A DNA stretch of 59,469 nucleotides, counting the filler, from Basidiobolus ranarum (taxonomy: Eukaryota): assembly GCA_040143965.1 (NCBI GenBank). It is 6 parts of 6 records of this genome, joined end to end, with 100 filler letters (N's around TTAATTAATTAA, not from the genome) between each part and the next. Parts side by side here need not be neighbours in the genome. Positions count along the whole stretch, not along the records: positions 39,731 to 49,551 come from JASJQH010007653.1; 5 more parts are not named here. One strand, written 5' to 3'. A program made the translations under genes and the position numbers. The notes beneath the pieces were generated by a model. That model was not told the origin of the DNA and did not search any database. It was given only the letters and a program-made list of their open reading frames with translations. Within the stretch, counting starts at the first letter, position 1, and each line of letters begins with the position of its first letter. Below are positions 1 through 59,469 of the stretch, piece by piece.

Positions 1-725
1 GTAGGAAGAAGTTGAAGTCAAAGAAGAGACCATATCCGATTGTTTGCGAGATCACTACTGCGAACAGTCCAGCCACGGCGCATTCACTGTACTTCTTTGC
101 AATCACCATAATTGAGCCAGTACACATTATCTAGAAATTAAGAGAAGGTAGTCAATATTAGTTGTTATTCTAACATGTGAACTTGTTTGTGTTAACTTTT
201 CACCCGATTCTTGCCGTCTAGCATCAGAAATCACCGTACTGGTGTGGGGTTGTACTCTGATGAAGGAGTAGCTAGCCCCACAGACCCACAGATGCGATTC
301 TGATGGTCAAGACTTGCGAGAACGAGTTATGGTAGAGGCAGGGGTGACAACATGAATGACCGCAGTATTGTCATGAATAAATGTGTAACCATGGTATCCA
401 TAACTATCATACGGATGCATATGCCGTAACATAGCAAGTCACAGATTCTAACATCCCACCGGACCATTTTTTCAGTTTGTAGGATCATACTTACAAATAC
501 ATTCAGGCCAAGGAATATGTGATTTGCACCGTTGTAGAAACCGCGATATCTCTCGAGGTAGACGAGTTGGTCAGACCATTGAGCGATGATACGAAGCGAG
601 TCTTCAAAGAAGGTTACTACAAGTAAGAACCTGGCGATTACTGGGATTACTGGCTTCAATGGGGAAGCAGTTTTGGAGATCAAAGTCTCAATTCTTGCAG
701 ATAGATTGCGAACTGTTTGGATCAT
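1..725 (-). CDS. ERV29: SURF4/ERV29 ER cargo receptor, copy 1 (3'-truncated by contig start)
   Basis: Exon 1 725-495 (MIQTVRNLSARIETL...PVIARFLLVVTFFEDSLRIIAQWSDQ...LNVF), GTAAGT..TAG intron 494-131 (364 bp), exon 2 from 130 (IMCTGSIMVIAKKYSE...) almost identical to copy 2. Confidence 0.9.
177..444. mobile_element. 268-bp structured intronic element (MITE-like insertion or intronic ncRNA) between 10-bp direct repeats
   Basis: ATTCTAACAT at 167-176 and 445-454; imperfect terminal inverted repeat (t)gtgaacttgtttgtgtta / taacatagcaagtcaca; internal hairpins; absent from the 87-bp paralogous intron. Confidence 0.6.
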
Positions 726-2028
726 ATTTGATATTGTAATATATAGATAGACAATTGGGATGGCAAAAGAGTGAGGAAAGTAAAGAATCAAATTGTTGAC
801 AATCTCTTACAAATAGATGTGAATGTTTATATAGTATTTCGAATTCATACTCGTAACTTTCCGATAACACCTCTTTAGTATTATGCATATTTTCCCTTCA
901 ATCGGTCCATAATTTCCCTTGCATAACTTTACCTCTGCTCCAAGATTATTCTATCATGGGTAGTTTAACAAACCAGTCTCAGTAGTAGGTCTGGCAAGGG
1001 GCTAAGTGCCTGCATGCACTTACAAAAAAGTAGGTTTAGTACGTTGAGGGTGGGAGGATTGTTCACTAGTTGCATTCTTGATATTTTGTATTTACTTCTG
1101 CTAATTCATTACCCTGACATGAATGAACGGGGGAATCGGACAATTTCTTTGACACAAAAACAATTTGAATCCAAACTCATTTCAGGTATCTCCATATTAC
1201 GGAATCTAAGATCTGGGTGATAGGCTGTTTGAGCGGAGAATTGTATTTATATAGGCGATCATTGTAATCTAAGATTCCAGGGGAAGCAACGAAGTATTGA
1301 GTACTTTGCCGGACTGTATGGCCTTAGGGCTTACAGAATTTCTACTGTAAACATGAATTCTGAACACAAGGTTCTATCCATAAGGAAATGAGCAAGTTGA
1401 TTGTAGGAATTCTGGAGATTTTGATTCGTGAGTTTTCATTTATAGTATAGAATTACCAGACACTTGGGCTATTGGAATACAAACTTGGTAGCAACGTTCA
1501 AATGATTATTTAATTAATTAGCGGAATAGCAATTGGTGTCGCATACGTCTCAGATAACAATAGCCTTGGGAGAATCGACTTCGCAATCAGTAACCGGTGG
1601 TTCAACCAACTTCATTACAGTGCTAAATCCACTAATTGAGGTAATATACTTTTATCGCACAGTATGGTGATGATTCGTGATCTGATCACAGTACATACTA
1701 TATTTCCTTTGCAGTCATTGAGTGCTAACATTGCTAAACGATACGTATATATTGAGCAGACGATACTACAATATAACTTTGGAAGTAGTGTTACACTTCT
1801 ATTGTATCCCGTTTATTGACATTTTGAGAGCTATTAATAAAGATTGTTGCAATAATTAGAAATATCTGGAATGGGTTAGAAACTCAATAAGATCCCCAGA
1901 GATGGGGATTCTCTATGTATTATTCTTACGGGCACTATCTTATTGTTAGTAGTGAAATGATAAATATCTGGCTTAATATAAAGTACAATAATATAATTTT
2001 CAACGTAGATGGATTACACGGCATGCAC

Positions 2029-2943
2029 TCAATAATTCTTCTTCTTCTCATCCACAGAGATCCCTCCTGGTCCCATGCTGACCAGTAGTAAGAGGCCTCC
2101 CATGATGCTCAATGTCTGGAAGAAGTCGTACATGACAAAGTCCCGTGTAGGATGGTTGTGATGGATAGTCCACCAGTTGTTGATGATCACATTGAAAACC
2201 GAGAGGAAAAGCACCAAGAAGAGCGCTGAGAACTTGGCCTTGAAGCCAATCACAACCATAGCACTGGCAACAAGCCCAATGACTGAAGCTGCGATTCTTA
2301 AGGCAGTCATCTCACCTGCGAATACAAATGACAAGAAGAGGAAGATCAAGAGGATTCGACCAGCAAGTTGGAAATATGTGCTACGATCAACCCGACTGAC
2401 TGAAGGCAGACCGGGGAAGAGAGACTTGCGCTTGTTGTTGTTATGAGTGAGGGAGTCAGCCAACAACATCAGTAAACCTCCAAGGATACTGACGTTGCGT
2501 AGGAAGAAGTTGAAGTCAAAGAAGAGACCATATCCGATTGTTTGCGAGATCACTACTGCGAACAGTCCAGCCACGGCGCATTCACTGTACTTCTTTGCAA
2601 TCACCATAAGTGAGCCAGTACACATTATCTAGAAATCAAGAAAAGGTAGTCAATATTAGTTGCTATTCTAATCATTCGAATTAGTGTGTGCTTAGTATGT
2701 AGGATCAATACTCACAAATACATTCAAACTAAGGAATATGTGATTTGCACCGTTGTAGAAACCGCGATATCTCTCGAGGTAGACGAGTTGGTCAGACCAT
2801 TGGGCGATGATACGAATCGAGTCTTCAAAGAAGGTTACTACAAGTAAGAACCTGGCGATTACTGGTATTACTGGCTTTAATGGAGAGGCAGTTTTGGATA
2901 TCAAGGTCTCGATGTTTGCCGAAAAACGTCTAACTGATTCCAT
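2029..2943 (-). CDS. ERV29: SURF4/ERV29 ER cargo receptor, copy 2 (complete)
   Basis: Exon 1 2943-2716, GTGAGT..TAG intron 2715-2629, exon 2 2628-2029. SURF4 motifs FFLRNVSILGGLLMLLA, YDFFQTLSIMGGLLLLVSMGPGGISVDEKKKNY with C-terminal dilysine ER-retrieval signal. Confidence 0.95.
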
Positions 2944-5900
2944 GTTTGAAATAGAAATTTAGAGAGAGAATTCTGATTTTAAAGATAGTATGATCTAAAA
3001 GAGAATGAGCCTATGGAATTCGAAGATACTTTATTGGAGTCAACCCGGCCTAAGCTTAAATAGGCAATGGACTCTGCCGTCACTTTCTTCCATCTAGTCA
3101 TTTCATGCAACTCCTCTTTTACTATCTTGTATACATACAAACATCCGCATAACGAAGCCTTCGATCAAGAATGGTTGCATAGCAGCACTATTCTTGCGGC
3201 ACACCACAAACAATAAACTAAGAGCGCGTTCAGAGTAAGACTACGTATCAACCCTGTATGGCTGTGAAAACCCCAATCCGAAAGCTCTAGCAAGGAGGTA
3301 TGGGGTGTACATGAGGAAATTTCTCAGGTTCGAGTGTCTGTTTGTTATTATAGTTAACATGTATGCAACCATTAATCTTCGATGGATTGAACTACCTCCT
3401 TACTCCGCTTCTGCCTTTCGCACCTCATCAAATCTGATCTGAATTACCTACCCCAAACTTCACCAAGCGGATCTCGTAACGATCAAGATCGAATCGCGCC
3501 CGTAATGCATCTTCAACCTAGAACCTTGATAAGCCTGTAATTCAATTAACTTCCTATCCCACAGATGCGAAAATTAGCAAATATCTAAAATCAGTGAAGC
3601 ATTTCAATTGATACCACATCTAATAATGAGGCAGAAATGAAGGCAATGTTGCATTGAACAATGATTGTTAGGGCATGCTCAAATTGGCACGATTTGGTGC
3701 ATCAATTGATTGCGCTGATAGTTTGTCGTATTTACTGGATTGGGCTAGCAATACATCATGCGCTCTAATATGCCACTTAGACATAAGGCGCTTCTCTAAG
3801 ACGGTCATTATTTGTCTGAGAAATGCTACGCAGGCATGTATTCCAGTCTTTGAAGGAAATCAGCATACTGCACTCGCACCAACAACAAACGGGAGCATTC
3901 AAGACTACTACCTGAGACGCTAATACCATATATTGGCATTATATTACCTTGGAACACATCTTCCTGGCAAACATCCCTGATTCCTACTAAATAGATATCT
4001 CCACCCCTCTTCTCAGTACGCTTGGAAGCCTTCTTTGAGATAACCAGTCAGGTAAAGCCTAACAAGAAAAGCTCTTTACCCAAATCGCCTACATAAGACG
4101 GAAGGCACTACACACGATCATACGAACTCTTCCTATGTTGGAACTAAATTGGATTATTTCGTATTCTTTATACTTTGCTAAAGCTTTGGGATGGTTCTCT
4201 ATGGTACCACCGAGAAACTTCATTCTAGATGGATACAAAACCTCTAGAGTTTCAGGTCCGTGAAATGACAGTTTCATTCTGTACTCACTTTAATGTTAGC
4301 ATTACCTATGAGGCAAGAAATGAATTCCAATACCTTTAAATACAGTAATTACATATCTCAAGAAATACACAGCATTTCCACCATGTGAGACTTGGATGAC
4401 GAGTCACATGATTGTCTTGATACTAGGTCTACATCATGATGCTGTAGATACTGCAGTATAGTATAATAGGGCAGCCATCAATAGTCAATAATATGCCTTA
4501 ACGACGAACCTGTTTGATAGATTAATAAACACAATCATCCACGGCGAATTTCAGACATACCCGGATAGCTTTCAAATACAAGTAAAATGCCGGACTGCTC
4601 TGAATCCATAAGCCCCTATAGAGCCAGATCATATCATAGAATTTTCCGGAACCCATGGGTGACTAACTGTCACTAAGATTACCGGAATCCTTGAATCACA
4701 CGTTATGGAGACCAAGGGTCGCTGGCTAGCAACTCAGGAAAGTCCACATAGGGCCTCAGTGGTTAGACTGTTTGTATGTTTAAAGTTATCAAACTGCCCC
4801 TCCCTTTGTTTGCTCATGCCTTCTGAGCGGTGGTGACATGCACGGTTATGAACAATCTACGCTATGAATAGCACAAGCGGAATGCCACGAATGTCTAAGG
4901 GTAATTTAAGTAATTGGAACAAGTGAGTATTACAAAACCCTAAATTAAACTCACATGTGGACTAAAGAACTCAACCAAGCCCCACAGCTCTAATCACCAG
5001 ATCCATTATCGAATCTGAATTAGATATGTTGTCATTCTGAAATCCATATGAAATTAACTGTGTATAAAGATGAGTAGATGCGAGACCGCATATCAGCCAG
5101 AAACACGCTGAGCATCTAGTAATCAGGATCTTTCGATGCATCAATGATGTTCTCATCACTCAAGGCATGAAGAAGCTACTCTGGAAGTGGAGCAGACACT
5201 CTTAACAAATCTGTAGAGTACATGTCTCAGGGAGTAACAGTGGGGAATCTTTTCCATTCGAAATGATTCAATAATTGCCAAGGCAGGAGTGGCTGCCATT
5301 AATGCTCCATGAAGTATGAATTAATGAGTAAAATCTAGTCCCTACATTCTTCAAATTCCCAGAAATCCCGGTAAAGATTGCAAGATGAAATTTAATTCAA
5401 GTATACACTTCATCGTTGATGTTTCCTGCTGTTGCTTTGGGTAGGACATGGTGATCTTCACGGGAACAATCGACTTGAGCTACTAGCTCTTGGTATTCAA
5501 TTCAGCGAAGAGCAACAATGAGCATACGATGCCAAGGATATTAGACTTACTTGGCCTGTAAGCAAAGCTTTGCATGGACCCAGCAATTCTTTTAGTCTAG
5601 TCTCGAACTAAGAGTTATTGATAATCAGTTCTCGGTACTATGACTAGTGACATATTAGAGTCTGCCAACATAGGTAGGGATATGAAGTAAGGATTATCTA
5701 ATGCATTCGAAACCATAATATCAAGTTATCTCAGTCTAATGAAGGCACGCAAGCTAAAACCAGTATATTCCATTGTCTATCTGAGTGCTCAAGCCAATAT
5801 ATACGCAGAATTAGGACGATTTAGAAGCACCACTTGAAACCCACTCCATAGCAGTATCCGGCTTGATCCATAAACGATGCATTACCGGGCCTTGTCTTGG

Positions 5901-7103
5901 TAGTTGTGCACTTGAAATGTCAATGAAAGACAACTCCATCTCGGTTGTATGATTCATATCTATGAATAGAGCTTAAAAAGCGGAAGCCATGCTCTGGATG
6001 TTTCGCATGTTTGTGGAACTCCTCAGAGTACAAATCGCCATTACCTAGCCTAGTAGAGTGAGATGTAAGAGGGGGCTCTTATGAGCGTAAAGATCCGTCA
6101 AATTAGCTACAGTGAGTCAACAGCGCACTACCTGGCGGTCTCATTAGCTGCCCAGAAGTTGCTCTGTTGCATATTCATCGTATATTGCTATATCTATGAG
6201 ATGATTAGTGCCAGAATGGCCTAGGTATTCTGAAACAGTGTTGTTTTCCGGAAAGGGGCTATGTAAAAGAGCCGATTGTTATGATGAACATCTGGCTGAT
6301 CCAAATTGAGCAATGTATTCACAGAATCAGGGTCGGTGATGTAAACCTATCATTTAGTGTACAGGACATCCCAACCTAACCTCCTGAGCCTCCTAGTCTT
6401 GTCCAACCACCCCTTGAGTAGCCTATGGTGTATACTGGATTGTAGCAAATGAATTGCTGTCCAAGTACAATTTATGAGAAGTGATTGATTAATGCCCAGG
6501 AGGGGATGGGGTGCGCTGAAAAGCTTTGCAAATTACTTGCACCAAAGGTACAGTTCCTACAATTAGCCATTTGGTTTAATTGCACAGTCCCAACATCTGT
6601 CGTACGTTATTGCGCAAGGCTGACGATCCAAAGGATTTCGAACTGGTTTATATTCAACCCTCATAAAGAAATAAACATATCACTCTTTGTCTCTCCCCTA
6701 TTTTTATCTGTTGTGTATTTTTACATTCGATCGGTAAATAAAAGGATCCTTCAATACATAGTGTGGATTACGTTACTCTTACAGCCATTATTAGTCATTG
6801 TTAATTGTAATTGAAACTCACAGATCACATTGATTTTCACTGATTAGTCTTGGACGGCTCTTGCTGGTTCTGTATAAAACCCGACAATCTGCTACATCCT
6901 ATGCAGTGCTCAAGAACACCATCTATCCCCTTTTCACAGCTCTAGCTAAAGAACCAAGTTGAACCTTTGTAAAGACATCTTTCAAGCAGCCTACTTCATT
7001 TATAAATACCTTTTTATCCAACAGAGTCATTGAGCTTAGTTCCTTATTCTTCATTACATACCCAAAGTTCCACTCTTTAGACATCTCCCCCGAGAATAGC
7101 ACG

Positions 7104-7163
7104 GTAAGTTTATTGATTTATCAATTAAAGTTTGGACTTGACGCTCACTGATGGTTCCTCTAG
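7104..7163 (+). other. Probable 5'-UTR intron of the G-alpha gene
   Basis: GTAAGT donor, CTGAT branch-like motif and pyrimidine-rich ...CCTCTAG acceptor, 85 nt upstream of the ATG. Confidence 0.55.
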
Positions 7164-7248
7164 CGCCTCAGTACTCCACATTAGATAGTGCTGAAAGATA
7201 TTGCACCCCGTACCACCACTTGCACTTCTACTAGTAGTTTAATCAGCC

Positions 7249-8571
7249 ATGGGTTGTTGCGTCAGTCAAGATGACATTGAGGAGAGACGGAAGAACGACG
7301 AGATCGAGAATCAGATCAAGAAAGATAAACTGTCTTTGAAAAATGAGATTAAGATGTTGCTCCTCGGTGAGTTTGACAAATCATTCAGTAGAAATTACAG
7401 AAAAAGGGACTAACAGTGTGATTTTCATCAGGTGCCGGCGAGTCTGGAAAAAGTACCATTTTAAAGCAGATGAGGCTTATCCATGATGGTGGGTACAGTG
7501 CGGCCGAAAAAGAATCCTATAAGGAGATTATTTTTTCCAATACTATACAATCGATGCGGGTCATTGTAGCAGCGATGAACAAGATGAATGTTCAGTTTGC
7601 GAATCCCGAAAATGTTCAGAACGTAGAGATCATCATGAACCTGCCCACAAACTTCACGCTACCCCCTGAAGGAGATCTATTTCCACCAGAAGTCTCTCAA
7701 GCCATCAAAGTCTTGTGGGCGGATGAGGGAGTTCAAAGCTGCTTCAAAAGATCAAGGGAATACCAACTTAACGATTCTGCAAAATAGTAAGTACTCTTTA
7801 GGATGTGTAGAGGCCAATGTAGTGCCATATATTAACATTTTGTAAGTTATTTCGACTCGGTAGATCGTATAGCACAGCCAGACTATACTCCAGATGACCA
7901 GGATGTACTAAGGTCCAGAGTAAAAACGACAGGGATTACCGAGACAACATTCAGAATCGGCGACCTCATCTATCGTATGCTGGATGTTGGTGGACAACGC
8001 TCAGAACGTAAAAAATGGATACACTGCTTTGAAAATGTCACTGCCATTGTATTTATGGTAGCTATCAGTGAATATGACCAAACACTAGCAGAAGATGAAT
8101 CCGTGGTAAGTAATGGTTAAAATTACATTCAAACCGGATCTATGATTAATTATCTTCATGACAGAATCGTATGCAAGAGTCCCTGACACTATTTGACTCC
8201 ATTTGTAATTCACGGTGGTTTGTCAAGACCTCTATCATCTTGTTCTTAAACAAGATTGATTTGTTTAGAGAGAAACTACCGCTCTCCCCCATTAACAAAA
8301 TCTTCCCGGACTACGACGGTAAGGCATATGTTGGTTTGAGGATTCGATTTAAAGCTTTCATTAACTTTCCCCTCTCTACATAGGTCCTTTAACCTATGAG
8401 TCTTCCTGTAACTATATCATGGAAAGATTTGTATCTTTAAATCAAACCGATACGAAACAACTATATGCGCATTTTACTTGTGCCACTGATACAGAGCAAA
8501 TCAAGTTTGTGATGGCAGCGGTAAATGATATTGTTGTGCAAGGAAATCTACGGGACTGTGGTCTATTGTAG
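7249..8571 (+). CDS. Heterotrimeric G-protein alpha subunit, fungal group I (Gi-like), 5 coding exons
   Basis: MGCCVS (myristoylation/palmitoylation), [13 protein letters not shown]-loop split by intron 7367-7431, [35 protein letters not shown]-terminal NLRDCGLL*. Confidence 0.95.
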
Positions 8572-9458
8572 AACGCCCACCACGAAGCCTGAATCCGGAT
8601 ATTCAAGAACACTTCATTTGGTTCTGCTTCATTATCAAAAGCTTATTGTAACTTTTTTAACATATTCATGTAGCCATGTTTTTTCCCTTAAATACTTTGA
8701 AATCTCAGTCATCTTATTTGACTCTACTCTACCCCGTAATGCTCCATTACTAACTTACCGTATCAGCAAAAACGAGTTCCCCTTCCTACTTTTGCCTCCC
8801 CCTCCATTCATACCACTTCCCTATTTCATAATAGAATACTGGAATCCTGTAATGTGCATTCATTTGGGCAAAACAATAACCTCTTGGAGCTGCTAAGCGT
8901 TGCTCTATTGTTAGGGAAATCGACTGGCAGTTTACAAAGAATTGACTTTTTTCTTCCATTTGAGCTTACTTGATAACCTCGGACTTTAGAAACTTTAATA
9001 AAGCGAATACAGTTTTCAAGTACCCCGAAGCAGCATTAACATTTCGGAATTCGTTGGATTCTGCATTTATTTATGGTGTTTGACATGCATAGACCCATCT
9101 AGAAGATCTATAGTATAATACAAAGCATTCCGAAACTCAAAATTATGGTTACATTGGATTTGGGGTTAGAATTAGAATTACACTGGAGACTGGGCCAGGC
9201 TGTTCTTTCCGGGTTCGGGTTAGGTTAAATTTAAGATGAAACTCTTGTGTAATATTTGATACTAGTATAAGTGTGCTTTTAGGTTAATGTGTTGATGCGA
9301 TTTATAAAGATACATTGATTAAAAAGAATGCGTGAGATGAGTGGAAAATATATACAGAAAGCAAGTCTGTCAACAGTAAAATGCACGATAGAAAGTATAT
9401 CTGGACAAAGGAAGACTTGGCCGTGTGTTATCTTAAAATATCCAATAAAACAAAGGTT

Positions 9459-9839
9459 TCATGAGTTAATGGACAATTGCATCGAGAATCTATGGACATT
9501 TCGTTTGACTCCTCCTTTAGTATTCGTTCTTCGCTTGGTAGATGAGCTAACCACTTTGGCAAACTGTGGTGATGAACGATAGGTAAGATGCTCAAAGATT
9601 CTGGTGTAAGGAGAGATCGTATGGTTAGAATTCATCAAAGAAGCTAATTGAGCGGCCAGAGCATTGTCAGATGGTTGAAGTACAACTGCTTCACGTTCTA
9701 CCGTTGGAATACAAAAATCATCATGGTGAATTTCATTAAAGTAGTCAAACTCAAGCTTAGGAGTGACGGGTGTGGACGCTGTATGGTTAGTTGATGTCTC
9801 TTTTAATACATCATGCGGAGGGGCTGAATATTTAACCCT
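9459..9839 (-). CDS. 3' end of an unidentified gene, open from the contig end (126 aa)
   Basis: Stop-free frame RVKYSAPPHDVLKETSTNHTASTPVTPKLEFDYF...VHRFSMQLSINS*; not in the ORF track because it has no start; no family recognised. Confidence 0.55.
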   Translation of the reverse strand, partial: RVKYSAPPHDVLKETSTNHTASTPVTPKLEFDYFNEIHHDDFCIPTVEREAVVLQPSDNALAAQLASLMNSNHTISPYTRIFEHLTYRSSPQFAKVVSSSTKRRTNTKGGVKRNVHRFSMQLSINS

Positions 9840-9841
9840 TC

Positions 9842-9941
9842 NNNNNNNNNNNNNNNNNNNNNNNNNNNNNNNNNNNNNNNNNNNNTTAATTAATTAANNN
9901 NNNNNNNNNNNNNNNNNNNNNNNNNNNNNNNNNNNNNNNNN
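9842..9941. other. Artificial contig spacer (N44-TTAATTAATTAA-N44); repeated at 19778-19877, 29707-29806, 39631-39730, 49552-49651
   Basis: Identical 100-bp linker carrying stops in all six frames. Confidence 0.98.
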
Positions 9942-9942
9942 A

Positions 9943-11517
9943 AGCTATGAAACTACCAGTGGCCCCACTTCGCCTGAAGATCAGGATGGAGAAGAAACGG
10001 ACTCCTTATCCTCCTATTCAAGCACCACGCAATCCCCTCTTGACGATATCGAAGAGTCGTATACTATCATCGAGAATTTCGAGTCTACATCAGAAATGTC
10101 AGACACAAGACCTCAAACGTCCAGCTCCGTAGCATCCTCTTCCAATGACCCGACTGTAGGTACTACTCCAGTGCGAAAGACATTGAGAAGCTCACGTTTG
10201 CAGCCAAGTCTCAGCCAAAGAAACCGGCAATCTCAGCGAAATGTCTCCTTGGACTCTGACGACACATGGCAGCACAGCTTTAAAGATATATATCGACGAC
10301 ATCATTTACTTCATCAGAACTGGCTCCACGGTCGGGCTTCAACGTTCTCATTCCCAGGACATGGAAGCCATGTTGTTACATGTTTACAATTTGATTCGGA
10401 CAAAATAGTCTCTGGCTCTGATGATCAGTGTATCAACATTTACGACACTAAATCTGGTCAACTGAGAACTCGATTGATTGGACACGATGGTGGTGTTTGG
10501 GCCCTTCAATATGTACAGAATACCCTAGTATCTGGCTCGACAGATCGTACAGTTAGAGTCTGGGACGTTGAAAAAGGGCTATGTACTCATGTTTTCCATG
10601 GACATACGAGTACTGTACGTTGTTTACAAATCGTTGTTCCCATAAACGTTAACCCTGACCCGAATGGAGAGCCTATAATGGAGCCTCCATATCCGGTCAT
10701 TGTTACTGGTTCAAGAGATTCCACACTGCGCGTTTGGAGACTTCCAACACCTGAATTCAACCCAGACCAGGGCTCATCAGTAAACTATCCCATTATCACG
10801 TCCTCTGCAAACAATCCTTACCTCTTACATACCCTCACGGGACATACACACTCCGTGAGAGCATTGGCTGGGCATGGGAACTTGGTTGTGAGTGGTAGTT
10901 ATGATTGCACCGTTAGAGTATGGAATCTCATGACTGGAGAGAATATATGGCGTTTAGTTGGACACACTCAGAAAGTATACAGTGTGGTTCTGGATCGGGA
11001 ACGAAATAGATGTATGAGTGGCAGTATGGATTTCAAAGTTCGCGTATGGAATATTGAGAATGGTAGCTGTTTATATGTGTTGGAAGGTAATTCTATTTGA
11101 TACTCTGATCTCGTATATTGTTTCATTTTTAGCTTACACATTCTTGCTCTTCAAGGTCACTCTTCGCTAGTAGGTTTATTGAATCTTACACCGGATTACT
11201 TGGTTTCAGCAGCAGCGGACTCTACTTTGCGCATATGGTCACCTAGTGACGGCACTTGTCTAAATGTATTGTCAGCCCACACAGGTGCCATTACATGTTT
11301 CCAGCACGATGGAACCAAGGTCATCTCAGGCTCTGATGGAACTCTGAAGATGTGGGACATACGTACAGGGAGACTAATTCGTGATCTGATACAAGGGTTA
11401 AGTGGAGTCTGGCAAGTTCAATTTGACCATCGTCGATGTGTAGCAGCGGTACAAAGGCAAGGACAAACCTGGTTTGAAGTGATGGACTTTGGAATCCATG
11501 GCATTAGAAAGGAATAA
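9943..11517 (+). CDS. CDC4: CDC4/FBXW7-like F-box/WD40 SCF substrate receptor, 5'-partial (F-box not in contig)
   Basis: Frame open from contig start; FKDIYRRH..NW, HVVTCLQFD, GHDGGVWAL, GHTSTVRCL, GHTHSVRAL, GHTQKVYSV; intron about 11087-11155; GHSSLVGLL, HTGAITCFQHD, GVWQVQFD. Arg-containing Cdc4 phosphodegron-binding WD repeats. Confidence 0.9.
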
Positions 11518-13235
11518 ACGATACACATTATATACACCCCTCCCCACTCTATCACTATACTTATATTACTACACTAGTTACTATCTGTTTATTGTTTATG
11601 TAAAGAACTCCCTTGATCAGTTTTACTCATTCTTATGTAACTCGTTTTTAGCACACTTTCCTCTACCTCATTTTTTGACTACATTACCTAGTTCATTTCT
11701 GGGTAGTGGTATGTCTACCTTTTTTGGAATAGTAATCCCATTTGTAGAGCGACCTAATCATACTTATTCTTCGAATTAAAAGAACTGACTCTAAAAACCT
11801 TTTGCTGTCACACTTCATTCAACGTTGCTATGTAAACCATATTCCCCGATGTACTTACACTCATCAACTCGATCAATGCAGGTGTATACGACCTTTTGAA
11901 ATCTGACAGCAAGACGTTACCTGTGAACAGTTGGCCTAATCAGTCATGAAGAAGTCTATCTATTCCTATTAGTAGAGTGTATAAACTGTACAATTGCACT
12001 TTGAAACACATATTACTATAATTACCAGATATAATGGTAAATTCGGATATTACTGTATGAAAGCCATTAATTACTATTAGGAGGCACCCCAACTTTATAC
12101 CGCTATACCCTTCCATGCAGTATGCCAAAAGAAAGGAGTATGCCTAAATTAAGTGATGACTAATTCTGGTTTTTGTGAAACATTTGGAAGTAGCACGCTG
12201 TCGAACATAGTAGGGGCTGCCAGTCTCTACATAGACAAGAGGAGGATCATTAGGTTAGCACAGAGAGCAGTGGCTACAAATGATGAATTTTCAATGTAAA
12301 CAAGTCATTAATCGAAGTATGAGTAAAGAGGATGAATTTCCACGAGATGAGTAGCACTCCAAGAAGAAACATACAAGCTATTTCGATCATGAATAAATGA
12401 CAGCCAGCATACATTGAATGCAGTCATCAATGATATAGGAAGTGTATCTCAACTTTTCTATAAGATCTGATCATCTTTTTTACCAAATGGGAATAGTGAG
12501 TAGACAAAGGCTCTGGAATAAAGTGGCCAGCGTTGACGCCTAGTTAAATGCTCCCAATTGAGTTTCACATACCATCCTGATTTAGACTAAAATCGGATAT
12601 TCCAGTCTCCTGCGGAGTGGGGACAACTCCATGTATCCTCTAATGGCGATGTCTCAACTTACGCATAAGATTCCTTCCAATGAATGGCCATTTAAACCGA
12701 CTATTTATACCCAAAATCTTCTCCAGAACTAAAGAATCCTATTGTTTGATGATATCCATAGCAGATGAGGCAATCGAGAATGCTTGAGGCAAAGGGTTGA
12801 ATCTTGGACTGATTGTTGGAATGCTTGAGATTAAGGATATGAAAATTTCAACTAGCGTTTGCAAATGCACTTAAAATGGACTAGACTTTACTTTAACCTT
12901 GAATTTGTTAGTGAAATAATGGATAAATTACCGCTTGTCATGGATCCAATGGTGTTCGTTGATGTGAGAAATTTTACCAATCTTGGGAAAAAAACTACCA
13001 AGCCACTGCCATCCACTTAGCAATAATCTAAAACGTTAGCCTTTTAAATTTATTCAATTAAATATGTATTCTGTTACTCAGTGAAACTGATGTTGGATTG
13101 GTAAATCACATGACAATCCGGATAAATTCGTTCACAGTAGCGGGAGCTAGGGGAGAGGGGAGATATATATAAAGTTAAAATAAGCAAATGCATAATGATT
13201 GGAAAATACCCTCCCGAGATTACTATGAAAATTGA

Positions 13236-15634
13236 ATGATTCCAGTAAGAAGACAATTCCTTGATACTGGTCTCAAATTCAAGAAATCTTTCTTTTCTAG
13301 ATTTAACTTAACCACTACTGTGAACAGACCGCGTTTTCTTTCCTCTGTGAATACTTACCCTATTAAAAGTATCTCCAATATGAATATATTATTATACTCA
13401 GGTGAGGGTACCTCTCCCTCTTCTCTTCAGCAAACTGAGTTCTGTTTAAGAAAGCTCTTGGGTGACCATTATGCAGTTACAAAGGTTGACAAGAAAGTAC
13501 TACGAGATGAACCCTGGGAGGACAAAACCTCATTATTGGTGATACCTGGTGGAAGGGATTTACCTTATTGTCGCGACCTTGATGGTCTAGCCAATGATCG
13601 CATCAAGAAGTACGTAAATGAGGGTGGAAATTACCTTGGTTTTTGCGCTGGTGGATACTACGGCTCTGGTGAAGTGGATTTTGAAAAAGGAACCAGTTTG
13701 GAAGTGCTAGGTGAAAGAGAACTGAAGTTCTTTCCTGGCTGTTGTAAAGGTTGTGTATATCCTGGTTTTGTTTACGACAGCGAGGCTGGGGCTACAGCGG
13801 CCTCCATTGAGCTTGATTCAGTGTTCGCTTTCAGTAATAAGGAACTACCAAAGAAGTTGAAAGTATACTATAATGGTGGTGGTTACTTCGCCAAACCGTA
13901 CCAATACCAGAATACCAAGGTTCTAGCTTGGTATGAAAAAGTAGGAAACTCCGAACCGAAACCTGCCATCGTCAGGTGTCAAGTTGGTAAGGGTATAGCA
14001 GTACTTACTGGTGTACATCCCGAGTACTCGGCGGAGAGATTCAACATTCAACAGTATGAGAAGCCTCAGTTGGTAAAGGACCTTGTTGAGCATGAAACGG
14101 GTAGAGAGGCACTTATGCGTACTTTATTATCTCATATGGGATTGGTCTTGAACGACGATGGTTTTATCCTCCCTGACCCAACACCAATTTACTTTTGCTC
14201 TACGCCTTCCAATACTTTGATTTCTCTTAGAAATCGATTCAAGGATATCACTGATCAAAATGATAAACTTGAAGATATCCTGGATACGTTTCAGTTTATA
14301 TTCAAAGATGACATCGGTAGTGAATTGGCTGGAATGAAAGTAGGCAAAGAAGAAAACGAAAAAACCATCATCATCTGTCAAAGCCCACCTAAATCCTCTT
14401 ACACGCCTGAGTTTAACATCAATACCTACTTCGAAAACCTAAGGAAAGAAAGGATGAGATTGAAGGCTAATCCTATTTCCTCTCAATTCGGATCTCACTT
14501 AATGTATTCTGAAGTGATCACTTCTACACAGACAATGATTACTAAGTAGGTTTTCTCTTTCTAATGACTAATTTCTATCTCCATTTTCTAATATTACCCA
14601 TCATTTAGAAACCCCACTTTTGCTGCCAACCTTCCAAATGGATTGGTATGTATAGGAACTAAGCAGTTAGCAGGCAAAGGTAGCTAAATCCAAAGACGTC
14701 TCTCATGGTTTATTCCAATGCTAATTGATTACCTATCACAGGACGTGGCCAAAACTCTTGGGTTTCTCCACCCGGTTGCCTCCAATTCTCTATGCTTCTT
14801 CGACATCCTTTAAAATCCTCTGGCTCTGCTATTTTCGTACAGTATCTGCTGTCTCTTGCTATCGTAGAGGGCGTGAGAGGAAAACCCGGATACGAGGTTA
14901 GTGGGAGACCAGCTATTAGATATGTAAAAGTTAATACTGACTAAACGTTGCCTATAGGAAATACCTGTTCGTATCAAGTGGCCTAACGACGTATATGCCG
15001 CCACCCCAGAGACCATGTACTTGAGTGAACCCAAATATGTCAAGATTGGTGGGATCTTGGTCAACTCTAGCTTTAGCAATAATGAATTTGAACTTGTTGC
15101 AGGTAAATCTTTAGTTCACAAACTGATCACGTCTCTCCTATATTAACTATTTTGTCGTAGGCGCGGGCGTTAACGCAGACAATTCCTATCCTACCACGTC
15201 CATCAATCGTCTTATCGAAAGTTACAATGAGCATAACCTCAAAAAACTTCCCCTTTTATCGCAAGAGGAATTAGCTGCATCTATCTTTGCTACATTCAAC
15301 CGCTTTTACAACGAATTCTGTGAGAATGGAAATGGATTTGTTCCTTTCCTAGAACTCTACTACAAGAGATGGTTACACAGGTAATTTTATGTACATTATC
15401 TCATCTTGTTCCGTGTATTTACCGATTCTCTATGGCAATAGTCACAAGATTATCACACTACAAGAGCATGATAGCGCTCGAGTTAGAATTGTTGGAATTA
15501 CCCACGACTACGGCTTCCTGGAAACTGTAGCCATTGACGATAACAACATGGATCTAAAACAAAAATACACTCTTCAACCAGACGGGAACAGTTTCGATAT
15601 GATGAAAGGCTTGATCAGTCGCAAAGCTGTTTAA
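13236..15634 (+). CDS. BPL1: Biotin-protein ligase / holocarboxylase synthetase, 6 exons
   Basis: BPL_N domain ([38 protein letters not shown]), [54 protein letters not shown]. Confidence 0.95.
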
Positions 15635-16197
15635 TATGATTTTTCACAGACACAAGCACTCCATAACATTCTATTTTCATACAAGTTTTGAATTCATTCA
15701 TAATAAACATCTCGCAGGCAGCTTGTTATAGATGTTGTTCGGGACGTTGTTATTGTAAATAAATGGCCTTACTTGGGGTGTCAAGTTCATGGTTTGCTCG
15801 ATACTAGCCAGTATCACAACACACTTATCTCTTCAAATGATGAATGACAGCATCAGCAAAACCATGTTTGAGATGCAGTTTATCGGTTATTTCAACGATG
15901 TCATCTACTCTAAGCAGTGAGTGTAGATTCCAAGTTTTAGGAAGCATAAGGGTTATGTATCTGGCATGCCATTCCGTAGGTAATTTGTTTCAAAGAGTCA
16001 CGAGTTTCAACAGGACCATCACTATTATCAATATGAGGATTCAATCTAATACTAACAATGATGTAGCATGATAAACGAAAGTCAACCATGTACAAGTAAA
16101 AGATCTTTATTATTGAATTGAATTTAGGAAACCATTTTGTTTAATATATAAAGTATAGATATAAGAAAGAGTTTTATAAGCTTCCAGGTGAAGCATA

Positions 16198-17970
16198 TTA
16201 CCATTGACCTCCTTTAACTTTGTCCCAGAATTCTGGAAAAGCACCAACTGCGTTATACTTTTCGCGTACTTTACGATACAATGTATGATCGAACATCTCT
16301 TCAAACTCTTCACGGTCCATGAAGTTATCAGCATACATCATCTGATAGCCACCAACATCCCTAGTAAACTTCTCCATCTTCCGGACGGCATTCACTGCAT
16401 CCCAAGGCTTGTTGGCTTTCACAGCAGGTGGAATACCATACGCGCCCAAATCGAAGAAGATCTCGTAAGGTGGGGTGGTGTCAGGTAAAGTGTTTTTAGG
16501 GTTCCGTACAAAGCCGGATAACCCTTCAGGCTTGGTGTACACACGGATCGTGTAGAAAAGTAGAGGATAGATTGAGAATACATCATCAAATAGATTGATA
16601 GCATTTTTCAGTTCAGACATAGGCACTATTACATCCTGAACGACATGCTTGAAGGCAACCTCTTTACGTATCTTGGAGGTGTAGGTGAGTTTAACAAATG
16701 ATACTTTTGGTGCACCCAACCAACCAAGGAAGTAACGGTATGTCCAGTGATTACTAAATGGGATCAAGTCCTCCAGTTCCCAAAAGATACTACGAGTATG
16801 GCGATGGATGTAATGACGGAGGGGAATATACTCATCAAAGGTTCCATTAGTAAGTGCAGTCTCAGTATGCTTGTAGAACCATGGTTTCCACCAGTAGTTC
16901 ACATGGTTTTCTTTGCGTTTCTTCTCCGGGGTATCTACAGTGTCAAATTCACCAGTCATAATAACTGCGGTATCTTTGGTAAATATCGTCATCTCAACAA
17001 AGTTTGGACCATTCGGGGATTGAGTTAGAGCGGTGATCTTCTCCTCAATTTCATTCTGGCTGTGACAAGGGATATAAGTAAGGTGCATGTGAGATTTACT
17101 TGGTATAATCTTAAGTTCCACTGAAACCAGAAATCCAAGTGTGCCATGACTCCAGGGAAGAGCGTGGAAGAGGTCAGCGTTTTCTGTTCTCGAAGCGCGA
17201 ACCAAAGAACCGTCACCCAGTACAACCTCGTAGGACTCTACGGTGTCAGTCAAGAAGCCATGTTTATGAGAGTTGACCTCAATACCAACACCCATAAGTA
17301 GGCCACCAACAGTAAGATCCTCCATTTCAATCATGAGGGCCAATTGATATCCCATAGGAGTTAGATAAGCAGATAATTGTCCCATATCTACCAAAGGCTC
17401 ACAACGAACGAGTTCGCGTTCAGTATCAACCTCTAAGATGTCATGCAAATTGATACTGATTCTGGAGCAATCACTCTTGAATGTAGCATTGCGAGTAGAC
17501 ATGGTCATCCATGTTGGACGAGCAGTACACATAGGCATCTTACGGCCATCGCGGTTCCAGCGTTTCACTTGTTCTTGAACTCCAATGACCCGTTGATCAT
17601 GCAAGTAAGGAGTGGAAAGGAACTTTCTGACGTACCAGTTACGAACGCGGAAGTAACTATCAAACAAAAAGCTCAGTGGCAAAGCAAAGCATAGGATGAA
17701 AAATCCACGATTTCTTGTCACAAAGTCCATGATTGGCTCGTATAAGGAAGATCGTTGGAAAATGTCCAATACCACATTGATCACTGGCTTCATAAAGTAG
17801 AAAACTGGGAAGAGGGTAATGGAGAGGAATCCAAATGTCAACACATTCACCAGGTACCAAATTTTGGTAGAGAAAGTGACGAAAATCGAGTGGAAATACT
17901 GGCCCCAACTCAATAGACCAGAGCTCGACGACGGTTTACGATTGATGCCTGAATTCACCGTAGACACCAT
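16198..17970 (-). CDS. DHCR24: Delta(24)-sterol reductase, DHCR24/DWF1 (diminuto) family, single exon
   Basis: MCTARPTWMTMS, VRCEPLVDMGQ, EDLTVGGLLMGVGIE, LFHALPWSHGTLGFLV, WWKPWFYKH, HRHTRSIFWEL, HVVQD, YQMMYAD, AFPEFWDKV. Confidence 0.93.
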   Translation of the reverse strand: MVSTVNSGINRKPSSSSGLLSWGQYFHSIFVTFSTKIWYLVNVLTFGFLSITLFPVFYFMKPVINVVLDIFQRSSLYEPIMDFVTRNRGFFILCFALPLSFLFDSYFRVRNWYVRKFLSTPYLHDQRVIGVQEQVKRWNRDGRKMPMCTARPTWMTMSTRNATFKSDCSRISINLHDILEVDTERELVRCEPLVDMGQLSAYLTPMGYQLALMIEMEDLTVGGLLMGVGIEVNSHKHGFLTDTVESYEVVLGDGSLVRASRTENADLFHALPWSHGTLGFLVSVELKIIPSKSHMHLTYIPCHSQNEIEEKITALTQSPNGPNFVEMTIFTKDTAVIMTGEFDTVDTPEKKRKENHVNYWWKPWFYKHTETALTNGTFDEYIPLRHYIHRHTRSIFWELEDLIPFSNHWTYRYFLGWLGAPKVSFVKLTYTSKIRKEVAFKHVVQDVIVPMSELKNAINLFDDVFSIYPLLFYTIRVYTKPEGLSGFVRNPKNTLPDTTPPYEIFFDLGAYGIPPAVKANKPWDAVNAVRKMEKFTRDVGGYQMMYADNFMDREEFEEMFDHTLYRKVREKYNAVGAFPEFWDKVKGGQW

Positions 17971-19610
17971 TCTTTAGAGAGAGCAAAAGAGAAGTTAGGA
18001 TATGAAATTGACGTATCTCTTCACCATGACTCCACTCTCTATTTATGCACTATTCAACCATTCTTGTTCATTACACTTACTCCACATGACCATAGCCAAT
18101 CACCGCGTATGCCTCCAGGAGCCCCTATTTACATTTCCTTGAGTTCTTTTAGTCATCAACTCAATGCTAATTTAAAGCAGATCGTCTCAATGCCTATTGC
18201 TCATTCTTTATCTTTAAATTAGTAACTTTCCTTTTATATCGATCTCACTTTCTTGCAGGGGGAAATCAAGTCAACACTTGATTGACTTGATCCTTAAGCC
18301 TTAATACAACCATTCTAGTGCGTCATCAGCTACTTGGACGATTAATGGACAAACCTCCTTGGCTGAGTGAAAAGCGATATCTTTGTGTGGGCAACCCCTC
18401 CACCCCCTAAATGAGACTACAGTATTGAATAGATTTAAATCTAATCTAGTGGCCATGTTTCGTCATTTGGAACTACCTTATCAGTGGACAATCTTTGGTT
18501 TAAAGATTACGGACACTTCAACGAGAACGAGCAAAGCCATCCTTTGTATTGTCGGTGTGACTTAGATTCTATGCTCTTTGGTGTCCAAAGCCTACTCGTT
18601 TATGCAGCATCATGTGATATATTTTCCATGGACCGTGAAAATTTTCGTACACAACTCCTAGAATCTTTTCTCCCATTTAGTCAGGAGTAATTCATCTAAC
18701 CGGCTTTTGTAGTGACCCCAGGATACCTATTTCTCTTTACCACCTCTTGCGCGTGTTTTGGTGGCGTTTTGTATGGAATCGAACACTATTACTTAATCAT
18801 AGCCACTCTACTAAGCCATTCCAAGTGTAAACCTGGAGTACTCCATGCATTTGATCCAACCATATGTTGATATTTATTTTGAATGTCATTAGGCAAGTAG
18901 TTTTCATCGCTTACGTGGTTTCTATGGATACCTTTTTTGATCTTTGACATTTAAGTAAACGTACTTGTCATTCAATTGATATCAAGGCAGTGTTTCAATA
19001 GCTTGGTATATGATTGTCAAACATTGCTATAATGTACAATACATATTTAAATAATTGACTCAAATGATAACAAATCCTGCCTGTCTTTACTCAGACAGTA
19101 GCCCCTATAGCTGTTCACTTGGTTAATCTATAACGAATGAAATAAATCCAAGAATGTCCTGTCCCATAGCTGTGCAGTTTGAGAGGCATATATAGCACTA
19201 GATATTGATAGTTACCGTATTAAAAGCACAAACTTGAGTACCTCTGCATATACTCTTGAATATTTTCATATGTTATTTGCACAGATATGAATATAAGTTA
19301 GAATTATATACATAAAATTGATAGAGGGCGATCATTTGAAGTATGCAGAAGTCCAAAAACTGTAAAATGTGAGAGCAGGTCAGAAGTAGCAGTCCCTGTA
19401 TACCCAATCTGTTGATAATTACTAAATTATATTACTGTAATTACTCTGAGTATCTGAGCGTTTAGAGTATGAGTAAGATGCAAAGTGAGAAATGAAACTG
19501 CTCTCTTAGCTTTAAAGCAGGTAAACTACATTTTTTTGAAATTAACATAGTTTAAACATCTATTTAGTGGTATTTCAAGTCACTTAAGACTAACTACTGT
19601 GTGCCCATAT

Positions 19611-19777
19611 TGTTGAAATTAGCATTGCCTATACACCTATATATTCCTGTATAGCTTAGTATTTAGTTATTCTATATTTCACCTAGATATCTCCCGCTGT
19701 CCTCAATCGGAATTTTCTGCAGACATGCTCCTGGGACCTTTATTAGCCCATCCTACACCTTTTTTTCTTACATCTTG
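19611..19777 (+). mobile_element. Ty1/copia LTR fragment (internally deleted, cut by contig end)
   Basis: Starts TGTTGAAATTAGCATTGCCTA and aligns with LTR copies at 42865, 47736, 48743(-), 50583 and 51231. Confidence 0.85.
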
Positions 19778-19877
19778 NNNNNNNNNNNNNNNNNNNNNNN
19801 NNNNNNNNNNNNNNNNNNNNNTTAATTAATTAANNNNNNNNNNNNNNNNNNNNNNNNNNNNNNNNNNNNNNNNNNNN

Positions 19878-19985
19878 TCTGAATCAATCTAAATACATCT
19901 CAGACATTCTCAGATGTTACAGGATGGAGAATTGCAAGCTAGTAGCAACTCCCATGGATCCAGGTGTGAAATTAGTCAAAAATCC
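19878..19985 (+). mobile_element. Ty1/copia reverse transcriptase fragment
   Basis: Translates LNQSKYISDILRCYRMENCKLVATPMDPGVKL, matching the RVT_2 C-terminal motif LxQxKYIxDxLxRFxMxxCKxxxTPM. Confidence 0.8.
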
Positions 19986-20519
19986 CATATGTAAGTGGTA
20001 TAGTGAATCACTTCAAAAGCCAAACTTCGTTACATATATCAATGCATAGGATAATGCGACAAATAGCTTTAAGGAGCTTCAAATATTTCGAATAGACAGA
20101 ATTAACTAGTCCAAGACACTCGAAAAACTAGAGTTCCATAATTAAAGACAGAAGAATTTTTAGATTAGCTATTTTGATAAATAGTTTCTTGTTTGTTTAG
20201 ATAAGGAAGCCTATTGTGAGGCCAGAAAAAAATTGACTAACTTCATTGAATGCTCCCCCTCCACGGAAATCTTTAGTAAAAGGCGAAAGATTTATCCGAC
20301 TAAATGAAGAGGAAGCTGAAGTGATGAGCAATATACCAGTAGTCAGCAGAGTATTTATTTGAAAATTAGCTTATTTCTCGATTTGTGGGAACACTAAAAA
20401 TCCCTACAACTCTAAAATTCTTGGTTAGAAAATATTATTTAGGAGATTATGAACTAAATTATTTAGGATAGCAATTCGAACTTGGAGTGCTCATTTGGAA
20501 GGCTGAAAGCAGGTTTACG

Positions 20520-22355
20520 ATGCTGCATACTTCACCTTATAAGCCAGTCGACGTTCCTGATATTGATATTTTCTCCTATCTTTTTGATAAACCTCCTCCT
20601 TATTTAAAGAATGATACTGTCATAATTATTGACTCGCAAACCAAGCAGAAAGTAACTTTCGGACAACTCAGAGAACATTCATTAGCATTCGCCAAAGAAG
20701 CTCAGAGAGTTGGGGTTTGCAAAGGAGATGTAGTTGCCATATTCTCCGGAAACACTGTAAGTAGCAACATATCAGGGAATAAAGCGAGACAAGTTATACT
20801 GAATTGTTACTAGCCTTTATATTCAAGTATTTGTTTTGGAGCTATAGCAATAGGTTTGCCACTCTCAAAATCCGCATCAACTATAACTTTTACCAACACT
20901 TTCTTATTCCAGGAGGGATAGTGGCACCCATCAATCCAACCCTCAAAATCGCAGAAATTTGTGAGTATTTCACTCAGCTCATGCCGAAAATCATAGTAAC
21001 TGAAAGTCATCGTTTGCCTGAAATCCGCCGCGCTTTAGAAATTAGCCAAATTCAGACCTGTCACATTTATGTGTTTGATTCTGATGAGGAAACAAGGACC
21101 ATTAGTGAACTTGAGTTTGATGACTCCTTCAAACGTCCTCCTGTTTCGCCACTTGATATAGCATATATTTGTTTCTCCTCTGGAACCTCAGGTAAACCAG
21201 TTATTTGATCTCACATTGAAGCTACAGTGGCTGATTCTACTTTTTAGGTCTTCCGAAAGGTGTACAATTGACTCACAGGAATATAGTTAGTAATGTGGCA
21301 CAACAACTAGGCCCTTTCGAACATCCTGAGAAACCAGATGTTTACATAGGAGTATTACCATTCTATCACATTTTCGGACTAAACTGTCTACTTCATATGT
21401 TACTGAAGCTGGTAAATGCATTTTTATTTCCCAACAATTACATTTTGGATTCTCAAACCTTTGTCACCAACAGAATGCGACTCTAGTTGTAATGGCTAAA
21501 TTTGAATTCGTATCATTTTTACGCGTAATTGAGGAATACAAAGTGACTATTGCTCGTATTGCTCCGCCGATCGCTGTGTTACTCTCTAAACGCCCAGAAG
21601 TCAGCGAATTTAACCTTTCTTCTTTACGAGCCTTGCGGTGCGGTGCCGCTCCTCTGGGCCCAGGGATATGTGCAGATATCGCTCGTAAACTCCCACATTG
21701 TGATATGAAGCAAGGTTATGGCCTTACAGAAGCCGCTCCGGTTGTTACCTACATGAGCGATTCTTCGGTGATCATGGGAAGTATTGGCTACCTTTTACCC
21801 AATCAAACGGCTAAAATTAAATCACCATCTGGGGAGTCTCTGGGGATCAATTTAGAAGGCGAGCTCTGGGTAAAAGGACCTAATGTTATGCATGGTTATT
21901 ATAACAACTCAGAAGCCACCGCTGAGGCAGTGGATTCCGATGGATTCTTACATACCGGTGATGTGGCCAAGTTCGATGAATTTGGGAACTTGTTTATCAC
22001 AGACAGATTGAAGGAGATGATAAAATACAATGGATACCAAGTGGCGCCTGCAGAACTTGAGGCACTTTTATTAACTCATCCTCAGGTATCGGATGTTGGT
22101 GTTATCGGTGTTCGCTGTCCAAAACGACTAACTGAAATCCCTAAAGCATATATTGTCCTTAAACCCGGCTATACTCCAACCAACAAGACCCGTCAAGCTA
22201 TTCTCGAATTTGTAGTTGAGAAGGTTGCCCACTATAAGCAGATTCGTGGTGGAATTGAATTTGTGGAATATATTCCCAAATCAACCTCAGGTAAACTTCT
22301 ACGTAGAGAAATGAGGCAGTGGGAGAAGCAGAAACATGCACGCTCAAAACTGTGA
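20520..22355 (+). CDS. 4-coumarate-CoA ligase/luciferase-like acyl-CoA synthetase with PTS1, 5 exons
   Basis: AMP-binding motifs YICFSSGTSGLPKGV, LPFYHIFG, QGYGLTE, GELWVKGPNVMHGY, LHTGD, DRLKEMIKYNGYQVAPAELE, PKSTSGKLLRR; ends -SKL. Confidence 0.92.
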
Positions 22356-22676
22356 AACTTCGAATTTGCTACATAGTATTATAAACAAATAATAAATCAA
22401 TTCCTCAGTGGCTCAGTATTTTTTTTCTATTTACGTAATTATGATGGATAAATTTATGAACAAAATTGAGATCATTTAATCCAAAAAAATTGTCCCAAAA
22501 TTATGCAGTTGTACGATTTACGTCTTTCATGTCATCCAAGAAAAAAATGAAAAAAAACAAAACACTTTTTTTTTTCTCTGGTGTGTATCTAAAACCAGTT
22601 GGTTGAATCCGAATTAACGTCAGTGTTTCCAAGTAGAAGCCTAACGAAGCGAAGCAACTCAACTCTAATTTCTACG

Positions 22677-25600
22677 ATGGCTTCATCGTTAGCTTTACAA
22701 CTTCAGGGCATTAGAACTGTCGATAATCCTTTAGGAAACGACAAATTCACCTCCAAATTCAAGGCCTCCTTCCTTTTTGATTCTAGACAAGCTGCCGATT
22801 ATGACTTGGATACCATTTTCTCTTTGGGTATTAACGGTCTTGCTGAACTCAAACAGTTAAACAGCCATTTCGCTCAATTCGAGAAGACCTTATTTTCAGA
22901 ATCTATCAAGAGTGTAGATCGTGTGTTGCAGACAAAAGAGGATAATGAGAAGCTTGACGCAAGTATCCTTGCTTTCTTGCAACAATTATCCCCTTATTTC
23001 TTATTAAAGCCAGCTGGTAAAGTGTTGGAATGGTTAATTCGCCGCTTCAGAATTAACGAATTCAACATCGATGCTGTCATGACCTGCATTCTTCCATATC
23101 ATGAAACCAAGCCTTTTGTAACTATGGTTAGCGTTCTAAGAATTCCAGATGATAGCCAGTGGGCCTTCCTTCGTCCTATTCGTAAGACTGCTCAGCCTCT
23201 TGAGCGCTCTCAGCTTGTTGCTCAGTGTATTAAAGAGAAATATCTTTTGGACTTCGTGTGTGACATTACCCTCAATTCAGCCAACAAGAAGATTGCGTTC
23301 AAAAGCTTAGTTTCTTTCTACGCATCGACTTTGATCGAGATCATCCAAACACTTCCTACTATCTCGGATGCATTTATGTTGAACATTATGCCATACGTAT
23401 TTGACGGAATCCGCGCAAAGAGTTCCCCAGAGTTCCAGCTAGCAAGTTACATGCTCGTAAGTCAGTTATCGACTCGTGCAGTTTTTTCCGCTGAAACCTG
23501 TGATGGTATTCTTTCAGCTATGACTCAACATTTCACTGATGCTCGTAGTCTTTTGTTGTGCGCCATTCAGCTTTTCCAAACACAAGAGGAGCTTGTGGAG
23601 ATGCCTGAAAAAGCCTTCAAGCACATTGCAAAGATCCCCGAGTTGAATGATTTACTCGCCGACATTTGTTCCAAATATGCTTCCAACAAATTCCTTTATC
23701 CTTTCCTTCTCAGTCTTATTCAACACAGTGGACAACACGAGAATTACGACAACGTGTTGAAGAGTGTGCTTCAACAGGAGAAATTGCCAAGCACTATGGT
23801 TCAAAGTTTATGCGAGAGTATTTTGGATCTGTTCTTGGAGAGCAAGCTTGCTTCCAAGGACGCTAGTGACGTATGCGAAAAAATGCGCGAGTTGCTTCAA
23901 TTACTTCAAATCAAATACTCTGCCGATATCGATGCTTCTTTGGAAAGCAAACTCAAAGCTACCAGTCAGGACAAGTCAGCTTCCGGAAAGAAGGTTCAAC
24001 AATTGCTCTATGAGTTTATTTCCCAAACCTTCAAGGGTACTCGCCACGAACCTATTCAAGAGTCAAACACCACATTATATCTCAGTTTGAATCATCCCGA
24101 AACTAGCATTCGTCTCATTGCCCTACAAAAGCTCCAGTCTCTTGTTGAGGATGGCTCCACTGCTTCTGAGTTTGAAGATATCTTAGAAGAGACTCTATTG
24201 GCCCGTTTAGCTGACAACGTTGATCAGATTGCTGCGTTTGTAATTGCTTTCCCAAATCTTGCTCAGCACGTTTCTGGCGTGAAGCTTCTGTCAGAGATTG
24301 AGAAGCTTCTTGATTCTGACGACATTTCCCGCAAGACCAAGATTGCTTCATTCGACTTCCTCATTGGTTCTTTCTTGAAAGTTAATCCTTCTCTTGAAAA
24401 CCTTGTGACTCCTATTGTCTTGTCTAACTGTGTTGCTACCAAGAAGACCTGGAAATCCACTTTACATTTGCTCAAGACTATTCCTAAATCACAACTCGCC
24501 TCTTCACCTCTGTTTGCTAATTTCTCAACCTTCAAGCCCAAGACTCTCGACGAAATCGAGATGTGCGAAGATAAGGAAAAAAAGCTCCTTGGATTGGTTG
24601 ACCTTGATATTCAGTTGATCAAATTGATTGCCGATAATCTCGTCAAGGATGTTGACTCTCATAAGCTGTTCATTGGAGCATTCAGCTCCAGCAACTCTAT
24701 GTGGGAATTGTTTGCTACTTTGGTCTTGAACAGAGCTATCTATCTTTTGGATGAGGAAAAATGTATCAATATTATTAGTACTATTCTTCCTCATATCTTA
24801 GAGCAGCTGAACGAATTAAGAAATACTCAGCAACTTTCTGCCAAAGATTTCATTGCCTCATCTGAGGGTCTTCCTTCGGAAGCTCATATCAACGACATCG
24901 CTAGAAAGGGTACCAAGTTCAATAAGATTCACAACGTCTTATTCTCCTTGGTTAACATCGTATCCTGCCTTAAGGTCAAGGATATGAGTTCTATCCCTTG
25001 GCTCGCACCTGCTGACAATGTTTCAACCACTGTTAAGCAATACAAGGATATTTTGGTCAAGCTGTATGTTACTTTCACTTCTGGCCAAAGCATCGGCTGT
25101 TTCGAAAAGATGGTTCGCGGTCTTTTCGAACACCATCTTCAAGATGATCCCATTGAGTTTTTGAGTTCCTTCTGGACTGACGATGAGACCGAATGTTTCG
25201 CTTTGGTCCAAATGAGAAGCTTGCACATTGCTAATGCCTACTTCCTTGCTCATGCCGACCCTGCCACCCCTGTGTATACCGATTTCCAACTTGTGATTCC
25301 TTCTTTGTTGAGTACTCTGTTACACCCTAGCAAAGTCGTCAGACATGCTGGTCTCAGCTGTCTCGCTTCTATTGACAAAGCATACGAGAAATTGATGGGC
25401 AGCATGACCAACATGAAAACCATCAAAGCTGAGAATATCTACAAATATGACAGCTTTTACGGCAGCAGCTCTGATGAATTGCAGTATCTTTTAATCGAGA
25501 ATATCTTCGATTTCTTGAGAGTTATACAAGATAGTAAGGAGGAGTTCCTTGCTGATCCTCAATACATTGAAAGATTTTTAGGAGAGTATTTGTCCAAGAA

Positions 25601-28600
25601 TTCAAAGGATTCTAAAAAACAAACTACTGCCAAGGAAAGTATCTTAGCATTCTTGTTGTCTCATGTTATCTCCTTCCGCAAACCAATCGCACAAATCAAA
25701 CTCCTTAGAGTGCTTGCTCAAGTCAACTCTTCCAACAAGGTGAAAATGTTGATTCCTTTGATGGAGCGCTTGCTTCAGGAAATTGTTGCCGTTGGGGAAG
25801 ATATCAAACATGATGACCACATTTTGCAACTCATGCAGCTCTGTATCCGCTGCTTTACTCCCGCTACTGCTTCTTTGTTAGACAGTAAGAGCTCTAAATA
25901 CTTGAAGATGTTTGTTTCACTTTTGAATACTAGCACTGGTGACGAGGATGTCATTTCTGTTCAAGAAATGGCTCTTGCTCAAATCACTCCTGAACTCTTC
26001 GGTAATCTGAGTGCAACTAAGAGATACGAGATCTTCTCTCATCTTATCAGTCTTGCATCGGAAGCTTCTACCACAGTTGTTAAACATGTCAAGGAAGTTC
26101 TTAAGAGCATTTCCTTTGATGCCTCACTTGTTTCCCAAGAATTTGCTCATCTCCATCAAGAGCTAATCCAGGAAAAGGACAATCAACCCAAGCGTGTCCG
26201 CGAAAGCGTCAGTGGCAAGCAACCCATTCTTGTTCCCTTGTACAACCTCATCACTACATTGGAACTTTTGGAGTACAAGTCTAGTATCGATAAAGAAATC
26301 ACTCTCATTTCTCCTTTGTTCGAGATGTTGTCCGTTGTCTTGAATTTAGAGCTAGGTGACACTCCAGTTTCTGTGGATTATATCAATCAACTTATCCTCT
26401 CCTCTTTGACCCGACTCATTCGCTCTGCTGATGAGAAACATATCAATGTTGAAGAAAATATCCTTCGTGTTGATCTTGTTGTTCAATGTATCCGAGTTAC
26501 TGCTAATCCCCAAACTCATAATCAATCACTCCTTCTCATGGCCGCTATCGCCTCTTTGTATCCCGATCGTGTTCTGCATAACATCATGCCAGTCTTCACT
26601 TTCATGGGTGCAAACGTCTTGCGTCAAGATGACAACTACAGTTTCCATGTTATTCAACAGACCTTGGAAAAGATTTTGCCACCTTTGGTTGCTTCTCATC
26701 GCCAAGCCAGCGAGTCTAGTCAGAAATTGATTCTGGAAGTTAAGCCGATTATGAGCGTATTTGTGGATGCACTCTTCCATATACCTAAACATAGAAGATT
26801 GAGACTTTTCACTGTTTTGGTTTCTACATTAGGAGAGAATGAATTCCTTTACGCAATTCTCTCTTTGCTTTTAGAGAAGTATACTGAGAAGGTCTTGAAG
26901 GGCAATTCAGTCGAAGCCGACTCCCTTATGGAATTCTGTTTGATTGTTTCCAACCAATTCTCTCCTCAAACCCAAATGAACTCTTTGGGTTCTTTGATGA
27001 AGGCACTATTGGTCTTGCCTAATGAAAAATCTACCGAAGAGGAGGATGTCGAAGATACACTCTTTGATATCAAACAACATTCCAACAAGCATCTTCGTCA
27101 ATTCAAGTTTGCTTCATTATCCTTTGCTAGCAAGCTTCTTGGTAACAAGGCATTCTTGTCCAAGATTCTCATCATGCAGGATGATAACAGTTTGGAACAA
27201 TATTTCCTTTCTATCTCCGAGTTGCTTCTCTCAATTGTTTCCAATATCTCTACCTTCATCGGTCGACAGACCACTCGTAATGACAGTATTGAGAAGTTCT
27301 GGAAGAGCCTTCTTAAGGTTACCTACGATGTTTTGGATAAGGTTAACAACCTTCTTCCTTTGTCGTCATTCTTGAGCATTGTATCCCAATTGCTCAACCA
27401 CGAACATGGTACTATTCGCCGTAAGTCAATGTTGTTGCTCAGCGAGAAGGTTGCTAGTTTCTCTGAATGCACTAGCGAAGAGGAAGCCGCATTCGTTGAA
27501 ATGGTACCTCGTCTTGCCGCAGTTGTTGACACCGCTAGTCAACAAACTGAACAAGATTCTGTCATCAAGCAGACCGCTTTGTTAACTGTATCTGCCTTAC
27601 TTCGTCGTTTTGCCCGCAACAACCCCACTCCTTTCGCCGATATGTTGCCTATCGTTATTGGCAACAATGGATTAGGTCATTCGAATGTACAAGTATCCGC
27701 CTCTAGTCTTGTATGCCTGACTTATTTCTGCCAAGAACTCGGACCTAGAGTTATTCCCCAGTTCCCCAAGTTTATGCCCATTATTCTTAATATCTTAGAA
27801 TCCTGCTTTGGTGACAAGGAATTATCTGCAAACACTCGTCTTTTGGTGCAATTGAGCGCATTTAGCTCTTTGGAAACTATTGTCAAGACCTTGCCTCAAT
27901 TTTTGAGCCCCTATGTTCAAAGAATGTTGGCTTGTGCTCTTCAACCTTCCTTGAATACTCTTGAAGAAGATGACAAAGAGAGAAAGGTACTCGAAAAGGC
28001 CCAGAGTGTTTTGTCTGAAATGGCTACCAAGATCCCTGCTCGTATATTACTTCCTCAAGTCTATCAATACTTGGAATCCGCTATCAAGAATGGAAAGAAC
28101 TCACTTCTTCCCCTTTACAGCGTATTGGAAACAGCCATTTCTACTATGGACCGTGCAAATATCTCAACCTACTACAAGAGTATCTTCAAATTCTTCTTGG
28201 TTTCCTTTGATTTCCGCCGTCAACACGGAAGCAAGTTTACTGCTGAAGAGGTCGATCAAATTGAGAGTAAAATCATCAATTCTTTCCTTCAACTTGTTAT
28301 GAAGTTGAACGAAACTCTGTTCAAGCCTTTGTTCTTGAAAACTTTGGACTGGGCTACTACCGAGCTCCCTACCCAGAAGAAATCGGATCAATCTGACAGT
28401 TACTCCAGACTTGTATTCTTCTATAAGCTTCTTGATACCTTGTTGGATAAACTCAAGTCCATCATCAGTCCCTACTACGTCTATGTTTTGGATCATACCA
28501 TTGCTAAACTTGAGGAGTACAAGGATGAAGATAAGGCCAAGGCTACCGATTCTCTATGGGTGTACATGGTCGATTCTCTTCACAAGTGCTTCTTGTACGA

Positions 28601-29021
28601 CAACGATAACTTCTGGTCAGGAGAAGTATTCAACAAGATCCTTCAGCCCTTGGTCGATCAAATGGAAAGCACTAGTGGTGGTGTTGCTCTCTACCATGAG
28701 CATATCGATCAACACTTGGTTCCTTGCCTGGGTCAATTAGCTGTAACTGCTAGTAACGAGGCACTTTGGAAGCCATTGAACCACCAAGTATTACTCAAAT
28801 CTCGTAGTGATAAGACTGAAGTCCGTCTTGCCTCACTTCTTACTCTTCAAGACTTCTACTCACGTTTGGGTGAAGAATTCCTTGTATTGTTACCAGAAAC
28901 CATTCCCTTCTTGGCTGAACTTATGGAAGATGACGAACAAAAGGTTGAGAAACTTACTCAGGAAGTCATTGCCCAAATTGAACAATACTTGGGTGAATCT
29001 CTACAGAAGTATTTCCATTAA
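22677..29021 (+). CDS. UTP10: U3 snoRNP protein UTP10 / HEATR1, single exon
   Basis: MASSLALQLQ, ASFLFDSRQAADYD, LEWLIRRFRI, ILPYHET, VMKLNETLFKPLF (BP28CT), LLPETIPFLAELMEDD, LGESLQKYF. Confidence 0.97.
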   Translation: MASSLALQLQGIRTVDNPLGNDKFTSKFKASFLFDSRQAADYDLDTIFSLGINGLAELKQLNSHFAQFEKTLFSESIKSVDRVLQTKEDNEKLDASILAFLQQLSPYFLLKPAGKVLEWLIRRFRINEFNIDAVMTCILPYHETKPFVTMVSVLRIPDDSQWAFLRPIRKTAQPLERSQLVAQCIKEKYLLDFVCDITLNSANKKIAFKSLVSFYASTLIEIIQTLPTISDAFMLNIMPYVFDGIRAKSSPEFQLASYMLVSQLSTRAVFSAETCDGILSAMTQHFTDARSLLLCAIQLFQTQEELVEMPEKAFKHIAKIPELNDLLADICSKYASNKFLYPFLLSLIQHSGQHENYDNVLKSVLQQEKLPSTMVQSLCESILDLFLESKLASKDASDVCEKMRELLQLLQIKYSADIDASLESKLKATSQDKSASGKKVQQLLYEFISQTFKGTRHEPIQESNTTLYLSLNHPETSIRLIALQKLQSLVEDGSTASEFEDILEETLLARLADNVDQIAAFVIAFPNLAQHVSGVKLLSEIEKLLDSDDISRKTKIASFDFLIGSFLKVNPSLENLVTPIVLSNCVATKKTWKSTLHLLKTIPKSQLASSPLFANFSTFKPKTLDEIEMCEDKEKKLLGLVDLDIQLIKLIADNLVKDVDSHKLFIGAFSSSNSMWELFATLVLNRAIYLLDEEKCINIISTILPHILEQLNELRNTQQLSAKDFIASSEGLPSEAHINDIARKGTKFNKIHNVLFSLVNIVSCLKVKDMSSIPWLAPADNVSTTVKQYKDILVKLYVTFTSGQSIGCFEKMVRGLFEHHLQDDPIEFLSSFWTDDETECFALVQMRSLHIANAYFLAHADPATPVYTDFQLVIPSLLSTLLHPSKVVRHAGLSCLASIDKAYEKLMGSMTNMKTIKAENIYKYDSFYGSSSDELQYLLIENIFDFLRVIQDSKEEFLADPQYIERFLGEYLSKNSKDSKKQTTAKESILAFLLSHVISFRKPIAQIKLLRVLAQVNSSNKVKMLIPLMERLLQEIVAVGEDIKHDDHILQLMQLCIRCFTPATASLLDSKSSKYLKMFVSLLNTSTGDEDVISVQEMALAQITPELFGNLSATKRYEIFSHLISLASEASTTVVKHVKEVLKSISFDASLVSQEFAHLHQELIQEKDNQPKRVRESVSGKQPILVPLYNLITTLELLEYKSSIDKEITLISPLFEMLSVVLNLELGDTPVSVDYINQLILSSLTRLIRSADEKHINVEENILRVDLVVQCIRVTANPQTHNQSLLLMAAIASLYPDRVLHNIMPVFTFMGANVLRQDDNYSFHVIQQTLEKILPPLVASHRQASESSQKLILEVKPIMSVFVDALFHIPKHRRLRLFTVLVSTLGENEFLYAILSLLLEKYTEKVLKGNSVEADSLMEFCLIVSNQFSPQTQMNSLGSLMKALLVLPNEKSTEEEDVEDTLFDIKQHSNKHLRQFKFASLSFASKLLGNKAFLSKILIMQDDNSLEQYFLSISELLLSIVSNISTFIGRQTTRNDSIEKFWKSLLKVTYDVLDKVNNLLPLSSFLSIVSQLLNHEHGTIRRKSMLLLSEKVASFSECTSEEEAAFVEMVPRLAAVVDTASQQTEQDSVIKQTALLTVSALLRRFARNNPTPFADMLPIVIGNNGLGHSNVQVSASSLVCLTYFCQELGPRVIPQFPKFMPIILNILESCFGDKELSANTRLLVQLSAFSSLETIVKTLPQFLSPYVQRMLACALQPSLNTLEEDDKERKVLEKAQSVLSEMATKIPARILLPQVYQYLESAIKNGKNSLLPLYSVLETAISTMDRANISTYYKSIFKFFLVSFDFRRQHGSKFTAEEVDQIESKIINSFLQLVMKLNETLFKPLFLKTLDWATTELPTQKKSDQSDSYSRLVFFYKLLDTLLDKLKSIISPYYVYVLDHTIAKLEEYKDEDKAKATDSLWVYMVDSLHKCFLYDNDNFWSGEVFNKILQPLVDQMESTSGGVALYHEHIDQHLVPCLGQLAVTASNEALWKPLNHQVLLKSRSDKTEVRLASLLTLQDFYSRLGEEFLVLLPETIPFLAELMEDDEQKVEKLTQEVIAQIEQYLGESLQKYFH

Positions 29022-29806
29022 GTTCACATATCTTGACACTTTCATTTGGTATAATATTGGAAGCGTAGTAGCATTTCATTCCCACGTACGTATAATTATA
29101 AAATGATTAACTTTAGCTCTATTTTATGAAATCAAGCACTATCTACTACACTTCCAACTAGATGTTTCAATTATTTCCCTGTTAATAAAGTCCACATAGA
29201 ATTTCACCAGTTATTACTTGATTTGTGGCCTGAGTCTGGGTGTTGCTGGTCATGAAATCCCCGAATTCGGGATATTCTACACATGTACTAGAAAGCATTA
29301 GGAGGATTCTTGAGCAAAGCATAGAGTACATCCAAGCGCGCTATGCAACACCCAGGGTTAGATTCGATATCATCCTCAAATGGGGAAGTTATGCATGTTT
29401 AGCGTCCAATGGTCAAGTATCAAATGGATTCTTAGGGTTAACTGCATATTCATAGGGTGCTTAATGATAAGGTAATAGCCAATCACTTTCCAATATTTAT
29501 GTGCAAAGTACTCATGAATGTATCAAGAGTGAGTCTTAAGCAATATCGTAAAATTGATGTGACGACGTCAGAGCCTGACACGAACTCAATGTAAACAAAC
29601 GGATCTCTATGGATTCTAATTAGTTAGAAAACATCCCCTTCTCACCCCCCCGCATCCTCCCCCACCCCCTAGTCAGAACAGACCCGTCGGAAGAAGAGTA
29701 AACCGANNNNNNNNNNNNNNNNNNNNNNNNNNNNNNNNNNNNNNNNNNNNTTAATTAATTAANNNNNNNNNNNNNNNNNNNNNNNNNNNNNNNNNNNNNN
29801 NNNNNN

Positions 29807-29909
29807 CCCATTATTTGATATTGGAATATACTTGGAAGTCTGAAGATATATAGATTTTAATAACTTGTGCTAGAGGCCCCAAACTTTGCATACATATTCC
29901 TGGGACCTT
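29807..29909 (+). mobile_element. Ty1/copia LTR internal fragment at contig start
   Basis: GATATATAGATTTT...GCCCCAAACTTTGCATACATATTCCTGGGACCTT matches the middle of the LTR family. Confidence 0.75.
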
Positions 29910-30610
29910 AGCTATCAAAGTATTCTTACCCATAACAGATGCTACTATATAATTTTAATTGATATATAGTCTATCTAAGTAATATTGTTCTCTTAGGAAC
30001 TCATGTTGTCCACAGACCCTTAGTAAATACAACTCTAATGATTACAGGTTTTCAAAAATTGCTGAGAAACATCGAAAATCATCAAGAACTGAATCCCCCT
30101 TAAATATGTAGGGGGTTGTGATGCTATTGTGGCTGAATGATGTGGCATTTAGTAAGCTTTTCAAATGTCATGGTTTGTGTACAATTGCAATCGCAGGAAA
30201 TCCAATTATCTTTCTTGATTTCTTAAAAGCTCTGATGCTTTTAGTAGCAAAAATGATCAAAACAAAAGCCCTATTATTTTATTTATCTCATTAATCGGCA
30301 TAGGAAGACCCACCAATTAACGAATTTTCTTAGTTTTTGTTTACATATTATTCGTCACCTTAGTGCAGCTAGTTGATTAGAGAGTCTTAAATAATTTATG
30401 ACGCTTGGACAGTGTTTAAGCCATATTTGTGCTCCTCAACTGCTCACCACTACTCTATTCTCTGTTCTAAACACAGAGGCAAGTTTCTGTTGCATCTTGG
30501 AGTTTCTGACTTTTTCCCCCTGTAGTTGATAATAGCTCTCCACACTTTGCCAAGTCATATTTTGAGCTTTTTTGTAAATTTGACCTGTACATTTCTTCCG
30601 CCTTTCATAA

Positions 30611-33600
30611 ATGGTCTCCAAACAGCCCTCTGACAATCCACTTGTTGCTTTGGAGAGAGTCTCCATTGTCGGCGCTGCTGACGCTGTAGCCCATTCTGCT
30701 TTTGCCGAGAAAAAATGGGTTTGGGTTGAAGACGAACAAGAAGGATACATTGCCGGTTACATTACGAAGCAAGATGGTGACCAAGTTGAAGTTCACTTGA
30801 GTAACGATGAGGTACTGTATGGTTTTAAATTGAACTCTCTTACATCAACTTCTCCTCTTATGCTACATTTATGTGTAGGTCCGTACAATCAATGTAAATG
30901 GAACCGAAAAAATGAACCCTCCCAAATTCGACAAAGTCGAAGATATGGCCGACCTCGCTTATTTAAATGAAGCCTCAGTGATACATAATCTTCGTCTAAG
31001 ATATCACTCTAATTTAATCTACGTATGTATTGGCGTTTCTTTCAATATTCCATCTAAATAGCGACTGACTAACATTATCTTTGTAGACTTATTCTGGACT
31101 ATTCTTGGTTGCTATCAATCCCTACTACAGACTTCCCATCTACAGCGACCAAATTGTCAAGTCGTATAAGAACAAGAAAAGAATCGATATGCCCCCTCAC
31201 ATTTTTGCGATCTCTGATTCAGCATACTATGATATGCTTCAGGATAAAGAAAACCAGTCTATTCTAATTACGTGAGTATACTTCATGTTACATCGAGTGT
31301 GCGCACCATATCTAATACTTTTAATCAAGTGGTGAATCTGGTGCCGGTAAAACTGAAAATACCAAGAAAGTCATTCAATATTTGACAGCCATTGCCACTG
31401 ATAGAAATCAAGGAAACCTCAACAGCTCTTTAGAGCAACAGATCTTGCGCGCCAATCCCATTCTAGAATCGTTTGGTAATGCTCAGACAATCCGTAACAA
31501 CAACTCTTCTAGATTCGTACGTATAATCAGATACTTTGTGATAAGACTTGATCCTCACCTTCGATTCACAGGGAAAATTCATTCGAATTGAGTTCAATAG
31601 TGCTGGACATATTGCCGGTGCCAACATCGAGCGCTACGTTCTCGAGAAATCTCGTATTACTCAGCAAAATTCCAAGGAACGTAATTATCATATCTTCTAC
31701 CAATTCATGAAGGGTGCTCCCCAAAGTATCAAGGACAAGTTTCTCATCGAGGGAACCCTTAATGATTACAACTTTACCAAACAATCCAAGAAAGATATTG
31801 ACGGAGTTGATGATGTTGCTGACTTCAAACTTTTGCAAGAATCCATGAATGTCATGGGCTTTAGCGAAGAGGAGCAATTATCTTTCTTCCGAATCATTGC
31901 TGCCATGCTACACCTTGGTAATATCGAACTTTCATCTGGACGTGACGAACAGGCCCAACTAGTGGAAACATCTATTCCCGAAAAGATTTGCCATGTTCTT
32001 GGCATTCCCGTCGCCGAATTTATCAAAAGCTTGTTAAAACCCAAGATGCTGGCCGGACGTGACTGGGTAGTTCAAGCCAGAACCGTTACCCAAGTCCTTT
32101 ACTCTATCGAGGCGTTGGCTCGCACACTTTTCGAGCGGATGTTTGACTCATTAATCGAGCGTATCAATGTTGCTTTCGAGAGACCTGGTAGTAAGACCAC
32201 CTTTATTGGTGTTCTCGATATTGCCGGCTTTGAGATTTTTGATATTAACGATCTTGAACAACTATTCATCAATTATACCAACGAAAAGTTACAACAATTT
32301 TTCAACAAGCATATGTTTGTACTAGAACAAGAAGAATACAAACGGGAAGGCATCGACTGGAAGTTCATCGATTTTGGCTTGGATCTTCAACCAACCATTG
32401 AATTGATAGAGAAAGCTAATCCAGTTGGTATTCTTTCTTGTTTGGATGAGGAATGTATTGTTCCAAAAGCTTCCGACAAAACATTTACCGAGAAACTGCA
32501 TGGGCTCTGGCAAGGAAAATCTTCCAAATATGAAGTACCACGCTTCAAACAAGGATTTATCCTCCACCATTATGCATCCAAGGTCGAATACTCCACTGAG
32601 GGTTGGTTAGACAAGAACAAGGACCCTCTTAATGAGAACATCACTCAGTTACTAGGGCATTCCACGGATAAGTACGTCGCCTCATTATTCACCGATTCCC
32701 TTCGAGTGAATTCCGACTTTTCCACTAGAAACCGAGCCAAGAAAGGGGCATTCCGTACAGTAGCCCAACGTCATAAGGAACAATTATCCAGTTTAATGAA
32801 ACAATTATATTCTACTGAACCTCATTTCGTCCGATGCATCCTTCCCAACGAAGAAAAGAAAGCGGGTAAATTCCAAACACCTCTTGTACTCGAACAGTTA
32901 CGTTGCAATGGTGTATTAGAAGGAATTCGTATTGTTCGACAAGGATTCCCTAATCGATTACCATTCTCCGAATTTCGTCAACGTTATGAGATTCTTGCCC
33001 CGAACGTTATCCCACGTGGATTTATGGATGGGAAAACTGCATCCCATCGACTTCTGGAATCGATTCAATTGGATAAAAATCAATATCGAATTGGTACTAG
33101 TAAGGTGTTCTTCCGTGCTGGTGTTCTGGCTGAATTGGAGAATGTTCGTGATGTGAAATTATCCAAGATCGTCACTAACTTTCAAGCACTTTGTCGTGGA
33201 TATTTAGCAAGAAAGCATTTCCATCGTAAAAGTGATCAACTTAAAGCCATTCAAATTATTCAAAAGAATGCCCGAATTTATGTGAAATTACGTGAATGGC
33301 CTTGGTGGAAATTATACTCCAAAGTGAAGCCATTATTGAATGTTACTCGTGTGGATGAAGAACTAAAGAAAAAAGAAGAACAAATTCGTTTATTGGAAGT
33401 GAAAGTGATTCATGAAGAAGAAGAAAGACAAAATCTTTTCAAAATTAGAACTCAATTGGAGAATAATATGAAAAAAGTGGAGGAATTACTCACTTCCGAA
33501 CGTAACGTGGCCATGGATAAGGAAGAGATCCTTAGAAGAACCCAAGAACGTGAAGCTGAATTGGAGGAAGAACTGACCGAGGTAACCACCGAATTGAAGG

Positions 33601-36600
33601 ATATCGAAATGCAATATCAAGAGGCCACTGAGGCTAGATTGCATCTGGAACAGGAGATGTTATCCCTTCGAGAGAAACTCGATGAAGATGGCTTATTATT
33701 GGAGAAATTTGAGAAAGAAAAATCTCTTCGTGAAGAAGAAATCAGTCATCTACAATCCGATCTTAAAGCAGAAGCGGAACAAGTTCAAAAATTGATGAAC
33801 GATCGTAAATCTGTAGAGGATAAGTTACTGGAGCTACAGAGAATAGTCGAAAGTAACGAAGATAAAGAAGGTGAGTTACTGAAGGTAAAGAATAAACTTC
33901 ACTCTTCAATTGCCGAGTTGGAGGAGAAACTAGCCAAGGAAATTGCCGAGAAGACCGAACTTTCTCAGAAACGGATTCAGCTTGAGAGTGATCTTAAACT
34001 TGCTAAATCCGAGCTCAGTGAACTTGTGAATCATCGCGAGGAGATTCATCAAACATTGAAGAAGAAGGAAATGGAATTATCGGAACTTCAGGTACAATTA
34101 AAGAACGAAAGCTCTGACAAAGTAGCTGTAGACAAACAACGTCGTGAAATCCTTGTACGCATTGAGACTCTTGAAAGCGAACTTGAGAATGAGCGTTCAG
34201 AGAGGGAGAAGGTCAATATCCAGAAGAGTAAACTTGAGTCTGAAATTTACGAACTACACACTCTAGTCGAGACTAAACTAGATGAAGAAACGAAACAAAG
34301 CGAAAGTCGTCGCCTTCGGGATGCTGAACTTACTGATTTGAGGGACCAACTTCGCTCGTGTCAAACTGAATTAGAGGAAAATAGACACAAGAATACTCAA
34401 TTAGTTGATAATCTAAAGAAGCAGCTTGAAGAGATAAAGCAGGAAAATGATCTCTTGGCTAAGCACAAGCTGTCATTTGAAAAGCGAATTGGGGAACTCG
34501 AAGTTACTCTCGAGGAATATGAGAAGAAACAAAGTGAACTGGATAAAGCTAAGAGACAACTCGAATTTGAACTTCAAACCGTCTCCGATCAATATGATGA
34601 ACTCAAAGCATTCTCCGATGAGACCATCAACGCAAAGAAAGCCATGGATGAACAATACTCTAATGTGTCTTCTCGAGTTGAAGAATACGAAGCTACCATT
34701 GCGAAACTGGAGCGTGAAAGAAACGGCTTCCAACGTCAACTTGATTCTATAAGCCATGGACTGGAGGAAGAAGCTCGTCGTAAGAACTCTCTTGAATTAT
34801 CAAAGAAGAAGCTTGATGTTGAATTAGCTGACACTCAGGCTCGTCTGGAGGAAGTCGAAGCTTCTAAGATGGATCTTCAACGTCGCCTAACGGCTAAAAG
34901 TGCAGAATTCGATCAACTTCAGGATAAATATCAATCAGAAGCAGTTGAGAAGAACGCCGAGTTACAGGAAATTGCCCGGAAATCTGAAAAGGAATTGGCA
35001 ACACTCCAAGCCTACTCTGATGATCTACAAAGACAGTGCTCCAATTTCGAAAAATCCAAATCTCGTTTAACCGAAGAAATTGAAGATCTTAAATTCGAGA
35101 TTGAAGGTAAAAACAACGTTGCCCGTGCTGCAGAGAAGATGGCCAAACAACTCGAATCTCAACTCAACAGCGTCAACTTACAATTGGAAAGCGAACGCCA
35201 ACAACGGGAATTAGCTGATTCGAATGCTCGTAAACTACAATCCTCCCTTGAGACACTACAAACCGAACTTGAGGAAAAGAATCAACAGATCGCCAATGTC
35301 CAACGTAGTAAAAAGGACCTTGAAAATGAACTTAGAGGTTTGGTAGACGAAATTGGAGTTGGTGGCAAGAATATTCATGAACTTGAGAAAGCTAGACGTC
35401 GTTTAGAGACCAAGGTTGAAGAAATGCAAGCACAATTAAATGAGGAAGCCAACTCGCGTAACAAGGCCGAGGATCTTCGACGCCGTTTGGAAGAACAATT
35501 TGATGAATACAAAGAAAAATCGGAAGCTGACCTTAAAGCTAAAGAGAACCAAATGGAAGAAACGAGACAACTCTTGCTCCAGGAAGTCAACTCTCTCGGA
35601 GAGCGATTAGATGATGAGATTGCCCATAAACAGGAGCTTACGAAGATCAAGAAAAAACTAGAGGCTGAACTTCAAGAGCTTGCCATGAATGCAGATTCCT
35701 CGGAGAAATCTAAATCCGATCTGGAACAAGCCAAGAAGAGAGCAGATAACAATGTTAGGGATCTTCACAGTCAACTAGAAGCTGAAGGGCGCCTTCGTAA
35801 AAACTTTGAAGAGTTGTCTGTGCGTCTTGAGAGCAAATCCAACACTCTTCAAACTGAAGTAGAAAGGCTGGAGCATCGTGTAGAAGAGCTTGAACTTAAA
35901 AAGCGACAGTTGGAAACTCGCATTGAAGATCTTGAATTTGAACTTCATGGTGGTGATGACTCTAAAGAAGCCTTGATCCAACAAAAAGTTCAACTGGAGA
36001 AAGAAATTCAAATCCTGCATGAACAACTATCTGAAGAGCAAGAGGCGCGTGCCAACCTCGAAGCCGTTCAACGGGATATTGAGCTAAGCAATGTAAAAAA
36101 TCAAGTCAGAGAGGAAATGGAGGGAGAAATTGAAAACCTCAAAGAAAGTCGACTTGCAGCCATGGCCACCATGAGACTCTTGCAACAAGAACTTGAGGAT
36201 AGAAAAGGTGACGTGGAGAATTTCGAAAAGCAGAAAAAGACACTCCAAGATGAAGTCGCTGAACTAAAAAATCGCCTTGAAAGTGAATATCTATCTAAAA
36301 CTGCTGAGGCGTCTGCTCGTCGTCAAACAAGCACTGAATTAAAGGAAGCGTTTATGAAACTTGAAAGTGAGCGCACTAGATCTTCTGAGCTTGAGGAAGC
36401 TAACAAAACATATCGCTCCAGGTATGAAGAAGCTATGAGTCGAATGGAAACTGCGGAGTTGGCTCTATTAAAGGCTCAGAAAAGTGAGTCAAACTTAAAG
36501 TCACAACTAAAGGAGCTAGAGAGCACTCTTGAAACTGCGTTACACGATCGCCAAACTGCTGAAGACTCGGTGAAACTCCTTGAGGAACAAATACTCAATC

Positions 36601-37937
36601 TACAGGCCAAAATGGATGAAGATGCTATGGAATATGCTGATGTGACCATGGTCAAAGAACGTCTTCAAGAAGAATTTGAAATAGCCTGCGAAAGATATCG
36701 GAAAGAAATAGAGGAACTTGAAAGTGACTTGAATACTATGCGAAGCAAGTACCAGAATGAACTCAGTCAGCTTACCAGTGATCTGGAAGAAGAACGGGCA
36801 AATGTCATCCAACTCCGAGAGAGTCGTCACAATCTCGAAGCGCATATGGAGGACCTTAGCTCTCGTCTTGATGAAGAACTTGGCAGTGCCGCCAACTGGA
36901 AGAAAGAAGCTGACCGTAAAGATGCGAAACTGATTGAGATTACAAAGTACTATCATGAAGCCACTGCTCTTCAGGATAATCTTCAACGTCAAGTGAACGC
37001 GTTGTCTACTCAGCTTCGCGATACTGATATCGCTCTAGAAGATTCAGAAAGTCAGCGCTTATTACTTGAAAAGGCCAAAAAGGGATTGGAGCAGCGTTTG
37101 GAAGAATTTGATGAAGAGGTCAGCGAGATTTCTAAAACTCGTCAAACTATTCAAAGATCCCTTACTTCTCGAGACCAAGAAATCTCCACTCTTCGCGAGC
37201 AACTTGAAGAACAACATGAAAAAGTTGAAGAGGCTATTGATAAAGTGAAGAAAGCTGAGTTAGCTACTGCCGAAGCCCAAAACGAACTATCAAAAGAACG
37301 TGAGACTAACTCCGAGCTTTTACGTGCTAAGTTAACTCTTGAAAAGCAAGTCAACTCATTAAATCTCCGTATTGTTGAATTGGAAACCAGCTCACAGAGC
37401 AGTCGACATGCTTCAGTGGGTTCTCGCATTGGCGATTTGACTAGTTTGTTAAGTACAGAAGCCCGGGAAAAGAGCGAATCAATGCGTCAAGCACGTAAAA
37501 CTGAGCGTACTATACGCGAACTTCAACATCAACTCGCCGATCGAGAAAAGAACATCAGTCGTATCGAGGAGGAGAATGCACGTCTAAAGAACCGTTTTGA
37601 TAAACTCCGATCACAAACTGAGGAACTCGAGACATCTGAGAATAACCTTCAACTCGCTAAGCGTCGTTCAGAAAGAGAGGCTAACGAACAACGAGAACGT
37701 GCAGCTCGCTTAGAACGTGAGGTAGAGAAGCTGAAGAACCGCTTAGACCGGGCCATCAATACACCTAGAAGCCCCTATGGCTCTCTTCGTGAAAAAGATG
37801 GATCTATTCGCTCCTCATCTTCCCGACTAATGTCATTGTTTTCTGCCACTAGTCCTGTTCCTAGCCCCACTTTCAGCATGGATTCAATCCGTGACGATGA
37901 ATCAGAAGCCAGTGAACGCACACTGGAGCAATCTTAG
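30611..37937 (+). CDS. MYO1: Class II myosin heavy chain, 5 exons
   Basis: SH3-like N-terminus (KKWVWV), [63 protein letters not shown] motifs, WPWWKLY and long coiled-coil tail including GKNIHELEK. Confidence 0.97.
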
Positions 37938-37961
37938 ATCATCAATATATTACTAATCCCG

Positions 37962-37992
37962 TGCACAATACATGCACAACACATGCACAACA
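37962..37992 (+). repeat. Short tandem repeat (11-bp unit ACATGCACAAC, about 3 copies) in the myosin 3' UTR
   Basis: tgcacaatacatgcacaacacatgcacaaca. Confidence 0.7.
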
Positions 37993-38237
37993 AACAATTA
38001 TAATAAATCTAATACCATCATCACAATTTTATTTAAGAAATGGACGTCATTAGAGCCTACAGAAGTACGTCTACATAACCCGAACTCTAACAGAAAAGCA
38101 AAATGATGTTCGAGAACAATGCGCGGATTGAGGTGGATCAGTAAACAATGCTGGTGTTTCAATGCACTTCACTTCAATTGTACTTGAATGGGTTTTTTAT
38201 TTTTAATTGAACTATGAAGCGGAGTAGATGAGGCCGT

Positions 38238-38929
38238 TTAAATCTAGAGTAACGCTGTGTTAGTATACTTGATAGCAGGAAATGGAATATTAATGAATAG
38301 TTTACATCATCAATTTCGAAGTCAAAGTCAATCTCATCATCCTCAGGACCGAAGGTTTCAGTTTCATTAATTTTAGCTACAGAAGCAAAGGTATTAGGAT
38401 TAGGAATGAAATACAATACAAACAACCAAAAGGAACGTACCAGATTCAGGAAGTTCACCATAGGATTTCAAACTTCTAGCTTCGTCAGCATTATACTTCA
38501 AGATAACATCGGCTTTGTCGTCCTGGAAATCACGAAGGGAGATCAAGACAATGTCTCCTTGGTTGATCCAGACCTTCTTTCTCATCTTTCCACGAATGTG
38601 AGCTAATCTCTTCTCTCCGTCGAAACATTGAGCTTCGATACGGCCATTACCAAGCATCTTCACAACTTGGGCGTACTCTATTAAGAGAAACAGAAGTTTA
38701 ATACATCAGTACTTACAAAATGACAGGTGATTGTTCCTGTGTGCAACATCTACTCACCTTGACCCTCCTCTTTGAAGACAAGTTCACGTTTGTCACCTTC
38801 ACTCTCATTCTTTCCTCTACGTCTGTTTTTTCCTCCCTAAAGAAGTGCATATGATATGAAATCAGTTCTACCGCCACTAACTTATTCAAAGGAACTTGAC
38901 ATGCGTACCTTTCCCTTATTTTTGGGCAT
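38238..38929 (-). CDS. TIF11: Translation initiation factor eIF1A, 5 exons
   Basis: [18 protein letters not shown]...[24 protein letters not shown]...[12 protein letters not shown]...LRDFQD...YGELPES|AKINET...IDD|I*; the last exon codes only Ile plus stop. Confidence 0.95.
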
Positions 38930-39423
38930 TGTGAAACTTCTCTTCGAAAGTGCAGTTAACAAGAAGGAAGTTTCCAATTACATACAAGTACACTACTTGA
39001 ACCGAAAATATGGGGGACATTCTTTCCACAGATTTTAGATCCCTAAAAAATAACTATAGATTGGAGAAAGCGTGGAGTTTTTTTCTCCTGAATATTTACT
39101 TGGACGGTATGATTGGCCAGCAAAGTAATTTTTCTCAAGGTTGTAAGGAGATAGTAGTAAACAAGACATTTTCACTTATCAGCTTAAATCACCGCATCAC
39201 TAACACGAGCCGTAAACATTCCAAGAAATTCTTAAAATTCTTAATTCATCAAGCAAAACTGCCATTAATCTACTGAAAAAAAAAGGGATTAAATGAATGA
39301 GGTGATTGGATAAGATGAGATTGAATGAGACGCAGTAGATTAGGGGTCACTCAGAGAATATAGTCCCAGTGGACCAGCAAGAGCATCTTCTTTCTTTCAA
39401 ATCCATTACTTGATTTTGTAAAC

Positions 39424-39630
39424 ATGGTAAGATAAAATATCGATTATTAATTGCATCCATCCATCTATGTTTAGACTCGTTTCTCAAACTCTTCTAATTA
39501 TTGGGTAAAGTTCACGGTTCCCTCGCTCTTTCCTTTAAGGTAAATTCTCAAAGCCCCAAGGTAGAGGACAAAGATACTAAGAAGAAGAAGACTGGTCGTG
39601 CCAAGAAGAGAATTCAATACAACCGTCGTT
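39424..39630 (+). CDS. RPS30: 40S ribosomal protein S30 (eS30), partial; degraded or error-ridden copy
   Basis: ATG|GTAAGA intron 39427-39503, then GKVHGSLA...[17 protein letters not shown]. The acceptor reads TTG rather than TAG and conserved ARAGKVK reads ALSFKVN. Confidence 0.85.
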
Positions 39631-39730
39631 NNNNNNNNNNNNNNNNNNNNNNNNNNNNNNNNNNNNNNNNNNNNTTAATTAATTAANNNNNNNNNNNNNN
39701 NNNNNNNNNNNNNNNNNNNNNNNNNNNNNN

Positions 39731-40040
39731 TACAGCCAATTTTGGTGTGAACATACTTGGGAACCAATCATGATTCTTTCCTGCCATTTGTACCAGACAA
39801 GTATCGATTCATGGATCTTGTACTCCGATGACACTACCTTGGTACACAATCTTTCAAGTTGTACACGAGCATTATGCAACACAACATATCAAGTAACCAG
39901 AAAGAATAGAGTGACGAATCAGTAGGCACTAACCTCACCATGTGTAAGCGCAACAACTTTGTCAGCTTGTGAATCTCCAACAAGCCTGGCTGCTATTTTC
40001 TCAGCTAGATTCGTGATCTCTGAACCTTGATCTGCTGCTT
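39731..40040 (-). other. Possible exon fragments of an unidentified gene running off the contig
   Basis: Open segments AADQGSEITNLAEKIAARLVGDSQADKVVALTHGE and VVLHNARVQLERL...IMIGSQ, each followed by a GT donor-like site; no family recognised. Confidence 0.25.
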
Positions 40041-40317
40041 ATTTCAATCGAGAAACACGAATGTGTCATCTAGAAGATATCGAATGTAGTCACTAACTTC
40101 ATACATTGTAGGAAATTCATTTTACACTGAAGACAAAAGCACCCCATAACACATCTTTACTATTCAAATATATGCAGATTTAATAAATTCAAGATAAAGC
40201 ATTTCATTCAATCCACTTTGTTTGGTAACTAGTAGTATACTCGATTCTATAGCTGTAAAAGCGCAAGCGAATACATAGAGAAATAATACTTTCTTAACCA
40301 TAAGAAAAAAGTTGGAC

Positions 40318-40614
40318 TCAGCATACGATGAAGATGCTCTTCCAGCCATAACTGGATGATTGCTCAGAGTTTGCATCACTCTTTAATACGGAATGCGCAG
40401 CTCCGCTACATCCAGATCCATTATAGACGCGTCCACTTTGGCCCTCAGCGTACCACTTGTAACTACCTCTGTAGGGAATGGAAGAGCAGCCACACTTTCC
40501 AATGCTCTTGCTAGATCCAGAATAATGACCTCCAGAGTAAGCCACAAAGTTACTAGCATAGGCGGAGGTGCAGAGAAGAGCGGCAGTAATAGCGTAGAGA
40601 TTGATGCGGACCAT
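40318..40614 (-). CDS. Secreted MiAMP1-family (beta-barrelin) antimicrobial peptide homologue
   Basis: Signal peptide MVRINLYAITAALLCTSAYA, then 78-aa mature peptide with SxFxxxSG, KCGCSxI, GxY, GQxxxxYNxxGCSGxAH and GWKSIFIxC, the hallmark motifs of Macadamia MiAMP1 as recalled. Confidence 0.88.
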   Translation of the reverse strand: MVRINLYAITAALLCTSAYASNFVAYSGGHYSGSSKSIGKCGCSSIPYRGSYKWYAEGQSGRVYNGSGCSGAAHSVLKSDANSEQSSSYGWKSIFIVC

Positions 40615-42864
40615 TTTGTTGAATGCAGATTACCAAAGTGATGCCTCCTTTTTATTACTCACACAGCCCTACCATGTAACAAATATGGTAACTGATCACT
40701 CACTATCAAATATATTTCGTGTAAAGGTGTGCTACCACTTGATTAGTACTATTCAGAAACATCACTTGAGACTTATTCTCTAACTGTATACTCTTATTCT
40801 CCGGGAACTGCACTACCCCTCCAACCAGCATTGTGGTTAAATAACGTCTATATCTTCAGTATTAAGCATATACTCCTTCAACGAAAAGGCTGGAGCACCA
40901 ATTGCTGAATATATTTAATGACCTACTAGAGTGTAACTATTGCTACTCTTATTTTCATCAGTCTCAAATGAAATTCTGAGAGTAGTTGTTGTAATGTCCC
41001 ACTCATCCTTCACCTCATGCAGCGTATTGATACCCTATTCGGGATTTGCACTCTCATTATCAGCTTCATATTACCGCACATACTCACGAAATGAGGCAGG
41101 ATTGATAAAGCCGACCACCACCATCTACCTTCTCTTTTGAGCGTTATGATATCTCGCCCTTTCTCTCTAACTACTTTTCCAGATCAGAGCTTCCCCTCCC
41201 TTAGCGCCATATTAATCTGATTCGATATGCCATCAGCAGGAATCTACTTATTAATAGAGACTCTTTAATTGAAGTTTTATATCACGATATAGGTTAATCT
41301 CTCCACAAATAGGATTAATATTTGAGTAGTACGAATGTATGTGTTGGTGTTTTTGGATGTTTATACCTGGAGAGAGTCCAGATCCATTGCAATAATTCAT
41401 GTAGCATAATCTGGATATTGCACCACAAGTAGTGACCACGAATCGGTTCCCAATCTCAACTGAATATATATGGTACACCCAAATTCTGGGCGGGCATACT
41501 CAAGGACCAACTTTCAGAGACAGTATGACGCTGAGTGAGTATGTATTGGAAAATGATATATAAAGATGATAATTCAAATGTTATACTAAATCAGAGTCTC
41601 ACGTATTCATATATACGACGACTCTTTGCATGAGTCAGAAGTAAAATCATACAAATTGGATCAACCAGTTTACCACCTTGAAATACAACATTTATATTTA
41701 TCCATTTATGTGTATCCAGCTACACAAGTAGTATTGCACTGTTGTACGCATTCTTTACTTTCTTCTCTTTGGCTCTTTTTCTGCAGTCCCCTTGTTATGT
41801 ATTTCTGTTGTTTTCTCTAGAAACTACTGTTCTTTTCAGCTGGCACATGCAGATTGTGAGCCTTTATACTTTTTTTACTTTTTTGGATAGTTTTCTTTCC
41901 TATTCCGCTGTTAACTATTCATAAGTGATATCTATTAGATGTTGCATATCTTTAGCTTATGAAGTTGATAATCAATGTTGATTGCTCGCTAAACTGCTAC
42001 TAACTAATTTTGGATCGATTGATTGACCTTCCATTAGAATCTGCTTAAGGTACTTGATTAATCAAAATCAATCGATTCAATCCTACTTGGAATGGACAGC
42101 ACAAAACCATACGAGTGGCGGTGAATGTACAAAAGATGCAGTTGAAGACGTGACAGGTGAGTCGGTATAATATATTACAGAGACTATCGTATTGCAAGTA
42201 CATAGCAATACTCATTAACACTTAGCCCATAGTTACCTTATAGTAATTCATACAAGTGTTTGAGGGATAGTATTATCTGTCCCCTTTTATCTCTTCCATT
42301 ATTCCTAACTGAACCATGTGAAACTGGTTTTAATCCCAGTCATATTTCGAGCTGAAAACCACATCCTTTCTGGCTTGTTGTAAATTTCGATATCTACATC
42401 TTGGTCTGCTATAAATTCAAAATATTTTCAACTTATTTCTACTTTATATCTTAAAACCATAAGCCACTCCCTAGTTACTCTATTGGGTCAAGTGTTAACC
42501 CCTTCCTTCCTATACCACCACTTGTAGATCTTAAGTCCAAGTAGGTGCTACTAAATATATATTGAAATTCTATAGGTGATCTCAAATTTCCGCACAAGCA
42601 AATTGCTGATGAAAACAAACTAAGAATGTTTAACTAGTATTATTGTAGTAATTGATCAAGTGTTTCTCCATTTTCCATAGGTGTTCATAAGTAACAAGTT
42701 CAATTGAGTTGTGCCTACCAAATAATTATTCCAAATTGGATAAACATTATAAATAAATAATATTTTCAGAGTACTCTGGATTGAGGATGTGTAAATTATA
42801 TACATTAAAATTCATGCCATAATACCTCAGTGGTTGGGTAATATTTTTATGCTGCTCTAGATTA

Positions 42865-43184
42865 TGTTGAAATTAGCATTGTCTAAACATCTATATAGGC
42901 ATATATAGCTTAGTACTTAGCTATCTTATATTTCACTAAAATGTTATCCATTGTTCTCAATCGGAATTTACTTCGAAGTTCTCAGATATATAGATTTTTC
43001 AAAGAAGCCCCAAACTTTGCACACATGTTCCTAGGACCTTCTTAAACACATTCTACACGTTAGTTTGTTTACATCTCGACAAAACTTTAAATGTCAACTG
43101 AATACTCAATAAATCAATAAGTGAACACTACCAACTTCTCTTTTTCTCCAAACTACTTCCAACAGGCTCCCAAATACTGTAACA
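42865..43184 (+). mobile_element. Solo Ty1/copia LTR with 5-bp target-site duplication
   Basis: TG...CA termini (TGTTGAAATT...CTGTAACA) flanked by GATTA on both sides (42860-42864, 43185-43189). Confidence 0.92.
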
Positions 43185-43817
43185 GATTATGGATACGTAT
43201 ACCCTGAAATTCATGCCATAAAAGCTGAGGAATATATGGGCTGAGCGCCCAATTGAACCATTTGAGCTAAACCTAAATCCTACCCTCTGGTTGAATGTTG
43301 CTGACATTACCTAGTCTGCTCCAATAGTTAAAAATGAAATGTGGCACAAATATCGGTCACAATACCTGTCACTTTGAGGGTATTAACTGTATTAGGATTA
43401 GCGCATTGGTTGCGAGGTGTAGATATAGTTTTATTATGAGGACTTTTAATTTCAAGAAGTAATGATCCGCCAGTAATGGTCCACTGGGGTTGTTCTTTAC
43501 CCTTCATTTAAAAATTACTTGTGACACTGAATAACCTCAAGTATCACACAAAACTTCGCTTACACCATAATCCATATTGATTCCACTCCTAACCAATTCA
43601 AAACTGCAAGTAGTAGTTAAGCTTTATGCGATTCTAACCTATAAGTATATGCTTGACAACTATAGAATATTTAATTTATTTATTTCATTGAAACAATAAT
43701 TAATTAGTCCAAATAGTATTAAAATATTATGCTATTAAAATATCCACTCAAGGGAGAAAAAACGAAGAAAATAACTTCTAAGCAACTTCAGCAGTCGGCG
43801 AAGCATCTCTGCACGAC

Positions 43818-45503
43818 TTAGGAGATTCTAAAGATTACTTGCATACCCATCATCATATGGGTAGTGATATGGCAATGCAACAACCAAAATCCTGGATTGT
43901 CAGCTTTGAACCGGATCACTCTCCAACCGCATTTGTCCCCAGGCTTAAGGGTTTTTGGTTGAAAGTATGCATTAGCTGAAGGAAATACAGTGGTAGTATC
44001 TCTAAGTACTGGGTTTTGAGTATCCAACAATGCTTCACGTTCTTTGACGGTGGTAGTGTTATATTGTCCAGGACCGTAACCTAGATCATAGAATGAGCGA
44101 CCATGCAAATGCCATGGATGTTGCTCACATATACCATTCGCGGCAACGGTATTCTGGAATACTAATTGAATCACTTCACCATTTCGAAGTTCGATCACAG
44201 GAACAGAATTTCCAGCACCGGCAGTCGCCGCATGAGTAAGTAATGTCACGGACGGAGTTTTACTGCTAATGCCGTTCACAAACCATTTGACTGTAGTGTC
44301 CACAGGTTGTTGAGTAGCCGTCAAGGTAAACTCTCGGGAGACTTTCTTTGGGAATATGTAATGGTAGTTGTCAATAGGTAGCTTTTTTTTCATTTGAACA
44401 GTTGGTAGTATCCAATTGGGAGATTCACTTGGATGAGTTGGTATACCGCTCGTTATAGTTTGGATTAACTCTGGTTCAGGGACGGTAGAGTAGTGTAAAA
44501 CGGAAATTCCATTGCCAGCTTGGAATGGTCGCCACTTTGGGACTGCATGAATAACATAGTTTTGCGGAGTCTGATCCATGGTTACCAACACGGAGTATCG
44601 TTGACCAGAGTTAATCTCCAAGTTGGTGATCTGCACTGGCTCAATCATACTACCATCAGCTTCAATAAGAGTCATATTGTGATTAGCAATACTGAGGCTC
44701 ACGTAGGAGAGAGAGGTTGCCCCAATAATACGTATGCGATATGTCTTTCCAGGTTCGACATTGATTTTATCATAGGAACAAGTTCCGGGTTTTGGAATAG
44801 CACATTGTATGGCTGGAGTGGCAGACCCGGTAGCCCAATCGCCAAAAGTTTTACCATTTGTCAAAATAGAAGCTGGATCACCAATCCAACTGAAAGTCTC
44901 ATTCACAATACCCGTCGTCAGATCTGGCTCTGCTCGATGAAACAAATCGCTGATCATTAACAACCGTTCGTCATCATAACGTACGCCTGCTTGTGTTCGT
45001 GTGTTATCTTTGCCAGATTCGCGAACAATGATAGCTCCAAATACTGTGTTAGATTGCAAACTAACATGAGCATGGTACCAGTACGTTCCAACTTGGTCGT
45101 CCAAGTCCATACGATAGACAAAAGATTGGCCCGGGAATATTGGATCCTGCGACACAAAGGGAGTACCATCCATCTGGGGGGACCCATGTTGTTCGATTCC
45201 GTGCCAATGCACCGTGGTCACATCGCTTTCCATGTGGTTGTTGACAGTAATTATAAGTGTGTCACCTTGTGCTGCATAGATAGTTGGACCTGGAGAACCT
45301 CCGTTCACTAAGAGCATGCTTCGCTGGCAACAATCAGGAGATCTAAATCCATAAGTAACGTTAAACTCGTAGTATACGTTAGCGGCATCAATGCTAGGAA
45401 AGACTGCGCATATTAAAATGGCGAGGATCAATGTCTGAATAGATAAAAGGCTCGTCAAAGATTTGAGCGAAGGCGCACTCCACGACAAACGTAGAAGAGA
45501 CAT
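43818..45503 (-). CDS. Secreted multicopper oxidase, ascorbate-oxidase-like (AA1), intronless
   Basis: Hydrophobic N-terminal signal; copper motifs VHWHG, YWYHAH, HPWHLHG, HCHITTHMMMGM (Met as T1 axial ligand); SPDC and ADNPG motifs. Confidence 0.93.
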   Translation of the reverse strand: MSLLRLSWSAPSLKSLTSLLSIQTLILAILICAVFPSIDAANVYYEFNVTYGFRSPDCCQRSMLLVNGGSPGPTIYAAQGDTLIITVNNHMESDVTTVHWHGIEQHGSPQMDGTPFVSQDPIFPGQSFVYRMDLDDQVGTYWYHAHVSLQSNTVFGAIIVRESGKDNTRTQAGVRYDDERLLMISDLFHRAEPDLTTGIVNETFSWIGDPASILTNGKTFGDWATGSATPAIQCAIPKPGTCSYDKINVEPGKTYRIRIIGATSLSYVSLSIANHNMTLIEADGSMIEPVQITNLEINSGQRYSVLVTMDQTPQNYVIHAVPKWRPFQAGNGISVLHYSTVPEPELIQTITSGIPTHPSESPNWILPTVQMKKKLPIDNYHYIFPKKVSREFTLTATQQPVDTTVKWFVNGISSKTPSVTLLTHAATAGAGNSVPVIELRNGEVIQLVFQNTVAANGICEQHPWHLHGRSFYDLGYGPGQYNTTTVKEREALLDTQNPVLRDTTTVFPSANAYFQPKTLKPGDKCGWRVIRFKADNPGFWLLHCHITTHMMMGMQVIFRIS

Positions 45504-46117
45504 AATACGATAAGCACCTGGAGAAGAAAATTATAGTGAATGAGGGACGGATTACAAGGATATTTATGAGTACTTCATATACTGTATCTAGAACTAAAGT
45601 AATATTGCATATATTTCTAATATAGGATGCTAATGAATACTATTTGAATTCTAATTGGTCTACAAATTCATTTTTATATAGCTAGCTCTTTATGGCACCG
45701 GTACATTAGGTAAGGATATAATGAAATACGGTCAAGGACGCCCGTAAAGTGTTCAGAGGGACTAATAAGATTCACTTAAAAACCTTAACAAATAATATTT
45801 CAAATCGATGAAGGCAACACAAAAATTCGCTGCATAAACCCAACATTAATGATTCAATGCCATGCTTTGTGACACCCATATGATTGGGTCAAAGTGATGA
45901 AGTCAAAAAAGGGATTACACTAGAAGAAAGCTATTACTGAAGGAGTTAACTGGGTAAGAGTAGTTACCTAAAGGCCCACGCCATACTTAGAGTAACCCCT
46001 AACCCTAACAAACCATATCGAGCAGCACTTCTTTTCCTACATATTTCAGGTTGGGGCGTCATTGGTTCCTAAATATCAACAATTATGCAAGCAACAACTA
46101 CAAAAAGTAAATACGAT

Positions 46118-46223
46118 TTGTATCTACCGTAATTTGAATGGAATGCATTGTATCTACCGTAATTTGAATGGAATGCATTGTATCTACCGTGATATGAATG
46201 GAATGAATTGTATCCATCGTAAT
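46118..46223. repeat. Minisatellite, 30-bp unit x about 3.5
   Basis: Unit TTGTATCTACCGTAATTTGAATGGAATGCA; two perfect copies, then degenerating ones. Confidence 0.9.
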
Positions 46224-47735
46224 CATTCCTTACCTTCAATTGTAGCCTTTGTAAGTACTCCTTACCATTCCTGACCTAATTCTATAGATTGTATCCATAG
46301 CAACCATTTAGCACGCTAAAAAATTCCCCAGTTGGTGTAGTACCAATTACATGACTAGCAGTCATTTTTCTCACTAATTTTGCAGTTTTTATATTTACTG
46401 ATATACAAAAGCCAATAGTGTCGAAAGTTCAAATGCATAATGGTGTCCAATTTGTAACCAAGTTAGTGGAATATGAACTTAGTCCGGTTTTGGGAGTGTG
46501 GTTTGAGATCACGTTGTCTATTTAGTAACATCCTAGGTACAACTGACCAAAACCTGGCCAAGGTTGGTTGCAAGTGTTATGAAGCATTTCATTTTTTATT
46601 TCGTCCGTATCACACCGAGGGGTATAAACGTGGAAGTAGAAATTTTATTTTGTCGGACCAATCACTAATCCGGAGAATCACCGTTTTTGGGATCTCGCCT
46701 TCCAATTCCTTCTTATTGAATATGAAATGGGATTTATTTCTGTAGAGCTGCATGCAAATACTTGCTTGGATAATTCCAATTTGCGAGTTTACATTGCGGG
46801 TGACACCCTAACTGACATCAGTAGGTTTAGTAGTGATTGGAAGTCACATTTAAATTATTTCCGATGGAGGTTGTTTAGATTTGCCATCAATGTATCGTTA
46901 TGCATTGTAACCCTCATCCACATGAAAGGTTGTTCTCGGCGAGAGTAAACAGATGTATACACTCCAATATGCATCCTTAATGATCAACTTAAAAGACCGG
47001 TTTCCTTTGAGTGTCGATATATGTATATATATATTATGAACAAGCGAGGCTAGAAGTTGAATTCCATGCGTCAAAAATAATAGGTAGTGGACTCAACTTA
47101 TTAGCTCTCTTCATCTATAACACTTACAAGCCTACCTCTTCTTTCCCATGCCGCTTTAGCTCTTATTACCCTGCAACAGAGAAGCGTGATACAACATACA
47201 CGTTTTTCTGCGTATTAGCAGCGCTGATCATGCTGAATTATTTAATGGAATGAAATTGGGTGGTACTTGCTACCGTTCCACGAAATACTTAATTCATGGC
47301 CAAGTTCATAGTTACAGTTAGTCAACGGTTGGAGAGAGTTTCAAAGAAAATGATAGTTTGGCTTCATGTAATTTGCTTATATTGGCTAATTTTTCTTTTA
47401 TGTTATCCAACGTTTGCCGAAAAAAAGTGTTCAAAAGAATTATGTTGATAATATAAATATTTGAATTTTTTTCTACTGTTTGTCGACGGTATCTCTCTTA
47501 CACTAATTCCAGAGTATCTTGTCAAGATTGATGTGCCAAAGACTGTATTACTGCAACGTGTTTACAGCTTGTAAGTATTGCTTCTAATGCGTTGAGCTTA
47601 CATTAAACGCTCATTACGTCCCTAGAGCAAATACAACTTTCTTCAGTATATGTATTATAGCAGCAGCTTGAAGTTAACAAATGATGTACCATTTTCTTGC
47701 TAAAGCTGAAATCAATTATATTTATTTGATATCAG

Positions 47736-48395
47736 TGTGGAAATTAGCATTGCCTAAACATCTATATAGTCATACATAGCTTAGTACTTAGTTATCTTAT
47801 ATTTCACTAAGATATTACCCATTATTCTCATAAGGAATATACTTATAAGTTCTCAGATGTATAGATTTTTCAAACTTTTGCTTTGACAAAACTAAAAATG
47901 TCAACTTTCTACTCAATAAATCACTAAGTGAAAACCTCCAATTTCTCTAATTCTCCAAACCACTTCCAACAGGCTCCCAAATACTTTAACAGGTTATGAG
48001 CCCCAATCTTGCACTCTCTCTAATGTCTACTTCTCAAATTTCTGGTACTTTTCTCTCCTCTGAAAAGTTGGATGGAACCAATTAGAAAGTTTGGAAAGTC
48101 AAAATGAGAGTGCTGCTGCAAGAAAAAGAACTTTGGGATACTCTTGTTGGAGAAGAAAATAATTCAAAACCATCTAAAACCAAATTTTTGCTCTAGGTAA
48201 AAATAAAACAAAGTACCTTTAACACAATTGTCTAAAAGTTAAAGACAAATTGCAAATTCACTATTCAAGAACCAAAGCTGGCAAGAAGGTTTGGGAAGCC
48301 TTAGAAGATACCTACCAATTATGTTTTGTAGCCAACAAGATGCTTCTAAGAAGATAATTCTTCAACTCAAAGATGAAGCCAGGAGAAGATGTTAA
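47736..48395 (+). mobile_element. 5' end of Ty1/copia element: LTR (47736-47991), PBS (47992-48004), degenerate gag (from 48023)
   Basis: LTR ends ...TTTAACA, then GGTTATGAGCCCC; gag reads MSTSQISGTFLSSEKLDGTN*KVWKVKMRVLLQEKELWDTLV with stop and frameshifts. Confidence 0.9.
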
Positions 48396-49551
48396 TGTTA
48401 AAGTATTTGGAAGTCTGTTGGACGTGGTTTGGAGAATTAGAGAAATTGGTGGTTTTGACCTATTGATTTATTGAGTATTCAGTTGATATATATAGTTTTA
48501 TCAAGATGTAAGCAAGCTAACATGTAGAATGTGTTAAAGAAGCTCCCAGGAACATGTGTGCAAAGTTTGGGGCTTCTAGCACAAGTTTGAAAAATCTATA
48601 AATCTGAGAACTTCAAAGTTGGTGTCTATAATCTAAGTAAATTCCAATTGACAATAATAGATACTATCTTACTGAATTATAAGATAACTAAGTACTAAGC
48701 TAGATATGACCATATAGATGTTTAGATAATGCTAATTTCAACACTCTCCCTCAACTAAGTAGTCATATAATCTAATCCTAATAAAGCTCTAAATTTCTGT
48801 CTATTTAATGGTTTGGTTAGTATATCAGCAAACATGTCCCCTGTAGAGCAATTAATTAAGTTAATAAACTTATTTTCCATAGTCTCTCCAATGAAGTGAT
48901 ATTTAATAACTCTATGATTGCTTCTATTATAAAACATGGAATTTTTAGCTAATTTGATACCACTTTGATTATCTTGAAATATTGAAGTTGGAAAGTTTTG
49001 AAAGTAACCTAAGTCTGTTATAAGCTTTCTTAACCATGGTGCTTCTTTTATTGCTTCACAGGCTGCCATTTATTTTGCTTCTGTTGTTGGAAGTGCTATG
49101 GTAGGCTGTTTCTTTGAATTCCAAGAAATAGCTCTATTATAGCAAAGAAATAAATATCCTGTTGTAGATCTTTTGTCTTCAAAGTCTCTTCCCCAATTTG
49201 CATCTGTATATCCCATCAGATCAAAGTTTGATCCAGAATATGATTATATTTAGCACAGATCCACAGTACCATGCAAATATCTGAAAATCTGCTTAACTGC
49301 TAAGATTTGAGCAGATCCCAAATTTTGAAGATATATTAATATCTATGTGTTTGCTTCTATTATGAAACGTGGGATTTTTAGCTAATTTGATACAACATTG
49401 ATTATCTTGAAATATTGTAGTTGGTGAACTTTGAGAATAACCCAATTCTGTTAAGAGTTTTCTTAAAGTTTCCACATAATCTATTCCTGGTGCTTGGGAA
49501 TAGCCTTTGGCTACTGGTCTAGCCTGGTACCTTTCTATATTGCCATCAGAG
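48396..49551 (-). mobile_element. 3' end of Ty1/copia element: RT/RNase H relics, PPT (48744-48754), 3' LTR (48396-48743)
   Basis: RYQARPVAKGYSQAPGIDYVET, AVKQIFRYLHGT, GYTDANWGRDFEDKRSTTGY, FQDNQSGIKLAKN, DMFADILTKPL; polypurine tract TTGAGGGAGAG abutting the LTR TG. Confidence 0.92.
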
Positions 49552-50582
49552 NNNNNNNNNNNNNNNNNNNNNNNNNNNNNNNNNNNNNNNNNNNNTTAAT
49601 TAATTAANNNNNNNNNNNNNNNNNNNNNNNNNNNNNNNNNNNNNNNNNNNNGGAATCGAAACTCTACGGCGGCAATACAGTTAGTTCCTTTGTACCACTA
49701 GAGGGCGAAGTAATAGGCAGTTTGAGTATCTAAGATCACACCATTGCAGCGTGCACGAATTTAGAAATAGAAGACTCTACCGCTAACATCGCCTTTAAAT
49801 GGGCACTGTAGTGGAGTAGTAGTATATCGTGTTACCAAATAGCGGAGAGTGTAACTCGAAGGGCCAACAAGTCTTAATTTTCTTCCACGAGACACACGAG
49901 CTGCGGCCCTTCATCTCATCTTTGTAAGAGGTGCAGGTCAAGTGGGAACCGAACTAAATACCATGTCTATTCTAGAATGGAAAGACCCACTCTTCAGTTT
50001 CGTATTACAGACCAGATGCTCCACGTTTACTGAGCGATGTTAAGTATTTACCGCAGTAGGCTTCTCTTGAGTGATATCGCTTTCGATGAGACAAGATAAA
50101 TCAAGTCGATATAGATCCGGAGATACCCACGCCTTTAATCGAATACTGGTTTGTCGACTACCATTGAGAAGGATATTGGATTACACATGTCTCAAATAAA
50201 ATATGGATCGGTATCCTCCGTCCATAAAGCTAAACGCCCCTTTAAAGTAATCACGAATGTTATACGATGTGGATGCTGGAGAACAGTTTCTAACAAGATA
50301 CTATTTGCTTAGAAAGGAGACAAATGGATGTAGACAAAAATGTACCAGGTAAGGGCATTGGTGAATTACGTATAGTGATGGGTTCATAGTATAATACCAA
50401 TGAGACTAATCTAAATCAAAGAAACAAGCTCTTAGCTATAGCGAGAAGAGGACTGTTTGTAACGTCTTGGGATTATTGAATGGGTCTCGGTGCTCATAAT
50501 TGGATATACTTTGTGTTTAACACAATAATAGCTAATATACTGTGATCTCACCATTGGTAGCCAAATAAACATATGCTAGATG

Positions 50583-50916
50583 TGTTGAAAATGACATAGC
50601 TTAAGCATCTATATAGTCATATAGCTAGCTACCTAAATTTCACTATGTTATTATGAGATATCTTCATGAGGAATTTAGAATATTTTTACCAACTTGGAAG
50701 TTTGAAGATTATATGATTTTCTAAAACCTGTCCAAGAGACCCCAAACGTTGTATACATGTCTCTCGGACCTTTCTGGACATACTCCACATGCTATTTTAT
50801 CTACCTCTGGACAAAAGTATTAATATCTACTCACACTCAATAAATCATCAAGTACAAACCACCAATTCTTCTAGTTCTCCAAACCACTTCCTACAGGCTC
50901 CCAAAGTACTTTAGTA
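50583..50916 (+). mobile_element. Diverged solo Ty1/copia LTR
   Basis: Colinear but more diverged copy, TGTTGAAAATGACATAGC...CAGGCTCCCAAAGTACTTTAGTA; no clear TSD. Confidence 0.8.
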
Positions 50917-51230
50917 CCTATACCGTCAAAGTCATATAATTCAGTCCACTGACCAGTTATCATCTCATACACATTTTTCAGAGTTTATGTTCTCAATAAT
51001 TTCAGTATAGGATTTTACGTGAGCATGTGCCTTACTACCCTGAGTATTGATATCTTTGGCAATATAGAAATATCCAGATGTTAAACATTCAGCTTTTGTT
51101 TTGAATCAGATCATGCTATGGTTTGTTGAGATATAAAGGTTGCAGATATCCATCTTTTTAGACAATATATCTTGTATATATGTTTTGGAAATTGACATCA
51201 CTTTGAAATTCCTCATTTGCTTCTTCCCAA

Positions 51231-51661
51231 TGTTGAAATTAACTTTGCCTAAACACCTATATAGTCATATAGCTTAGTACTTAGTTATCTTATATTTCAC
51301 TAAGATATTATCCATTATTCTCATGAGGAATTTACTTAGAAGTTCTCAGATATATAGATTTTGATAACTTATGCTAGAAGCCCCAAACTTTGCACACATG
51401 TTCCTGGGACCTTCCTTAACACACTCTACACGTTAGTTTGCTTACATCTTGACAAAACTATAAATGTCAACTGAATACTCAATAAATCAATAAGTGAAAA
51501 CCACCAATTCCTCTAATTCTCCGAACCACTTCCAACAGGCTCCCAAATACTTTAATAAATTCCTCATGAGAATAATGGGTAATATCTTAGTGAAATATAA
51601 GATAACTAAATACTAAACTATATATGACTATATAGGTGCTTAGGCAATGCTAATTTCAACA
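51231..51661. mobile_element. Full LTR (51231-51557) fused to an inverted copy of its first ~105 bp (51556-51661)
   Basis: Both ends read TGTTGAAATTA inward; arms 51231-51334 and 51556-51661 are reverse complements with a few mismatches. Confidence 0.88.
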
Positions 51662-54092
51662 ATATATTCAGGTAATTTTATCCCTGGAAATAGAGAGCAC
51701 ATTTGTCACCACCCTACATAGATAGACTTGCAATGCAATCTTGGCCAGGAACCATATGATGTTCTTTGGGAGGGAGTCCATATTCATATGTACCTTCAAA
51801 TAGCATTTTAAACCCATGTTCAAATATTCTGCAAGTGAATACAATAGATAGAAGTGCTTAGGGTAGGTTAAACTCTATAACGTAATCCCATGCCTAATGT
51901 GTTGCTGAATATAAACCATGTAGAATAGGCAACTCAGATACAAACGCACTCCTGATCAGGCCACTCGTAGTATCTACTTTCTCCATATGGTTTACCATCC
52001 AGAAGCTTTCGTCATCTTTTTGGAGGCATGGATGAAACTATGATCTAGTTCATGTAGTCTTGATGCACTTATTTATTATACACTTGCTTATTTATGGTTA
52101 ATTGTCGATCAGACCAAAATGAGTCATCAGATAACAGTATACCAAGATTTTCCATTGGATAACTAATATATATATATGGCAAGTCGGTAAACCTTTATGA
52201 TAAGACGAGCTAAATCCGGATTGCAGTATGCATATGTGTAAAGACCAAGCATGGAGAGGCGATTTTCTAGCGTTGCTTTGAAAGTTTAAGCGATTGAAAG
52301 AGCAACCGCTTCGTATGCACCTGTACAGAGATATCCGATACCGTTGATGGAATACAAATTTCTCGCAGATTCTGTGGTAACTGCTTCCCGATGATGAAAC
52401 TCTACATCCGCCAGTCAGTGTGGCTCAAAGGCATGTAACAGTGCTGTTGTACACATGCTAGTGGAAATAAATTGACTCCTTATTGTGTATTTTCTGAGTT
52501 ACCCTGCATCACGTCACTGTTTCACAGAAACACACATCAGCCAAAAAGATCGACTTTTCCATAACCGGCTTTCTAGTAAGTGTCCCTCTTCTTATAGTTA
52601 GAATTCACTCATATACTTCTAGTGATACACGATTATTATTTATCGACGCACAAATAGTCCCATGCAGCTGAGATCAATACATATAACATGGAATGCGGGA
52701 TACAAATCTATTGCACCATGCGCAAGTAATAGACTGATGAGAACCATTATATCGTCTGATGGAACGATTGAGCGTGAATCTACTATGTAACATCTAGTTG
52801 AACATTTGTGAATCCGTTGGAGCAATGCCCGATTGAATATGAGTGTGTCGGATAAACCGTGGGCTGAATTAAAAATCATCTGAAAGTCTTGAAACCTGTT
52901 GCACCAGGAAGTCCAAGGTATCTTGGCTTTACAATATTAGATCATTCAAATCAAATGTAGGCACTGCAGCATAAACCGGATGGGGTCCTGAATATCCATC
53001 CATTTGCAGTATCTCATATCAAATACCCCTCCGTACCAAAGGAGTGTGCTCAATATAAGCACTTCTTGCGTTAGATAAGCATGCATTGATACGCTTGAGC
53101 CTTGATTGTCAGGATCATGTGCCTCAGGTATTACACATTTCCCCACCAGACAGGTCCCTGTTAGCATACACTGAGATCAATACACTTCTGTTTCTACCAA
53201 GTGAACTATGACGGATCTATGAGAGTAAACATCTAAAGTACCATTACATCAGCATAAACTTGACGTTCCCATACAAACTGAAGGCGGTTAAGGACACCGA
53301 ATCTAGCCGACAATTATTACCAATCTTATCACGCATCGTCATGTACTAGTTACATCAGGAATAAGCTTGCCTTGTGTTGTATGAAGGAATGTTGGATGAA
53401 TCGCATGTTGATATGGGATTTGATTGATTTATTGCACTGGTGATTTAAGAGCTACCAGAGTGATGTGAAAGTGGCGATTTCCATATCAAATGCATATTGC
53501 ATTGTAAAGTATTATGAGGATCTCTGCTACTAATTGGTAGTGTAATAAGCTATAGTAGATGTGATACATACTATGCATGCGAGCATCTTTATTTGTACCT
53601 TGCCATGCAATAATTTACTAGTCTTCAACTCCGCTATCCGCAATCCATGTTCAATTTAGTTTGAATCGCTGGCTAAGAAATGATGTACATGAGTCCGTCA
53701 TAATTCCCAAACACTCGTCTCTCCAAAGCATACTCATGTCTGTATATAGGTATATGTAACAAACTACCCACTATATACGGCGCTCAGTTCACTTATCTGC
53801 TGCTCGTGCATAGTCAATGTAAATCAATCGAGATGCGCGAGCTCATCTCATGCAATCAAGCTTAAGAAAAGAAGAAAAGTATTTATATAACAGACAATGA
53901 TTTCAAAGGTAGCAATTTTGAGAATAATGGTCGAAGGTCTCATCCAAAGTAGGGTACAATTGCTTTGATAAGTGGTTCTTAATTATATGGGTCATTCCAA
54001 AAAAAAAGTTATCTGATACTGTATGAGTGCTTTTGTGAGTGATCAAAGAATAGAATCTAAAGTTTGGTGTCTAACAAATGAGAGTTTCCTCA

Positions 54093-57000
54093 TTAATTAG
54101 AGTTTGGTTGCGGTCCGGATTGCCGTGGCGATTGGTGATGCCCATTTGGATTCTGGGGCCCGCCAAGAGGTACGGAACCTGGTCTACGATCTGGTGCGTA
54201 ACCCTAAACATATTCTCTTGTTTAGTCTTTATTCGTGTGATATGGAGGATAATAAACTAGTGCTTACGTCTTTAGCGTCGGGTTGTCGACCCATAGCCTT
54301 TTCACTAATACCAATCAACGCTTCTGCCCCGTCATAGTCTTCGTCCACTTGACGAGCTGGCATGCTCATACCGCTGGGTTTATCCGATCGAGCAGAAATA
54401 GGAGAGTAGTTAGGCTTGTTCGGCCCATTCATCCCCTCCGGTCGAGCGTGATGAGGGTGAGGACTAGGACTTTCTTTCATATTACGAATTTCGGGTGGCA
54501 TACTTGCTCTCTTTACATCAGAGTGTCTACCATCATTATGTGTAGGTGCAGGGGAAGGCGTCAATGTCCGAATATCTTTGATACCAGCTACTGGGCTATT
54601 TCTACTACAACATAAAAATTAGTGTTTGGGTCAAAGCAAGAATTTCATTTCGAGAGAACAAACTTTCTATCATCAGAAGAGGATAATATATGATTCTTAT
54701 GATCCATCATCATAGGCATAGATGAAGGGGTGGGGATACCAGGGCCTAGCGACCTTCTAGCTAGATCTACGTTATGAGAGGGTTCATTGGGGTGCATTCT
54801 TGGGGATCTTTCAACAGACCCAGGAAGGGAATGTGTCTCATTTCTTTGATATGGATTCATCACATTACCAGGCCTATTCAGGGGTTCTTGCTTAACTTTG
54901 CTAGGATCCATCACCATGTCATTTATCCGCTCTCCAAATGGCGACTCGCGAACCGGAGTCTGCATATGGTGAGGTGGGTGCATTTCTGATGGAGGGCGTA
55001 TTATTGGTGATGGTGCGTTGGGTGGTCTCAATGGCATTCGATAGTCCTGTGGAGGACCGGAAGAGAAATTGTCACTGTTTGGATGCTTCATAGGCTTCTG
55101 GGGACTCATGTAAGGATGGGATCTTCCGTCTGGGCCATAAGAGCCTCTCATTCCACCCGTCAATTCAGGAATTCTTTGGGTATCTTCACGAGGCTGTTGG
55201 TTAAACGGTGGGGGTGTACGTCTAATAAAGTTCCCAGACCCTGGGGGTGGACCCGGGGGAATATCTCTACCGCTCATTAATGATTCATTAGGTGGGCCAG
55301 ACTGAGGAAGTAAGTTAGCTTAGGTTGATACATGAAGCGATACGATGCTTATTTACCAAAGGTGGTGGAAGATGTCCTCCAAGTCTACTATCAGGTGGTC
55401 TGAGAGGATAACCTGGCATATTTTGTGGTGGACCTTGAGAGGAAGGACCGAGAGTCTATACCGTACATATAATTATAAATATCAAAAGTCTTGGAAATAA
55501 AAAACCATCTAATTACCCACCTGACCAAATTGTGGAGGAACGCCCGTCATAGCTGAAGCTGTACTGTTTTGATACATAGTAAGATTGACGTCTTGTGGAA
55601 CAGGGGCAGTACTACTTGGAGGACTAGAGGAAAATCGCAATATGACAAATTGTTAATATCGACTTCGATTGAGTATTCCGTTTCATAAGCAAACATACCC
55701 TCCTGCTTGGGCATTTCTTAATAGAAGCAGTCTTTGCTTGATATGGGGATTATTCGGATCAAGCTCAGCAGCGCGTTGATAGGCATCGATAGCATCGTTA
55801 ATTTGATTGTTACATGACTCATATAAAGTGCCCAAGTCGTACCAAACTTCACTAATATAAGGGTTTAATCTGATGGCTCTACTATAAGCATCCAATGCAT
55901 CGCGATACTGTCAAGCAATAGTTAGTTAGATTTATACTCAAACATCACCGATACATAAACGACTTACTTGCTGGATTTGGTAATAAAGAACACCTATTGA
56001 ACACCAAAAGGTGGGGTTTTTGCCGTCACGATAGCTAAGTTCCAATACATTAGCTCGAGAAAATGGAAAACTCAGTGTAAAATACGTACACAGCTTGTTG
56101 ATAGGCTTCATAGGCTTTGCTGTACTTCTGTTGAGCCATATAACAGCGGCCTAATAGATACCATGATTGTGCATCGGCACTGTCTAAAGATGGAGCCTAT
56201 AATCAGTTCTAAACACATATGATGTAATTTCAAGATATTTAAAAAGAACGTACCGGCTTCAAGTGATTTTGTCAGATAGCCAATTGCAGTATCCTGATTG
56301 GCGAATGGAGCATTTGGTTGATGGCAAAGCCAACCCAACTGTTGCAAGACTTTGGCATGATTGGGGTTTTCAGAAAGCACTCTCTCATAGGCCTCTTTAG
56401 CGAGTTGATACTGTTAGAAGCGTTGAGTTCTCAGAAGTTAAAGCATCATTGACTATAGCTAAGAAAATAATACGCTACCTCCTTTTGCTGCTCATGAACA
56501 TGACCAATCTGGAACCAAATATCTACTTCTGTAAGTGGGCGAGGAGGCGAGCGGAGAATATATTGGAAACACTTTTGAAAGTTACTAACAAGATCTAAGA
56601 ATATGAAATAAAGTACTAGCAAAGTGCACCTGCAAACTAAGGTCGTATTTTTGTTGCTGCTTATAAATAATGCCCAGTCTAAAATAAATCTCGTTGGCTT
56701 TCTCGAATTTAGAGTCCATTCGTAATACAGCAGAAAATGCTTCTTCAGCGTGTTCTAGCGATTGATAGCGGTCGTAAAGTATCCCAATTCCATACCAAAG
56801 TTTGGGTTCCTGAAGGAAGATTGTTAGCATTGAGCTTACCCTTCTTTTATACGTAATAAGGTACAAAAGAGCGAAAGAAAATAGTCTCATATCACCTTGG
56901 GATTGGGAAGGTGATAAAGTGCTTGCTGATAAGCGGTATATGCCTTTTGCAAGTCATCCATCATGAGATAACAGTGTCCTAGAGCACCCCATATCTCACC

Positions 57001-57392
57001 ATTGTTTTGTTCGATGTTGAGAATTCTTTGGAAATATTCAACAGCCTTTACCAAATTGGTTAGAAAAGTATACTAGTGGATTGGAGTAGATGAAGAAGAC
57101 CGACTTTGGGGAACTGCTCTCGCCCTCTGCACAAAGAAGCGATTTGAGTAAGAGCTGGGATAGAATAAGGGTTGTGTCGTAAAGTAGCTTCGTAGGCATT
57201 CATAGCACGATCAAACTCTTGCATGAGCTCAGCCAACGCGCCTTTAAGATATTCATTATTAGCCGGATAATTAGGGATACATGCAGGTTATCTACCTCAA
57301 CATAACATACCTAGTTGCAACCATGTCTGTTCATTCATTGACACCAACCTTTGAGAAGAGGTCATTTGTTGAGAAGCCGGCGCAGCAGCCAT
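54093..57392 (-). CDS. CYC8: General transcriptional corepressor SSN6/CYC8 (TPR protein), many exons
   Basis: NEQTWLQLG, LRHNPYSI, NGEIWGALGHCYLMMDDLQKAYTAYQQALYHL, EPKLWYGIGILYDRY, ANEIYFRLGIIYKQQ, NPNHAKVLQQLGW, YQQAVYRDGKNPTFWCSIGVLYYQ, AIRLNPYISEVWYDLGTLYESC; Pro-rich tail with VDEDYD; last exon inferred to end 54093. Confidence 0.95.
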
Positions 57393-59469
57393 CACTGCTG
57401 GAGTTGTACCTGAAGTTGACAGTTTGGCGAAATAAGGAGTGGTAAAAAGTACGATACAAGAAACTGATGTCCAGGTTTATAACTTTATCAGTATTTCACT
57501 CTAAATAAGGTATCGACAAAGTAAGTAGATCAACATTTGAATTGAGAAGATTTAGTAAAACATGATTGAGGAATATCGAAGCTAAAATGTTGACATTACC
57601 CGAAGATGAACGGACTATGTCAGGAAAAGGGAACTAAGCAGGTTAATATAATTTTGGTCCAGAAAAAAGGAGGGTAAAATAGGTTACACAATACAATCTC
57701 CAAACAAGAACACGGGTACGTTAGATTTGACAAAAACCAGAAATTGTGCTATCATTACGTGGCTATCGAATAGATTTTGTACATTCTTAAAATAAATATC
57801 ACCATTACATATGAACCATTCCTTCTTTTCCATCTACTATGATTCAAAATCCGCTTAGTACAAATAAATAAGATGTTTCGGCTCGAAATTTCTGTCATCT
57901 GATTCTCTTGATGTTGATTGCCTTGGAATAGAATTTGGAGTTATTTCTCAGCAGCATATAAGGACAAAGTCTAGCTTCCATTTTGGGACGAGGATCAGAA
58001 TAAAATCTAGCCATACGGAATAAACATCGAATTTAGGAGTGGGTACATGGGTTGATTTACTCCAACATAGAGCCAGACACATGTTCTCTGGATTTCAATC
58101 AAATGTCGCTCTCGATATTGTCGAGTTCTGTAGTGGCGAACTGGGATCACTGCAGGATCTGTTTCTCATACTAATGCTATAATTACATATTCTATCTCAG
58201 ATATGCACATGTATTAACCCTGAGACGATACTTCGGCTTGTGAAGGGGGTTGAGTGAGCAGCACCCTCTGTGCCAGGCTTGACGGATGTAGAGGACATGG
58301 ACGGGCTAACTTTGATGGCTGCGGAGGGATGTTGCAATGAAAGAGCAACCTTGCGTCTATTCGACATTCCGAAAATTGAATCGACTGCATTCAGGATGCT
58401 GCGCTTACCCTTACCACCATCACAATTAGCACAATACTGGTTTGTAATCAAGTGCCGTATGATAGCCAGGAATTGCCACCACACACAGTAGGACCGACGC
58501 ACAGTCAAATCAGTTACGCATAGCCCTTTCAGGATGCCCCTCCCCAGGTAAGCTTGGATATACTCGAAGAGATACATTGGCCCGAGGACCTGAGGATAGT
58601 CTAGTCAGCCTTAGAACAGAAGCCTCTTGAGGCGAATCAACACCCTGCTTTTTAAGATGATACACGATCGGATCTTGGTGTTTTGAATCTTTCGTCCAGT
58701 AAAATACTCAAAAAATGATGATCATCAAAGCCAGGGTTAATAAGGAGTATATTAGTATGATCCTTAGTACAAGTGTAGTTTCTCACGTTTCTCCTGAGCA
58801 TTCAGTTTGGAATCCATCTGTGCTGCTGAAGAGCTGTGGTAAGCCTCTGAAGTATGTAATGAATACATTATAATACAGTATATTTTCAATGTATTGTTAA
58901 ACTAGTAGATAGTCGCGTTACTACCCTTTGGTTTTTGTCACGGGACAAGACCTTAGCAACTATCAAACCCTGATGCAGAGATCGAGGATCTGGAATCATT
59001 CTAGTGAAAGATCTGTGAATGGCCACAACTACACAGTTCAATTTCAAATGAATCATTATATATGTATAACCCCATTTGATGGGATTTGCCGCTTCATGCC
59101 CACCTATGCATTATATTTAGACGTGAGTGATTTCGAGAAGCTAGAGCGAATTATGTACCGAGCATTGTATATAGTATAAATCTATGCTTATGATATTCTT
59201 AGACAAGATATGGGTTTAATATATCCATCTGTGGCGAGTGGTCCAAGTGTGAATGCATTTCACCCGTTATAGAAGCCCAGTCGACTTTTGGAAGAGGTGA
59301 CCCACTCCGGCTTCAACAGGTTATGTCAGCAGTATTATTTCGTAGCAATCCAACAGTTGGGAATAGATCTTGAGGAGATGTACGGGCGCCCACTTTGCAA
59401 CTCCAACGTTGTTATGATGATACCAATGTACTCTGGAAGAGATGTTACTATCAATACGCGGTTCATGCA

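Follow-up and report, generated by a model that had tools for sequence, protein, structure and literature searches.

The question raised by this locus is how a fungus came to carry a gene of the MiAMP1 type, and what its product may do. In passages of reviews, MiAMP1-type peptides are presented as plant peptides found in lycophytes, gymnosperms and some angiosperms, and no discussion of bacterial or early-diverging fungal members was found in the titles, abstract openings and passages of the MiAMP1 literature. The window, i.e., the whole 59,469-nt stretch of Basidiobolus ranarum DNA that was analyzed, consists of six assembly pieces joined by 100-nt N/linker blocks, and its fifth piece contains a 98-aa ORF running uninterrupted from ATG to TGA (ORF list and sequence; Table 1). 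This ORF is a nuclear gene from Basidiobolus, most likely from B. ranarum; it is intact, contains no intron and encodes a small MiAMP1-type protein that is predicted to be secreted.

Table 1. Features of the MiAMP1-type locus (positions count along the window).
Feature	Position	Strand	Basis
MiAMP1-family CDS, single-exon, complete; 98 codons plus TGA (40318–40320)	40318–40614	−	ORF list, Pfam PF09117
Predicted signal peptide, codons 1–20; with basic R3 and a hydrophobic core, A-Y-A preceding the cut	40555–40614	−	Sequence; predicted cleavage
Mature 78-aa domain, predicted Greek-key beta-barrel, codons 21–98	40321–40554	−	AF2 model, 1c01 superposition
5′ flank: ATG context with A (−3) and G (+4); putative TATA-like A/T-rich stretch ~35–45 nt upstream	40615–40660	−	By eye, tentative
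Assembly piece carrying the gene, 9,821 nt, between N/linker blocks	39731–49551	.	N runs and linkers located; length equal to the longest contig (9821) listed for this protein and for the oxidase
Multicopper oxidase gene, neighbor	43818–45530	−	Pfam Cu-oxidase, Cu-oxidase_2, Cu-oxidase_3

The gene product almost certainly belongs to the MiAMP1 ("beta-barrelin") family. Pfam PF09117 (MiAMP1) was matched end to end (profile positions 1–76 of 76, residues 21–98) with 54.7 bits (E 1.2e-14) at a gathering cut-off of 26 bits, and the PDB chain 1c01 was matched by sequence with an E-value of 1.5e-12. The alignment with 1c01 showed one 2-residue indel and a structure-based identity of 39–40%, in agreement with the initial annotation, which had proposed homology to MiAMP1 and had estimated roughly 40% identity end to end with one 2-aa indel. 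An AF2 model built from an alignment of 62 sequences showed eight strands and a mean pLDDT of 88.5 (about 96 over residues 21–98 and about 59 over residues 1–20); this model was used instead of a single-sequence model, which reached a pLDDT of 41. The top structural match of the predicted model was 1c01 (Z 13.8, rmsd 1.2 Å, 76 of 76 residues; Foldseek E 3.4e-5, TM 0.90, rmsd 1.3 Å), followed by beta-gamma-crystallins with Z-scores of 7–9. The Greek-key beta-barrel of MiAMP1 is retained in the predicted model, and the comparisons by Pfam profile and by structure both confirmed the proposed homology.

Public protein collections were found already to hold an identical protein with PF09117 precomputed, and the gene is therefore a refinement and not a discovery: what is new here is a member added to the known MiAMP1 family. 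Two near-copies from B. ranarum carry the automatic UniRef name lactococcin 972. This name was not supported, as a Pfam scan at E-values up to 10, in which HMMER filters remove most matches above about 0.1, gave MiAMP1 only and no match to the lactococcin 972 family. NCBIfam showed no model for the MiAMP1 family (0 relevant matches with eight proteins).

The hydrophobic leader (residues 1–20) ends in A-Y-A ahead of S21, a residue conserved in at least 90% of 62 relatives. Residue 2 of 1c01, the chain of purified MiAMP1, aligned with residue 22 of the query, and residue 1 of mature MiAMP1 thus corresponds to S21. From the sequence, the leader would be cleaved before S21 and the mature chain secreted. 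The mature domain of 78 aa has a computed mass of 8.19 kDa, a pI of 8.98 and a net charge of about +3.6, and contains 19 Ser, 12 Gly, 7 Tyr and 4 Cys (C41, C43, C69, and C98), so that the initial description of an intronless 98-aa ORF with a signal-like leader and a basic mature peptide with four cysteines was correct. MiAMP1 of Macadamia integrifolia (1C01) has a signal peptide, as is predicted for the query, and likewise a domain of about 76–78 aa forming an eight-strand Greek-key barrel, cysteines at positions 21, 23, 49, and 76, a basic mature protein and a final Cys at the protein end. The Basidiobolus protein differs from it by the missing Cys11/Cys64 pair, by a loop ahead of the last strand that is two residues longer and by a pI of 9.0, compared to the value of about 10 quoted in print for MiAMP1.

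Cysteines 21, 23, 49, and 76 of 1c01 were shown by the alignment to correspond to C41, C43, C69, and C98, and cysteines 11 and 64 to Y31 and S86. Exactly the C11/C64 pair is thus replaced, as stated initially. The first MiAMP1 disulfide is given in print as Cys11-Cys65; its second Cys is residue 64 in the 1c01 chain as aligned. By analogy with the MiAMP1 disulfide map, the pairs C41-C98 and C43-C69 are predicted. Among 62 sequences C41 was invariant and C98 at least 90% conserved, and both of these cysteines, which correspond to the outer disulfide (C21-C76), are present in the query. Compared to the plant form with six cysteines and three disulfides, the query has four of the six cysteines, and the six-Cys state defines a plant subgroup of the MiAMP1 family only. 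The C11/C64 pair was absent from 56 of 71 family rows, and 40 of the 71 were of a two-Cys type with the outer disulfide only (equivalents of C41 and C98). The loss of C11/C64, initially taken as a special co-varying change in this gene, is therefore the normal state of the family.

The multicopper oxidase gene was the sole conserved gene physically linked to the MiAMP1-type gene. Its best named relatives were from B. ranarum (86%) and B. meristosporus (40%), and it ties the piece to Basidiobolus. Copia-like fragments were also found on this piece, and repeat families were common to it and to the pieces with genes for biotin ligase, myosin II and eIF-1A; the oxidase and the shared repeats bear out the fungal origin of the DNA assumed from the start. 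It is extremely improbable that DNA of a bacterium or a plant strayed into the fungal assembly here, or that the piece is another assembly artifact, as could be suspected from the fragmented assembly and from the position of the gene, which lies 587 nt from the end of a 9.8-kb piece. Besides the Basidiobolus-type oxidase, the copia-like fragments and the shared repeats, the GC content (0.37–0.48, compared to 70–74% in a related actinobacterial contig) and two more near-identical copies recorded for B. ranarum argue against it; the 90% cluster of the query contained two named B. ranarum proteins differing by 1 and 4 residues. Neither the GC content of the gene (0.48), nor its GC3 (0.475), nor its CAI-like value (0.745) departed from what seven other genes in the window showed (range 0.65–0.78). 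Myosin II, eIF-1A and Utp10 were ruled out as physical neighbors of the gene by the linkers between the pieces.

A phmmer search against 1.84 billion representatives gave 65 matches at E ≤ 1e-3, and PF09117 was matched by 57 of the 62 aligned members. About 30 of the 65 matches carried a source name, and the remaining ones were grouped by Cys pattern and leader composition. Two matches were rejected as not belonging to the family, P0044 being a 2,126-aa immunoglobulin-repeat fish protein and P0057 a 1,019-aa repeat protein. A word-index protein search recovered the query's own cluster alone, and a nine-sequence profile (8,000 candidates) added one Nonomuraea protein. In prokaryote genomes, relatives were encoded at 44 of 54 pattern matches, all of them Actinomycetota by title, with 44–57% identity. 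Their distribution was patchy: within one family they occurred in 16 of 201 genomes, and a phylum sample of 401 genomes gave two matches, both at loci already in hand. A metagenome scan added one locus, located on an actinobacterial contig with 73% GC and distinct from the fungal-looking P0006.

The highest identities of the mature domain were found with actinobacterial proteins named "MiAMP1 family antimicrobial peptide" from Microbispora, Nonomuraea, Streptosporangium, Herbidospora, Streptomyces, and Kribbella, the forms from Streptosporangiaceae, Streptomyces and Kribbella showing 54–58%. These proteins share with the Basidiobolus protein the precursor length (about 102 aa), a long loop, the GWKSIFIVC motif at the C-terminus and a leader ending in A-x-A before Ser, and the position of C11 is likewise taken by an aromatic residue; they differ from it in mostly having the outer disulfide only and in being encoded in genomes of about 70% GC. 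No characterized actinobacterial MiAMP1-type protein was found in the literature searched. Identities were 47–50% to the Stephania proteins a and b, 32–49% to Mortierella proteins, and 30–46% to six-Cys plant-type rows. In agreement with this order, the mature domain scored 105 bits with a profile of the fungal/Stephania type, 102 bits with one of the two-Cys bacterial type and 68 bits with one of the six-Cys plant type. The six-Cys plant forms are less similar to the query than the actinobacterial forms, a large branch that had not been foreseen.

A tree based on 78 columns was calculated from the family rows, leaving out P0044, P0057, and the fragments P0014, P0017, P0055, P0056, and P0059, and including 11 of the 44 bacterial loci, since most of these were near-identical. 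The classical six-Cys plant rows all fell within a clade of 23 rows (support 99/97) that excluded the Basidiobolus rows, which showed no well-supported sister. In the best tree, 11 long-loop four-Cys rows were placed on one side of a weakly supported branch (65/84), comprising Basidiobolus, Mortierella, two sequences without source name and Stephania a and b, and this grouping was still weakly present when the Cys columns were removed. The Basidiobolus gene is a member of this long-loop four-Cys subgroup, the named members of which are Basidiobolus, Mortierella, and Stephania, and which adjoins the large two-Cys actinobacterial group outside the six-Cys plant clade.

This placement bears on a transfer from plant to fungus, which the initial annotation had expected to appear as nesting within land plants and in which a four-Cys plant MiAMP1 gene would have been captured by the fungus. 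Such nesting was not found, given the 23-row clade and the low six-Cys plant profile score, and a tree constrained to unite Basidiobolus with 15 classical plant-type rows was 26.8 lnL worse. The AU test did not reject this tree (p 0.0795), and Basidiobolus plus plants is therefore disfavored, not rejected. The Stephania cephalantha proteins, encoded on a 50-Mb contig, speak for such a capture, being four-Cys, long-loop and similar to the query at the level given above, and in the best trees they were placed, with low support, together with Basidiobolus. The long-loop form was found in this single plant genus only, so that the direction could equally have been from microbe to plant. To our knowledge, Basidiobolus is not a plant associate, which also counts against capture from a plant, and we consider this origin very unlikely. 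The gene most likely represents a microbial branch of the MiAMP1 family, common to soil bacteria and Mortierella, and not a recent plant loan.

Either an old exchange with bacteria or an old fungal lineage may account for this microbial branch in Basidiobolus. In the first case, the gene would be a mobile antimicrobial gene that Basidiobolus acquired in an old exchange between kingdoms, with Actinobacteria as the partner, either directly or through another fungus; it would since have become fully adapted to the codon usage of its host. According to passages of published work on three further genomes of the genus (B. meristosporus, B. heterosporus), 2–5% of the genes were called bacterial transfers, with Actinobacteria as the third commonest source and 61% of the candidates intronless, and Basidiobolus and Mortierella are singled out together in a study of horizontal transfer. 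We infer the direction and age of the transfer, and a bacterial ultimate source of the gene falls just short of an even call. The bacterial forms nearest in identity have two cysteines only. Direct descent from such two-Cys forms would require the C43/C69 pair to be regained at the homologous positions, which points to an unsampled four-Cys donor or to another history.

In the second case, the gene would have descended vertically from early terrestrial fungi, being retained by Basidiobolus and Mortierellaceae, perhaps persisting in Dikarya in strongly diverged form, and disappearing from other lineages. A tree with all seven fungal rows constrained to one clade was 0.88 lnL better (AU p 0.544), the best tree unites the fungi with the two sequences without source name and Stephania, and the codon usage and GC of the gene are host-like. 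The Mortierella proteins (hypothetical proteins of M. alpina, M. claussenii, M. sp. GBA30, and M. sp. GBAus27b) come from early-diverging fungi and share the four-Cys pattern, long loop and predicted signal peptide with the Basidiobolus protein, with which they were grouped in the best tree. They differ from it by their lower identity, by long branches (1.1–1.5) and by acidic to near-neutral mature domains (pI 4.75–7.68). For small secreted proteins of Dikarya, a link to the MiAMP1 fold or family has already been published: passages of the literature predict for Ecp4 and Ecp7 of Cladosporium fulvum the fold and Cys spacing of MiAMP1, and a secretome table of Aspergillus fumigatus lists a PF09117 "secreted antimicrobial peptide." Language-model neighbors of the query, useful as leads only, were small-protein clusters from Ascomycota and Basidiomycota (0.94 and 0.90).

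Against vertical descent, the named fungal matches among the 65 came from two genera only, and no relative from B. meristosporus was present among them (E ≤ 1e-3), its proteome being in the collection. The Dikarya relatives are too distant for phmmer at this threshold, Ecp4, Ecp7 and the A. fumigatus protein being absent from the approximately 30 named matches. Besides, the Basidiobolus protein is nearer to the actinobacterial forms than to those of Mortierella, and a plant, Stephania, falls inside the group. An old fungal lineage is on these grounds rather unlikely. The overlooked and putatively ancient fungal branch suggested initially is supported in part, by the presence of further fungi in the family (the four Mortierella proteins) and by the acceptability of fungal monophyly. 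The best explanation overall, which we hold with moderate confidence, is that the gene encodes a secreted four-Cys MiAMP1-type protein with a wall-binding or antimicrobial role, gained by an old exchange with Actinobacteria.

Taken together, the gene and its relatives are distributed patchily over three kingdoms and fall into three disulfide grades with two, four, and six cysteines. These grades offer a natural comparison from which to learn how strongly such a small barrel must be cross-braced and what it really targets. Speculatively, MiAMP1, seen as a "primitive plant defence" family, might be an interkingdom-mobile microbial weapon, most diverse in Actinobacteria, that entered eukaryotes at least twice: seed plants once, where the third disulfide was then added, and early-diverging fungi once or twice, with an exchange between fungus and plant accounting for Stephania. 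This wider scenario has only a limited chance of being right. If it were, the Basidiobolus gene, with four cysteines, a long loop and the canonical crystallin tyrosine at a plant Cys position, would be a living intermediate. For Basidiobolus, a gut and soil fungus noted for uptake of bacterial genes, it represents a candidate ribosomal antimicrobial beside the known arsenal of secondary metabolites. Its practical value is modest, as a compact scaffold that is probably very stable and easily expressed and tested.

With regard to function, the protein would be stable and mildly cationic and would act extracellularly, where it may bind a wall polymer of competing microbes, possibly beta-1,3-glucan in analogy to Sp-AMP3 of pine, and thereby inhibit the growth of competitors in soil, dung or gut habitats. 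Sp-AMP3, a classical plant form of the same plant family, is reported in print to bind beta-1,3-glucans, and served as a model for the mechanism. According to passages of the literature, the tested members of the MiAMP1 family are antimicrobial, and antimicrobial activity and beta-1,3-glucan binding are known for plant members only. By this analogy, a secreted antimicrobial or wall-binding role lies just on the probable side. The pI of the mature domain ranged from 4.0 to 9.7 across the family; charge is thus not conserved, and a purely cationic mechanism is unlikely to be general.

This variation in charge would also be consistent with a different job for the same fold, i.e., a structural or stress protein of wall or spore, a role known from several microbial beta-gamma-crystallins, or a coat on the fungus's own glucan. 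The structural neighbors after 1c01 included such proteins, namely Myxococcus Protein S, Physarum spherulin 3a and the Neurospora abundant perithecial protein (Z 6–9), and no conserved partner genes were found beside two bacterial homologues. However, the membership in the MiAMP1 family is at the sequence level, and the N/D-N/D-x-x-S/T-S calcium motif of microbial crystallins was absent from the mature sequence, where it cannot be present because there is no adjacent Asn/Asp pair. [quoted passage not shown] A different job is therefore clearly unlikely, and we retain the secreted antimicrobial or wall-binding role. The likeness to WmKT, SKLP and AFP1 is at fold level only (7–15% identity), and their Cys frameworks are different. 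The fold common to MiAMP1-type proteins and WmKT, stated in the initial annotation, was recovered with the predicted model; 1wkt was not among the PDB sequence matches at E ≤ 10 and is a fold neighbor only (15% identity). The genes beside the two bacterial homologues encoded a mycothiol S-transferase, a zinc dehydrogenase and an FAD protein, and 6 of the 10 ORFs there belonged to no family.

The ORF was identified as a member of the MiAMP1 family by sequence and by structure. In a protein scan at E values up to 10, PF09117 MiAMP1 was the sole Pfam family returned (54.7 bits against a cut-off of 26, E 1.2e-14, profile positions 1–76 of 76). Among all PDB chains, phmmer matched 1c01, the structure of Macadamia MiAMP1, at E 1.5e-12, and the next matches were antibody chains with E above 0.05. 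The alignment to 1c01 contained a single two-residue indel and placed C41, C43, C69 and C98 against chain Cys 21, 23, 49 and 76 (mature MiAMP1 numbering), with Y31 and S86 opposite Cys 11 and 64. Structure prediction from the single sequence was poor (pLDDT 41); the model built with a 62-relative alignment showed eight strands and a mean pLDDT of 88.5 (about 96 over residues 21–98). Foldseek gave 1c01 as the top match of this predicted model (E 3.4e-5, target TM 0.90, rmsd 1.3 Å, 39% identity) and as the only one of 393 matches reaching E ≤ 0.001. A second, independent aligner run on 48,161 chains also recovered 1c01 (Z 13.8, rmsd 1.2 Å, 76 of 76 residues), followed by beta-gamma-crystallin domains at Z 7–9. 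These sequence and structure matches therefore confirm the homology to MiAMP1 proposed in the initial annotation. [quoted passage not shown]

The protein already carries the PF09117 tag in public collections. The UniRef name of two B. ranarum near-copies (P0066 and P0067), 'Lactococcin 972 family bacteriocin', looks wrong, because the Pfam scan of the window protein lists MiAMP1 only. A leader (residues 1–20, basic then hydrophobic, with A-Y-A at its end) precedes a predicted mature domain of 78 aa (residues 21–98; 8.19 kDa, pI 8.98) with 19 Ser, 12 Gly, 7 Tyr and 4 Cys. By eye, A and G occupy positions −3 and +4 around the start codon, while approximately 35–45 nt upstream of the ATG there is a TATA-like A/T-rich stretch. 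The remaining frames across the CDS were short by-products only, and tblastn showed one copy of the gene in the window.

Features of the MiAMP1-family gene, its assembly piece and the joined pieces
Feature	Position	Strand	Remark
MiAMP1-family CDS	40318-40614	minus	ATG-to-TGA, 98 codons, unbroken frame
Piece 5, carrying the gene	39731-49551		9,821 nt
Multicopper oxidase	43818-45530		physically linked to the gene on piece 5
Copia-like polymerase fragments	48755-49069, 49293-49551	minus	piece 5
Repeat copies, gene's piece	42865-43188, 47717-47995, 48396-48745		
Same repeat family, three other pieces	19607-19749, 29823-29909, 51229-51680		
Joining blocks	9842-9941, 19778-19877, 29707-29806, 39631-39730, 49552-49651		N runs

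The window is not one contig; it consists of six separate pieces of 9,818–9,841 nt in descending size, joined by five 100-nt blocks (44 N, the twelve-base word TTAATTAATTAA, 44 N), and adjacency across a block does not amount to linkage. The SURF4, WD40, biotin-ligase, Utp10, myosin II and eIF-1A genes therefore lie on pieces other than that of the gene, which is 587 nt from the left end of piece 5. For both the gene's protein and the neighbouring oxidase, the longest recorded contig has the length of piece 5, 9,821 nt. The best named relatives of the oxidase were from B. ranarum (86%) and B. meristosporus (40%). Piece 5 has repeat families in common with pieces 2, 4 and 6 (shared copies of 80–220 nt, 62–91% identity, both orientations); together with the copia-like fragments this is consistent with the LTR family that had been described as common to several contigs. 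The 90% cluster of the protein includes two named B. ranarum proteins differing by 1 and 4 residues, and the GC content (0.48), GC3 (0.475) and CAI-like index (0.745) of the gene fall within the range of seven other window genes. Contamination is very unlikely. The three near-identical B. ranarum proteins may be alleles or paralogues, the assembly being fragmented. A second B. ranarum copy of the oxidase (P0101, 86% identity) hints at diverged duplicates or sub-genomes, which complicates the copy count of the peptide gene.

A phmmer search of 1.84 billion representatives gave 65 matches at E ≤ 1e-3 (27 at ≤ 1e-10), with source names known for about 30. Two matches, P0044 and P0057, were rejected as long repeat proteins without a MiAMP1 domain, one of them a fish immunoglobulin-repeat protein, whose many weak stretches had carried them past the threshold (E 4e-7 and 5e-5). 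PF09117 was matched by 57 of 62 aligned members. Named matches came from fungi (Basidiobolus and four Mortierella species), plants (Cryptomeria, Anthurium, Macleaya, Spirodela and Stephania) and bacteria (Streptomyces, Embleya and Streptosporangiaceae), the latter titled 'MiAMP1 family antimicrobial peptide' at NCBI. No relative was found in B. meristosporus, though its proteome was in the searched collection; this is weak evidence, since annotation easily misses small genes. With one genome per prokaryote species, 44 of 54 pattern matches were confirmed as relatives (44–57% identity), all in Actinomycetota (Microbispora, Streptosporangium, Nonomuraea, Herbidospora, Sphaerisporangium, Rhizohabitans, Streptomyces and Kribbella). 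PF09117 was matched in 16 of 201 sampled Streptosporangiaceae genomes and, phylum-wide, in two of 401, both already among the collected relatives, with no match in the 399 further genomes; the family is thus patchily distributed among bacteria as well. This actinobacterial branch is large, uncharacterised, mostly single-disulfide and highly conserved across Streptosporangiaceae genera.

Cysteine classes were scored on 71 aligned rows. The outer pair only was present in 40 rows, every named one bacterial, and the six-Cys plant type in 15, one with five Cys. The four-Cys pattern of the gene was found in 16: seven fungal rows, two relatives without source label (P0002 and P0006), three Stephania models, Streptomyces pini, Embleya and two further unlabelled rows, although the terminal Cys of Stephania b and c may be an alignment artefact from read-through gene models. 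The absence of C11/C64, initially regarded as a co-varying loss, is therefore the usual state outside classical plants. A loop two residues longer than in six-Cys plant rows was shared by the fungal rows, P0002, P0006, Stephania a and b and most two-Cys bacterial rows. The C11 position in non-plant rows is mostly Y, F, H or W, and Y26-x4-Y31-x-G33 of the gene product resembles the beta-gamma-crystallin Greek-key signature: the first key (residues 26–33) reads Y-x4-Y-x-G, with Cys there in plant MiAMP1, and the second (residues 64–71) Y-x4-C-x-G. This suggests, depending on the root position, that the third disulfide was added in plants rather than lost in Basidiobolus. The family's three Cys grades correspond to these two signature positions. 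Stephania cephalantha (Ranunculales) has three MiAMP1-like models on one 50-Mb contig, none of them with the C11/C64 pair. Two share the long loop and fall among the fungal rows, not with classical plant forms. The C-termini of the Stephania models look mis-annotated, with read-through tails.

In an IQ-TREE analysis (71 rows, 78 columns) the three Basidiobolus rows formed one clade (100/99), outside a 23-row clade (99/97) of all classical plant rows, S. pini- and Embleya-type bacteria and Stephania c. The nesting in land plants anticipated under plant-to-fungus transfer was thus not seen, and a plant source is improbable, even though joining Basidiobolus to 15 plant-type rows (cost 26.8 lnL) was not formally rejected by the AU test (p 0.0795). 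Around Basidiobolus the tree is an unresolved comb; in the best fully resolved tree 11 long-loop four-Cys rows lie on one side of a branch (65/84), with similar but weaker grouping without the four Cys-trait columns (32/63 and 36/69). The mature domain scored 68.4 bits against the profile of six-Cys plants, 72.2 against short-loop four-Cys bacteria, 102.0 against two-Cys bacteria and 105.2 against Mortierella/Stephania/P0002/P0006. An old fungal lineage, the other origin initially proposed, is rather unlikely: the seven fungal rows as a single clade gave an AU p of 0.544, but named fungal matches comprise two genera, not a wide spread matching the species tree. According to published work, the two zygomycete lineages that stand out for the uptake of bacterial genes are Basidiobolus and Mortierella. 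For three other Basidiobolus genomes (B. meristosporus, B. heterosporus), 2–5% of genes were classed as transfers; 61% of these lack introns, and Actinobacteria rank third among the sources. Given this uptake, the two fungal genera and the lack of plant nesting, our tentative preference is for an old exchange with Actinobacteria. What speaks most strongly against a simple bacterial donor is the absence of the C43/C69 pair from the most similar bacterial forms.

On the basis of homology, the predicted secretion signal, the compact fold braced by disulfides and the positive charge, the protein is, slightly more probably than not, a growth inhibitor that binds walls outside the cell and serves in competition between microbes. 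However, pI spans 4.0–9.7 among relatives, structural or stress functions occur in many proteins with the fold, and the gene neighbourhoods of bacterial homologues gave no clue to function. Pine Sp-AMP3 is described as antifungal and as a binder of beta-1,3-glucans, not of chitin. In literature outside the subscription journals, two of 29 papers mentioning MiAMP1 pair it with 'horizontal gene transfer', both of them general reviews by title and abstract start, and among the 15 papers listed in a mixed-term search there was no combination of MiAMP1 with Basidiobolus or Mortierella. The cross-kingdom MiAMP1 pattern is a by-product more interesting than the gene itself. Published work lists a PF09117 protein among Aspergillus fumigatus secretome entries and predicts MiAMP1-like folds for Cladosporium Ecp4 and Ecp7. 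The nearest language-model clusters, one from Ascomycota (57 members, score 0.94) and one from Basidiomycota (92 members, score 0.90), contained proteins of approximately 100 aa that may be remote Dikarya relatives of the MiAMP1 fold.
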